This document shows positions 1 to 64,000 of a DNA stretch of 64,000 nucleotides, in pieces (positions within the stretch are counted from its first letter, which is position 1; every line of letters starts with the position of its first letter). The translations under genes were made by a program, and so were the position numbers. The stretch lies in NCBI GenBank assembly GCA_030704615.1, contig CM060732.1:80848001-80912000 (forward strand), given 5' to 3'. The DNA is from Takakia lepidozioides (lineage: Eukaryota; Plantae; Bryophyta). The notes under the pieces were generated by a model. That model searched no databases. It was not told the origin of the DNA and was given only the letters and a program-made list of their open reading frames with translations.

Positions 1-1761
1 TTTAAGAGCGATAGTAACTGCACCACAATTGACAGCTTCACCAACATCTTCAAGAAAAGAGAGGTTATCAGTGTCCAGCATAAAATATAGTCTTGTGGCA
101 CCCACTAGATTTTCACGCAGTAGGGTATGGAGCTGGTCCATGAAGAAGTGGTTGAAATCTTACTAATCATGGATTTTCTTCTAAGCCCATAGTTCTCAAC
201 ATCCCTTGTATGACCTCTGTTCCTCTTGAAATTCTGGTTGTCAACACTGAAACAGAACTTGTGTAATTTGAATTGCAGCTGCTGAAAATTTAACCCCTCT
301 TGTTGTTGATGCAGAATTTGACTGTCAATCTGAACTTTGAAGGCGTTGCTGTAATGAAAACAGCATCAGAGCTTGCTATGGCCAAGGAAATGTCCACTAG
401 CCAGCTGAAAGCCATTCCATTTGTGCACACATTGTGGGGTCAGTGGACCAGTTGGGTGTTTTCCATGGGTAATGCCTTTATGGAATCAAGCTGATTCAGA
501 CTGATCTACTCCGCCTCAAGAGTATACATCCTGGGAAAGCACTGCACGGGCCTCATTCCTTTGTTTGGTGGAGTGTGCTCCCTGTGTACATATGATCACT
601 TGCAATGTGAACAGCGAGTGGCTCTGTAAGAGGCCTTGTGGGACAGTGTCTAGCTGGAGTTATATCGAAGCTAATACATGCTCCATCTTCTTTGGGGACT
701 TCCTTATTTGGATCTCAATTTTGTGCCAGAAGATGTTGTAGCATGATCATGTCCATACAAATTGAATTAGGCTTTGTTTTACAATAATGACAGTTCCCTT
801 ACCAAAGACTGGTGTTTGAGCCTTCCACGATTCATTGTAGTGGCCCAATCCTGCATATGCTCTAAATGTGGTCACATGAGGGAAGGAACTGTGGTTAGCA
901 TGGTACAAGGTCAACCCTGAGTTATCAGGAGGATATGTGAGATAATCATCTAAGAAACAATAGTAGTAAACTAATGTGAACCTTTCCTAGTCTTTCTGAT
1001 TTTTCTCTGTTTCATACTTTGGTCAGGCTTACAGCTGTCATATGAGGCGATAGATAAACTGTGGCTTTGCCATTGCTGGCAGGTTCCCCCAAGAAACAAG
1101 GAGCAGGGGGCGAGCATTCAAACAGCATGTCAATGCACATTATGGGTAGCCTTCGTGGGGCAGCCATTGGTTCATAGTACAGAAGGGCAATTGGTGGAGG
1201 CTCTGGCATCAAACAGACTAAAAACCTAGACTGTGTCAGTTTGTAATTTGCAGTTCATTACAAACATGCACTTCTGCTTTTGTGGGAGTTTTTCCCAGTA
1301 GGTCAAGTAGAAAGTTTGTGCCTGAGGCTGTTCCTTCAAAGGGCCTGTTTCACTTCTACACGTAACTATTTCATTGATCTTATAAAGTGGATTCAGAGAG
1401 GACGACCAGACCAATTGAGGAGGATAAGACCTTTTGAGGTGGCATAAGTATATTCTTTTGAGCTGTACAGATGTAAACTTTGAGGGAATATTGGTGTTTG
1501 TGGATTTGAATGCAATCTCACAAGCCTGTAATTGGGTCAGGAACCCAGTCTTTCTGTTTGAGCGTTGTCCGTGTTTTGCAGCGTTCTTGGACGGCAGCTT
1601 CGCACTCTGTGCAATAAACAGCACACCTCCAATGTACGGATGCATGCCTTTGAGTCAAGATAGTCCAGTCCAGTCCTGCATTGGTACTTTCAACTTCACT
1701 ATTTGCTTACAAAACTTCCGGCCTATATGAACCTTCAATAGTCACGTGCATATTGCTCCTC

Positions 1762-4077
1762 TCACCAATAATCCCCGCAAGAACAAACCCCATCTTGGAA
1801 GTGGTGGAAGCGGTTGGCATCCCGTACAATAACTGCACGCCCAACAATCTTCGAGATGAACTTGGTGGCAGTGTGGCAGTGACCACACACGCGAAGGTTT
1901 TTGATAATGTGGATGGGCATCCCAGCGGGTGTGCTAATCAACCCAAAAGCAATGGCCAGCTTCTCACTGTGGGTGCAAAGAGAAAATTCCTTTTGCTCCT
2001 CCCCAACTTCACGCAATACAAAACGCATGTCAGGCAAGTACCCTGCCTCCTTCATCTGCCAAGACAATCTCTTCAGCTCTGCATGGATTTCCTCAATTTG
2101 TGGATGCAGATTGTCGTCTACCATGAATGTATGCACCTGATTGTCCACCTCGATGCAGCAGTGCCCTGGCTCTTTTTGTACACCTCTGTCCTGCATCATT
2201 GTCCTCACCTTTGCTGCATCGTCCCACCTGCCAGCAGCAGCATAGATGTTCGATAGTGACACAGAAGTTGCTGCATTCTGTGGATTCCACTTGAGAAGGC
2301 ATCTTGCTGCACGTTCAGCCACTTCCATGTTACCATGAACTCTGGAGGCCCCAAGCAACGCCCCCCACACTGCAGCACCTGGTTCAACTTGCATCTTGTT
2401 AATTAAGTCCTCTGCCGCATACAATCGGCCTGCACGGCCAAGAAGGTCCACCATGCAGCCAACATGCTCCACAGTGGGAGTGAGGCCAAAATCTCGACTC
2501 ATGGAGTCAAAGTAGTGGCAGCCTTCATCAACTAGGCCCACATGGCTACATGCAGAGAGAACACATGTAAAGGTGATAGGATTTGGCTTCAATCCTTCCT
2601 CTTGCATTTCTTCAAATAGTTGCAGGGCCTCCATACCACACCCATGCTGTGCATATCCTACAATCATTGCACTCCATGAGACCACATTTCGTTCAGCCAT
2701 GTTGTCAAACACTTTCCGTGCATCCTTCATGCTCCCACATTTGGCATACATGTCAGAAAGGGCCGTCTCCACAATGATCTCTGGTGCAATTCCAGCTTTA
2801 ATGATGTCAGCATGGATTTCTTTGCCCTTTTCCAGGGCTGCCATGCTGGCACATGCATTGAGGGCGCAAACGAATGTGACCCTGTTGGGCGTCACCCCTG
2901 CCTGCTTCATTCCCTCATAAGTAACCAACGCCTCCCTACCGCATCCATGCTGAGCATATCCTGCAATCACCGCATTCCATGGGACCACATTTGGCTTCAA
3001 CCCTGCCTGTTGCATTTGTTCAAGGAGTTGCAGGGCCTCCCTACCACACCCATGCTGTGCATATCCTGCGATCATTGCACTCCATGAGACAACGTCTCGT
3101 TCAGCCATATTGTCAAATACTTCACGCGCATCCGTCAAGCTCCCACATTTGGAATACATGTCAACAAGGGTATTTTCTAAAATTACACATGTCCTAATTC
3201 CAGCGTTGATAACAGAAGCATGGACCTCTTTGCCCTTTTCCAGAGCTGCCATAGTGGCACATGCCTTGAGAACAGAAACAAATGTGACCTCGTTGGCTTT
3301 TACCCCTTTCCCTATCATTTCCTCATATAGCTCCAAGGCCTCCTTGCCGCACCCTTGCTGGACATATCCCGCAATCATGGCGCTCCACGAGACCACGTTT
3401 CGTTCAACCATACTATCAAACCCATGACGTGCATCCTTTATGTTCCCGCATTTGGCATACATGTTGACAAGGGCAGTCTCCAAAATGATGTCTGGTGTAA
3501 TTCTAGCTTTGATGATGTGATCATGGACCTCTTTGCCCTTTTCCAGGATTCCTAGGCTGGCACACGCATTGAGAACACAAACGAATGTGACCTCGTTGGC
3601 CACCACCCCTTCGTGTATCATTTGCTCATAGGTTTCCAGAGCCTCCCTACCACACCCATGCTTGGCATATCCCGCAATCAGTACATTCCACGTATAAACA
3701 TCTCGTTCAGGCATGTTGTCAAAAACGAGTCGAGCATCTACCACACTTCCACACTTGGCATACATGTTGACAAGACTGGTAAGTAGAAAAATGTCTGGCT
3801 TGAATCCACTTTGGATAATGTGGTTGTGCACCTGCTTTCCCTCTGCTAGGCCTTTCCTCTTGATGCACTCCTGGAAGAGACAGACATAAGTATTGGAGTC
3901 TGCCAAAATGCCTCCTTGGTTCAGAATATGCAGCGCCTTTTTCAGTTGTCCTGCCTTGCAAAGTGTCCTCACATGCGCTGGAGAGGCAGAAGAGTTGTTG
4001 TTGACTCCTGCTCTTGGTCCTCTTTCAGTAGTGGCCATGGTGGCAGTGCCTGACTCAAACAAATGTGCCTGGTTCAA
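1762..4077 (-). CDS. PLS-class pentatricopeptide repeat protein with E/E+ and DYW cytidine-deaminase domain (organellar C-to-U RNA editing factor)
   Basis: Intronless 771-codon ORF with repeated P-L-S motifs ([30 protein letters not shown]), a PG box ([10 protein letters not shown]), HSEKLA, the CGHCH zinc ligands and C-terminal CSCGDYW. The first in-frame ATG is at 4038; the true start may lie there or in an upstream exon. Confidence 0.96.
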
Positions 4078-4614
4078 CCATGCATTCCTGCATAACTCAA
4101 AACTCTTGATTTACAAACCTTGACCCTCAAACTCAAACATAGCTTGCAAAGCTCCTATATACTTTCATGGAAGACCTCTCAATGAGGACAGGATCCTTAC
4201 TACATATCAGCAGGGTTTTCTGGATTGGTAGATGCGTGAAAGCTTCCATTGCTTCTTCATCTCTGATGTGAGATAATAGGCATTTCACCCAACAAAACAT
4301 CTATGATCTGTTGTCCAAGGCACCGTAACAGTAAGCCAACTAAGGTTGTGCAGGTCGTCCTTCACACAACAAACAACAAATGACGCGTAGGGAGACTCGG
4401 TGAGTGGCAAGACTGCATACTGCAGTGACCCTGGAGAAAATCTAAAATCCACGAGACATTTCTCAGAAACTACATTATGCTATTCTCCACAATTGCAAAT
4501 TTAGAAGACAGGATATTCAGACCTCTCTGCAAAACGATCCACTTTCTTACCCGCAAGATTGACGCCAACCACGGATTCTCCAAGCCCAGAACCTCAGCTG
4601 AAATGTGAGCATCA

Positions 4615-4828
4615 TTACACTCCATCACAGCCAAGCTGCATCATCAGGGATGCATCGGCGGGCGTTGCTATACCAGCAGCAGCAAAATCAACGACCGGAA
4701 CTCTCCCCAGCTGCTTGGTTTGTCTCACGTCGCACAGAGCAGCAATTTGCTTGGCAAACTGCAAAACCTCGTCCTCCTCCATAGTCTGACTTTCGAATGT
4801 CTCCCAAGATCGCCCTCATCTCTCTCAC
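4615..4828 (-). pseudogene. PDX1: Internal fragment of pyridoxal-5'-phosphate synthase subunit PDX1
   Basis: Minus strand reads [13 protein letters not shown] / frameshift / [56 protein letters not shown], matching the plant PDX1 segment ...[51 protein letters not shown]. Both ends of the protein are missing. Confidence 0.9.
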
Positions 4829-4977
4829 ACTCCCTGCTTCTCCTCTGCTCCTCCCCCTCCCTCTCTCACCTACCTTAACCCTACACTGCACCCTGGTTAA
4901 TTGTTACACCTGAGGCTGAGGAGCATCTGAGGTTAACACTTAACACCTTAGTATAGAAAATAAAGATATGTATATAT

Positions 4978-5609
4978 GCTTCTCATTGTTGAATAATTGG
5001 GAGTTTAATGCTCACATGTGACCCATGCACGGACGTGGGGTACCCATGGGTGGTCCCGCCACGACCCATGACCCTGCCGGGGCTCTGCCGCGCATAGGGT
5101 CCGCAGGCCTGACCCTAGGCGGGGCTTGGGCGGTTTTCTAGGTTAACAGATAAAAATGTTGATTACAATAATATGTAGTGGGTAGTGTGGTGGTTGGGCG
5201 CATTGGGTGTACCCTTGAGGTTATGGGTTCAGCTTTGGCTGTGCCAATTATGCATTAATGATGGTTCCGGTTGGTGTTGCAATTGTATTAATATGATTTT
5301 TTTTTTTATGGGCGAGTTTTCACGCAAAAAATTCTAAGTCCCGTGGGCGGGTGGGTTGCGGCGCGACTAGCAGACCGTTCTGTTGGACCCAAGACGTCCA
5401 ACCCGCGAGTAGACTCGCGACCCGACCTTGCAGCGCCTACCCTCGAGCAGACCCGACCTAACCTGTCAGCAGACCTTGAGCAGACCCGACTTGCCAAGAG
5501 AAAACCCGGACCTGCCGGGTGACCGCGGGTGCGCTCGACATCTGTGCATGGGCCGGCTGCTTGGCTCACGCGTGAGCCTTAAACTCCCAATTATTCAAAA
5601 ATGAGAGGC
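4978..5609. mobile_element. MITE / non-autonomous DNA transposon inserted in (TA)n
   Basis: ~45 bp imperfect TIRs: left gcttctcattgttgaataattgggagtttaatgctcac, right gtgagccttaaactcccaattattcaaaaatgagaggc. TA repeats flank both sides and there is no coding capacity. Confidence 0.85.
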
Positions 5610-5752
5610 TATATATATATATATATTTGGAGGTGGGAGCACTATTGTATTAGAGAATGGGCCGCGTTGGCCGAGTTGGCCGATTCTGCCTGTAAGCGGC
5701 CTTTGGGCGAACCCTATGGCCGCGCACAGGGCAGAATCGGCCCGTTCACTTG

Positions 5753-5962
5753 GTTAAAAGCAAGTGTGAGGGATTCTCGTCGCTATGTGGCGCAATATGA
5801 TTGAGTTTCAATTATCCCATATCGATTGCCCAGATTCAGAGCCCCGGAGAGGATAGAAGTGTTAAAAGCAAGTGTGAGGGATTCTCGCCGCTACGGAGCG
5901 CAATACGATTGAGTTTCAATTCATATCGATTGCCCAGATTTAGAGCCCCGGAGAGGATAGAA
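5753..5962. repeat. Tandem duplication, 2 x ~105-108 bp
   Basis: gttaaaagcaagtgtgagggattctcg...gattgcccagatt.agagccccggagaggatagaa occurs twice in direct orientation. Confidence 0.85.
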
Positions 5963-6001
5963 AGGGGGCGAGCCTCAGGGGAATGTGGGTGGGTTCAGAC
6001 A

Positions 6002-6179
6002 ACCAGCATGTAGCCCAGTGGTAATGGGCACATACCACGTTGGATGTGGTTGTGGGTTCAAACCACGGTCTGGTGTGTCATGAAGGTGTCCACCTTTCAG
6101 CTGGAAGGCACTAGCCCTTCTGGTGAAGTGACACCATAAGTTACCTTCCCTTAGGGAGGCGTCAGACTTTTACTTTTTT
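6002..6179 (+). mobile_element. tRNA-derived SINE-like element (Pol III A and B boxes, T-rich tail)
   Basis: A box TAGCCCAGTGG (6011), D arm GCCC/GGGC, arm ACCAC-GTTGGAT-GTGGT, B box GGTTCAAACC (6055), poor acceptor stem, ends in ttttacttttt. A related 5' fragment lies at ~31762-31800. Confidence 0.6.
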
Positions 6180-6403
6180 GGGTGGGTTCATGGCTGATGA
6201 CAGGGGCCTTGGTGGTAGGTTTGCGGTCCTCTGTGCGGCCATCCCTGCCCATTCTGCCCTGGGCCTTAGAATTAGGCTGAAAAAGTGGCAGAATCCGCCA
6301 CACCTGCTTTTAACGGGAACATCTTGGATTACGGGAACGTCATGAGAGGCGTACTACAGTAAGAGAATGAGTAATAACAATGTCACACCTCAAAACTAAA
6401 TGA

Positions 6404-6475
6404 GGGGCACTGCGAGAATCGAACTCGCGACCTCTTGCACCCAAAGCAAGAATCATACCACTAGACCAAGTGCCC
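6404..6475 (-). tRNA. trnP-UGG: tRNA-Pro (TGG)
   Basis: GGGCACTTGGTCTAGTGGTATGATTCTTGCTTTGGGTGCAAGAGGTCGCGAGTTCGATTCTCGCAGTGCCCC: 7-bp acceptor stem, anticodon arm CTTGC-TTTGGGT-GCAAG, TTCGA T-loop, downstream T4 terminator. Confidence 0.97.
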
Positions 6476-6701
6476 TTACATAATGTAAACTGAATTGTTT
6501 TAAAATAAAAAGTAGACTTGGGTTACTTTCATGACATGCCTCCCTTGTGAGCTTGTGCTAGTCTCAGTGAGGGCAAATGGACCTGTTTGTTTTGGGAGGG
6601 TTTTCTTCGCGCTTGCGTAGGCAGGAAGATCGGAAGCACAGTTAGTTAGGCACGCAGTTGAAGTAATCTGAGCAGACAGATGTTGGAAGACTGTTTGTAA
6701 G

Positions 6702-8977
6702 ATGATGGACTCCAAGGAGATGCCAAGCAGCAGTCTGGAAGCGACCGCCATGAACGAAGGTAGGTGCTTCGGGTACTGTATACTTTGATGATCCGTTGCT
6801 GTCCTCGGGATTTTGATGGTTTGAATTGGTCTTCTATGTGTTGCGATTGGAAGCAGATTTCATTTTCAATCAAGTCTTGGGCAGTTGAGAGGTGTTGTTT
6901 TATCGCACCGTTACCGATGAAAGACCAAAGATATTATTTCAAAACAGGGGAATCTCTTAATTTTTCTGATCGTAAAGTCTCACACTACAACTAAGTCCAT
7001 TACCGAGACTTTGCCCGTGTTTGCTAAGGTCTAGATATCCAAGATGTTGGGCTTTACATTCAGGGGTCTATTCAAAGATATCGATCTCCTTGCTACATTC
7101 TAGAGATAAGCTTTAAAAGGTAAAACCAGATAGCCAAATCTGTATGATGGGAAAGCTCGATGAGCAAGGTCTGTATTCTTTGGACGCACCTACGCAATCA
7201 TTTTCCCAGACCACTGATTCCACTTCCTTGAAATTTAAATTAGAGCAGTTGCGTAAACTAGCATTCAGTCAATTCCCAGGGACTCCATATGACAATGGAT
7301 GTAAGATGAATCCCTTGGCTGCTGATCGTCCTAGCATCCCACAAGAGTCGCTCCTCGTTCAAGGATGCTCGTTATTAGTAAGGATTGCTTTCTTCATATT
7401 ATTGTGGGCAGAAGAATGCAGAAAATAAGCGAAGATAAAGAAACCACACCGCCCTAGTTTTCCTTCGCTTCTGAACACCTTCTAGATGAACATACAGCTG
7501 GGAAAGTTACTGCCTTTTCCAAGGTGAGAAGATACTCACATTTTCTCTCACAACTCCGTTGCTGACATCTTGAAGACATGTATTATTCAGCAAGTTCAAG
7601 GTCTCTGCCTGGCTTCAATTTATGAAATTGTCAAATTTATGGACCACTCAAAGAGTTAATTCTTAAAGTAGGGAATGCCATTTGATCACTTATAGTTGAT
7701 AGATAGAGAAAGCAGTATGTTTTGTGAGCTCCTAGGGTTTAGTATAAGCCTTGTTTCTGTGACGTTCTGCTCTTTACAATGGCCCTCAAGTGCTCATGCT
7801 TATTGAAGGTGGTTTTTCGCTTCGAAATTGCTACTAACTGTAAGCACAATGTGCCTTCAGATGCAGATAAGAAGGAAGAAGACTTACTGATAAAGCCTCA
7901 GCTACCTGAGTTCTATGATCCGGATATTGACACGGTCAATGAGGTGTGGGCAGCGCAGCAACGGAAAAATCGGAAATCAGATGCTGTCCTTAGTTGCCCT
8001 GGATGCTTCACCACCCTTTGTATTGATTGTCAAAGGTCATAATTTAAACCCTTCATTCAATCTTTGGCTGTGGCATGTGAAAGTTATGTGTGGAAGTTGT
8101 TGAGCTTGGCTGTGGTATCCTGGCGGATCTACGGTTATGTTTTTCAAGAGTACAAGTAGCAATTTGGTTTTGCTCATGTTTTGGAGGGAAAAGATTGATA
8201 TTACCTCAATACCAGGATGGGCGTGCAAGAAAAGAAAAGAAAAGAAAGAGAAATGTATCTTTCCCTGTTAGGGTTGGCCATGTTGGCTATGACAACCCTT
8301 TGAGGCTAGGGTACTAAAGCGTTGCGGGTGTGCAGCCCGACAGGGCACACTAGTCTCAACCCACGATTTTCAGCTGGCATTGACTTCATACTAGAACGTA
8401 TGAGATTGTTTCTGGCACTGCTGGTCACTGTCAAAGAAAAGGGCAGAAAGAGAGGGCTTTTGAGTGTCACGTATATGTTAGGAGAGCTACAGTTCAAAAA
8501 ACACCCATGTCTTTGGCACCAGTGCGGTGTTATCAAGTTTCAGCCTTGCCCTCCTTGTTCTATTGAAATCATCCACTGCTCTCCTCCCTCCAGCTTGAGG
8601 TTCCTACGTTGTGATTCCAAGTGGAAGTAATGTGAGTGGTCCACTTTACATGCAGGCATGAACTATATATCCATCAATACAGGGCTATGTTTGTCAGGAA
8701 TTGCAAAGTAGTGCAGACTGAAAGGCTACAATTTCAGCTCACTGCACAAAGGAAGAGGTGGCGAAACGGTCGTCGCAAAGGTCGGCAGCGAGGTGATCAA
8801 GAGGGGGGAGGGCCAGTATCTGATAGGGTAGGGATGATTTCTGTGAGTGAAACTAGTAATGCTAATGGAGACGAGATTTACAAGCCGGTGAGATGTGTTG
8901 AGTGTGAAACAGAGGTTGGATTTTTAGATAGTGAGGAGATCTACCATTTTTTCAATGTAATGCCAAGTTACTCCTAG
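6702..8977 (+). CDS. EAPP: E2F-associated phosphoprotein (EAPP)-like protein, 3 exons
   Basis: Exons 6702-6759, 7861-8035 and 8656-8977 join in phase across GT-AG introns. Motifs FYDPD.D, SDAVLSCPGCFTTLCIDCQRH..Y..QYRAMFV.NC and Y.PV.C..C.TEVG..D.EE.YHFFNV.PS match the Eapp_C family. Confidence 0.9.
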
Positions 8978-11472
8978 TGCTTTGAGCAACGGATGGGTGA
9001 TGCTCAGGTTGGCTACAGCTTGTTTGCACCTCCTTCAATGGTTTCTCTCGCCTTCTTGGTGTAACAGAGTATGAATCACTGCGGTTGACTACAATCCAGG
9101 ATTTCCTTTGTCTTTTTAATTGCGACACTCTTACTTTGAAGTCCACACCTTCACATTTCTTCAAACCATTAGTCCAAAGTAAGGGCTCACCTAAATTTCA
9201 AGGCCCTTCCCAGGAAACATTAGCCTCCTGCTCAATTCCGGTGGCTTCATCAACACTTGGTCTCATTCTCCAGCAGACATGTTGATTAGCTGCAGGGTCT
9301 ATCTGTCTGGATCTTTCTATCTTGGTTATTATGCTACCTTCTCAGGCCCCTCAGATTTTAAGGACATGTTGTATGAGGTGCTGGGGTATTCTTTTGTTGC
9401 TTTCAAATTTCTCCTGCTCTGGCTCTCCTGAGGCTCCTAATCTTGCAGATCAGTAGGAAGGCTTGTTTAATGTTTTAGTGCTGATTTTCGGTTTAGTCCT
9501 TCATCCGGTCCTAAGCTTTCTGTGGCTGGAGTTATCCTAGGATTCATCATAGTTGTCACCTTGCCTGCTACTTCATCGTTAGTAGTTAGCCCCCGGGCAC
9601 GATTCAAAGCTGACTGGGTTTGCTCCCAGGAAATCTGGTGCTGTAGTATTAAGCTTGCCCAAATTGGCCAGGTTAGAGTGTTACCAAATCCCCGGATGTT
9701 ACTGTCATGGCTCTTCACATGGTTATTTTTTCCATGTTTCTCTTATCATGATTTACAGGGCCTCAGTTCCCCTTTATCTGAAAAAAAGGAACAAAACAAG
9801 TAACAATGTTGCATCATACCACTGTTCTGGGACTGAAGGGAATATGGAAGCCAAACTTGTGGTGGGTCAGGGTCAGGTTTGTCTTCGTCATGTCTGCACT
9901 AGATTACACGTAATCAGGTTCCATTGGAGGAGCTATCTTGACGTTAGTTGGTTTATGGCTATCAATTCTCTTCTCTTTCATGAAAATGCACCAATTGACA
10001 TGGCGATGCACAATTCCAGTTGCACTTGATTGCCCCCATCAACATGGAATCTTGCATGTGAACAATGTGCAGAGTCAGTGTGCTCGTGTACTTCTTCGTG
10101 AACAATCATGAGCTTATGATGATGCATTGCATTCAATGCATCACAAACAACGAGAGGTTGTAAATTGTAATCTATGGCGGCCCCCCTTCTCAACAAACTT
10201 TGTGCAAGTGAAACAAGACAAAACCCAAGTGCGAAATGTACTGGTTGGGTAAGCGTAGTCATTGCTATGAAGGCGAATGAAATAGAATCTGTAGCAGTGC
10301 AAAGGCGCCACTTGTCGTAGTTGAGCTTTTCCGGGGCCTTTCGTTTTCTCTCTGCCCTCCCCACTCCGGCCCAGATGGGTGTTGTTGAGTAAGTAGGGCT
10401 CATGTGTGCAGGTTTGATCTACCTCTTTCTGCCCTCCTTCTACTCGTCCACTCGTCCTCAGACGCGGGAAGGTCTCATCTTTGACCCTCCCCAGCGTAAA
10501 GCGTAAGGTCCTATGATACTTTTCATCTTGGGCCCAATCCGAGGCCCCTTCCGCTTTCGGAAGATGCTACCGAAGCCGGAAGACCAATTCTGCGTAGGAG
10601 AGGCCTTGATTGACACGGACTAAAATATCAAGAGGGCCTTACGTTCAGCTCATAGTGTGTACGATTTATTCTATGGGTCGGGATGCGAGTCTCTCTTTAA
10701 GTTTCCGCGTCTTTGTGTGTAGGAGAATATTTATTGCTTCACTGTTCTCTTAATTGTTTGCGGTTTAGTTGAAGATTTTGGTCGTTTTGTTCTGTTGGTG
10801 TCTCTTGTGTCCGTCTCTGTGAACATCATCTTTCTGCCCCCCTCCAAGTGGCCGGTTCTTGGGGCTAATTCCTCTTGCTTCGTTGGAAGGCGTCACTGGA
10901 GAAAAGGCTTGAAGACCCTCAGGACCCACTTAGAAGTAGGAGAAGCTCCTCTTGCTTCTTTTCAACACGTCACTGGAAGAAAGGCCTGTAAATGCCCAAC
11001 CCACACATAATTGTCTTGACACTGCTTGAAGGTGCTGTCCCTGACCTATAGCTTCGAGATGGTAACAGGCCTTCATTTCCAAACTCTCCCCTTTCTAATT
11101 ACGTTAGGATAAAAAACAGAGTACATTTGAGCTGCCTCCAGTTTCCTCGCTCTCCCCTTATCCCTCGATTCCCCTCTCTCTCCCAGGGACTTCAAGTGTG
11201 AGTTGTCTTTCGCCGAGGTAACTGAAAATTTGATCCTTAAATAGATCGCCCTGTCACATTGGCGAGGTGTATTTACTGGGCACATTATATGTTCTCATCT
11301 TCTTTAGTGCCTTCGGCATCCAATTTTCTGACGGAGACTAAGTACACTGCCACAACCTCACAACAAACCCCATTCTTACATCCTGGAGTTTCGGCAATTG
11401 AGGGAATTCATTCACCTGCCGGGCCTCAGGACCAGGCTTCATGAACTGAATAAGCAAGAATAAAGCGTGAAA

Positions 11473-14400
11473 ATGGCTGACATCACAGAGTTGCGGATAG
11501 TACTTCCCATGACAGGTACTTCCTGAATCAACCCAAACCTCGCCTTCTCTCAGTTGCCATGGGTATTTGTCCCTCATTTTCGTGTGGTAACAGGGGGTGA
11601 CATACTTGATTGCTTGGTTGTGGGCTAGCAGTGGAAGAATTCAGGAGGGCACAAAAATTTGCAAATTGCAGAACCAATGAACACAACACCGTGGAGGGCC
11701 AGGGAGGCCAGGTTTGAATTCCATCCATGCCTCACATTTCAACAATCCCCACTAGACTCCTAAGGTGGAGCCATTGATCGTAACTCACTGGGAAAAGCTT
11801 GCCCGTTTGCAGCCCTCTAGCTGTTTCAAGGCGTGGTTATGCATCTTTTTTGTACCTAACTGCACTTTTGGCTTCTTAATTTGGAACATTTGGTGCATTT
11901 GGGGATGGAGGGAACAGCTGCTTTCAAGTATGCCTTACGAAGATGAGGTTTGGGGAGTGGGCACGTACAGTCACAGCCTTTATCGCCTTGGAGACCGCCT
12001 ACCTGACTGGGTAGGTGACTGACAGACAGAATGCACATCCTCCTTGCAGAAAGTAAATAAGCAAGAAAGAAACTTATGACGGGAAAATTACAACAACAAG
12101 AAAGAGGAAGTGCTTCATGCAGGTAAAGCTGAATGGGAAAAAGAAAGAATGTCAGTGTCCCAAGTCCCATGGGACAAAGTAACAAGAAACTCACATCAAG
12201 AGAAAGAAGAAGGTAAAAGGAATTATTACATCCACTGAAGGCCAAAAAAGTAGAGTAACAAATATACAGATTGAAAACCAAAGGATTGCTCAAGTGTGGC
12301 AAGACGCAAGGATACCTGATGCAGGTGAGACACAAAGAGAGACAGAGAATGAAAGAAATGAAATGATTCTTAATAATGTCCGCATAAAGCTTAAAGAGCT
12401 TATGGGACAAGAGAAAGCATGAAACAAGAAAGAGCGAAGGCCCTCTACAAGCAGCCCAAAAACGACTGTTGCTTGAGGGATTACGTCTGCTGGAAGCCCA
12501 GAGTGTCCAATGTGCTCCTGTAAACAACACAATAGAGAACCACAGGAACTAAAATGTAGACCCCAGAAATTTTTGAGAGCAACATCAAGCCTCGGGCAGT
12601 GGTGTGTCGGTTTTGAAGTGCGTGGATCCTGTGTGTTGAAGTCCAGGTATAGTCACTTACTATCCACAAGCTCTGACAAAAGAGGGTGGTGACAGGTGAC
12701 CCGTCTGGTGCCATCAAATGCACTAGTTATTGACGAAAAGACCTGGATGACGTACCCCTTCAGCCGCACAGTCATTACAATCCCTTTCTTCCGCAAGGTT
12801 TGCTGCAGCTGCAATAGCTTTCTTATTCCTGCTTTCTGCAACCTCCCTTGAGATGTAGGATGGTAAGTTTGTAGGTCTCCCTCTTTTTTGATGTGATTTC
12901 TGTTGTTGTTCTACTTCATTGAGTGGGCCCTCTGCCCCCGTGTGGATGTCTTTCGTTTGAAACTTTTTTCTTCTTTGAGCTTTTTTTTTCTGCCTTTTCT
13001 TTCTGTGGATGTTATAAAGTATCATTTCATTTCTTTTCCTTTTGTCACTCTCTGGACTTGGAAGGTTTTTCCTTTGAGATTGGATAATTGAGGTGGCTCA
13101 TTTAACTCCAGTAAACATTTGTGGTAATGGTTTTGTGGGGTCTCGGAATAGCTGAAGATAGAGATGCTGAGCATGCACGTGGATGACAATGGTTCAACTG
13201 ATAACATTCTTGGCCTCAGTGAAGCTGACCTTGCCATCCGTCAAGTGGACATGGTTGACATTGCAAATGACCAGGTTGAATTTTTATGTTTCTATTTTAT
13301 ACACAAGTAGAGGATGGGGAGGAAGAACAAAGAAACTTTATTACGTTAGCGGGAGGCCTAAAGAGCCCAAGGGACACAAGCAGAACAACACTGTAGAAGC
13401 ACAGAAACCAAAGAACAACTGAAGAAAGATAGGGGAAGGTAGTAGGAAGGAGGAGATCTACTCGTTGACTGCATCCTGCTGGAACTTTCTCTTGCAACAG
13501 CCTTATCACTTGTAGTCCCAGGAAATAATTTTGGAGCTTTTGTGGTTTACTTTGTCCATGCACAAGTTTGAGTGAGACTCATTTGATTTCAAGCAGACAC
13601 ATTCAGTTGCATAAAATAGGCTGATTTGGTATGGGCAGGTTCTAAAAAGGGATTATCGCGCAGAACTCGACCCAAAGCTGTACAAATCAGAGAAGACTGG
13701 GCAAGTCTCGTTCTTTTCCAGCCTGTTACTTGCAGTTATTCACTCTCATTGTGACCTCACTCACTCACTAGGTTTAAGTGTCTGACAATAGTTCGTAGAG
13801 GATTAATTCCAGCAATTCTGCAGAGACAGAGACAGATGCTAGTTCATAATGAAGGGTGTCTGATTGGTTTGACAGGCGTGGGCCTTTAGTAAAGGATTGG
13901 CGTGTTACAGTGGAGCCGGTGATGTGTGCATACAGGCTAGTGAAAGTGGAAGCCAAGTAAGTAACTGGTTCCTTTCACGTCTTTTGTCCTCCTGGAATAA
14001 GCCTGCATCTCGCAAGTTAGCAACTAAAAAATTCTGTACTAACCGTGGCCTTGAGTTATTGCAAAGCGAAAAGATTTTGTCTGTCTCAGTGCAGCCAGGG
14101 TGGTTTGATGGTGGGGCATCCCAGTGTGGCAAATGTCAATGTATATGCCTGTGAATGATACCATGGTGAGATGAGGCAGGATATATGATTTTAAATAATT
14201 TCTCTTTTGATAGAACACAAATCTGAAGTAGAAGGATTCGCATGTTACTTGAAAGGGTAGGCTGGATTTACAGTTATTATGGATTCACAATTTTGACCGG
14301 GCTTTCAATTTCCTTTTCAATCATGTACCTGCCAAATTGCAAGAAACAAAGTTGCTCTTGCACTTTAACTTGCTTCTCTTTCATTTGTCTGCTAACTGTT

Positions 14401-17400
14401 TCAACTCTCTTTTGTTGCTGCAGCTACTGGGGATTTCAAAAGCGCGCACAGAAACTAATGCTGAATGGCATCCGCCAGGTGGCACCCCACTCCTCAAGTC
14501 CAGAAGAAGAGAAGAAGAAAGGAGTAGTAAAGTTCACTAAGTTGGAGTTGTGCTTCCAGTTTCAGCTTGTTTGTACATATTAGCTACAAGAAAAATGGTA
14601 TTGAAGTTTCCCATTTTGTAGTCACCAATCACCTTTTTGGCTCTGAGCTCTGGCCCTGGAAATGTGGTTGTGGGTTCAGATTGTCCTACTCACTCATCGC
14701 AATGCGTTCTGCTGGCTGGATGAATGGTTTGACCTCACTTTTGATGAGGTCTGGAACAATGTCGTTGTAAACCTGCTTGAGATCTTTATCACCTAATCCA
14801 TGTCCATGCCTGCATCTGCTGTCTGTATTCGGTCTCTTGCATGGCCTTAACCCTTGACCCCTTCTGTACCTAAAGCTCTTGCATGTCTTCTTTTCTTGCC
14901 CCACATCTTTTCTTCATTTGTTCTTTCTTTTCAGGAGAGAAGACATCTCAACAGTAAGTGATGCTGTGTTCTATAGTGGGCATTCAGATATGCGCCCGGG
15001 AAGTAGAAGGGCGGCAGAAGTTGAGGGCCACAGTGAAGCACCCACCTCTAATTGATGCCAAAAATGGCAAAGAGCCTGTGAATGAGGACTCCTCCTCCAG
15101 TGACGACAGTGGTACCAGTGACATAGAAATGGAGTTTTTCGAGGCTGAGGTAATCCTGTTTTTGGATAAATTGATCGCAACCTTGGGTGGCCAATCTGGT
15201 ATTGACCTCCTTTCAGTTCTTGTGTGGGACTGTTTGGATGAGATGTGGGCAACTAAAACGTGTTTGAGGAGAGAGTCTCCAACCTGCACTGGACTGTATA
15301 TAACTATCCAATTGAAATCGGACGTTTGAATGGGCGTAGATGGAGTGGGCCATTCAAGATGTGGATCAATTTGGTGTTTGCCAATCGTCAGGTCTGCTCC
15401 TTCTGATCCGTAGCCACTCGCATGCTCGATGTGGTTGTCCGCAAGCATACCCTTATGTACTTGTGATGTCTGTGGCACATGTTTTAGACATGGAGCCCTC
15501 TTTGATGTGACAAAGCACTACTCTCCATTCACCTTTTTGTATACGTCCCCAGCTTTGCTGTGATTATTTCACTGTAAACCAAGGCATAAAATTTGCATGT
15601 AAAAGGATTTGATAAATTGTCTTTTTGTGTGGCAAAAGCAGGGTTGGACACATTGCAGCTGGCCTGTCCACCCCCACCCTCAGATATACCTTCTAGGTAC
15701 AGTAGTGTCCTCTCTTATGTCAAACACTGTCATTATCAGTTGACTATTGATCTCCAAGGACTTTTGAAGGTCCCTGCGAGTGTGTTGATCTGCACAACTT
15801 TGGGGCAGTGCAGTAGAGGTTGTTCATGTGCCTGGATTTTCAGACTTGGAACCAATATTGGAGGATGAGCTGCTTGATTAGAGAATCAACATTTTGTTCT
15901 TGATAGAGGTATGCTGACTCTTATGTCTGGGTGGGATAGATGTGCAGTGTGTGCTGCACGTGGGAAGGCCCTCCAGTCACCAGTGCTTCTGTGCAAAACT
16001 TGCAACGAGTTCTTCTGTCAGCTCTGCTTTTCTGAGGTAAGTTACAACTTGTGCTTACCTAAGCCCCATGCTTGCTTTGACAGAGTGGGTGAGTGGCTGA
16101 AAGAAGGGATTGGAACTGGTTGTGAGAATGGAGACTATCATTGCAGAAAGTTTGCTTGAAAAACTTGTGCGTTGATGGGAATGATCACCTTGAGTAGAAA
16201 TTCATACCATTCATGGAAAGCCCAAAGAGCTTGTGGGATAAGAGCGTAAATGAAATGACTCTTTATGACATCTGTGGAAAGCTCAAAGAGCTTATGGGAC
16301 GAGAAAGCAGGAAACAAGAAAGAGCCTTCAAATCAAACAAAGAAAAATTGGAAGATAGAAAGAAATGAAATGAAATGGTACTTTATAACATAGAAAGAAT
16401 GAAGAAAGAAACTTTATAGAACAGAAAGGGGTGAATTACTGTCACACAGGCTTGTTCCCACGTGGAACTTACACTCAACAACCTATTCAAAAACTCTGAT
16501 TGTTGATGAAAAACACCTCTGTTCCATTTCTTTTCATTTCATTTCATTCCCTCTTCGTCTACAATTGAGAAGAATTTTGACAATATGCTGATGTTTGTGG
16601 GTGTAGTTTCATGTCACCCCACGCCTAAAGGACCATGCCAGTCAGAGTATCAGAACATGCCTGGATTCAACAAATTCCATAGATCCTGCCTCACTGGCTC
16701 CCAGTTTAGGAGAGCTGCGGGGTCTGGCCAAGACCAGGAGTGACACTGCAGAGTTGGATCGCCCTCCACTTTCTGAGAATGGACAGGACAGAAAAATCCT
16801 CCCCAAACAGGTGACACAAAGTTCCTCGTCCCATCACCCTTTCAAGATTCTGCTCATCTCTTTAGTGTCACTGGAAGTGAAATCGCTGCGAAATGTGCCA
16901 CGACCATATTCAGGTAGGGGGCTACGATGGTAGTGTTGACATCAGCCTTATGCTGCTTTCAAGTATGAAATCAATACCATCAAATCATCATCAATCGAGC
17001 AGTACCGGAAATCTTGGGCCAAGTTTCATACATGCTAAATGAAAACTGCCTGATCAGCTCCTGAATGGTTGGGCTCCACTGACAACTGATCGTGTCATGG
17101 TTCTTCCATGATTATTTCTCATCCCTACTGTCCCCTATTCACCTGTGGATATTCTTTCTTTCTGTCTTCTACATTAAGAATGCAAGATATGTTGGGAGTT
17201 TTACCTTATGTCTTTGGAGCGTTGTGTGAGTGTTGAGTCTAGAAACAGTACTTGCACTTTAAAGGAGTTGGTGTGTTGACTTGAAGGTGGATGGATCAGT
17301 GAGAGATGTGGGCGACCCACTTAAAGAGGGAAGACGATCGGTGAGAAGAGCATCAAAACTGCGACGTAGTCAAAGTAGCTATGGTGCACTGAATGCATTT

Positions 17401-20400
17401 CTGGAGTCTGGCTTTGAGGACAACCATGTCCAGGTTGGTTCTGCTTTTCTCGACTACTTTTTGTTGGGTTTGAGTAGGCTACTAAATATTGTGGAAAGTG
17501 AGGGAGCGAGGTAGGATTGTGCCCACACACGCACACAAATGGCCTTTTTGAAGAGAGACATCTGGCTTCCGGGAATGTACGTGTGAGAGACAGGAAGACA
17601 AAAGCTGTTGTCCAAAGGGCCGACAGGATGCAGTGGTAATAGAAGTAAGCTAGAAAGAGGAAACCAGATTTCAGACTACGGAAAAGCTTTTAGTGGATCC
17701 ACCGTAGATGAACACATGGACCTATGAGCAGCCTAGTGCTGTGCTGATCACACAAAGCAACAGGGACAAATGATTCAATGCGTAACTAACTAGTGAATTT
17801 AAGTTGTTTATAGGAACCACAGGAATCAGCTTCGCTGGAGTATGCCAGTCTAGGTGCAAACAGTAACAGTCCAAATGAGCTCTCTGAAGAACTAGTGCGA
17901 ACTTTGTCCTCTCTCTATGAATGGTGTTCTGAGTCGTACTCTTCAACTTCATTATCACGCGGTGTGTCACAAGAGTTGGGATCCCCCTATCCCAAGATAG
18001 GTAGTCCGTCCTCCCAGGTATTTATCTCAGCAAATGGGGCATTCATGTGTAGGGTTGACTTTGGAAGCATTAGTAAGAAAGGATGTGAAGCTTTGCAATA
18101 GCTATGAAGGACAAAGGCCATTGCGAGGTTGTTCTTCCTCTTCTGTACTCAATAATTGTAGTAGATCGAAGTTGAAGATGTTTTTTTTGCTGGTTTACTG
18201 AGGAGGAATTTGGATCTACAGATATGAGTATGGCACTCACTTTATACAAGTCTCACAGTTTTCTCACAGACGATTTGCAAGCTAATCTCTGTGTTCCTTT
18301 ATGTTACAATTGTCCTTGCAGAATCCATCAGTTCTTGGGATGAACCTGGAGAATAGAGGGGAGGAGGGAGCACTTGATCCATATGGTATCAGAGAAGAGA
18401 ACTCTAGCTGGGAAATTGGGCTGTATGCGAGAAGTTTGGAAGTGGTGGTGGTCCCCACAGCAGAGAAGTTGAATAAGCACAGTACTTTGCATCAGCATTT
18501 GAGGTGATTATTTTGCGACAGATGTGTCTCTCTACAGAACAGTTTGTCTTGTTCTTTGGCTCCCCCCACCTTGAGTACCATTTCTTATTCTCCTCTCCCA
18601 CATACCGTTAGATACGGAGGTGCTGCTGTCTCTTTAGGGACTCCCAGTCTTGGCGGACGCTTTCAGCTCTGACGACCATAAGTGTCTGGCAGCTTCATGC
18701 AAGAGGCGCTGGTACGTTTGGTGTAATTTGATATGGGCTGTTCTTATTGTTCTACTTTATCCCATGGGGCCCCTTTTGACACTAGAAAATTTCCTCCTTT
18801 CTTGCTTTCTGTCGCTCGGTTTGTTTATGGTAAGGTGGTGGTTGTAGGGTGCCCAAGTTATGATATGTACGTAATAATTCTGTCTTTTCTTAGGCCAACA
18901 AGCCTTCCAAGCAGATTTGCTTTATTTCCTCTCTGGTGTCATCTCACAGGTATGTAGTCTGGGAGGTGCATTTAAGGAGGCCACATTACCTGATTCGGTC
19001 ACTCCGCCAGTGTTTGGGGTTTGATTGGGTCTTTGTACTTTTCTTTGACCGGTGGTCATTGGTAGACTTTGGAAGCTAACTTATGTCTGCGATGGCATTG
19101 ATCAGGGCACTGGTGAAGGGATTGAGGCATGTGGAGCCAAAGCAGATGAATCACGAGCAGTGCCTTGCTTTTTGGATCAATATCTACAACTCGCTGTTGC
19201 TGCATGTACTAAATCTCGGAAATCAAGCTCTCTTTTGATGCTTCCTGTTTTTACTTTTATCCGCTGCAATGTGAAATGAGTGTCAGAAGAAAAGACAAGA
19301 AGAGGAGAAGATTAGTGTTTTGACACACACGGGTCTGACAACTCACAGCCTGTTGATCACAAAGAAATTGATGGTGAAGAAGCATCTTAAAATCTTAAAT
19401 CTTTTGATTCACAAACATTCCCGGGTTCATAGTCTCTTACCTGAGAATGAGTGGAGATCTAGATATGAGCAGATGTGAAGTGTTGATCAGCTTATGAAAT
19501 CTGAATCTGGATCTCTTTCTACCTTGGCATGTGGACAGGCGTATTTGGTGTATGGGGTGCCAAAAGGCCATTACAAGCGCATCGCTTTTATGAACAAGGT
19601 ACACTTCTGTTGAAACTGGGACTTATTTCTAGAAAATAAAATTTTGAATTACATTGTCTTTTTCTCTGACTCCGGCTGTCTCTTCTTTCTAATGGAGTGC
19701 CCTATGGATGCAATGAAGTTTTTCTTGTCTTTTTTTCTAATGGGTGGCGGTTCCACTGTGCATTCGTAGTCCCATGTCCCACTTGTCCCATGTTGCTAGG
19801 TGACATACATTATCGGTGGATGTCAGTATACCCCACTGGCTATCGAGCACTCCATCCTCAGGGCTAACTCTTACCGTCCCACTTTGGTACGAACACTCTC
19901 TCCCTCAGTGGACTTAATACATCTCTTTTCTTTCTCTCTGTTTTTTCCACCCCTTGAAAGTTAGAAACCAAAAACTCTCTCTCTCGTGGGCCCCCATGGA
20001 TTCTCTGTAGTTATTTTCTTTCTATAGTTGTATTTTGGGCTGCTTGTGGAGGGTCCCTTTCTCTTTCTTGTTTCATGCAATCATAAGCTCTTGGAGCTTT
20101 CTGTGGACATCATCAAGTATCATGTCATTTCATATCTTTGTGTCTTCACCAAGGCACTCCATCTTTGTGCAGCAATTTAAACTGGGTTTCTAGTTGTTTC
20201 TTTGTTTCGAAGTTCCCTCCTTTCTTCATTCGTGAGGACCGCCTGTGCCCCGCTTGCACTGGAAACAACAGGAAAATCGTGAGATACCCAATCTCTCACA
20301 GAGGTCTTCCATGACGTGGATCAGACATTCTTAGCAGCATATCTACATGAGGCATTGACGCTAGACAATCCCTTGAACAATTGTTGTTTTTTGGGCTGCT

Positions 20401-21301
20401 TGTGGAGGTCCCTCTCTGTCTTTTTTCATGCTTTCTCTTGTCCCATAAGCTCTTTGAGCTTTTTGCGGACATTATAAAGTATCATATCATACCATTTCAT
20501 TTTATTTCTCTTTCTTCTCGTGAATTTTGGGTGAGGAAAGCTTGGCTCTCTTATTACATCTCTGTTGATCTCCAATCATGTCAGAAGTTTACAAAACCCC
20601 ATAGAGTTGCTTCTCTTTTTCATTTATGCATGTACCTTGTGCACTTTCTGCATCACTTTGATTTTGCCTGCAGAGTTTTTCCTTTTGTGAGTTTGACAGT
20701 TTCTTAGGGTGGTGACTATGAGTACAGGCAAGCTTGTTACCGATTCGTAAGTACAAGAAGAGCGACGAAAGATTTTCTTGTGCACTTGACCAGGCGGAGC
20801 CTCTCATCAGCTTTGCTCTCTGTTGTGGTAGCAGGTCTAGCCCTGTGGTAAGCCCCACCACAAACCCCCTTCTTTCTCTGCACTCCCCCTGTTGAGCTAC
20901 CAAATTAAGTCCTCATCCTGAACCATTCTGGGAACCAGAACATCTGCTTAAAAGAGCTGTTAAATAATTCTTCCCGACAATGGCACTGTCTGCAGGTGCG
21001 GACATACACAGGGACAAACATCCGGGCCGAGCTTCAGGCAGCATGCCAAGACTTCATAATGGCAGCAGTGGGTGTAAGTCAGAAAAAGCATGTACTCATC
21101 CCAAAAATCCTACACTGGTATGCCCCAGACTTCTCACATGATGCCAAATCTTTGGTTGAGTGGGTTGCGGAACAGCTGCCTGAAGACAAGCGTGCAGCAT
21201 TGGATGAGTGTGTGAAGAAGAAACCGGGCAAGTGGTCACAGCACCGGATGTCAGTGGTTCCTTATGATTGGAGCTTCCGATATCTTTTCGACCATCGGTG
21301 A
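11473..21301 (+). CDS. Multi-domain protein: START-like phosphatidylinositol transfer (IP_trans/PITP) domain + FFAT-like motif + B-box-like zinc finger + DUF547; 20 exons
   Basis: Phase-consistent exons: 11473-11515, 11632-11711, 11918-12010, 12696-12797, 13152-13274, 13639-13700 (GC donor), 13876-13956, 14424-14478, 14680-14748, 14988-15149, 15340-15391, 15948-16036, 16607-16810, 17287-17433, 17814-18017, 18322-18503, 19106-19205, 19539-19598, 19800-19886, 20728-20847, then the terminal exon 20996-21301 (21 segments in all). PITP motifs: ELRIVLPMTVEEF, G.GTYSHSLYRL, KTGRGPL..DW, MCAYRLV, YWGFQ, HRNAFCWLDEWFDLT. DUF547 motifs: PNELSEELVR, LAFWINIYNSLLLHAYL, IEHSILR, EPLISFALCCGSRSSP.VR.YT, IPKILHWY, PYDWSFRYLF. 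Confidence 0.85.
12340..12640 (-). mobile_element. 3'-end fragment of non-LTR retroelement (family A), intronic
   Basis: Reverse complement of the recurrent motif tttttgggctgcttg..gagggcc..tcttgtcccataagctc..gagcttt.tgcggacattat..ag.atcatttcatttc. Confidence 0.7.
16200..16400 (-). mobile_element. Clustered family-A retroelement 3'-end fragments, intronic
   Basis: Two or three partial copies (gaaatgaaatga..ctttatgacatctgtggaaagctcaaagagcttatgggac). Confidence 0.6.
20025..20515 (+). mobile_element. Two family-A retroelement 3'-end fragments, intronic
   Basis: Copies at ~20025-20140 and ~20230-20510. The second starts with EDRLCPAC, a remnant of a LINE ORF2 C-terminal zinc knuckle, and ends in (TTTCA)-like repeats. 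Confidence 0.7.
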
Positions 21302-23039
21302 TTCAGATCGGTCGCAGTCAGTAGGTGGCAAGGGTTGGTCATGTATATTGATTGGCTGGAGTGTGTTTAGTCAAGGCTTCGGCATCGTTGCAGAGAAGCT
21401 CTATTGGGCTTGTGTCTCCCTCCCCCTACCTCTTTCCTCATTGTCACAGATAAATTCTATTTCTATCTTTATTCTGAAACAATCTGAAAGACAAGCCTAA
21501 CATTGATCACGGTCACTGTCAAATGCAACCAGTATGAAATCTGCTTTGGAATTTGCAGATTTCAAATTGCCCACTCTGCCACTAGCTTTGAATGATCCAG
21601 ATGACTTCTCCTAGCTGCATGCAAATGCCATAGAACACAAGTGTACCTGTTGAAGATCCATAGAGGTATCAAATTTGTTGGCCAACAGATGTAACAGAAT
21701 GTTCAGACTTATAGAGCCACGGGATGACTGCAAGAATCCAGGTGTAGAGCACCATGGAGGTTGCAGTGTGCAAACTAAAATTGAGATTGGCCACTCGCCA
21801 GTGCAGTAGTAAAGCACCACAATTTCTCCCTCTTTCACATTTTTGAGTGGAGGAATTATCTGTCGCAATGATACAACAAGTATCTCAGCACTGCAATTGC
21901 AAGTTGACTCTTAACAAGGGGCCCCCTCTGCAACTACCCTGGGACCACCTCTGACCTACAAAGACTGGTTGGTTTCTCTACCAGCTTGCCGTAAATGAAA
22001 CTGCCCAGACAAGTCAAAACTCAATAGATGTTTCGGTATCCTTGTTCGAGAGAGGGCCGATGGGAGCCCTGAATATGTCTGTGAGCCTTCTTGTAGCAGC
22101 TGCATCTGCTTACCTTTCCCCAACAAAGATGAGATTTGCAGGCTGTTCACTCAAATTGAGAATGAAATAAGACTTGGCTGGTGCCCAGTTTACTATCAGT
22201 GCAGAAGGGCTAAAGCCAGGCCAACAAATACTTTCGTGCAGGGTTCCCAGTGAGCTGCTGCACCAGTTTCCGCTCTACATGTTTGGGAAGGGAATTCTTT
22301 GTGGGTGATGGCACTGCCAGAAGTGGTGGAATTGCCTTCTACCTCACACTAGTCAATATCTGGCCTGGTCCTGTTTCTCTCAACCTGACAAACACATCAA
22401 TGTTAACTAACACAAGTCTACAAGCCTGGAACCCCTGCAATGTTCACTATTCTTGCCCTGGGGTTCACATAGCAATTCCAATTCCCCACGTAACTATCAT
22501 CCCAGCTTTCCCCGGATACCGTATGCTGCATCAATGGCATCACCCTGCGGGTCTGCAGCAGAACCTGATGACTCAGCATCATGCACACCTACTGCTCCAT
22601 TGTATACAACTACACTCACATTCCTTCTTGGATGCATCAAAGGCGGTTACTTGAAGGAGGTCATCATCCGCCCAGTATGGCTAGTAAACAAAGTGAATGA
22701 GGTGCTGGTGATATTCAGGGTCTACATAATCAATCCTGGGCCTGTTCGGTTTCTGCCCAATGACGCACTCTTCGAGTTTGAGCCAATTGTTTCGGAAAAA
22801 GGTCTCCGCAGAGGCTTGCTCGGCCTTTACAGCTTTGCAAGGAAGGTACTGGAATGTATGACAGTACATTGGGATACATACATGGGATACATACAGCATG
22901 GGATGGCAACCATGGGATGATGTATCATCATCAACCCTAGGGTTCAGAAGATCTCTTTCACTCTCCAGCGGCTCGCTGCGAGGTCTCCAACACGAAGGTC
23001 AGATTCATGCTCTGAACTGTTTGGGTTAATCTTGTTGTG

Positions 23040-23985
23040 ATGGCGAAGTCAAAGAATCACACAGCGCACAACCAGTCGTACAAGACGCACAGGAACGGGA
23101 TCAAGAAGCCTAAGAAGCAGAAGTACACCTCCAGAAAAGGGGTAAGCTATTCTTTGTGGAACCTTGAAGTTTGTAATTTGTTGTCCGAAGCAGTAATTGT
23201 TGAAGAACGGGAGTTGGAGGCGGAAAAGTCATCTCGGTTCCTCTCCATGAACTATGCTGCGCTTTTGGAGATGTTCATGTTCTTGCCTCCCCTGTTTTCA
23301 ATACTTCTCAACGATTAAAGAGTATGAGAAAACACTAGCTTTTTAACTCATCATGGTCTCAATCACTTTATGCACAAGTTTGTGAGGCTATTGAAAATAG
23401 GAGACAAGCATACATCAGCAAGTGTATTTGCATGGAAGGAACTTCTGCAACGAGAGTCTATGCTTTATGTATAGTGTAAAGCACCTTCCCTCGAGGAGTT
23501 TCCACGACCACGATTTAGGACCCGCCCCAGAGCGCTTTACACTGAGAAACCAGTTTGAGATTTTCTCTTACATCATTTTCATTGGTGAAGTTTCCTTGGC
23601 GCACTGTTATGTTCAATCTCTCGCCCAGGGCATGAACGTGTAACCAGCTGTTCCATCTCCTTCACAAGGAAACAACCCTAACCAATGGCTCCTGTAAAGT
23701 GGAGTTCATTGTGCGTGTCAGACGAAAGTAATCATCAGGTTTCTATGAATGGATCATGAATTCCCTGTCAGTGAACAAAAGTCTAGATTGGGGCCTCGTA
23801 CAAGAGTTTGCACGAAATTTGGTCGTTAAATATGTTGGCAAATGCTGCATTTAAAATCTCCTGAAGTTGTTGGTGTGGTGGTGCAGATGGACCCTAAGTT
23901 CTTGAGGAATCAGAGATATGCCAAGAAACATAATCGTGTGGGCGGCGACAACAGTGAAGTTGATGCTGCTGAAGAAATGGAATGA
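23040..23985 (+). CDS. RPL29: 60S ribosomal protein L29 (eL29), 2 coding exons
   Basis: Exon 23040-23141 [34 protein letters not shown] plus exon 23887-23985 [32 protein letters not shown]. Confidence 0.96.
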
Positions 23986-24518
23986 GAGATGGTGTAGATG
24001 GAGCAGGCCCAATATTTGAAGGGGATTTGGACCTGCAATCCTTCTAATATCTTTGTCCTATTTGTTCAATGCTCAGCAGACGTCTCCCTGTGAAGGCAAT
24101 TTTTGTCAAATTGTGCACCTTTTGGTGTGGACAGGCTGGAAAGAGTCTGTATGGACGGATTTGTTGAGCTCAATGTAGTGCATGAGGTGACAACAGTGCA
24201 GTTGATGCTGCTGAAGAAATGGAATGAGAGATGTGTAGATGGAGCATGCCCCTGGGTGGAAAGATAAGTCTTACACATTTTTCTACCAATATTTGTGTGG
24301 AATTGAGAAAGTATGGCACATTGAAGATGTGGCAGAGCACGCAAACAGCCCTTTGCAGTACTTGTTATTTTCCTCAGGGAGTCACACAAGCTTCTTGAAT
24401 CAACCCAAAGCTCCGTCTCCCTGTGATGCAATTTTTGTAAGGCATCTCGCAACAAGTTGCTAATGGCCTTGCGGGGATTAAAATTTCATTGTTTACCAAA
24501 AGGCAGGTTTGTGCCTAA

Positions 24519-24976
24519 GGCCCGCTTTACACTAGGAGTCGAGGCCAAGGGGCCGTCGGGAATGGAGCGATCCTATTGGTCGAGATCTTAAGGCTGGCCC
24601 CAAGACCTTTACACTAGGAGTCGAGGCCGAAATGAAATAATATATTTTATTCTACATAAGTTTGGCCTCAAGTAGGCCCCAAGGGCAGAAGGAGCCCTCA
24701 TGGTTTGGGGGCCACCAAGCCTCCTTGGGGCCCACCTCCCCCACACTATAATACTATTACTTTCCTTCATTCTCCACCGCACGATCTTCTCATCTCCTCC
24801 TTCGGCCCCCACTTCAACATTATACACTACTGCCTGCCCCAAGAGCTTTACACTCGGGGCTGCAGCCCCCAAAGATATGATATTTTAGTGCTTACTTGAG
24901 GCAGGCACTTGTACCCATATTTCCTCTTCTTTGGCCTCAAGATTTGTTGGCCTCGACTCCTAGTGTAAAGTGGGCC
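24519..24976. mobile_element. PIF/Harbinger (Tourist-like) MITE
   Basis: 30-bp TIRs GGCCCGCTTTACACTAGGAGTCGAGGCCAA / TTGGCCTCGACTCCTAGTGTAAAGTGGGCC with a TAA target-site duplication on both sides; an internal extra copy of the TIR core at ~24607. Confidence 0.92.
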
Positions 24977-25760
24977 TAAAAGACAGTGACACTCTAATAT
25001 AGGTCAAAGCCCCATTTTGCTTTGATTTCACTAATGATAGCTGTGATAACTGTGCAGCCTATCTTGTTTTTGCTTTCTATGAATGGCTTCCATCCAATTT
25101 GCATCTTACGACATCTGGCCTTCCAGTGAGGAGATTGCCAAGGTGCATACTTCATGTCAAGTAGGCAGAAAACCAAGCTAGTTCTCCACATCCAAAATCA
25201 CCTCCGGCTTACCCTTGTCTCATCCCATCTTAGGACAATCGGCTACTGAAAATATCAAATCAAACACAACAAGCACATCCATTGGTGTGAATGTACACCG
25301 GGAATTGGCCAGTGGTGTCATTTGATGGCAGGACTCTGGTGCTCTAGTTAGCACCAGTTATTTCATGGGATTTCATGTTGCAGTATGACACAGAAATTGC
25401 CTGCATCGGTGATGGGGTTCTCAAATATGGACATCAGATGCAAAGATAGTGAAGGATGGCTACCTGTGCATGAGGTTCTAACCAGTTTCATGCCTGCAGC
25501 ATATCAGGAGACAAATTTGTGGGTCAAATTTAAGGATCTAATGTTTGTTATTGGGGAGTCTGATGGATGATTTCTAGCTCGTTTGTAGAAACAGATGCAT
25601 ATCTGGACACGAGAGTGTCCCTTACAAAGCTTCTGATGGTACCAGGCTCTTCACTAACAGTTACCTCTCTGAAACCTACCTTCCTGAGTATGCAATATAA
25701 AGTAAAACTGTGTCTCAGAGGAGGAGTCCTGTTGATCTGAGCAGACTAGTCAAGAGTAAG

Positions 25761-28700
25761 CTATCTCACAGTTGCAAGGTTCACAAATGGTCGTGATTTA
25801 AACTGGATCTCTTGAATGCCTTGCCTGCCACATCTCTTAAGTAATGCAGAGACTGACACCTTGATCATGGCTCGCAACACTTCAATTCCATGCTGCAGCT
25901 CTTCTCTTGCAGCTGGGTGCTCAGCCACATTGATCAGCAACTGCAGGAGGGATCAATTGTACATTAGGACTTCGCTTGCTGTAGCATGCATTTGGACAGA
26001 TAGAGTATGTTATTTTGGATACAAATTTTTTCACTAATCATGGAAGTACTTTGGCAAGCTGTAGCCTTGCGATATTTTTTATGTTTGTCATGAGATATGC
26101 CCTTGTTGTAAGAACGTCTATGAGGTATCACAATCTCAGGCTTGGGTTGCTTGCCAGTTTGCATGAGGGAGAAAGCAGCAGAAATTTATAACATCCATTG
26201 ACACTGGACACTTGAAAGATGTCATTTAAGTGGCAGTGCCTTCAATTTTTGGTCTTGATACGAATGCATTTGCAAATCGTGGGACTTGTCATGTCTCACG
26301 CCTGTTCGGAAAAGAATGAAATGTGCAAAGAAGTGGGAAAGTTCCCGAACCTGAAGGATGTGAAGGCAAAGTTGATCATCAGTGAGATCAAGCATGGGGA
26401 CCAATACTGGGATACCTTGTGCAATTATGATTGCCTTCTTGCCGTCAATGGCAATTGTAATGCTGCACATCACACTCGAATGTCAACATCGCTTGACGTG
26501 AGCATGATTGGCATTGGAAATTCCTTGTGTATGATCCATCTTCATTGAACATCTATTGGGAAACACTTACCTCATGAGCGCGGCTGCGCCAAAAGCCTGT
26601 ATGCGTGGTTCAATGTGATGGAGGAATGGGACTAGCACTTCCACTGCGTTTCTATCCACCGCTTGTGCCTTTCCAACAGGGTCAAAGCTGCCCTCCCCCA
26701 ATGACACACACCATTTGTGACTTGCAATTACTTTCGTATATATGCACATGTATGTTTTATGAGTAACTGCTCCAATTGCGTTCGCAAGATGAGGCAGAGC
26801 ACACTTGAGCAAGAATACAATGTTTATGAGGCCCCGGAATACCAATCCAGGCCTGCATATGCCTGAAAAAACTCAGCCCCATTTCCTGATAAGTAGGAAG
26901 CACCGACTGCTGCTCCGAGATCATGGTGGTTGCCGAAGGCTACAACATGAGGGTGGTCTATACACGGCCATGAATTGAAATTCAGCCGCGGAATTGCAAA
27001 GGTTCACTTCCCTTCTATCCCTGGCTATAGCTGTCGGTAACTCATCTTGGTAATGGTCTCATTGGCTGATAAGACCATCGTGAAGTGGTCATTTCTTCGT
27101 TCTACCCTGTCACATAGGCCCTTGTGGGTCCATGTAGACGTTGTAAAGTTACTTTCTTTCTTGCCTCACTCCGACTCTCTTGCTTGTTTTTTTCGCTTTC
27201 TCTTGTCCTATAAGCTCTCTTTCCGGAAGTTCATTTCATTTCTTACTTTTATTCCTTTTACTCCTTCCCACCTTGACCTCCCAAAAGTTGAATGTGACCG
27301 CAAGGCGAAGTGGCTCTTAGTTACGCATGCTTCGGCCGGAGTCTTCTCTCTCTCTGACCATTCATTTTTGACCAGATGTCTAGTAATCGTCAAAGAATTT
27401 TGGTTCACCAATGCATCTAAGAGTGTGGTCCGGAATATTCACCAAAGAAGGCACAAAAACCGAGTGGCTGCCTCCTTCAAGTCAAGAAAGTCACTGAATA
27501 GCAATCGGAATGCCGTTGGCACAGCATCCACCTTCAACACGGCCATTTCCAGGCACGTCACTATTTTTCGTCAGTATTCTTCGAGAGGATAGAATGAAAG
27601 GAGTAGGTTGTTGAGAATACAGTTGCGGACCACAAACAGCAGAATAACTGTGAAGAGAGTAATAAAAATTGGAGAAACGTGAGGGAGCTAGGTTCGTTTC
27701 AAGGACAACTAGAGAATACACAAGTGGCGATCTTCTTAATCTCATTTATTTGGAAGAGAATATATGATCATCAACAAAGGATGTTCGGTTTGTTAGTGTA
27801 ATTGATTGCTTTTCGACTAGGAACATACAATGAAATCCCGGTTTCTGTAGCATGAACATTCAAAGAAAACCGACCTTCAACAGTTCTGTGAGGGCCTTTT
27901 GGTCGTAGTTCAAGCCTGCAACACACTTGGAAAGAATATCCAGGGCCACGATCTTACAGTATCTGTCCTTTTCTTGATTGATTCGCTTCAAGATAAAAGT
28001 GAGTGTTGTCCCGTTGTTTACAAGCTCTGCCCTCACTGTTGAGCACCATGAGAGGACGTGGACCATACCACACAAACACTTCAAATTCTAGTCTGGACTC
28101 TGATAGGGCTTCTTGTTCCGAGGTCCACACCATCGTTGGTGCTAGTGGTCCTCGCCCTAGGAAGAAGTGCTATTCAGACTAAAGTGCAGACGCTCAAATT
28201 ATACAGCGGCTTCCTATGTATTGTCTCATATTTTGGTTGGTTTTCTCTTCCCGACAACAAAGGATAATCGATATAGAATCTATACATAACAAATGTCCTC
28301 CCGATGTCCAGCATATCAGATATTTGAGCAGTTACTCATTCAGAATTCATTCATGTGAGAGTATTATGATCGCTGGCAGTTAAGCGACTCTGTAAATCAG
28401 GCCCGGAGAATTTGTTCGAGAGTGATTATTTCCCAGAGACGTTCAAGTTAAAACAGCTGCATTGTTAACTCAATATATCTGATCGGGGTTTAGTATTGCA
28501 CCGAGAGTCACAAACTAGTGGAGGGACAGAGAGACCTTGATCAGAGAGGGCTGCATCATTGAGAGCAGTTAGAGCATTTCCCCTCAAAATGATGTTGTTG
28601 TCTGCCACCTGCATGGTCACAGCTTCCAAATGGTGAAACGCTACATATTAAACTGCCGTCTCAAGAACACTCTCTTGCACATGATTCAAGTTATGATGCA

Positions 28701-30959
28701 GTTGACATTATTGATATCAATTGATGGTCTGTGTAGCTTGACGTCTCTCTATCATGTGGCTTCGAACCCGTATATATTTGTGTATATTCAATTATCTTTC
28801 TGATACTGGGAGGTAGAATGGTACCATTCCAACGAGGCCCTTGATACACCCTAGTGTACATAGATCACTCCACGCTGTATCTGAAGCTGCATACAGAAAC
28901 CAGTCGCATAGGAGCAATTCAACTAGTACATTCAATCAAAGACTAAATATCCGGGCCAGCGGGCACTTTCTTCGCCGATAAGGCAAAAAATTTGACCATC
29001 CATATGTGACGACTTACTTGGCCTAGTACTATCACTAACAACTAACAAATTAAGAAAAATGAGTCCACCCTAGAAGTTGGGAGACTGTAATGATTTAGTG
29101 GAGGACAAAATAAAAGACCCCAGGTGGAGACAATTTCTTAGGGAAGGAAACATTCTATCGCTGGAGATTCCTAATAAACACTCGAGATGTTTTCAATTCT
29201 TCTTTGGGAGCAATTTTTCAAAATTTCAGAATTTTCAGAGTTGATTTTCTTGTAGCTCCTTTTCCGGGGCGCTCAAGAATGGGCAGCCAGAACCTCAAAG
29301 TTTATGATTTTGCTACAGGCTGAATCTATGGAATTCGACGGTGAACAGTTGGAGGAAATTTCAGGGTTACTTAAGATGAAATTCTGATGGTTTTGAGAGT
29401 CAGATTGGATTCTCCTTTAGAGAGGGAGAATGCCCAAAGGGATATCTAGAGTGCTTATGCTGCCATGCATGTGAAACAGTCTGAATAATAAATATCACGC
29501 ACGAGAAGATTCCCTACCGATTACTCAGAAAAGAGAGGGAAGAAAGAAAAACATTTAACAAAGTCTGGATCTAGGACTTGTATAGTAGCTCCCAACACTG
29601 GGATAATGTCCAGATGACGTAAGTACCTTGCCAAGTATTCAAAAAATATTGAATCCAAGGGGCAGAGCGGCGCCCATGGTACGTCATTGAGAAAGAATCG
29701 ACCTCTGCTATCCGAAGTGGTAGCGGTCAAGTCAAGCCAACGCAAGGCAAGATGGACAGAGACAATTCACCTGCGGCGTACTTGAAACAAAGGGCAAGCG
29801 ATTGCTGAATGTACATGTCTCTTTCTTTCACCATATTTGCAAGAATAGGTAGAAAACCTGTCATCGTAGGAAACAAATACTTGAGGTTCCAATGTGTGAA
29901 GTCAAGCTTTGTTCCATTGAGACATCCCTATACAACATCATGAACAACTCTTCATCCAGCTAGTCATTTGAACACCATTTTCCATTGAGATTTTTTTTTT
30001 CCGTGGGATTGTTACTCAAAATAAGGACGGAGCTCACCAGCAGCAAGACAACGTACACGACTGTCTGGAACACAGAGGAGCTCAACACACCATGTGATAG
30101 ACTTTTGTCGGACAACAATATCCTTGTCCTTCAGCAACCGCATCTATGATCCACGATCCATGAATTCACGAAGTATATAAAAAAGTTAGTTAATAAGCTC
30201 TATATGTTCCTCGAAAGCTGACTTCTGACATTGTCTGCACATAAGTGGAGATAGGACGTTCGAACGCAATGAGGCACTGATCTTACTTTCGCCTATAAAT
30301 CACGATCACTACAATCCTTGAATAGTGAGTATTTTTTCTACATATCACATAAATCCTTTCGCACTCTCACTCGAGATAGAATCTGCAGTTTTAGTTTCAA
30401 TGTGGAACCTTCCATGCATGGAAACGAATTCATGTGCTCAAAGAAAAAATGCTTTTAGATCGGGAATGTAGAAGCTTGTTATCAAACCGAGCAAAATTTT
30501 CCTTTCTAATAACCACAATTTAAATTGTCGACTTTGCTTGTTTTCGGTTGAGCACTTCCAAGTGAATGGCGGTTGAATCGAAATATCAAACTTGAGACGG
30601 TTATGGTGTGCATAAGGTTCGATACTAGCCAGGAATGAACTCTTGAAGAACAAACACTAGATCTATCCACCATAATAATGCAAGCCTGCACTCACAATCT
30701 TAGGATACATGAAGTTTCCAAAGGCGAGACTGATGTTGGTAGCAGCCTTTGGCATCGGGGGAGGGTACAAAGCCCGCTGTACAAGCTGGTCACCTGGGGG
30801 GAGCTCACATTTCAGCAAAGGATATCCCTCTTCACAATCAGGCACATTCATGAATTTCACCATATCCTCTGTTCGCATTTGTTGGTCCGCATAACGCCAT
30901 ATCAAATACTGCTCAATCGTCTTGTCCTGTAACGAGTTTGCGAACGCCATTGCAGGCAT
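25761..30959 (-). CDS. RSPH14: Radial spoke head 14 homolog (armadillo-repeat flagellar protein)
   Basis: Exons read ...TNISLAFGNFMYPKI | MRLLKDKDIVVRQKSI | ... | FDPVGKAQAVDRNAVEVLVPFL..AAALM | SITIAIDGKKAII..GIPVLVPML | LLINVAEHPAAREEL..IQEIQFK, colinear with RSPH14 (ITTAYG.RALPKL, EGKKQ, AAGALM, LAEAP.GRK.L, IEFKP). Middle exons (~28500-29900) are only partly resolved. Confidence 0.82.
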
Positions 30960-32052
30960 GGTGCTTGATTGTGATTTCAGAAGACTTTTTTGTAGTGACC
31001 AGATCGAAATTGGAATCTCTGTGCAGTTGAGGCAATGACGCCGGATGTTTCTTTGTACTCCAATTAGTTCATGAATATTCCTGAGGGGTCGAGATCTGGA
31101 TTTTCAAGACCACCATGGATTAAAAAGGACTGAGCGTTCGACGGATTACGTAATTTAAGTCCTTTGGTTTGGAGTTTTTGATTCCTTGGCTATTAATTCT
31201 GTCCCTACATGAACAATATTCACTAGAGCTCCAACGATCACTATGAAGATTTTGATTTAAGAAATTATCTAGCATTTACCAGTAGACCTGATCGAGATAT
31301 TTTTGTTCAAGATTCCCATTTCGATTTTCGACATTCATTTAGAGGTCTACAGTTGTTAAACATCTGCTGTGCAAATTTTGGTTTCCGTGTATCAATTGAT
31401 CACAGACAAATGACATTGGTTGACAGAGATTTTAAGAAAAACAGTTGTACTTGTTCTCAATCCCTCAGTCTTCAGGAGATTGCAGATTTTGATTCCGGGT
31501 TGATTCCTTTCCTGTTTCTTTGTAGGTCTTGCCAGATCCTCTCTCTTCTTACCGTGGTCGACAGAGGTGCGTGCTGTTTCCTTGAAAACGACCAGCGTGC
31601 AACCCTGCCGCCTCGAAACAGCCGCTGCAGATCACCAGATTGTAAGCTCAGCTGCAGGTCGGTTATAACTTCTAACCCTGCCTGACTCTGAAAGTTAGTA
31701 TCGAAAGACTTTCCTCCAAAGAGGACTTATGTGCGAAGAACCGAGCTTAATATCCATTCATTAAGACAACCAAGCTGTAGCCCTGTGGTAATGGACATAC
31801 TTACCACCTCCGTAAAGAACTAGGGCTAATTCCTCTTTATAAATTTCTGCGCGTTATCCAACGTGGTATCCACACGAGTACCAGTAATGCACCGGTGCAT
31901 TGGGTGCATTACACGAGTGTGTAATGCACGCACACCTGCGATATTTCTTTATCCTTACCTCAAAGATCTTTTTTCAGGGCAAGCTACTGGCGGGGAGAAA
32001 GCATAAAGAAAGGATGAAAAGATAAGAAAATCATCCCATTTCTTTACGCAGG

Positions 32053-32146
32053 GTAATGCCCTGAGTGGAGGGCATTCCTGGATTTGAGGGCACTGGCCCT
32101 AAGGAAGGCCCGAAAATCCGGGGATGCCCTCCACTCAGGGCATTAC
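32053..32146. repeat. Long near-perfect inverted repeat (hairpin)
   Basis: GTAATGCCCTGAGTGGAGGGCAT pairs perfectly with ATGCCCTCCACTCAGGGCATTAC (23 bp), extended inward by tcctggattt/aaatccgggg. Confidence 0.85.
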
Positions 32147-33059
32147 ATGGCATAAAGCACGTGCACCAAAAAGGTCCTGCGGGCATTCCTGGGCACTATG
32201 TCCCAAGCCCTTTTAGGATAGTGCCGCGGGCTCCCTTCCTCATGAAATGTTTTTTTTATTATTTTCACTAAATCGGGCCGAATGATACAAGACACAATAG
32301 AATCCATAGCGCTTTACTAAAATTGATATTCGTCACACACGATCATAACAATTATTAAATTCACAATCATTTTTATTGTCCATCATTAATCAAACACAAA
32401 CATTCGACCATTTCAAAGTTTTGTCCCTAGGTGACTCAAGGGTTATGGACCAAATCAAATCAAAAGGGTTATGAGAGTCTTCTACCCAAATACAGCCATT
32501 TCAATAAAAAACCATTGTTCTCATGGCTCACTGCCGAAGCATGGGACTGAACCAATGTGTTAGTTTGGCAACCATGAAATCATAGATTGGCAACCATGAA
32601 ATCATAGAAACGATGCCATTTCACCACATGAATTTGATTTAGTTTGTAAGCACAAAATGAGGAAAAAACTGCTACACACATTGTGCTTGTCCGAGGCCAT
32701 CGAGAATTATGTGCATTATTCCTTTACTTCTAACACAAAATTTTCAATAGTTTTATGCAATCCGACAATTAATATAATTATCAAGTATATCGAACTCTAC
32801 TAGATCAGACCAACTTGGGATCTTACCCGCCTGGCCCCGGGTAACCACCGGTTCCAGTTCCGGTTATGTGGAACCGGACCCGCCTATGCAGAACCGGAAC
32901 CGGAACCGGAACCGCTCATTGGGGATTGTGTGGGAACCGGAACCGGCGGTTCCAGCTACGACGACATGTGTGGGAACCAGCGGTTCCGGCTCCAAAGCGG
33001 TTCTGGTTCCGGTTCCGGTCCACCCGTAGGCTGTAGCCCTAAATGTCTCTAGTCTCTAC

Positions 33060-35804
33060 GTCCCCAAAACGCGGCCCGAGCTCGGATTGGCCTCCGGCCC
33101 CTTCAGTGGGACGACCGTCTTGCAGGTTACGCACACTGGTGGGCCGTTGAAAGACGAGAGTATGGCGATTGCCAACTCCAGCACTCGGGAGGGCCAGCTG
33201 CAACTACTAGTCGCCCGCTCAGCATTGTTGCGGCGACGAAGAAGGCCGTTGTGGTGCTCAAAGGAACTTCGAACGTAGAAGGCGTTGTCAATTTGGTCCA
33301 AGAAGATGATGGTTATTTCTGAAGACCTCTCTGATTGTGGTTTTGCATGTTGTGAAGAAATGTAGATATAGCTGTCAGACGAAATGAAAATGAAACATTG
33401 TGATCTTTGTTATAGATGGGAGTGAAAGTGATCATGGTACTGTTTGTTTAGGGTTTGGAGATGTATTTAGCTCCAACGGGGCATGCGATTGAAGAACGGT
33501 TTTAGAACACATAATTCGCTGGCCGTGGTTTCTGCTGAATTCTCCCTACTTAAAACTTGAGACATTCCCCAGCGTCTTTGCATGCTGGGACCAGAATGCC
33601 TGACAATGGCAGTGTGCGACCACTTTATCCCTATCATATGATTAATGCATTCCAGACATCGAACAGAACTACCGTGAGAACACATTGCACGGGAATCCCT
33701 GAACCACCACGGAGGAAGAATCTCTAAAGTTCGCATCTGCAGTAGGAGTAAGCGCTAGGGATTTGGATTCACATCCGCTAAGGCGAGAGGTCAGTTGAGG
33801 CCCTCCAAATTATACACAAAGAAATTTGTGTAGTTCTATTTCTGCACTCTGACTTTCGCCACTCTTTCCAGACTGTGTTGTTTGTTGTGCCTCAGTATGG
33901 CAATATTGGGACAAAGTCAGATAGAGACAGTATCCTGTGGGGACTACACTTTAAGGAAAATTGTTTTTCGACCAAGTTTGAATAGGGAGGTGTGATTTTT
34001 GAGCAGGTCCCACAACGGTGAATGTGAAGATTACTGGCCTTGCACCTGGCAAGCATGGTTTTCACCTAGTAACCACTTTTGGCTTCAACTTTTTGCTTTT
34101 GCATCTTTATATCCGAGATTGGAACATGTATAAGTAATGCCACTCTTGAATGGCAGAGGCCTAGCTCTGGAGAAGCACACATTTTGGAACTTGTGATTAA
34201 TTTTTATTATTTGTTGCTCAATCCACTTCAAGGTTTTGCAGAAATTTGGGAGGCTTCGCATTGTATGACTGCTGCGTTTCAGCTGGTCATGAATTTATCT
34301 GCCATTGTGCTTTGGGACACCAAGGGCTTTCAACTCCTAGAAGTGTACTGATTGAGGGAGAGAGAAAAGGGATGACGGGCTTTCTAGTGGAGCAATTTTT
34401 CCGGGTGCTGGGGTGGGCTTTCCTTCCAGTTATGAGCAGCGTGGTATGATGGTTGCAGGTCTTTTTTCATCCAAATAGCCAGGGCAGGTGTTCCTCTTTT
34501 CGCTGTGTGTCAGGGAATCTTGAACAATGTTGACTGGCGAGAGGAGGTATGTGAGCAGCCATCCCCCCGTCTCTTCCATCCTCTCCTTCAGGGGCTCTCT
34601 CGTTCATAGTTTCTGGCTACTCCACGTGGCACTGCATTCTGGCTGTCTTCACTTGTTTATCTTGTACGTCCGTCATTTTCTAAGCAATTCCCTGTCATTC
34701 TACCTACTTGTTCACCCTTCCCTGGCCAGACCTGCTCTTACAAGGTTTGACAGTCATCATTGTCTTACTTTTTGCACTCTTACTGTCGCGACCCTTTGCC
34801 TTGAGGGTAGGGGGGTCGGGACACATGAGGGGCTGCCCCTGTGGTGGGGGCAGCGGCAGCGATAGGTATGGGGGGCTGAAGCACCCTTGAGTGCCCAAGG
34901 CACTCAGGGAAGTGAAAGCGCTCACTAGGTGGAGCCCCGCACACCGGGTTGCGGTGGGGGTGGCTCCACAAGGGGTGGTGGTAGCTTAGCGGGACTTAGT
35001 GGGGGTGGCATAGGACTCACCATAGGGGCGGAGACCTCGTGGTGGGAGTCGTGGGGAGTCTTGGGACTCATCACGGTCCATAGGGGCCGTGGTGAGTGGG
35101 CAAAGACTCACCGCGACTCATCACCGGGAGTCGAGGGTTTTCGTGGTGGTTCGCCATAAAATGGCATGGCTGGTTGTGAAACCCCCGCGGACAGCTACAG
35201 AAGTATATATAAGGGGAGTAGTGACCCCAAGAACGGTGCAAGCCCGTTGGTGACCAAAAACTAGTGAGTAAGCGAGCGAGCCGGAAAGCGACCAAAGAGT
35301 GGGGAGCTGTTCCGGACTGCCATCTACCAAAGGGAATTCTCCTAGTCCCAAATAGGTGGAGGGTTTAGTGGGAAGCGAAGGGGGACCGTTATGTCCCGGT
35401 GAGCAGCCGAAGCTCCAAGTTGGCCCGGGCGGCCAGGTTGGGAGTCAGGCGCGCGCATCAAAGCGAGTAACTATGACTTGAAGGGGAGCTTACCGAAGTG
35501 AGGTGCGCGACACTTACAGTGTCAGGCATGCTTATATTATGGACACTATCATCTTCCACCTTCTGAAAGACCATGTCTCCAGACCCTTGTTGTTAAGCTT
35601 GACCTAACTTCACTACTGGAAAACTTGCATTAAGCGAGTTGTCCAAGTGTGAGGTTGTGGTCTGTTGCATGGGTTGGAGTTGTGAAATCGATGTGTATTG
35701 CTACCTGGAATATGTGTGGGTTTTAAGGTTACAGTTCAATGGTAGATTTTAATGATGTATTTGGGTTGAGTTGTTGCAGCACACCCACCAATGGATGCAT
35801 GTCT
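33060..35804 (+). pseudogene. CSD2: Fragment of chloroplast Cu/Zn superoxide dismutase gene (exons 1-3 with introns)
   Basis: Exon 1 ends at 33311 ([33 protein letters not shown]), exon 2 is 34007-34068 (GPTTVNVKITGLAPGKHGFHL), and a damaged exon 3 at 35780-35804 reads H..TNGCMS with EFGD deleted. GT/AG boundaries are in phase. The C-terminal half is absent. Confidence 0.9.
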
Positions 35805-36289
35805 TTGTTAACACAGTTCACTTTTAGCCTCATAGTTTTGTATACTAGCATATGAAGGGTTAACCCATGGAATCATCACTCTAGTGACCTCCTATGATAC
35901 TTTATGCCTGCACCTGTGTTTGGAATGTGCCACCAGTTTGTATCTGTTAAATCCTCTATGCTATTAAAAATGTGCTAAATGCTAAGTGTGTTGTCGTGGC
36001 CTTCTCTAGGGCTTTTGCAATTACCTTTCAGTAGAGATTACAGAAAGTCAACTTGGTCTTGGTTGTCAGTGATTTAGTCATTCAGTCGTCTCCAAGTGCT
36101 GTTCAGCTACTGAAGAGGGCTTTTCAAAAGAGAATGATCTAAGCAATCGAGTGGATATCAATGCTGTAGCAAGTAGAGTTAGTGACGTTGGTAAGCATCC
36201 ACCACTTTTGGTTATTTTACTGTTTTTAGCTTTAGTTCACCATGAAGCTAATGAGCTTCCTCCTTTTCTTATGGCATGTGGTGCAAGAG

Positions 36290-37760
36290 GTAAGGAGGAC
36301 GAGTAAAGAGGGCCCACCTGCAACCAGGCCCCTTGGTCCATGGTAATCATTGATCATCATTCTTCTTCTTTTTTCTTTTTTTTTCCTGTTTTCTTTGATG
36401 ATATACCAAGGGGCTGATAGCCCCTTGCTCCACTATGGTAGATTTTACATTGGAGGGAGCACAAGCAAAGAGGGGCCCGCCAACCAGCCCACATTACCCA
36501 CTGGTAAGTATCTTCCCTTTCTTTAAAAATTTTTAATTCTTGATACAATTGGGGGTTGATAGGATAGCTCCTTTGGCTTCTGTTATAGCAGATTATGCAT
36601 GAGAGGGAGGGAGCCCAAAGTAGGGAGGGACCTGCCAACCAGCCACCATTACCCGCTTGAACTCCCTTTCATTGAGCTTTATTTTTTTAGTTGTTTAAAT
36701 TTTTATTAAAAGAGGGGCTGATTAGCCCATTGCTCTTGTGCTACGGCTGATCGTGCATGGGAGGGAAATGAGGGCAAGTAGGAAGGCTGGCCAACCAGCC
36801 CCTCTTGCACCGCACATGTAAGCATCCATCTTCATTTTTTTTCCCCATAAAATTGGTATAGCAAGGGCTGATTAGCCGTTGCTAATGCAGATCACACACA
36901 AGAAGGAAGTCCAGTGCAAGTAAAAAAACATGTCAACCAGCCCCTCTCATCTTGTAGTAAGCCCCCACCCTTTATCTTAGTTTTTAAATGTTATTCTTTC
37001 CAATGTGTGGTACAACAAAAGGCTGATTCGCCCTTCCTCATAGTGATATGTTGCACTTGGGAAGGGAGCAGAAATAAGAGGTCTCTTGACCCGCCAACCA
37101 GCCCCCATTACCTGCGTGTACTTCCCCTTCATTGTTCTTTATTTTCTTAATTATCTTAAGTTTGTGATATAAGAGGAGCTGATTAGCCCCTTGCTCTTTT
37201 GCTATTGTAGATCGTGCATGGGAGGGAAAGAGGGCAAGTAGGGAGGCATTCCAACCAGCCCCCGTTCCACCACACATGTAAGCATGCCCCTAATTCAATG
37301 TTGCATATTTTTTTTTTCCCATAAAATTGGCATAGCAAGGGGCTGATCAGCCCCCTACTCTGTTGCTATGTAGATCACACACAAGAAGGAGGAGTGCGAG
37401 TTTAGAGCCCGCTAACCAGCCCCCTCATCCTATGGTAAGCCCCCACCCTTTAATAGCTTAGTTTTTTATTTTATTTTTTCCAATGTGTGGTACATCAGAG
37501 GGATGATTTGTTCCTCCTCTCATAGTGAAAGTTTGAACTCGGAAAGGGGAGCACAAATATCAAGAAGGCTTGACAGCCAGCCCCTACCTCTTGTGGACAA
37601 TCACCCCACTTTAAAAGCTTCATAATTTTTAGTTATAACTCTTCATGTTGTGATACAACAAGGACTGATTTATTTATATGTGGTGGGGGCATTGCAGATC
37701 ATCTCCCAAGGCATGAAGTAGCCAAGCCGACCACTGAAGCATAAGACTGGTCCACCCCCA
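36290..37760 (+). repeat. Degenerate tandem array (~9 x ~155 bp) of exon-intron-like units
   Basis: Recurring ggctgattagcccc.ttgctc...ag|atc...caaccagccc...|gtaag units at ~36410, 36715, 36865, 37020, 37177, 37340, 37500 and 37660. Confidence 0.75.
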
Positions 37761-38039
37761 ACTTGCTAGGTAATTTTTGTAATTTGAAAATGTAAATGTA
37801 CATGTACTAGATAAAAAAAATAATGTAGATCTAAATGTAGGCCATGTATGTAACATTCAGCTCAATATGACATAATAAATTGAGCAGTGCGGTGTCTCTC
37901 CCCACACTTTCGTTTTGGCCAGCCATATACCATCCCAAACTTTTGTAAATATATGAGTTTTGCACAATTATTAAATGCCTTTTGGATTCTTTGTTTGCAT
38001 TGTTTTTACACAGGAGTTGTTCCACAAGCTTTTTATGTC

Positions 38040-40348
38040 ATGGAGCCCAATATTTTCGATGAACTAGAAAGGGAAGTTGTTCCTGACAGCAATGTTGATA
38101 ATGAGAGAGCTTTGGTGGAGTGCCATGTTGCGGAGGATGCTCATCATGAAGCCTCATTTACATCAGCTCATCAAGCCTCGGCTGCAATGTCATCTTCCAC
38201 AGTTTCGCCATCACACACGGTGTTGGATGTGGAGGCGCAGCTCCTAGTACTTGAAAAACAACGGGATTTTTGGAAGCCCCACAATCGCACTGCTTCGACA
38301 TGGGCATTCTATGCAACAAAAGACTCTGCTCCAGTGGACATAACAAATCCACAACAAATGAGGTGTGTTCTATGTCATCCTGTTGGTGTCACTCCTGCAA
38401 GCAAGAAGGGCATTGTGACCTATAATAAAACCAATGGTATCTCTGCCCTTCAAAAGCATGTGGATCAAGAACATGACATTGTTTTGCGTAGGTGGATTGA
38501 GAGGGAAAATGAAGGACCTGAGAAGGCCCATAGGCCAGCAAAAAAGAGACCCGGCCCCACTCCTGGAAACATAGCTTCTTTTTTTGGGAGCTCCACTCCA
38601 TACAACCAAAATGATGATCAACAGAAGCAGTTCAATGAGGATTTAGTCTTATTCATTGCAAAGGAGTTGGTTCCACTGTCTTTGGTAGAATCCCTTTGGC
38701 TAAGAAGGATGGTGTTGAGACAAAATCCTCGGATTGTTTTCCCTTCTCGACGGACATTTGTGAATGAGGCCATTCCAATCTTGGCAGAGAAGACGAAAGA
38801 GCGCTACATGTCCCCATCTCTTCAGAGTTGTGCTACTTGCTCCGTGAGTTTTGATTTGTGGATGTCAAGAGGGGGAACTGACACTTTTGTCATCATAGCG
38901 CACTCTTGGCATGTTTGAGACACCTGACACATCTGGGGCTGCCATGGCACATCAAGTCAACAATCTTCTTGTGAAGTATGGCCTCAATACTCGCATTATT
39001 GCTTACGTCAAAGATGAGAGAGGTAACTTGGCCACTTTGATGCTTTGAATTCGGTGGTCTCATGTGCGTGTTTGGGGTTGGATTCTCCATTTGTGGGTAG
39101 CTGTTTTGGGCATGCAATGTCCAAGTGTTGCCAGTATGCAACAAATGATGCAAAAGTATGCGCAGATATGAGATCGGTTTCTATAAAAAATGCCCAATCA
39201 GAGTTGCAAAAAACCATTACTTGGACCAAAAAAAGTGGCAAAGGGAGACAAGAATGGGCAAAGGCATGTGTGGACAGCGGCATTCATCCCCGCAAACTGA
39301 AGACTCCGGTGAAGACACGGTTTGCTTCCAATGTGATCCTCTTCCAAGAGACTTTGGAGTTTAGGCAAGCCATAATCACTTGTTACTCTAGGCAAACCTC
39401 ATTGGAACTGCAGTCTCGCATACCAAGTCCACAAGTGTGGGCCATTGCCCAATCAATTCTACAGTTCTAGGGCCTGTGGTTCATGAGTGCATTATGAATC
39501 AATCTGGGGGATTTTGGTTGTTGTCCGATGCTCTTAATGCAGCCATTGCCACAACAATTCGCATGCGAGGAAGTAGTGCTGGGGGGGCTGCAACTGTGGA
39601 TCATTGCATGGGGGATTTCTCAACAGAGTTGACATTGTTGGAATGGCGGATGGCTCGAGAGGTGGTATATGTCTTGGAACCATTTCTTTCTTTTTTGGAA
39701 GGGTTTCAATCGCGCAAAGCTCACAATATGCTCGCGCTTATGCTTGACCCACGTTACAAGGGGTTGTCATTGGTATCACAATATGTGGGCAAAGAGCGTG
39801 CTTTGCATATTGTGTTCCAATATGATAGTATGGTGTTAGAGCCTCTTTTGGTAAAGTGTTTCAAGGTCTTACATCCGGATACTCCGGCCCAATCACAGCC
39901 CACTTCTACAATGGACGAGATGTCCTTATTTGGTGTGCATGACCACAATGAAGACATGACATTGACAGTGGTGAGAGAACAACTATCACATTTCAGAAGG
40001 ACGAAGATAAATGAGGGTGAGTGCGTGGCTCCTTTGAAATGGTGGAAAGAACACAAGTCTCTCTTTCCGTATGTGGGATTTTTGGCACGGCTAATTTTGG
40101 GCATAGTTGGATCTCAGATTGAAGCTGAGAGGGTTTTTAGTATTGCAGGTGTCATAACAAACTTGAGACGGTGCAGGTTAAATATTGAAAACCTTGATAT
40201 GCTTGTGAGTGTAGTCAAGAATTGGCCAAATGATGCTAGAGTTGGTTGCTTTAGTACTTCCATGAAAGAGTTTTTGGATAGGGAAGAAGTCCTCTTAGAT
40301 GAGAATGAGGACTTGATTGCAGAGGCAAACCTCTTTGAGGTAGACTGA
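38040..40348 (+). pseudogene. hAT transposase, frameshifted
   Basis: BED-like finger (WAFY..RCVLCH..LQKHVDQEH), SFDLWMS (first catalytic D), AYVKDE (second D), CFGH (CxxH), KTRF, and LKWWK..FPYVGFLARLILGIVGSQIEAERVFS (catalytic E / dimerisation domain). Frameshifts near 38910, 39040 and 39460. Confidence 0.92.
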
Positions 40349-41258
40349 TTTGTCTTAGAGACAAATTATTGTTCAACATATTACACTATACTCCTTTGAT
40401 TGGAGTTTGTTTATTTGTCATTTTTATTGAAAATTTCAGTGACATCCCGTGTACTTAGTTTGTTATATGCTATATTGACAAAGCATCATCCAAAAAACAC
40501 AAATTTATGTAGTTTTTTTTAGTTGTGCTTTTGCTGCACCATAAAAGATAACCATAGAATTACACATGTTTAATTTGTTTTGTATTTTGAATTAAGATCC
40601 TTATGTAGTTAGTTTGTTTTAGTTGTTCTTTGCTACACCGTACGACAACTTATAAAATCTATGGTTTTCCGTTTTTAATGGAGACCATGCATATATAACT
40701 AGTTATATATACCATAAAAGACAATCACAAAAAACATATAAGTTTATTTACTTCTGTTTTACTAATAAATTCCCTGGTTTTAGTTGAAAATTCTCAGTAC
40801 GACCAATCAGATCAGTTCATCTAATTTTCCAGAAGAATAAAAAATTAAAATAATTTAATATATTTAAAAAAAAGAACCGAAACCTAACCGGAACCGGTGT
40901 TTTTTTTCCAGCAACTAACCGGTAACCGGAACCGCCCCCATGTTAAAAAGTCGGAACCTGAACCGGTCCGGAACCGCCTTAATAAAAAATAACCGGATCC
41001 GGATCCGGAACCGTCTCTTCAAAAATTTGTGGAACCGGAACCGAAGGTTCCTTCACAAAGGCAAGAACCGCCCAACACTGGTCATAACCAACTTTCTTAT
41101 TAAGTGACGGTGAATCCCACTGCAAGAATATTTATTTGGAATTATTAGAGGGAAAATAATTAAAACCCCCGGACCAACCACTAGGCACATACACTAATGA
41201 GTAATCAGTGAAAAGAGAACCAAGTCCCCTCACAAGTGAGTAATCGGTGAAAAGAGAG

Positions 41259-41600
41259 CCAAGTCCCCTCCGTGAGGGCAAACAATCGAGTAATGAACCA
41301 CGACTGGGCTAAGCCCTAAGGGAAACGCGGCAGACCTTTAAGTCCAGAAAACCTTCATGAAACCAAAACAACCAAGACCCCTCAATGAGGGCAAACAATC
41401 GAGGACTGAACCAAGACTGGGCTAAGTCCTGAGGGGAACGCGGCAGACCTTTAAGTTCAGAAAACCTTCATGAAACCAAAACAACCAAGACCCCTCAGTG
41501 AGGGCAAACAACCGAGGAATGAACCAAGACTGGGCTAAGTCCTAAGGGGAACGCGGCAGACCTTTAAGTTCAGAAAACCTTCATGAAACCAAAACAAGAC
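41259..41600. repeat. Tandem repeat, 3 x ~113 bp (preceded by 2 x ~39 bp)
   Basis: Units start at 41259, 41372 and 41485 (ccaag.cccctc..tgagggcaaacaa.cgag...gcggcagacctttaagt.cagaaaaccttcatgaaaccaaaacaa). Confidence 0.9.
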
Positions 41601-41799
41601 TATGAGTGCGTAAAGTACTACAGCTGACTTGTGACGAGGACACTAATCACGATAGAAAGTTGAGCCTGGACCTTGGAGGATTGCTTGACGTGTCTCCAGT
41701 TTATTTCCCTGTCAAACTGAGGGGAGGCGGTGGATGGGCGCACGCAAGGCTTGTTTTAGACCTCCGCATCCTTTCTTTTTCGCAGGAATATCAAAACCT

Positions 41800-43200
41800 T
41801 AATTCCTTCTAGCCTGTAGAACAATCCACAATGCTCAAGTTAGATCCATTCTCCAATCTAGGAATTCTAAAGAAAGGCTAACAGCTAATTATAGAGCAAA
41901 CCGAGTGGGCAAATCTAGTGAATGAGAGTCTCCATTGATCAAAAATTCCAAAGTAGACCTGTAGCGAATGTGTGCCACGCCAGGTTATCATGCTAGGACA
42001 TCATCCAGGGCAATGGAATCAAGTAATGTGGCCAGGTTGCAGTTTACTAGTTAAGAGACATGCTCAACAATGTCGTAGAGTTCATAAGATGGGTACCGTA
42101 GTGATTGTAAGTGAAAGTACATGCTGTTCACGATGGGAAGATCATCTCTATAGAACTTGGAGCATGCTGGGCTGTAGCAAATAGAGGACATTTTGGGGGT
42201 TACAGAGGCTCGTTTGTGCCACAGAAATTTGCACCCGGACTCTTGCATAATATATGAATTCGGAGCTCAGAGAGGGGGTTGTTGCCAGGACGGCCTGAGC
42301 ATACATAGCCAACTTATTTTTCACTCGAACAGGGTTTACGGTGGTGCACAGTGCATGCCGTGGAGCGGGAGATTTTTGTAGGAGTTGTTGATTGTCAAAC
42401 CCTCACAACAGGTCTTCTGCAGCAACCGACAGAGTCGTCTGCGACCCCTTCCAACCAATTAGAAGGTCGACATGTTGGCCACTCAAGTGATACATGCAGT
42501 AAGTGTCCCATCAATGTGAGGCAACTATATATGAAGTCCTGGGCACCACACTTTAGAGGCTAGTATGCACAAAATATTCTTTCAGCCTCGGAAGTGTTTT
42601 CTTAACTCAATGTTCATAGTATCTGATTTAAAGAAGGCCTTCTGAATTGCAGAACAATCCAAATCATCCCTAGGCAATTCAATGAGAAGCTGTTTGCAAT
42701 GTTAACATGCTACGCATCGACCTTCTAGCTCTATCTAGATAGATCCTTGTTTCGTACTGAATGTCAGGTTGGACGATAAATTGGATAATTAGCCACAAAG
42801 AAAGGTAACGAGGTAGCAAAATCATGGGCACCACATTGAGTCTGCAATTTGCAGGTCTGGACATGATCCTGCATAGTCTGTAGTTGGATCTTTGGGGATC
42901 TTTAACGACTTGCTTCTCCGGAGTAGACTTGCAACCTTTTTATCTCCCCAGGGAAGATTGACTCCAGAACGCGGGCGTATGATGTGCAGAACAGATTGTG
43001 ATCACAATCTCATGATCTTGTTCAAATGAAATACCTCACTACATGTATGCACTTTGAGTCAAGATTGCACTCTGACCTGATCTTCTCTGACAGACTGATG
43101 ATGCCAGAGCTGCGTGCATATATTCTTGAAAGGTGAAGTCGATAGCTCCAGCAGCATTCATATACCGAGAGTTTTGGCCTCAAAGCGCAAGGCCTGGTTC
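41800..43200 (-). mobile_element. Possible highly degraded LINE ORF2 3' remnant
   Basis: A frameshifted CKFCGTNE..HVLY-like zinc knuckle near 42150-42240 on the minus strand; the rest is unreadable. Confidence 0.3.
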
Positions 43201-44660
43201 GCAGGAGGGGCATACGATATCCCCTGCAGACATCTTTCAAAGGGAGAGAGAGAGCGTGGGAACCATAACAGTAGCCATCACCACGCTCTTTGCACTGCAG
43301 TGGTCCCTATTCGTGGCCTTGGAACTCCTCGCTCACGCAAATTGTAATTTAATCATTGTCTGTAGCCGGAGATGGCTACCTAGGTTAAAGCCTCTCTTTG
43401 TGAGGCCGCACTTTAGCATCCTACTATATGTAAATTATGGTTTCTAGCACAGATCTTCAGTGCGTAAGGATCTTGTGCTCGCACTTCAAGAAATGCGTCC
43501 TACACGCCCCCATCGCGTACGAATCTCGTACAAACCAGCGATTGTAGCCCGAATCAAAGGCGGGGCCCACACTCTTCTCGTTTCCTCTGAGAGCACGGGC
43601 GTTCTACATTGCTTGACTTGACTCCTGACAATCTATCCTATCCCTGCGTAACGTGCTGGCCCCGATCCGCATGGGAGGATTGTAAGGCAGGAGAGTCGAG
43701 GGTCAAGACAAAAGCATGCGTGGATTCTCGGTGGAAGGCAGTGTAGAGGTTGTGAGAGATACATAGCGGAATACGACAGAAAATAGCAATTGCTATCTTA
43801 GGCACTTATCCTGAAGGGAAGGATATGTACGAGTAGAAAGACGCCACCTGGGAAGGAAAGCGATGGAAGCCTTTCTTTCTTGTATATCGCTTTCATTGTT
43901 TCTCAGGAGTTGTCAGATTAGACTGCGGAATCATTGTGTTGGCGAATTCACTTGCGAGAGCTAATGGCAAGCTCTGCTACTCTGTCTCCCCTGTATTTTA
44001 TTTTGTTCCTACAAGAAAATTTCACTCTACAGTGTCTTCGCTGCTCTTTTCTCGTTTTGCACCCGCCTGCACAACTGTTTGCTTGTAAAGCTGTATGTTC
44101 TCGAGATCCCCTGTTGTGTTTTACCAAGTATGAATCTCCTGATGACACATTCCTGTGACAGTGGGCCCGGGCCACTTTTACTGACAAGGTTTTCTCTGTT
44201 TTGGTATCGGATTCTTGTTCTAGGCCTTGTTTGGTGCCATTGCTTGTTTCTGATGCTGGAGATTTAATAATTGTGGAATACGCTCTGACGCCAATGCTTC
44301 GTTCTCTTCGTCTTTGTTCCAAACTTTCACGTGTACACTCGCACTCTGCAGCTATCCTTGCTGTCTTATTCGGTTGCTTCTCAAAGGATTTGTGAGTGCG
44401 TTCGTGTGTAATAACTCGTTGCAATCTTTCTGTCTCTTTCTGTGTGCAGTCATAGTGTGTTTTACATCCTTCTAAGTTCTTTCCGGCCTCGATATATCTG
44501 TGCTGTATTTCTGTGTGTTTGGTGTGATCTATCCTCCCTTTCGTGGTATAATAGTGTCTGTTGTAATTCGGTAGCTCTTGGTCTCATGGTAAATTACACG
44601 GTGGATTGCAGGTTGGATGGTGAAAGCACAGGGTTGTTCTTCTTCGCCGTCTGAGGCAAA

Positions 44661-47600
44661 ATGTATGTGGATGAATTGACCAGAACAGGCGTCTTACGAG
44701 CTCGTGGTCTGCTCAATGGAGCTCGTGGCTATGGTTGCAGCTCCAATGGTATTAAGGAAGCTCGGCGCAGCCGATTCTACGTAGGAAAGGCTGAGGCAGA
44801 GGGCCCCCACCAGCGCACCCATGGCATCCACGTCTTCCAATGTTCGGTAAGAAGTCCAACCTGTGGTGGTTTCCTTTACAATTACCTCGCAATCTCACGT
44901 TTGTAGTCGAACTTACTATCTAGAGTACAGCTTTTTCTCACGAATGTGAAAGCGGACTCTTGGCATTTCGATACTGAGGTTGTCACTCAACCTTGGCAAA
45001 AAAATTTAGATGGGATCCTACAGCCAGCACACGACGTCATCTATTTGTTTAATGGCGAAGCACGACTCCAATTTTTCCTCTTTGCATTTCACTATAGCAG
45101 ATTCCTTGTCTTCTAAATTGGTCGCCTTCTCTCCTTACTTTACCACGTCGGTCTCCTTCTGGCACCTACAAAGCTGCGCCCCCACCCCAAAACCCACTCC
45201 CTCACTGTGATATCCATCTTAACTGTCCCTGGGTCACCTTGCTTCTATTTCTCTATTAATGTACCAAGCACTCACCTTACTTGTTTGAACACCAACTTGT
45301 AGTGATGCAACAACCATAAAAGCTTCAAATATGTAATAATTAGAGATGTGGGGACAGCTTAGCCAAGAACGTTCAGAACAAGGTCTCAAGGGAACTGTGT
45401 CAGTAGTGATACGGTTTGTGTAATATTACATCTGGATCTGTATCTGTATCTGTTGTAAAGTCCTGTTGGTAATTTCTTCTGGAAGAGGATAATGGAGAAT
45501 CTCTACAGCAGAATGACATGAATTCGGGGTAACGTTTGCAGGATCAGCTGGGCATTGTTGCAAGAATATCAAAGTGCATTGCATCTCGGGGTGCAAATAT
45601 CCTCAATGTCGATCTCTACATTGATTTTGATGGAGGAAAAATCCCTGTGTTTTATGCACGAAGGTAAGGCCCACTAGGCTATACAACTCTTCTCTGTCTC
45701 ATAACATCTATTATCCTTCATGTCTCGCATGTACCTCTCATCTGCATCTGAAGGAGGAGTCAGCCGTCATCAGTGACGTATTAGAGAATTCGACCTGTGA
45801 TGCACTTGAACAGGTTTCGTAGTAACACTCAACTGCAAGTTCTCTTCTGTCCTCACAATCCTGTGTCTCTCAAGCCCCACCTAGCTCTGGGAGGGTTAGT
45901 TTTCCACGGGGGCTGCTGACATCTAAAGGAAGGGCCATGTGCGGCTAGGATCTGCCGAGTATGTACCACCCAAGAAGTAGAGACATAGTATCATTGTGTT
46001 TCTCCTGGTCAAATCAGTACTACTTTTCTACTGATGCCATGCCTTGGGATTAGCAGCGTCAAGGACCAGAAGTGATTGGCAGCTTACCTGCATGAGGCAC
46101 TCGGTCTCTAAACTACATTTTATTTTATTTTTTGGTCGTCGCTTGTTATTCTATGTTGTTCCATTAGCCCTCCAGGGTCCTGCTGGAGCAATAGCTTTCG
46201 CTTACTTTTAGACTATCCCTTGATCACTAGTTGTTTTTCGGCTGCTTGTTGAGGGCCCCACTCTCTTCTTGTTCCATGTGTTCTCGTTCCACAAGCTCTG
46301 TGAGCTTTCTGCGGACGCTATAAAGTATCATTTCATTTCAACTCTTTGCAGTGGAAGTAAATGAATTTCTTTCTCTAGCTCTCTCTCTCTCTCTCTCTCC
46401 AGAAGGCTCCGGCCAACAACGTGTGAGTAAATTCTCTTATCTCTCTCTCTCTCTAACAAAGTTAGGCATAAAACTTCCCTGAACTTGTTTCCAGTTTATG
46501 ACAGGGGTGAGGACCTTAAGGATGATCTGAAGGGCCTACCTACCATTGGCACAAGACTCAGGGCAGGGAGTCATCTTGGAATTAAAAACAGATGCGGACA
46601 GGAAAGGGAGATTGTCAGTGCCTGATGTGCAAAAGACAATATCCATTTTCTGATACAATGTCCGAGGTGTTCTCATCAGAGAGCAACCCTCTTCAGGACC
46701 ATCAAGAACATAGTCCCTGCACCTCTGTTCACCAACTTTCAAAATCTCGAGGCTGAGCCTAAAGCCCTGGCCCTGTTGTGGTCTAATTGCTGGGCAGCTC
46801 ACACACAGCAGATTGATGCTTGTGTGAAGGGCTTTCTAGAGGAAATCTGCAAAGCCTGAACTAAATGTATTCCAAGGTGTGTCCCACTACTGGTGTGAAC
46901 CCGTAGTGTCCGTTCCCTCTTGTTCCACCCAAACTGGGCGCGGGGTCTGTGGCCACAACCCTACGGCAAACAACGTATGAGTACATTCTCTGTCTCTCCA
47001 GTTCCATGCTTAGATTGTACATCTTGTAGGATTGAGAGTGCGAAGGATACGGCATTAGGCAGTGCATTGCCTTTTTACAAGTCCTCTCTATTTATTGTCC
47101 CTCTCTTATTCTATTAAGGAAACATTCTCACATCAGTAGCCAGTGAGTTTGCATTTGACCCTGTGCAGTGGCCACGTGCGGTTATGGATGATGACTTTGC
47201 TCAGCTTTCCAGCTTCTTTAAGGCTGAGAAGTCCATTGTGCGGGTATTGGGCGTTGATTCTGACCTGAAGATGGCCGTGCTTGCATCCTGGCAGGTATGC
47301 TGGACAGGCAAAGAGAGAGAAAAATGTTGTTGAATGTTGGCCCTGACTTTTCATAGTTCCTGCAGGACGAACCCCTCAAGGTACTAGTAGTACCTTCATT
47401 GAGTCTCACAATAAGTTAGGCAGGAGAACAGGAAATAATGATCTGTCCCTACTTCTTTCATGGTGCAATCTGGCAGATCCCATTCTCTTGGGTGTATTAC
47501 TCCATCCATTTGTCTCGACGTTGAGATCGTGCAAGCTGATTCTGAGGGAAACGTGGTGGACAAGTAGTGTAGCATCAGATGTGGTTGCCTTTAAACTGGA

Positions 47601-49473
47601 GAGAGAGATAGCAGACAAGACTGAATGAGCATTAAGGAGAAACAACACAGACCATCAAGCTTCTGGTCTTGACTATAATATGATATTCAGGACCATTGCT
47701 TGGTGGACTTACTGCATCGGTGGCAAGAAGGCGAGCTTCCTGTTGATATAAAATGCATCATCAGGTGACTTTCCCTTTCTTACACTTCTGATTTGTTGCA
47801 ACTCACTAGGGTGACCTTGGTGGAAGGAGTGGCCTCCATTCTACTCACTTTGGCCCCCCTACTCCATTTCTCTCTACCCTGTCCAACTCAAGCTTTGGTC
47901 CAAGAGCCACGGTTTACAGCAAGCAAGCAGTCCATTTTCCAAAAAACCAGCCATTATCTTAGAACAAGTTCTTAGAATGCCGATGTCCAGTCAGAACAGT
48001 GCCTGGACATTTCTTTCACTGCTAGATAAAATCAGCCCAGTTAATCAGCAAGGAGGGGAAAAGTGAAGAGATACTTGTCAACCTGAAATGAATGCGTACT
48101 GCTGTTAGTTGTTGGATGCCATGAGAGGGTATCTTGTCTTTTCTAGGCACAATAGCCTGCTTTGCTGTTGGCATGACGCTTGGAAATTTCTCCATTGTTA
48201 CTGATTTGGGACAATGGGTTGCAGCAATCATAATCGGGGCCCAAACACTCATGTTATGCGGTTTCTGGAGAGGCATGCTATCCCCTACCACTATCTGCCC
48301 ACCAACAAAGACAATAAGCGTGAAGCTGAGATCCTTGATCTCATCTCCGAAACCAATTTTCTGGTGCTTGCCCGCTACATGCAGGTATTGTGTCTGCCTC
48401 TTTTATTTTGGTTGTTACCAGGAAACATGCCCAAGTTTATGGGCATGGGTTTTTCTAAATGGTTTTGGCCTGAACTAATCTCACCTCATGTGAAAGTTGT
48501 GCTGACGCAATGGTGCTTGAAGAGGGCTTGAAGCAGCACTTTGACTCTCTTTACCTGTGGGGTGATTGCGGCACAGGTGTTGTCACCTGAATTCCTTAGA
48601 AGCTATAAAAGAGATATCATTAACATCCATCATGGGCTCTTACCCTCATTCAAAGGATCAAATCCATACAAACAGGTATTGCGCAGAAACTCCCAAAAAC
48701 TTGACCTCCCACTTAGTACTAGAAAGGGCTTGTTGGCAATTCATGAATATTTCACATCTGTGAAGTATATTGAAGACCCAGGGCATTGATGGAAGAAGCA
48801 TTTATCTTGTCATCTGCCTAAGTATACATGTGAGGTAGCAACCTTGACGACAGTTAGGGGACATGTCAATTGAAAGAAAAGGCTGAAAGTAGTTCTAGTG
48901 GTACTGCCCAATGAGCTTTGGCAGAAAAGCTATTCTGCACCAATCGGGTTGTAAAGATCTGTTATAGAGCAGGTTTCCAATCTAATGAGCTTGTGAGCGA
49001 CAAGTTAAATGAAGTTACCATGACTATGCTACATTGCAGGCGTACCAAGCTGGGGTGAAATTGATTGGTGCCACCAGCCATTTTGTTACTGAGGAACTCG
49101 ATGATGGTCCTATCATTGAGCAAATGGTAGGTTTCCCTGGCTTCCTTACAAAAATATAATCTCCTCCAAAAAATAGAATCTCCAAAAATAATAATCAAAG
49201 GGTAGTTGTTGGATAGCTCACTTGGCCACTTGAACGGCGCATTCCTGGTTTTTTCTTTTTATGCTTATTTACATAAGCTGGATGCGAAAAGATTATTGAC
49301 TAGCTCTTGCTTGTGCGGGTCAGGTGGACCGGATTACTCACAGGGACAGTCTAGGTGTGTTTGCAACAAGATCTGAGAATCTCGAAAAGCAGTGCCTAGC
49401 CAAGGCCATCAAGTATTACTGTGAGCAACGCATTCTTCGATACAGCACCAACAAAACCATTGTTTTTGCCTAG
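44661..49473 (+). CDS. PURU: Formyltetrahydrofolate deformylase (PurU), with an N-terminal organellar targeting extension; 8 exons
   Basis: Exons 44661-44846, 45542-45663, 47144-47294, 47691-47764, 48225-48384, 48577-48675, 49040-49126, 49324-49473. Motifs GIHVFQC.D..GIVA (ACT domain), [62 protein letters not shown]. Confidence 0.95.
45820..46345 (+). mobile_element. Family-A LINE 3' fragment in PURU intron 2
   Basis: [16 protein letters not shown] zinc-knuckle remnant followed by the family-A 3' UTR and an atttcatttca tail. Confidence 0.7.
46455..47130 (+). mobile_element. 5'-truncated copy of the family-B LINE, directly after (CT)7
   Basis: aagttaggca.aaaacttccctgaacttgtttccagt...ttcaccaactttcaaaatctcgaggctgagcc aligns with ~63678-64000. 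Confidence 0.88.
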
Positions 49474-50887
49474 TAATAGTTTCTGTACAGCAAAGGGGCT
49501 TTTTGTATAAAATAGCAGTCATTGAATTGAAACACTCTTTGTATGGACACCGAAGACAAAGAAAGGAGCTTCATAGCACCCATGAAAGCTGAAAGAGCTT
49601 ATTAAGACAGTAAAAGGGTCACAAACAAAACCATTGTCCTTTCCAAGTAACCTGCTAATTAGGAATGTGGTTCTCAAAAAAGCTAGGTGCCTCTGCCAGT
49701 GATTTAAAGTTTCCAAAGAGAGGAATCTCATAATACAGAAGACATCCCTGTGTAGAATTTCCTGCTGTGAAGGGGCCAAGAAGGTGGGGGGGGGTGACTG
49801 AGCAGCTGCTAACTCCCATGTTCTCAAGACAGCTTATGTGCAGGCCCACTTGGCAGCTCTCTCTTGCATATTGTTAACCATCATGCAAACTCTCAGTTTG
49901 ATTGAATGCTACGAGTTCCCAGAAAAGGAGACGAACATGGCTGGGACATCTTCAAGGAGAACAGAACCCTGATGAGGGTTTTGGCTGTCTGCTTCGGACT
50001 TCATGGAGACACGACGAAGGCACAAGAGGCATCTAGAAAACAAATTTGGACATACAAGTTACATCAATGAGAGCCGCGAATCATATCTAGGTAAGACAAT
50101 CGAAGATAGCTGACGTGGCTTCCCTACGTACGCTATGTTTCTCTCTCTCTCTCCACAGGCATCAGTACCGTCGCATACCCGAATAACAATGCAGCTCTGT
50201 GGTAGTAAGAGCCCAAGTGGGGATATCGCAGGCGGAGAAGCTCATATCCAATTTGGTTTGCTTGAGGGGGCCGCGCGAACGCGAGCCCCCGCTGCCACAA
50301 ATTACGACGTGCATGCCCCCCGTAGGGAGATGCTAGGATTGCCCGCCCCGGAGTGCAATGGGGCAGACTCTCCTAGGCCATCGACCTTGCTGATCACCGA
50401 TAGACCCCGCCCAGGTAAGTATGGAAGTCAGTCCAGCCAGCTAGCTTATATACCGAAACTTTAGCCAGTTTCGGGCAATGGATATGGGATAATTCGATCC
50501 ACCCCACATTGCAACTCCCTTCGCAATATTTTCATTGACTACAAATGGAGAAAGTACCTAAAACCCTGTTGGCTACTGGTTTCATTCATCGGTACGAGGA
50601 AGTGGCAGTCATCCATCGGCACCCTGCCGGGTGGTGGATGACAAACTGTGTAACGAATGCAACACTGTGTCATTCGCAGGAGAGGGGGGGAGTGCGGGAG
50701 CGAAGGAAAGGGTGGTGTGTGTCGGAGGGAGGGCAAGAGCGATCTTGTGTGGGCAGCAAGCATCCTTTGAGATGGAGCAGAAGGGCCCGGGATGGCAAGC
50801 TTGGTTGGATGAGGGCTATGTTCTCGCGATGTGAGACGCTTCTTTTCGTGTAATTTAGTGCAGTGGTGCTGGAGAAGGGAGGTGGCA

Positions 50888-53800
50888 ATGGAGGTCAAGC
50901 AACCGGGGGAGGAGGAGGAGCAGGAGAAAGTAGCAGGGTTTATGGAGATAGTAGGAGAGACATCGGAGCGTGCCCGACAGTTTCTTGAGGCGTGTGCCAA
51001 TCTATTACACCACTCTTTTTTTGCGTTCTCTTTTTCTGGCTTTTCTTCTTGCGCTTGGGACGGTTCTGTCTCACTGGAGCATTGAGTGATGGTGGAATTC
51101 GATGCAGTAGAACGAGGGACGGGGCAGATTCATATGTTAAGGAACATTCATGTCGTTTTGGTGTTTAAGCGTGACGTGTGTTGCTAGCTGGATTTGCATG
51201 GAGGTTGATTCCGGTGCGATTGTTTGCCTTCCCGATATGCTTTGCGATCTTTCGGAGATTTCTTTCTCCGAACCGAATCATGTGTAACCGGTTTTTTTAA
51301 TTCTGTGTTTCTCTGGTATCTTTTGTACGTTTGGATTAGTGTGTGCGAATAACGGAAAGAGAGAAGACACTGTGCGGAAGCTAGAGGGACCGAAGAGGGA
51401 AGGGTTCGAGGCACTCTGTCGACATAAACTGAGACAATCTAATTGTTGGAGTAAAATTGGCATATCGTGGGATTTATTGCTTTGCCCTCTCCTTTTCGAA
51501 GGTTTCTGCACTCTCCCAAGGAAGGGCTGAGTACTTTTACCTAGGGATCTTGCAGATTTCAATTTCATCTCACGAATGAATTTGGTAATATACAGCACAA
51601 TCTTTTACTAGGGTTGAGGAATAGTAGTTGCTCTGGAGTCCGACAAAGACTGCTGTGGGCAGTAAAGGGGAGGAGTCCTGGTCAAGGTGTGTCAGTTTTG
51701 TTGGACAACACACCTTGAATGTCCATTTTCTAGAGCGTTCCACCATGGCAGCAAAATTTGTGACAAAAAAGTCTTATCGGGGATTGATCTTCAGAATACT
51801 GAACTTCTCCTATTAACCACCACTCTTTCTCAGTAGCACCAACTTTGTGTATGGCCAGGAGTGTGGGGGTTGCATAATAACAGCATGTGATCAGTAAGCT
51901 AGTCTTACATCACCTAACTGTTACCCTGAAGCTGTAGTTATGATTGCCTTTGTCTTCCGGTCCTACTATTTCGGCACTTCCTTGGGAACACTTTTTGGGA
52001 GATGTATTTGTGTGGGCACTTGCGGCAGTGAGAAGGAATGTTGGCTCTTAAGAGCTTTTAGGGGAATCAGACAATTTTAACTTCCAATTTGAAAGTTTCT
52101 AGTTGTGGCGAAATGGTATGGGTATGGAAAACTGCACTTGTCAGGTTCTTAGCTGTTGGCCATGTTGCTTGCCATTGCCCTAAAATGTCTGCTGTATGGT
52201 CTACTTGGGTGATAAGGGAGCTGGTTTATCCTCTTTCAAGTTTGGTCAGAAGCCATGATACAGAAGCCTCAGCTCATGGCATTGCTCAGACATGCTGGAT
52301 GGACGCCAAAACTTTGGACTAGGGTTTTTCTGGGGCTTTCCCACAAAAAACCCTAGCAAAGCTTGTGTGTCATTGACATGTGGAATATTTCCAAGTCCAG
52401 GCGCAATTTCTATATTAACCTCAAAAAGGTTCCTTGGTCTCTGTTGAGATGCCTGAAAGTGCATCTGGCTTGGGTCCTCCGTGAGGTGACTCCACAGCAT
52501 ACTGTTGATAGTTGAAGTCTTTAGGGCTTGCTGTTGGTTGAAATACTTAAGCTCTGTAAAAAGACACTTTTGCAGCTACCCAACTGACAAAATGTCTGCA
52601 GAGCGTGATCCTTACTAGTTAGAGAACGTTCTTTCTTATGTGATATTTTGAGAAGTGTGCTAGCTAACTGACCAGAATGCAAGGGCTGCTTATGGCAGCA
52701 CTGACCTTTTTTTGAGACTTTCACCTCTTCTGTGATCTGTTATGGTCCTCTTTTGAAGTAATGCTCCTGTATGCCTTTAGCCTGCATAATGCACCATACC
52801 GTGTTGCTGATTCTGATATTTTTACTTTGTATGTGCCAAACAGGCCACAGGTTGGCACCTGGAGGAAGCTATACAACTGTATTTTGCTGAAAGTCATGAG
52901 GGGGGAGGTTCAAGGGGGCCCTTGTCCACCTCTGTCTCAGTGCCGTCTGGATCCTTGATCCCAGCAGGACCTAGTTCACCCGGTCCTCAGCCTCTTGGGC
53001 CCACGGCTTCAACAGACAGGTAATTCGCAGATTGTTGTAGATTTTTCTCTTTTGGAATGATCATAGAAATGATTACCTTTTCTTGTATATCAGAGAACTC
53101 TGTTTAAAAATTGAGGTGAAGGGGTAGACCAGTTTATGTCTAGTACTCTTCAGTATGTCGAGTACATAGTCTATTTTTTCTACTGTTTTTCTTGGAGAAC
53201 TTATGAAGAGCTGCAGCGAAGTGAAAATCATTTCTTACTATCTCGACAAGTGTTCTGATGTTTCAAACCTAGTCAAGAGATGTCCTGTTTGTGGGACAAC
53301 CATCTTTGAATCTGGCATTTGGTTTGCAGCTCGAGAGATGTTGCCGGGGATGATTATGTGCGGCCGCCATTGCCTGTGAAAAGGGAGGCATTATATGAAG
53401 ACATTTTCCAGTATAGGTACCTGTCTTGCTACCTTTTGTGTGTGCTATCTTGATGGTTTTCTGTACAAACCACGAGGTTCTTTGCCATCAATTTGGTTTG
53501 CATGAATGACTCCAGAATATTGTTAAGAAAGGGCTTGTTGGGATGGTTTGCCCATCTGGACAGGTACTTCGGAGTCATGCACTGGCATAAAACAATTTGG
53601 CAAATGGTTGCTGGGAGCCCAGGGTCAATTGTTCAGGGAACTGAAGTGATTATGCCTGGACTGTGGTGGCCTAAGGTCTCATGCTGAGGGAATGATTTCT
53701 GCTTTGGCTTGTATGTCAGGGCACATCGAATGGCACAAACGCCAAATCAGCCCACATCTGTGGATGCTTTTCGTAACTTTGAAGATGAAGCTAGTCAGCG

Positions 53801-56800
53801 GCCTGGATGGGGCACAGGCGAGGCCAGCAGCAACACTAACATGGGCCTTGGGGCTGGGCTTCAAAACTCACTTGCGGCCCTTTATCGTCCACCATTTGTG
53901 CTCATATTTCAGGGCACTTTTGAGCAGGTTGCAATTGCACTTTCTCATGTTTGGTCATCACGAGGTTACTGCAGCTGGTTGAAGACTCTGTTGTGTTTGA
54001 AGTTCAGTAGAGAGAAAAAATAGGAAATAATTTGCTGACCTTGTACTTGCTTTTAAACTAGATCTGTGGATAAAAAAATGTAAGCAACTTCACCCTTGAC
54101 TCTCTTACATGTGCACATCTAGGAATATTTCCACATTCCTAGTATAGCTTTTTGAGCTTGGAGGACCTTATGTGCAGGCCAAAACAGAGGCTGCGAGACA
54201 AGGAAAGTGGTTGCTTGTGAACTTGCAGTCAACTAAAGAGTTCTCCAGCTACATGGTAAGAGCTGATCTCAGATTAAGGTTTCCTTGAGCATGTAGCAGT
54301 CATATGTGAAGCCATTAGTGCTGTAAGAGTAGTGGCATTTGTGCAAAGGGTTATGAAACAGTAAGACCATCAGTATCTATGGTCTTGCCTGCTTTCCTCT
54401 TCTGTTGGAATTGTGGACCTTAGATGCTAAACCATGCTATGCTATTAAAGATACTGCTGCATGATGATATCATAGGCATTGCATCTATGGCAGTTAGGGT
54501 GGTGTTGGATACCAGTTTGTCTGAGGGGAGAGAGTATGGCTTGGGTGGGCTGCAGTTAAACCGAGATACCTGGGCACATGAAGCAGTCAAGGAGACTATT
54601 GGCACCTCATTTGTGTTCTGGCAGGTCTGTACATGTATCACCCGGCACCTCCTTTCCCTTGTAAAAGCCTGGACAGAAATTTTCTTTGTTAATTTTAGGT
54701 CAGTTTATTTTTGTAACCAACACAAGCCTATGTGCCGGTGTTGAAAGGCCTATCATGTGTAACCCCTGGCATGCCTTTCTTGTGTAACCACTGGTGAAAA
54801 TGTCATTGGACATTACATCATAATATCCTTCTCACAAATAGAATAGTACAAAATTTCTGCCTGGTCTTTTACGAAGTGGAATGTACGAGGCTGCAGGATT
54901 TGCCTGATACACTCCACCATACATTTTTTGTTCCCTGTTACCAATGTCCTTGTCAGTGTCAGCTAGTTACTGCTGGAATACAATTCATTTCGAGATCCTT
55001 TTCAGACAAGCTTTCGGTGCAGGAGAAGGTAAGCTGGTCACTTATAAAGATGAGTATCAATATGTTGCAAAATTTGTGTATGCGAGTTTACTGGCATACC
55101 ATCACAGTGAAGGCCTATTCTCTTGTCCTCGGCTGTTGATGGGGAAAACGATCTTCTGATTTTTTTGTCTAATGTCTTTACATCTTACCAGGTATATGAT
55201 GACACAGAGGAAGGCAGAAAGGTGTGCACATATTATAAGCTGATTGGCATGCCAACAACACTGGTGCTGGACCCTCTCACGGGGCAGAAGATGCGTGCAT
55301 GGGAAGGCATGATTAGCGCCGAGCGCTTGTTGGAGGTAAATGCCTTGTATTCATCACTATGTACACTCCGTTGTCGTATTGCCACCTCCTAACACATGCA
55401 GGGAAAGGAAGGTCATTGGATGGCAAACTTACTTTGGTTTTACAAGTCTTCAAGCAACTGGTGGCAGGTTTTATCTGCATGGTAAACTAGGCAACCAGTT
55501 TGAGCCTGCCAACTGTCTGCCCCAGACGAGCCTTTTCCAGTTCTGCATTTTGTTGGTGAAATAAGAACAAAGTGCAATGAAAGACTTTCTCCATGGGTTT
55601 TATTTCGTGTATTAGGTTGAGGATGTAGTATGGTGGTTGAAGTGTACTAGACTTCTGATTGTTGAACCATATCATGCTGAGTGGTAGGCTTCTGTGGCTG
55701 GGCTTGATCGCAACTGACATTTGGGGCATCTTGCTTGTGGACCTCCCAGATTGAACTTTTGTAAACACCAAAAATTGTCTCTTGCAATGTGTGATGAGTA
55801 TTGCCTTAACAAGGCTTATGGTGTGCTTTTATTCATCCCTTGGGTATCTTGGTCATGTAACCCTACAAATACTTGGCCCCTCAAATCTACTAGGTGGTGG
55901 CCCAATGCAGGACTTGGTGCCGTACATGGACAGGGGTCCAATGGAAAGGCAACCCCTTGGTGTTCCTCCTCAAAAACGTGCGCGAGAATCAAGTCAGCAG
56001 TACATGCAACCCTCTAAAGATGGTACTGTTTTCTCTTTGCTCTTAGTGGATACCTGACCTTGCCTTAATTGCAGCATCTGCTCATTTGTCGATGTGTATT
56101 GCATTTGCAGGCCCATCATATGAAACAAGTTCACCCCTATGACTTTGGACTTGGACAGGTCGTGCTAATCGGATGTTTCTGGATGGACCATGTCAAATGT
56201 GCCATACAAGTATCAGCCAATTGTCATGCGTCTGTTAATCCAGCTATCTTTCTATGATGTAAATGTCTTTGTAGATGATAAACCTTGTGGTAACATTCCA
56301 TTTTGCTTCAAGATTTGCAGATATTGCGCATATTGGGATATCGGTTGACCAGGATGAGGATGAAGAACTGCGACGAGCATTGGCTGCTTCTCTGGAGAAT
56401 GTAAATGCACTAGTGCCTGATGCAGGGAACCAGGAGACAACAAAGGTAGTAGAGGGAGTGGCTGATGGTCAATCTCAGGCAGATAATGTTACTTCAGAAG
56501 CTATAAGACCCATAGCCTACCCAGAGTTGCCAGAGGAGCCTGATAGTCGTAACCTCGCAGCGTGTCGGGTGGCTGTGCGGTTTCCAGACGGCAGAAGGGG
56601 CCAGCGAAGATTTTTGAAGTCGGACCCTATCAAGGTAGGTCTTATATCACTGAATGTCATGTATTTTCTATGCTCAATTTGTCTGTCAAGATCAGTTAGC
56701 TGATAGCTGTTAGCTGTCTGTCATCACACCATCTTAACTGCATGGCAGCTTGAATGTGCTGGCTAAGTGTGTCCTGAGTTTGGAGTTCTTTAAAAAGGAC

Positions 56801-57110
56801 TTAAGTATAATTTTGGCATTCCTGGAACCAAGCTGCATGCTAAAATCCGCAGTGGTGTTGAACAACGATGGTCCAATCAATTAAAATGTGAGCTTTTGCT
56901 CCACCTTTCGGCCATGCTCACACATGGGTGTCTGGGTGGCAGTTTTTGTGGACCTTTTGCAGTTCCCAAGTGAAGGAAGCTGCTGAGGGACGGAAGTTTC
57001 ACTTGAATCACACTATACCAGGGGCCACAGGCATCCTAGATTACAGCTCAGATGCAAGCATGTTAGAAGCAGGAGTCGCAAACTCCATGCTTTCCATGAC
57101 CTGGGATTGA
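50888..57110 (+). CDS. PUX7: Plant UBX domain protein PUX7-like (UBA-like, UAS, UIM, UBX); 10 exons
   Basis: Exons 50888-50989 (GC donor), 52844-53019, 53330-53416, 53720-53927, 54178-54255, 54556-54624, 55192-55335, 55911-56022, 56321-56634, 56943-57110. Motifs ARQFLEATGWHLEEAIQLYF, VRPPLPVKREALY, LAALYRPPF, KWLLVNLQS..EFSS.MLNRDTW, EDEELRRALAASLE, CRVAVRFPDGRR.QR.FLK, AGVANSMLSMTWD. Confidence 0.93.
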
Positions 57111-58158
57111 CTTCGTGTAAATCTGCTTCTTGCACATTTGCACCAATTTTCAAACCCACTCTCAAAATTCAAACTAGTACAGAAGTCTCACAGTGGGTAT
57201 CTCGTTCTCATATTAACAGGTTGCCTACGATGTGTCTCTATTTATGATGGTGATCATGTAGATGCATCTGCAGTACTGTTTGTTTTCTCTTGTTTTGTTA
57301 GATGCATTATTGCCAGGTGTGGTACTGTTTGGTTTCTCCTATTTTCTGAGCTGCATCTGGTTGCCAGATAAACCATTGTGGTCTTTAGTGGTGGCAGCCT
57401 CTTGCTTGGATTGTAAGTATGATTAGGCAGGTCACTCATAAGTCCGTGGATGTAGGTTGTCCACATCTGTAGACAACATTAGTTGCAAATGTAGAGGAGC
57501 AGTTCCAGCAAAATCTCTACACTTGATAACCAAATCTGTGATGAAATGAAGCTAGAGCAGCACTGGCGGTAGCTTGAAGTGCCCAAAAAAATGCAGTCAC
57601 TGCACCCACTATTTTTTTGGTTAAGGCTGGTCTGTAGATTGCTCTTATCTGAAGGGTAAAAATGGGTCTTGAAGGGCAACCTGCCTGGCAAATCCCATAT
57701 GCGTAGAGGGCCTCATAGCCAGCCCACATAACATAATTGGTAACCATGTGTTCTAGTCTGTCTGCATCCCTCTGGTCATGAGTATGTCTTCCATTGACAA
57801 TCGTTAGTGTGAACTTCCCACACGAAGAGAAAAAAGAATGGCTGGGCTCTGCATCATGTTGGAGGACAGAACTTAGGAGCCTGCAAGCACCCTGGAAGTT
57901 CACCTCGGAAAATACCATCTTTATTCTGACTGGACAAGTAAAGAGAGTTGGGACAAGTAAAGAGAGTTGGTGCGTCTGACTAATGTCACAGTTTTAAGAG
58001 ATGAAGTTGGATATTTTTGTATTAAACCGACAATCAGTAGGGAAAGATGGTAAAGCTCTGTTTGGACAAAACTACAAGCTATTGAAGATATATGACGAGA
58101 ATGTACACACAGCAGACTGGTCAGTCACCTTTTGTCAAGTATAGGTGACAACCTGCCA

Positions 58159-59208
58159 CTACTGTTTTGCAAAAAAGGCAAACAAGTTGCTTTGCTTTTC
58201 AGACACGGTATTCTTCCCGGTGCCCTTTGGGGACCTCGTTAACTGCCTACGCTTCGAGTCCTTTGCAACCTCGGATTCTATCATTCTCTTGGGTGCTAGT
58301 GGACTCCTGGTCAGAGATTTTTCGGACTTGGGAGAAGCTCCCTGTACAATGCCCCCTTTCCCTTCAAGATGGGGTGATACTTCCCTGTCCCCTTTCTCTA
58401 CCACGGACAGTTCATCACGCCCTCCCTTTGTTGTTGAGTTCAGTTGCATCCCTTGAAACTCCCCGGCATGTTCTGAATGCGGGGGCAGACTCACTCCCTC
58501 ACTTTTCTCATCCAACTGTGTTTGTAATGTTTCAGTGACATCCTGATCAGGTTCCATGCCCGCAATCAATGCCTTCTGCTCTTCCTCATCTAGGAGGACT
58601 TGGCCCTCCTCATCCATTGAACGCCTCTCACTCCCACCTCCTTGTGAATGAGTAGTTTTGCTACACGAATTGGTGTTCTGGATTGAAGTTTCCACAGCCT
58701 TCTTTTTGCTGAAGAGTTGGGCTATTGTGTTGACACTGGCAACCTTGAGCTTAAGCTGGGCAAATCCACCCCAATGGGAAAATTTGAAGACACGAGTCCA
58801 AGACCCTTTCCAATAAAACTAATGAAGGACTAACTCATATCTTTTGCAACAAACACTGGAAACGTACTAATGGTACAAATATGCAAGTGATGCACCCCAT
58901 GAAGAACTCTGAATCATTTCACTTTGGTGCCCTTTCCATTTGAAAGAGCAGATCAAAATATCACAGAATTGACTGAACTTCGCCAGAAAGTAAACAGACG
59001 CCTCCAACTGCAGTGAACCCACGAGATACATTTCTACAACAAGAAAGCTTGAGGTCTGTAGAAGGGGATACTTGACTGAAAACACCCCATAAATAGGTAA
59101 AATAGGTATTTTCTCATTCTTAAAAGTTGCAGAGAAAATTACCTCCTCAACACATTCAGGTCCATTGAATGCTGGTTTTCCCATCGCTGGAGTGACAGGA
59201 TACGAAAC
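58159..59208 (-). CDS. HMCES: Last two exons of abasic-site processing protein HMCES (SRAP domain); the rest lies beyond the window
   Basis: Exon 59143-59208 VSYPVTPAMGKPAFNGPECVEE (SRAP C-terminal YPVT..MGK..F.GPEC motif) splices to 58159-58755, a disordered tail ending in the PIP box QSNLFAFF. Confidence 0.85.
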
Positions 59209-59293
59209 CTACAAAAGTCACCAAGTTTTATATTAATTTCTTGGTTGGAGGAAAGAGCAGGGACAAGGCCCTTGACGCAATACTGAACAAAAA

Positions 59294-59296
<3 letters not shown>

Positions 59297-59367
<71 letters not shown>
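59297..59367. repeat. (CT)n microsatellite, ~35 units
   Basis: Direct reading. Confidence 0.98.
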
Positions 59368-59370
<3 letters not shown>

Positions 59371-62300
59371 TCCCTGTCCTCTAGGAAGCCTATTGACATT
59401 GGGTGGACTTGAAACGGGAGTACATTAATGTCTCTGTGACTAAATGCCGGCCTTGCGACCTCGTGTCCTTGTTTGTTTCGACCTGAAGCGCTTTGCTTCA
59501 GGTAAGGTAGTGCATTGGATTTAGTTGGAAAGCTTGGGGCCTTTCCCTCTTTAGAATATGCCTACACGGGCCATTCCCTGCAACTCCCTGGAGTGTGATC
59601 TCTGAATGGTAACAAGCGGACTCCTACCGCTTGGGGGCAGCCCCTCCGCCCAAATTGGGCAGTCGTATGCTCTGTCTACCATACTCGGCACTTGGGCTCG
59701 GGTTGGTTCCTGTGCTTAAAATTATGGCCTGCGAAAACAATCAAAAATTTAGCTCCTATCAACATCAACACTCCTCAGGGTGATCCCTGGGAATTGGTTA
59801 ATTATGCCAAATCTAGGGCTTCATGTGTAGTTTTTGGGGTGAATCCCAGGATGGACGATGTGTCCTTTAAAACTACATGCTCTAGCTTAGGCTTGGATTT
59901 CATGGCTAATGGTACCATCTCGAGACTTGATAACAGGGGTACGTTGAAGGTTGCAATGACCAAAAGTGCTTCTAATAGAGTCCCGCATCAATTCAATCTC
60001 AAAGAAGTTCGTCCCTTGACTGGCTGGAGAGCGGTCTTAGACATTGGTGATTCAATGGGGCGCTCTAGGAAGACAACCAAGGGCAACAACTTCAACTTGA
60101 GAGTTTCTAATCGGTTTGATGCTCTGGATGAGGTTGAATCCAAACAGCCAGACGGACAAGTTGCCCTAAGTGTACAGAACCTGAACGTCCTGAATCTGAA
60201 GGATTTGGTACTCTGAATGGTTTACCAATCCTCAAGGTTTACACAAGACGAACAAATTCTATACACGGGGTAATTGTCCCAAGCCGTCAGATGGACAATC
60301 TGTCCCTACGTGTGCAGAGCCTGAACGTCGTGTAACTGAAGGATTTGGTACTCTAAATGGTTTACCAATCCTCAAAGTCTACACAAGACGAGCAAAATCT
60401 ATACACGGGGTAATTGTCCCCAAGCAGTCTGACGGACAATCTGCCCCTATGTGTGCGGAGCCTGTGCGTCGTGTAACTGAAAGATTTGGTACCCTGAATG
60501 GTTTACCAATTCTCAAAGTTTACAAAAGACGAGCAAAATCTACACATGGGGTAACTGTCCCCCCTTTGCAGAACGGTTGGCCGCCCAGGAGCAATCACAA
60601 GCTACCTAGACGACAAACAATTCACACGCAAAGGGCTGGCTTGCGGCTGGCCACTTTCAATTCTCAGGGTTGACCAACCAAAGGAAACAACTTGAAGTGG
60701 GACAAGTTCTTCGGGACTAATGATATTCATATCTGTGCTGGGCAAGAAACATGGGAAACGTCGGATAAAAACTGGTTGGAAGATGTCATTGGTTATAAAT
60801 GGGCAGGTAAGATGTGTACTCTCAAGGCAGCCTCTGCCAAACGCGGTCAAAAAGGGGTCGGATTCTTTGTCCGTGATTTCTTGTTTGACAATTGTGAAAT
60901 ATAACAAGGGTTTGAGTACAAGCATAGTATCTGGCTAAAACTGAATTTGAAGGGCGGCATGAGTACAAAGGACCTCTTTGTTGGTTGTGTTTACATGCCC
61001 ACAGAGGGGACCCTTAGTGCTGACGCAGACAAGGCCTTCGAAGATGTAAAGCTGGACTGTGCTTTGTTCCTTGCCAAAGGTCAGGTGGTACTATTGGGGG
61101 ACTTCAATGCCCGGGTGGGCAAAGGGATCCATCAGGACGATATCATTGGACCTTTTGGTGAGGACGAGCTGAATTCTAATGGCAGACGGTTAATTAACTG
61201 TCTAGAAGAGCTTCAGCTTTTGACCTTGAATAACAGGACAAGAGGTGACCAAGTGCAGTGGACTCGTGAGAAATCCCAAACTGGGGAACTTCCATTGTGG
61301 ACTATATCATAATGGACAAAATTTTGTTCCCCCAGTGTGCCAATGTGTTGATCAACAGAACTGATATTGGTACTCTGACCACTTCCTGGTTTGGACTGAG
61401 ATCAAAAGGTGTTTCCCACCACCAAGAGATCTGTGAAACGTTCGATTCAGAAGTGGCGCATAGAAAAATTCCACAATGAGGACGTCAAGGCTGAGTACGT
61501 CCAGGCCTTGCAAGAGGCTCTCCCTCATTTTGTCCAATCGCTCCAAGAACTTCAGTCACGCTCTGTTAACGCAAGAAAGAAATGAAGTCGAAAGAGCAGT
61601 GGACTCTTGGGAGAGTTTCGTTTCCTCCGTGGTGACAAGATCATTTGGAGGAAACTAATTGTCGCGGTAGAGTAGTTAATTGGTGGACTAATGAGATTAA
61701 ACTCAAGATAGCTGAGAGACGAGCCCTCTATAAAGAGTGCTACAATTGGAAACCAACAGAGAATTGTGGGCGAGGTTACCAGCTCCGTAAAGATATCAAC
61801 AGCTTGTTAGGTCTCAGAAGAAAGTATACTGGGACAAGTCTACTTACAGTGAAAAGACTCAAACCACCATGGTGGTAATGACAAGAAATTCTGGTTGCCC
61901 TTAAACGTTTGTACAAGCCGAAAAACGGTCAGCAAGTACAAAGCGCTGAAGACTACTAAGGTGCAGGTGCAGTGGTGACTTCATCGGTTGACATTGTCAA
62001 AACCTTTGAAACTCACTACAGTATCCTTGGCAGAACTTCTAGGTCTAACAGTGAGGGGTTCTGCTGAATGGAGGGACACAGTTGGAAAAACTGTCCTATG
62101 ATTCAAAACAGCCCTGATGAACTGGAGTATATTTCAATGGCTTATAATGCTCCCATTAGTTCTTCTGAGATTGTGGGAAGCAATTGAACATTTAAATGGA
62201 TATAAGCTGGTGGACCTGATGGTATTGTCAACGAGCTTATCAAGCACGGTGGCGATCCCATGATAGAGGCCCTAGTTCTCCTCTTTAACCTTATCTGGAA

Positions 62301-64000
62301 GACTGAAATGATCCCCTTTCGCTGGCGACAGGGGGTCATTGTCAATCTATACAAGAAGGGTGACAGAGAAGAACCGGGGAACTACCGTGGCATCACGCTC
62401 CTCAATGCTGTTGGCAAGACATTCTGCAGAGTTATAAGTACTCGTCTCGAGGTTGATCTGGAGTCTAGAGGTTGTTTCCACGAAGGCCAAGCTGGCTTTC
62501 GGCGAAAACAGGGGCTGTGTGGATCATATCTTCACTCTAAGCCAGATTATCCAGGGAAGGAAAAAAGAAGGGAAACCCACTTATGTCTTTTTCCTGGATG
62601 TCAAAAAGGCTTATGACACAGTGTGGAGAGATGGCCTATGGTTCCGCCTCTGGTCTTGTGGGATCAAGGGAAAGATGTGGAGAGTTGTCCACAACTTGTA
62701 TGCTCACACCAAAAGCTGTGTCACTGTTAACGGACAGAAGTCCAACTTCTTTGACATAGACCAAGGTGTAGCTCAAGGATGTACTCTCTCCCCTCTGCTC
62801 TTCAATGTTTTCATCAATCAACTCCTCGAGGATGTGGAAAGTGAGGGATTTGGGTTAAGGGTGGGTGATACCACCATACCAGCCCTTATGTTTGCGGATG
62901 ACTTCGCAGGCATAGGGGAGACTCCAACCAATCTCCAGGAGTTGATTGATTGCGCGAAGAGATACTTTGATCTTTGGGGGCTAGAGGCTAATGTCAGCAA
63001 ATGTGCAGTGGTAGCATTCAACGACAGAGGAGAGGGAGGAAGTGATCTTAAGTGGCAGTGGGGTAGCCAAGAGATCCCGGTCCTCCCTTCCTACACTTAC
63101 CTGGGCGTTGAGTTCTCCTCCAATTGTAATTGGGATGCACATATCCGGAAAGTTGTTCAAACTGGCAAGGGCAAAGCTCTGGGGCTCACTAAATTTTTCC
63201 ACTGCAGAGGGGTCAACTCTGAGGTTAAGAAAACCATGCTTTGTCGCGTTATTAGACCTGCCTTGGAGTACGGATCTGCTATATGGGTTGATAACTCCAA
63301 CCAGGCTAAGTCTCTAGAATCCATTCAAGTGGGGGTGCTTAAGGAGTGTATGTCAGCATGCTCCAAAACAGCCAATGTGGCTGTTCGGGGTGAGTTTGGC
63401 ATTCCGTCCTTAAGCTCCCGACGAGATGAATTCAAGGTCAGATGGTGGGGTCAGCTGCAACATATGCCCAACACCAGATATCCTAAGTTAATCGACTCTA
63501 TATCTTGGAAACAGGACCGCCCTGTCAAACAGGCTAAGTCCTGGCAGAAGAGAGTAGAAGAGATTCTCAAGGACCTGGACCTGGATCCGCAAGTCTTGAC
63601 CCTGCTGGATAAATCTGACTTAGAGGCTGTAGTGTCCTCAGCCATGTCTGTTGCCATGAGATTGTCTGATGAAAATGAAGTTAGGCAGAAAACTTCCCTG
63701 AACTTGTTTCCAGTCTGTGACATGGGGGAGGACATCTTGGATGACCTCAAGGGTCTACCCACTCTCGGCACTAGACTGAAATTTAAACTCAGGGCAGGAA
63801 GCCTACCTTTGAACAGCAAACAGAAGCAGAGAGGAAAGGGAGAGTGCAATTGCCCGTTGTGTGGGCAATCTGAAGACAGTATTCATTTTCTGATACACTG
63901 TCCGGGGTTCTCTCACCAAAGAGACGCTCTCTTCAAATCTATTAAGGGAATTGTGCCTGTACCCCTGTTTACCAACTTTGAAAGTCTCGAGGCTGAGCCA
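59368..64000 (+). mobile_element. Near full-length non-LTR retrotransposon (family B; APE + RT + CCHC finger; RTEX/RTE-like), frameshifted, in an HMCES intron
   Basis: APE motifs LATFNSQG, CAGQETW, GVGFFV, VYMP, LLGDFNARVG, DYII. RT motifs KAGGPDGI.NE, YKKGD...GNYRGITLL, QAGFR, FLDVKKAYDTVW, GVAQGCTLSPLLF, MFADD, YTYLG. C-terminal CPLCGQSEDSIHFLIHC. Runs off the right edge of the window. Confidence 0.93.
60145..60565 (+). repeat. 3 x ~140 bp tandem repeat within the LINE, upstream of the endonuclease
   Basis: Units start at 60151, 60290 and 60431; each encodes GFGTLNGLPILKVY.RR..S.HGV.VP. Confidence 0.88.

Follow-up and report, generated by a model that had tools for sequence, protein, structure and literature searches.

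The window, by which we mean the whole 64,000-nucleotide stretch of Takakia lepidozioides DNA analyzed here, contains one real, transcribed gene whose product joins a START-like PITP (IP_trans) domain, an acidic FFAT-like motif, a B-box zinc finger, and a DUF547 module. The best explanation for this protein, and one that we hold tentatively, is that it is a multidomain cytosolic carrier acting at contacts of the ER with an anionic membrane, its cargo being a glycerophospholipid without inositol, in all likelihood phosphatidic acid (PA). The preliminary description of this locus had proposed the same string of domains in a single gene, and exon-level Pfam matches, transcript contigs, and orthologues agree on it.

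The gene has an open frame on the plus strand from the ATG at 11473 to the TGA at 21301. In the corrected model, its coding sequence has 22 exons, 2484 nt, and 827 amino acids with no internal stops, and the originally described in-phase exon chain without a stop in the spliced frame holds in this form. All introns are GT-AG with the sole exception of intron 6.

11473-11515, 11632-11711, 11918-12010, 12696-12797, 13152-13274, 13639-13700, plus strand: coding exons 1 to 6
13701-13875, plus strand: intron 6, GC-AG, its joint present in contigs of both runs
13876-13956, 14424-14478, 14680-14748, 14988-15149, 15340-15391, 15642-15696, plus strand: coding exons 7 to 12
13957-14165, plus strand: extended form of exon 7, using a donor after 14165, with both runs carrying the joint 14165/14424
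15940-16036, 16607-16810, 17287-17433, 17814-18017, 18322-18503, 19106-19205, plus strand: coding exons 13 to 18
19539-19598, 19800-19886, 20728-20847, 20996-21301, plus strand: coding exons 19 to 22

Transcription was assessed with the contigs of two public runs, each from a different study, aligned on positions 13620-19610; that these runs are RNA is a guess, and their contigs do skip introns at GT..AG. In this interval, all joints between exons 6 and 19 are represented, and a loose end runs into exon 20, so that the joint 19598/19800 has one loose contig end behind it. Three of the four junctions predicted in the preliminary description (14748/14988, 15149/15340, and 16810/17287) are present in the contigs. 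The fourth, 15391/15948, belongs to a 21-exon model whose frame is also open, but this joint is absent from the contigs, which instead carry 15391/15642 in both runs and 15696/15940 in one. The resulting exon 12 (15642-15696, 55 nt) and the start of the next exon at 15940 add 21 codons and make the B-box complete; the Physcomitrium counterpart of this exon has 43 nt and the same phases. A further candidate exon near 18610-18710 is skipped by the contigs (joint 18503/19106). In the isoform with the extended exon 7, codon 195 is followed by a stop (13958-13960) that lies within the PITP domain; no conserved element scoring above shuffles was found in intron 7 when the window was compared with Physcomitrium.

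The preliminary description had named PITP transcripts ending before the DUF547 exons as the sign of two genes, and such a pair of mis-joined neighbors, one encoding the PITP and the other DUF547, would suit the absence of any listed Takakia contig that spans the whole stretch, the greater contig depth over the 3' exons, and the in-frame ATG with which exon 11 begins. Overlapping contigs nevertheless link exon 8 to exon 20. The Physcomitrium orthologue likewise has 22 coding exons of identical phases. Its full 842-amino-acid sequence is indexed in 108 short-contig blocks, and five RNA contigs contain the entire open reading frame, which removes the case for two genes; the same architecture moreover recurs from Chlorokybus to Marchantia. 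We regard mis-joining as scarcely credible.

The domain layout was obtained by searching Pfam with the window gene exon by exon, whereas fold models and full-length searches were made on public orthologues. The spliced window protein itself entered the frame check, local alignments, motif scoring, and trees.

11473-15030, plus strand: START-like PITP (IP_trans) domain, amino acids 1 to about 250, exons 1 to 10, from Pfam, residue alignment, and orthologue fold
15075-15348, plus strand: acidic tract and FFAT-like motif EFFEAEM-EW (amino acids 285-293), split by intron 10
15941-16636, plus strand: B-box zinc finger, amino acids 327-368, C-x2-C-x13-C-x2-C-x4-C-x2-C-x4-H-x7-H
16637-17870, plus strand: poorly conserved linker, amino acids 369-494, 2-34% identical to orthologues
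17871-21301, plus strand: C-terminal MIP1-type DUF547 module with PNELSEE helix, DPYG motif, and C-terminal extension, Pfam core from about 19137

IP_trans matches fall in exons 3, 4, 5, 7, and 9 in profile order (E values of 0.02 to 2.4e-7), and DUF547 matches fall in exons 18, 20, and 21. The cysteine-rich exon alone gave weak B-box matches, including ANCHR-like_BBOX at an E value of 5.6e-4, under that model's cutoff, and PF22586 (B-box) was found on orthologues. Neither DDHD nor LNS2 appeared in the exon scans or in orthologue annotations, the MIP1 leucine zipper (PF14389) was absent from the exon scans and from two orthologues, and no transmembrane segment was found in the window protein (best 19-residue hydropathy, 1.4). 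Weak single-exon Pfam matches to Tat, T6SS_VipA, and ICE2 were taken as chance. A PDB sequence search with one exon gave no match, and an Atlas feature search with the Marchantia orthologue gave no usable match.

The PITP domain is the best-conserved part of the protein, with 67-76% identity to bryophyte orthologues compared with 12-34% in the linker, and the orthologue model is a confident PITP fold that matches PITPalpha bound to PI (1uw5; E value of 2.5e-25, TM 0.87 by target). In characterized PITPs, the inositol ring is contacted by T59, K61, E86, and N90 (rat PITPalpha numbering) and the phosphate by Q22, T97, T114, and K195 (PMC2635478, PMC8266687). K61 and N90 are essential to PI transfer and to RdgB function in vivo (PMC4582195, PMC8266687), and PC transfer requires C95 and F225 (PMC8266687). 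The window domain keeps E86 but carries T59S, K61S, N90M, C95S, F225T, and K195R. Across the family, position 61 is S, T, or N, position 90 is M, I, V, or A, position 225 is T or A, and no full-length member has Cys at 95. Q22, T/S97, T/S114, K/R195, and the W/Y-W docking pair, with a class II-type Y-W at positions 203-204, are kept, as is the exchange-loop region, and N26 and N30 on helix A are new and family-wide. None of the 39 family PITP domains scored has K61 or N90, whereas 129 of 133 other fetched PITPs have all of T59, K61, E86, and N90, a comparison in which many rows are near-copies and so do not count as independent events. The Mesostigma model, whose 59-61 region is mis-modeled, retains N90.

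PI transport by these domains is therefore unlikely, since single changes of this kind abolish PI transfer in RdgB: in Drosophila RdgB, K61A and N90F abolish both the binding and the transfer of PI, and neither mutant rescues, with PA transfer largely unaffected (PMC4582195). This separation of PI from PA in inositol-site mutants is what makes a non-inositol, PA-type carrier the best reading, and the loss of both K61/N90 and C95/F225 with retention of the phosphate contacts supports it. The reduced PA binding of the RdgB mutants, and the increased PC binding of K61A (PMC4582195), weaken it. We infer that PA is the best-supported cargo, with PC or PE as alternatives.

The preliminary description had suggested RdgB/Nir2-like exchange of PI for PA, a function that would now need inositol to be bound by compensating residues. 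The order of PITP domain, acidic FFAT-like motif, and C-terminal module does mirror class IIA, the lack of C95 and F225 is of class II type, kinship with class IIA is not rejected by the AU test (p 0.22), and Mesostigma keeps N90. The family-wide loss of K61 and N90, the alteration of T59 and K195 as well in the window protein, and the absence of DDHD and LNS2 argue against such exchange, which we consider improbable. That the cargo at the contact site is PC, PE, or PG, a zwitterionic or other lipid instead of PA, is unlikely too, if less remote. A pocket that retains E86 but is without the charge of K61 could accommodate an amine head group, the family-wide N26 and N30 could reshape the pocket, and the K61A result in RdgB is joined by the PC transfer retained in class I PIBR mutants (PMC2635478); the residues needed for PC transfer, C95 and F225, are missing from the full-length members.

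The candidate for attachment of such a PA carrier to the ER is the FFAT-like motif. Its core has a conservation of 0.83 compared with 0.39-0.51 in the flanks, forming a conserved island. With the scoring table of Mikitova and Levine (PMC3261905; cutoff of 2 or less, one garbled cell taken as "at least 2"), the window motif scores 2.0, exactly at the cutoff, and 0 of 200 shuffles were as good. Scores in the family span 1.5-3.5, and those of Physcomitrium and Ceratodon (3.0-3.5) fail the cutoff and exceed the level at which targeting was blocked in the reference assay. The defect of the motif is position 7, which is hydrophobic in all land-plant members; E at position 4 is tolerated, as EFFEC-S binds VAP strongly (PMC3261905). 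The Mesostigma motif, FYEADE, is near-canonical. As an FFAT, the window motif is borderline by its sequence, and the part of the explanation that invokes VAP is weakened by the hydrophobic position 7, by the Physcomitrium and Ceratodon scores, and by the orthologue model, in which the motif is drawn, at low confidence, as a helix. This modeled helix and the near-invariant E and W/L just after the core would also fit an additional or altogether different role.

One such role would be that of a lipid-sensing scaffold, in which the B-box and DUF547 change their activity or location when the PITP domain binds a lipid and EFFEAEMEW acts as an intramolecular or partner-binding helix. The conserved E and W/L are unnecessary for VAP binding, and the helix and the failing moss scores suit this alternative, as does the precedent of PITPNC1, which binds PA tightly and transfers it poorly (PMC8266687); the DUF547 module, with its invariant surface set and CCGSxSSP motif, may be an effector. 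The long acidic tract before the motif, its position behind a lipid-transfer domain, and the Mesostigma sequence, by contrast, fit an FFAT, and conservation of the docking pair and exchange-loop region speaks for transfer. On balance we consider a scaffold somewhat unlikely. The B-box itself has six Cys and two His ligands that are invariant in 14 sequences. B-boxes in general serve in oligomerization or partner binding, and this one may do the same.

The C-terminal approximately 330 amino acids correspond to the entire conserved module of plant MIP1-zipper/DUF547 proteins, minus the zipper. The last 230 amino acids are basic (net charge of +12, pI of 9.4), with like values in orthologues and many paralogues. 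The module is modeled with a pLDDT of 87, and Foldseek found no solved structure at an E value of 0.001 or better; the best VIA match had a Z score of 5.8 and was generically helical. In other proteins, DUF547 occurs together with DEP, RGS, or glutaredoxin domains in a single fused chain. A 2026 preprint places the Arabidopsis protein UCHIGAWA, which combines a MIP1 zipper with DUF547, at a polar plasma membrane domain without a transmembrane segment or lipid anchor (bioRxiv 10.64898/2026.08.17.745151). This location is compatible with a role in membrane targeting, though not one pinned to DUF547, and membrane binding may be indirect or zipper based. On this indirect support we infer that the module of the fusion protein could be its anchor to the second membrane, as suggested in the preliminary description. 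The contact-site part of the explanation is supported by the conserved FFAT-like island, the absence of a transmembrane segment, the basic DUF547 module, and the plasma membrane location of UCHIGAWA.

Taken as a mechanism, the favored PA-carrier explanation would have the FFAT-like motif bind VAP27 weakly on the ER while the DUF547 module, perhaps aided by B-box-driven oligomers, holds the anionic target membrane, which would probably be the plasma membrane. The PITP domain would extract PA produced by PLD or PLC/DGK and carry it back to the ER, with no PI delivered in return. Delivery of PI would be left to the separate bryophyte PITP that has T59, K61, E86, and N90 or to Sec14 proteins.

The fusion is not confined to Takakia. 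The last exon of the window gene retrieved an 834-amino-acid Physcomitrium protein, and proteins with IP_trans, B-box, and DUF547 were found in Physcomitrium (two), Ceratodon (two), Sphagnum (two), Marchantia, Riccia, Calypogeia, Closterium, and Chlorokybus; a further member is presumably from Spirogloea, given the style of its gene id. Marchantia has one copy among those found (Mp7g02200/MARPO_0088s0067) and Physcomitrium two (LOC112279243 and LOC112289860); these genes, like Sphagnum CY35_18G027300 and Chlorokybus Chrsp77S07688, carry automatic annotation only. The four-part layout of IP_trans, acidic FFAT-like motif, B-box, and DUF547 is kept in mosses, liverworts, Zygnematophyceae, and Chlorokybus. 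The Mesostigma model has the PITP, acidic motif, and B-box and ends before DUF547, and one algal contig carries the same N-terminal half. The window protein clusters with mosses (100/99), near Sphagnum, in agreement with the early land plant host originally proposed, and its closest relative is 62% identical.

No fusion from vascular plants or hornworts was found in the homologue searches and a metagenome scan, although DUF547 paralogues of Selaginella, Diphasiastrum, Adiantum, and seed plants were retrieved. Loss in vascular plants is likely, and only that, because no more than 8000 candidates are scored in these searches, which overlooked several algal members already known. In free trees that sampled class I, class IIA, and stand-alone bryophyte PITPs, the PITP domains of the family come out as a single group (99-100), separate from all three. 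AU tests rejected neither a grouping with class IIA (p 0.218) nor one with the stand-alone bryophyte PITPs (p 0.39). For DUF547, the modules of the bryophyte fusions make up a clade of their own (99) to which none of the sampled vascular-plant proteins belongs, and the algal ones are unresolved at the base of the tree. Convergent, independent assembly of the fusion is plausible from these sequences. Horizontal transfer from animals or amoebae had no support, the family tree following plant phylogeny.

No paper on the architecture or on five family gene ids was found in a search that covered literature other than subscription papers, which is in line with the novelty supposed in the preliminary description. 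The architecture is nonetheless no local oddity: it marks a pan-streptophyte family, ancient and apparently undescribed, that sits unannotated in public proteomes apart from automatic annotations that already display the string of domains. In its fullest form, the explanation would make this family a PI-blind third class of START-like PITPs, of PA type, tethered to the ER by FFAT-VAP27 and to the plasma membrane by DUF547, older than the branching-off of Chlorokybus and Mesostigma and later lost in vascular plants. We consider this possible but doubtful; were it true, DUF547 would be a general membrane-targeting module, which would explain its MIP1-zipper, DEP, RGS, and glutaredoxin fusions.

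The four inositol contacts have been held to be the hallmark of START-like PITPs, and here a conserved natural family has dropped K61 and N90. The residues by which class II PITPs recognize PA are still unknown (PMC8266687), and the family gives a direct route to them. It also provides a candidate ER contact-site lipid carrier for bryophytes and streptophyte algae, seemingly missing in vascular plants, and offers a way of assaying DUF547, which is widespread and without a solved structure. With one copy found in Marchantia and two in Physcomitrium, knockouts and localization are straightforward.

Among known systems, the class IIA PITPs (Drosophila RdgB-alpha and human Nir2/PITPNM1 and Nir3/PITPNM2) share with the fusion an N-terminal IP_trans domain (approximately 40% identity to the Sphagnum orthologue), the lack of C95 and F225, the Y-W docking pair, an acidic FFAT-type motif after the PITP domain (a borderline one in the fusion), and a large C-terminal module, with no transmembrane helix. 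They differ in keeping K61 and N90, in a motif of the form EFFDAxE rather than EFFEAEM, and in having DDHD and LNS2 in place of the B-box and DUF547, and the two clades are separate in the free trees (SH-aLRT, 99-100). Judged by sequence, the fusion falls outside class IIA, since both the inositol-binding residues and DDHD/LNS2 are missing, though its topology may work like that of RdgB. Class I PITPalpha and PITPbeta (1uw5, 1t27, and 2a1l) have the same fold (TM 0.86-0.87 by target, 36-38% identity), whereas the fusion is multidomain and without the PI and PC head group determinants. Plant Lzipper-MIP1 and DUF547 proteins such as UCHIGAWA (AT2G23700) share the basic C-terminal module of approximately 330 amino acids (35-42% identity, Atlas TM 0.80 by query) and the absence of a transmembrane segment, but the fusion lacks their MIP1 zipper. 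The stand-alone bryophyte IP_trans proteins (Marchantia paleacea Mapa_000477, Riccia, and Ceratodon) are START-like PITPs of the same genomes; in contrast to the fusion, they retain T59, K61, E86, and N90, have no FFAT-like motif (best score, 4.5-5.5), B-box, or DUF547, and form a separate clade.

In several moss genes for PITP-B-box-DUF547 fusion proteins, intron 7, which lies inside the PITP domain, is mis-spliced, and the common outcome is a 195-aa product ending in KVEAK-stop. The stretches concerned are listed below, L004, L012 and L010 being further sequences that bear on moss intron 7.

Sites of intron-7 mis-splicing
window 13957-14165
L004 1073-1460
L012 210-830
L010 578-1271

The fusion gene of the window has an alternative donor at +209 of this intron, with contig depths of 9.6 versus 10.1 and 23.7 versus 42.2. 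One Physcomitrium paralogue keeps the intron in full (13 contigs), the other probably uses a +4 donor, and another moss reads through it. Moss intron 7 may represent conserved unproductive splicing. The stop after KVEAK arises automatically, because it is supplied by the donor consensus of the intron, and intron 7, the one intron that the splicing survey covered, contains no conserved element.

A short dispersed repeat, matching over as much as 77 nt at 91%, lies in introns 3, 4, 13 and 20 of the fusion gene, with copies facing either way. Contig depth on the intron-13 copy is very high, which points to a high-copy element.

Copies of the dispersed repeat
window 12352-12462
window 12984-13046
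window 16248-16403
window 20082-20139
window 20388-20501

Compared with the window, the contigs lack 3 nt where the acidic tract has its Ser run and carry a few substitutions in this gene, and four consecutive C>A changes are confined to one run; these differences are probably alleles or other accessions.

Differences between contigs and window
window 15089
window 17844
window 17922
window 18453-18456

The window also encodes other proteins, and the two neighbours of the fusion gene are unrelated to it.

Other genes in the window
1762-4077, reverse strand, PPR-E-DYW protein (771-aa ORF, canonical DYW C-terminal end)
8636-8977, forward strand, E2F-associated phosphoprotein (Eapp_C), upstream neighbour
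23037-23318, forward strand, ribosomal protein L29e, downstream neighbour
39437-40348, forward strand, hAT transposase dimerisation domain
56275-56703, forward strand, UIM/UBX-domain exon

In Calypogeia fissa, a 370-aa paralogue (P0284) has a family-type PITP with N61 and I90, yet C95 (rat PITPalpha numbering), and the FFAT-like motif, B-box and DUF547 are all absent from it, an apparent secondary truncation. Bryophytes also possess separate START-like PITPs of 470-560 aa (proteins P0170, P0181 and P0244), in which the inositol-binding residues T59/K61/E86/N90 are intact and the tail is Ser-rich. The liverwort stand-alone PITPs combine C95 with G225, a mixture of class I and class II marks.
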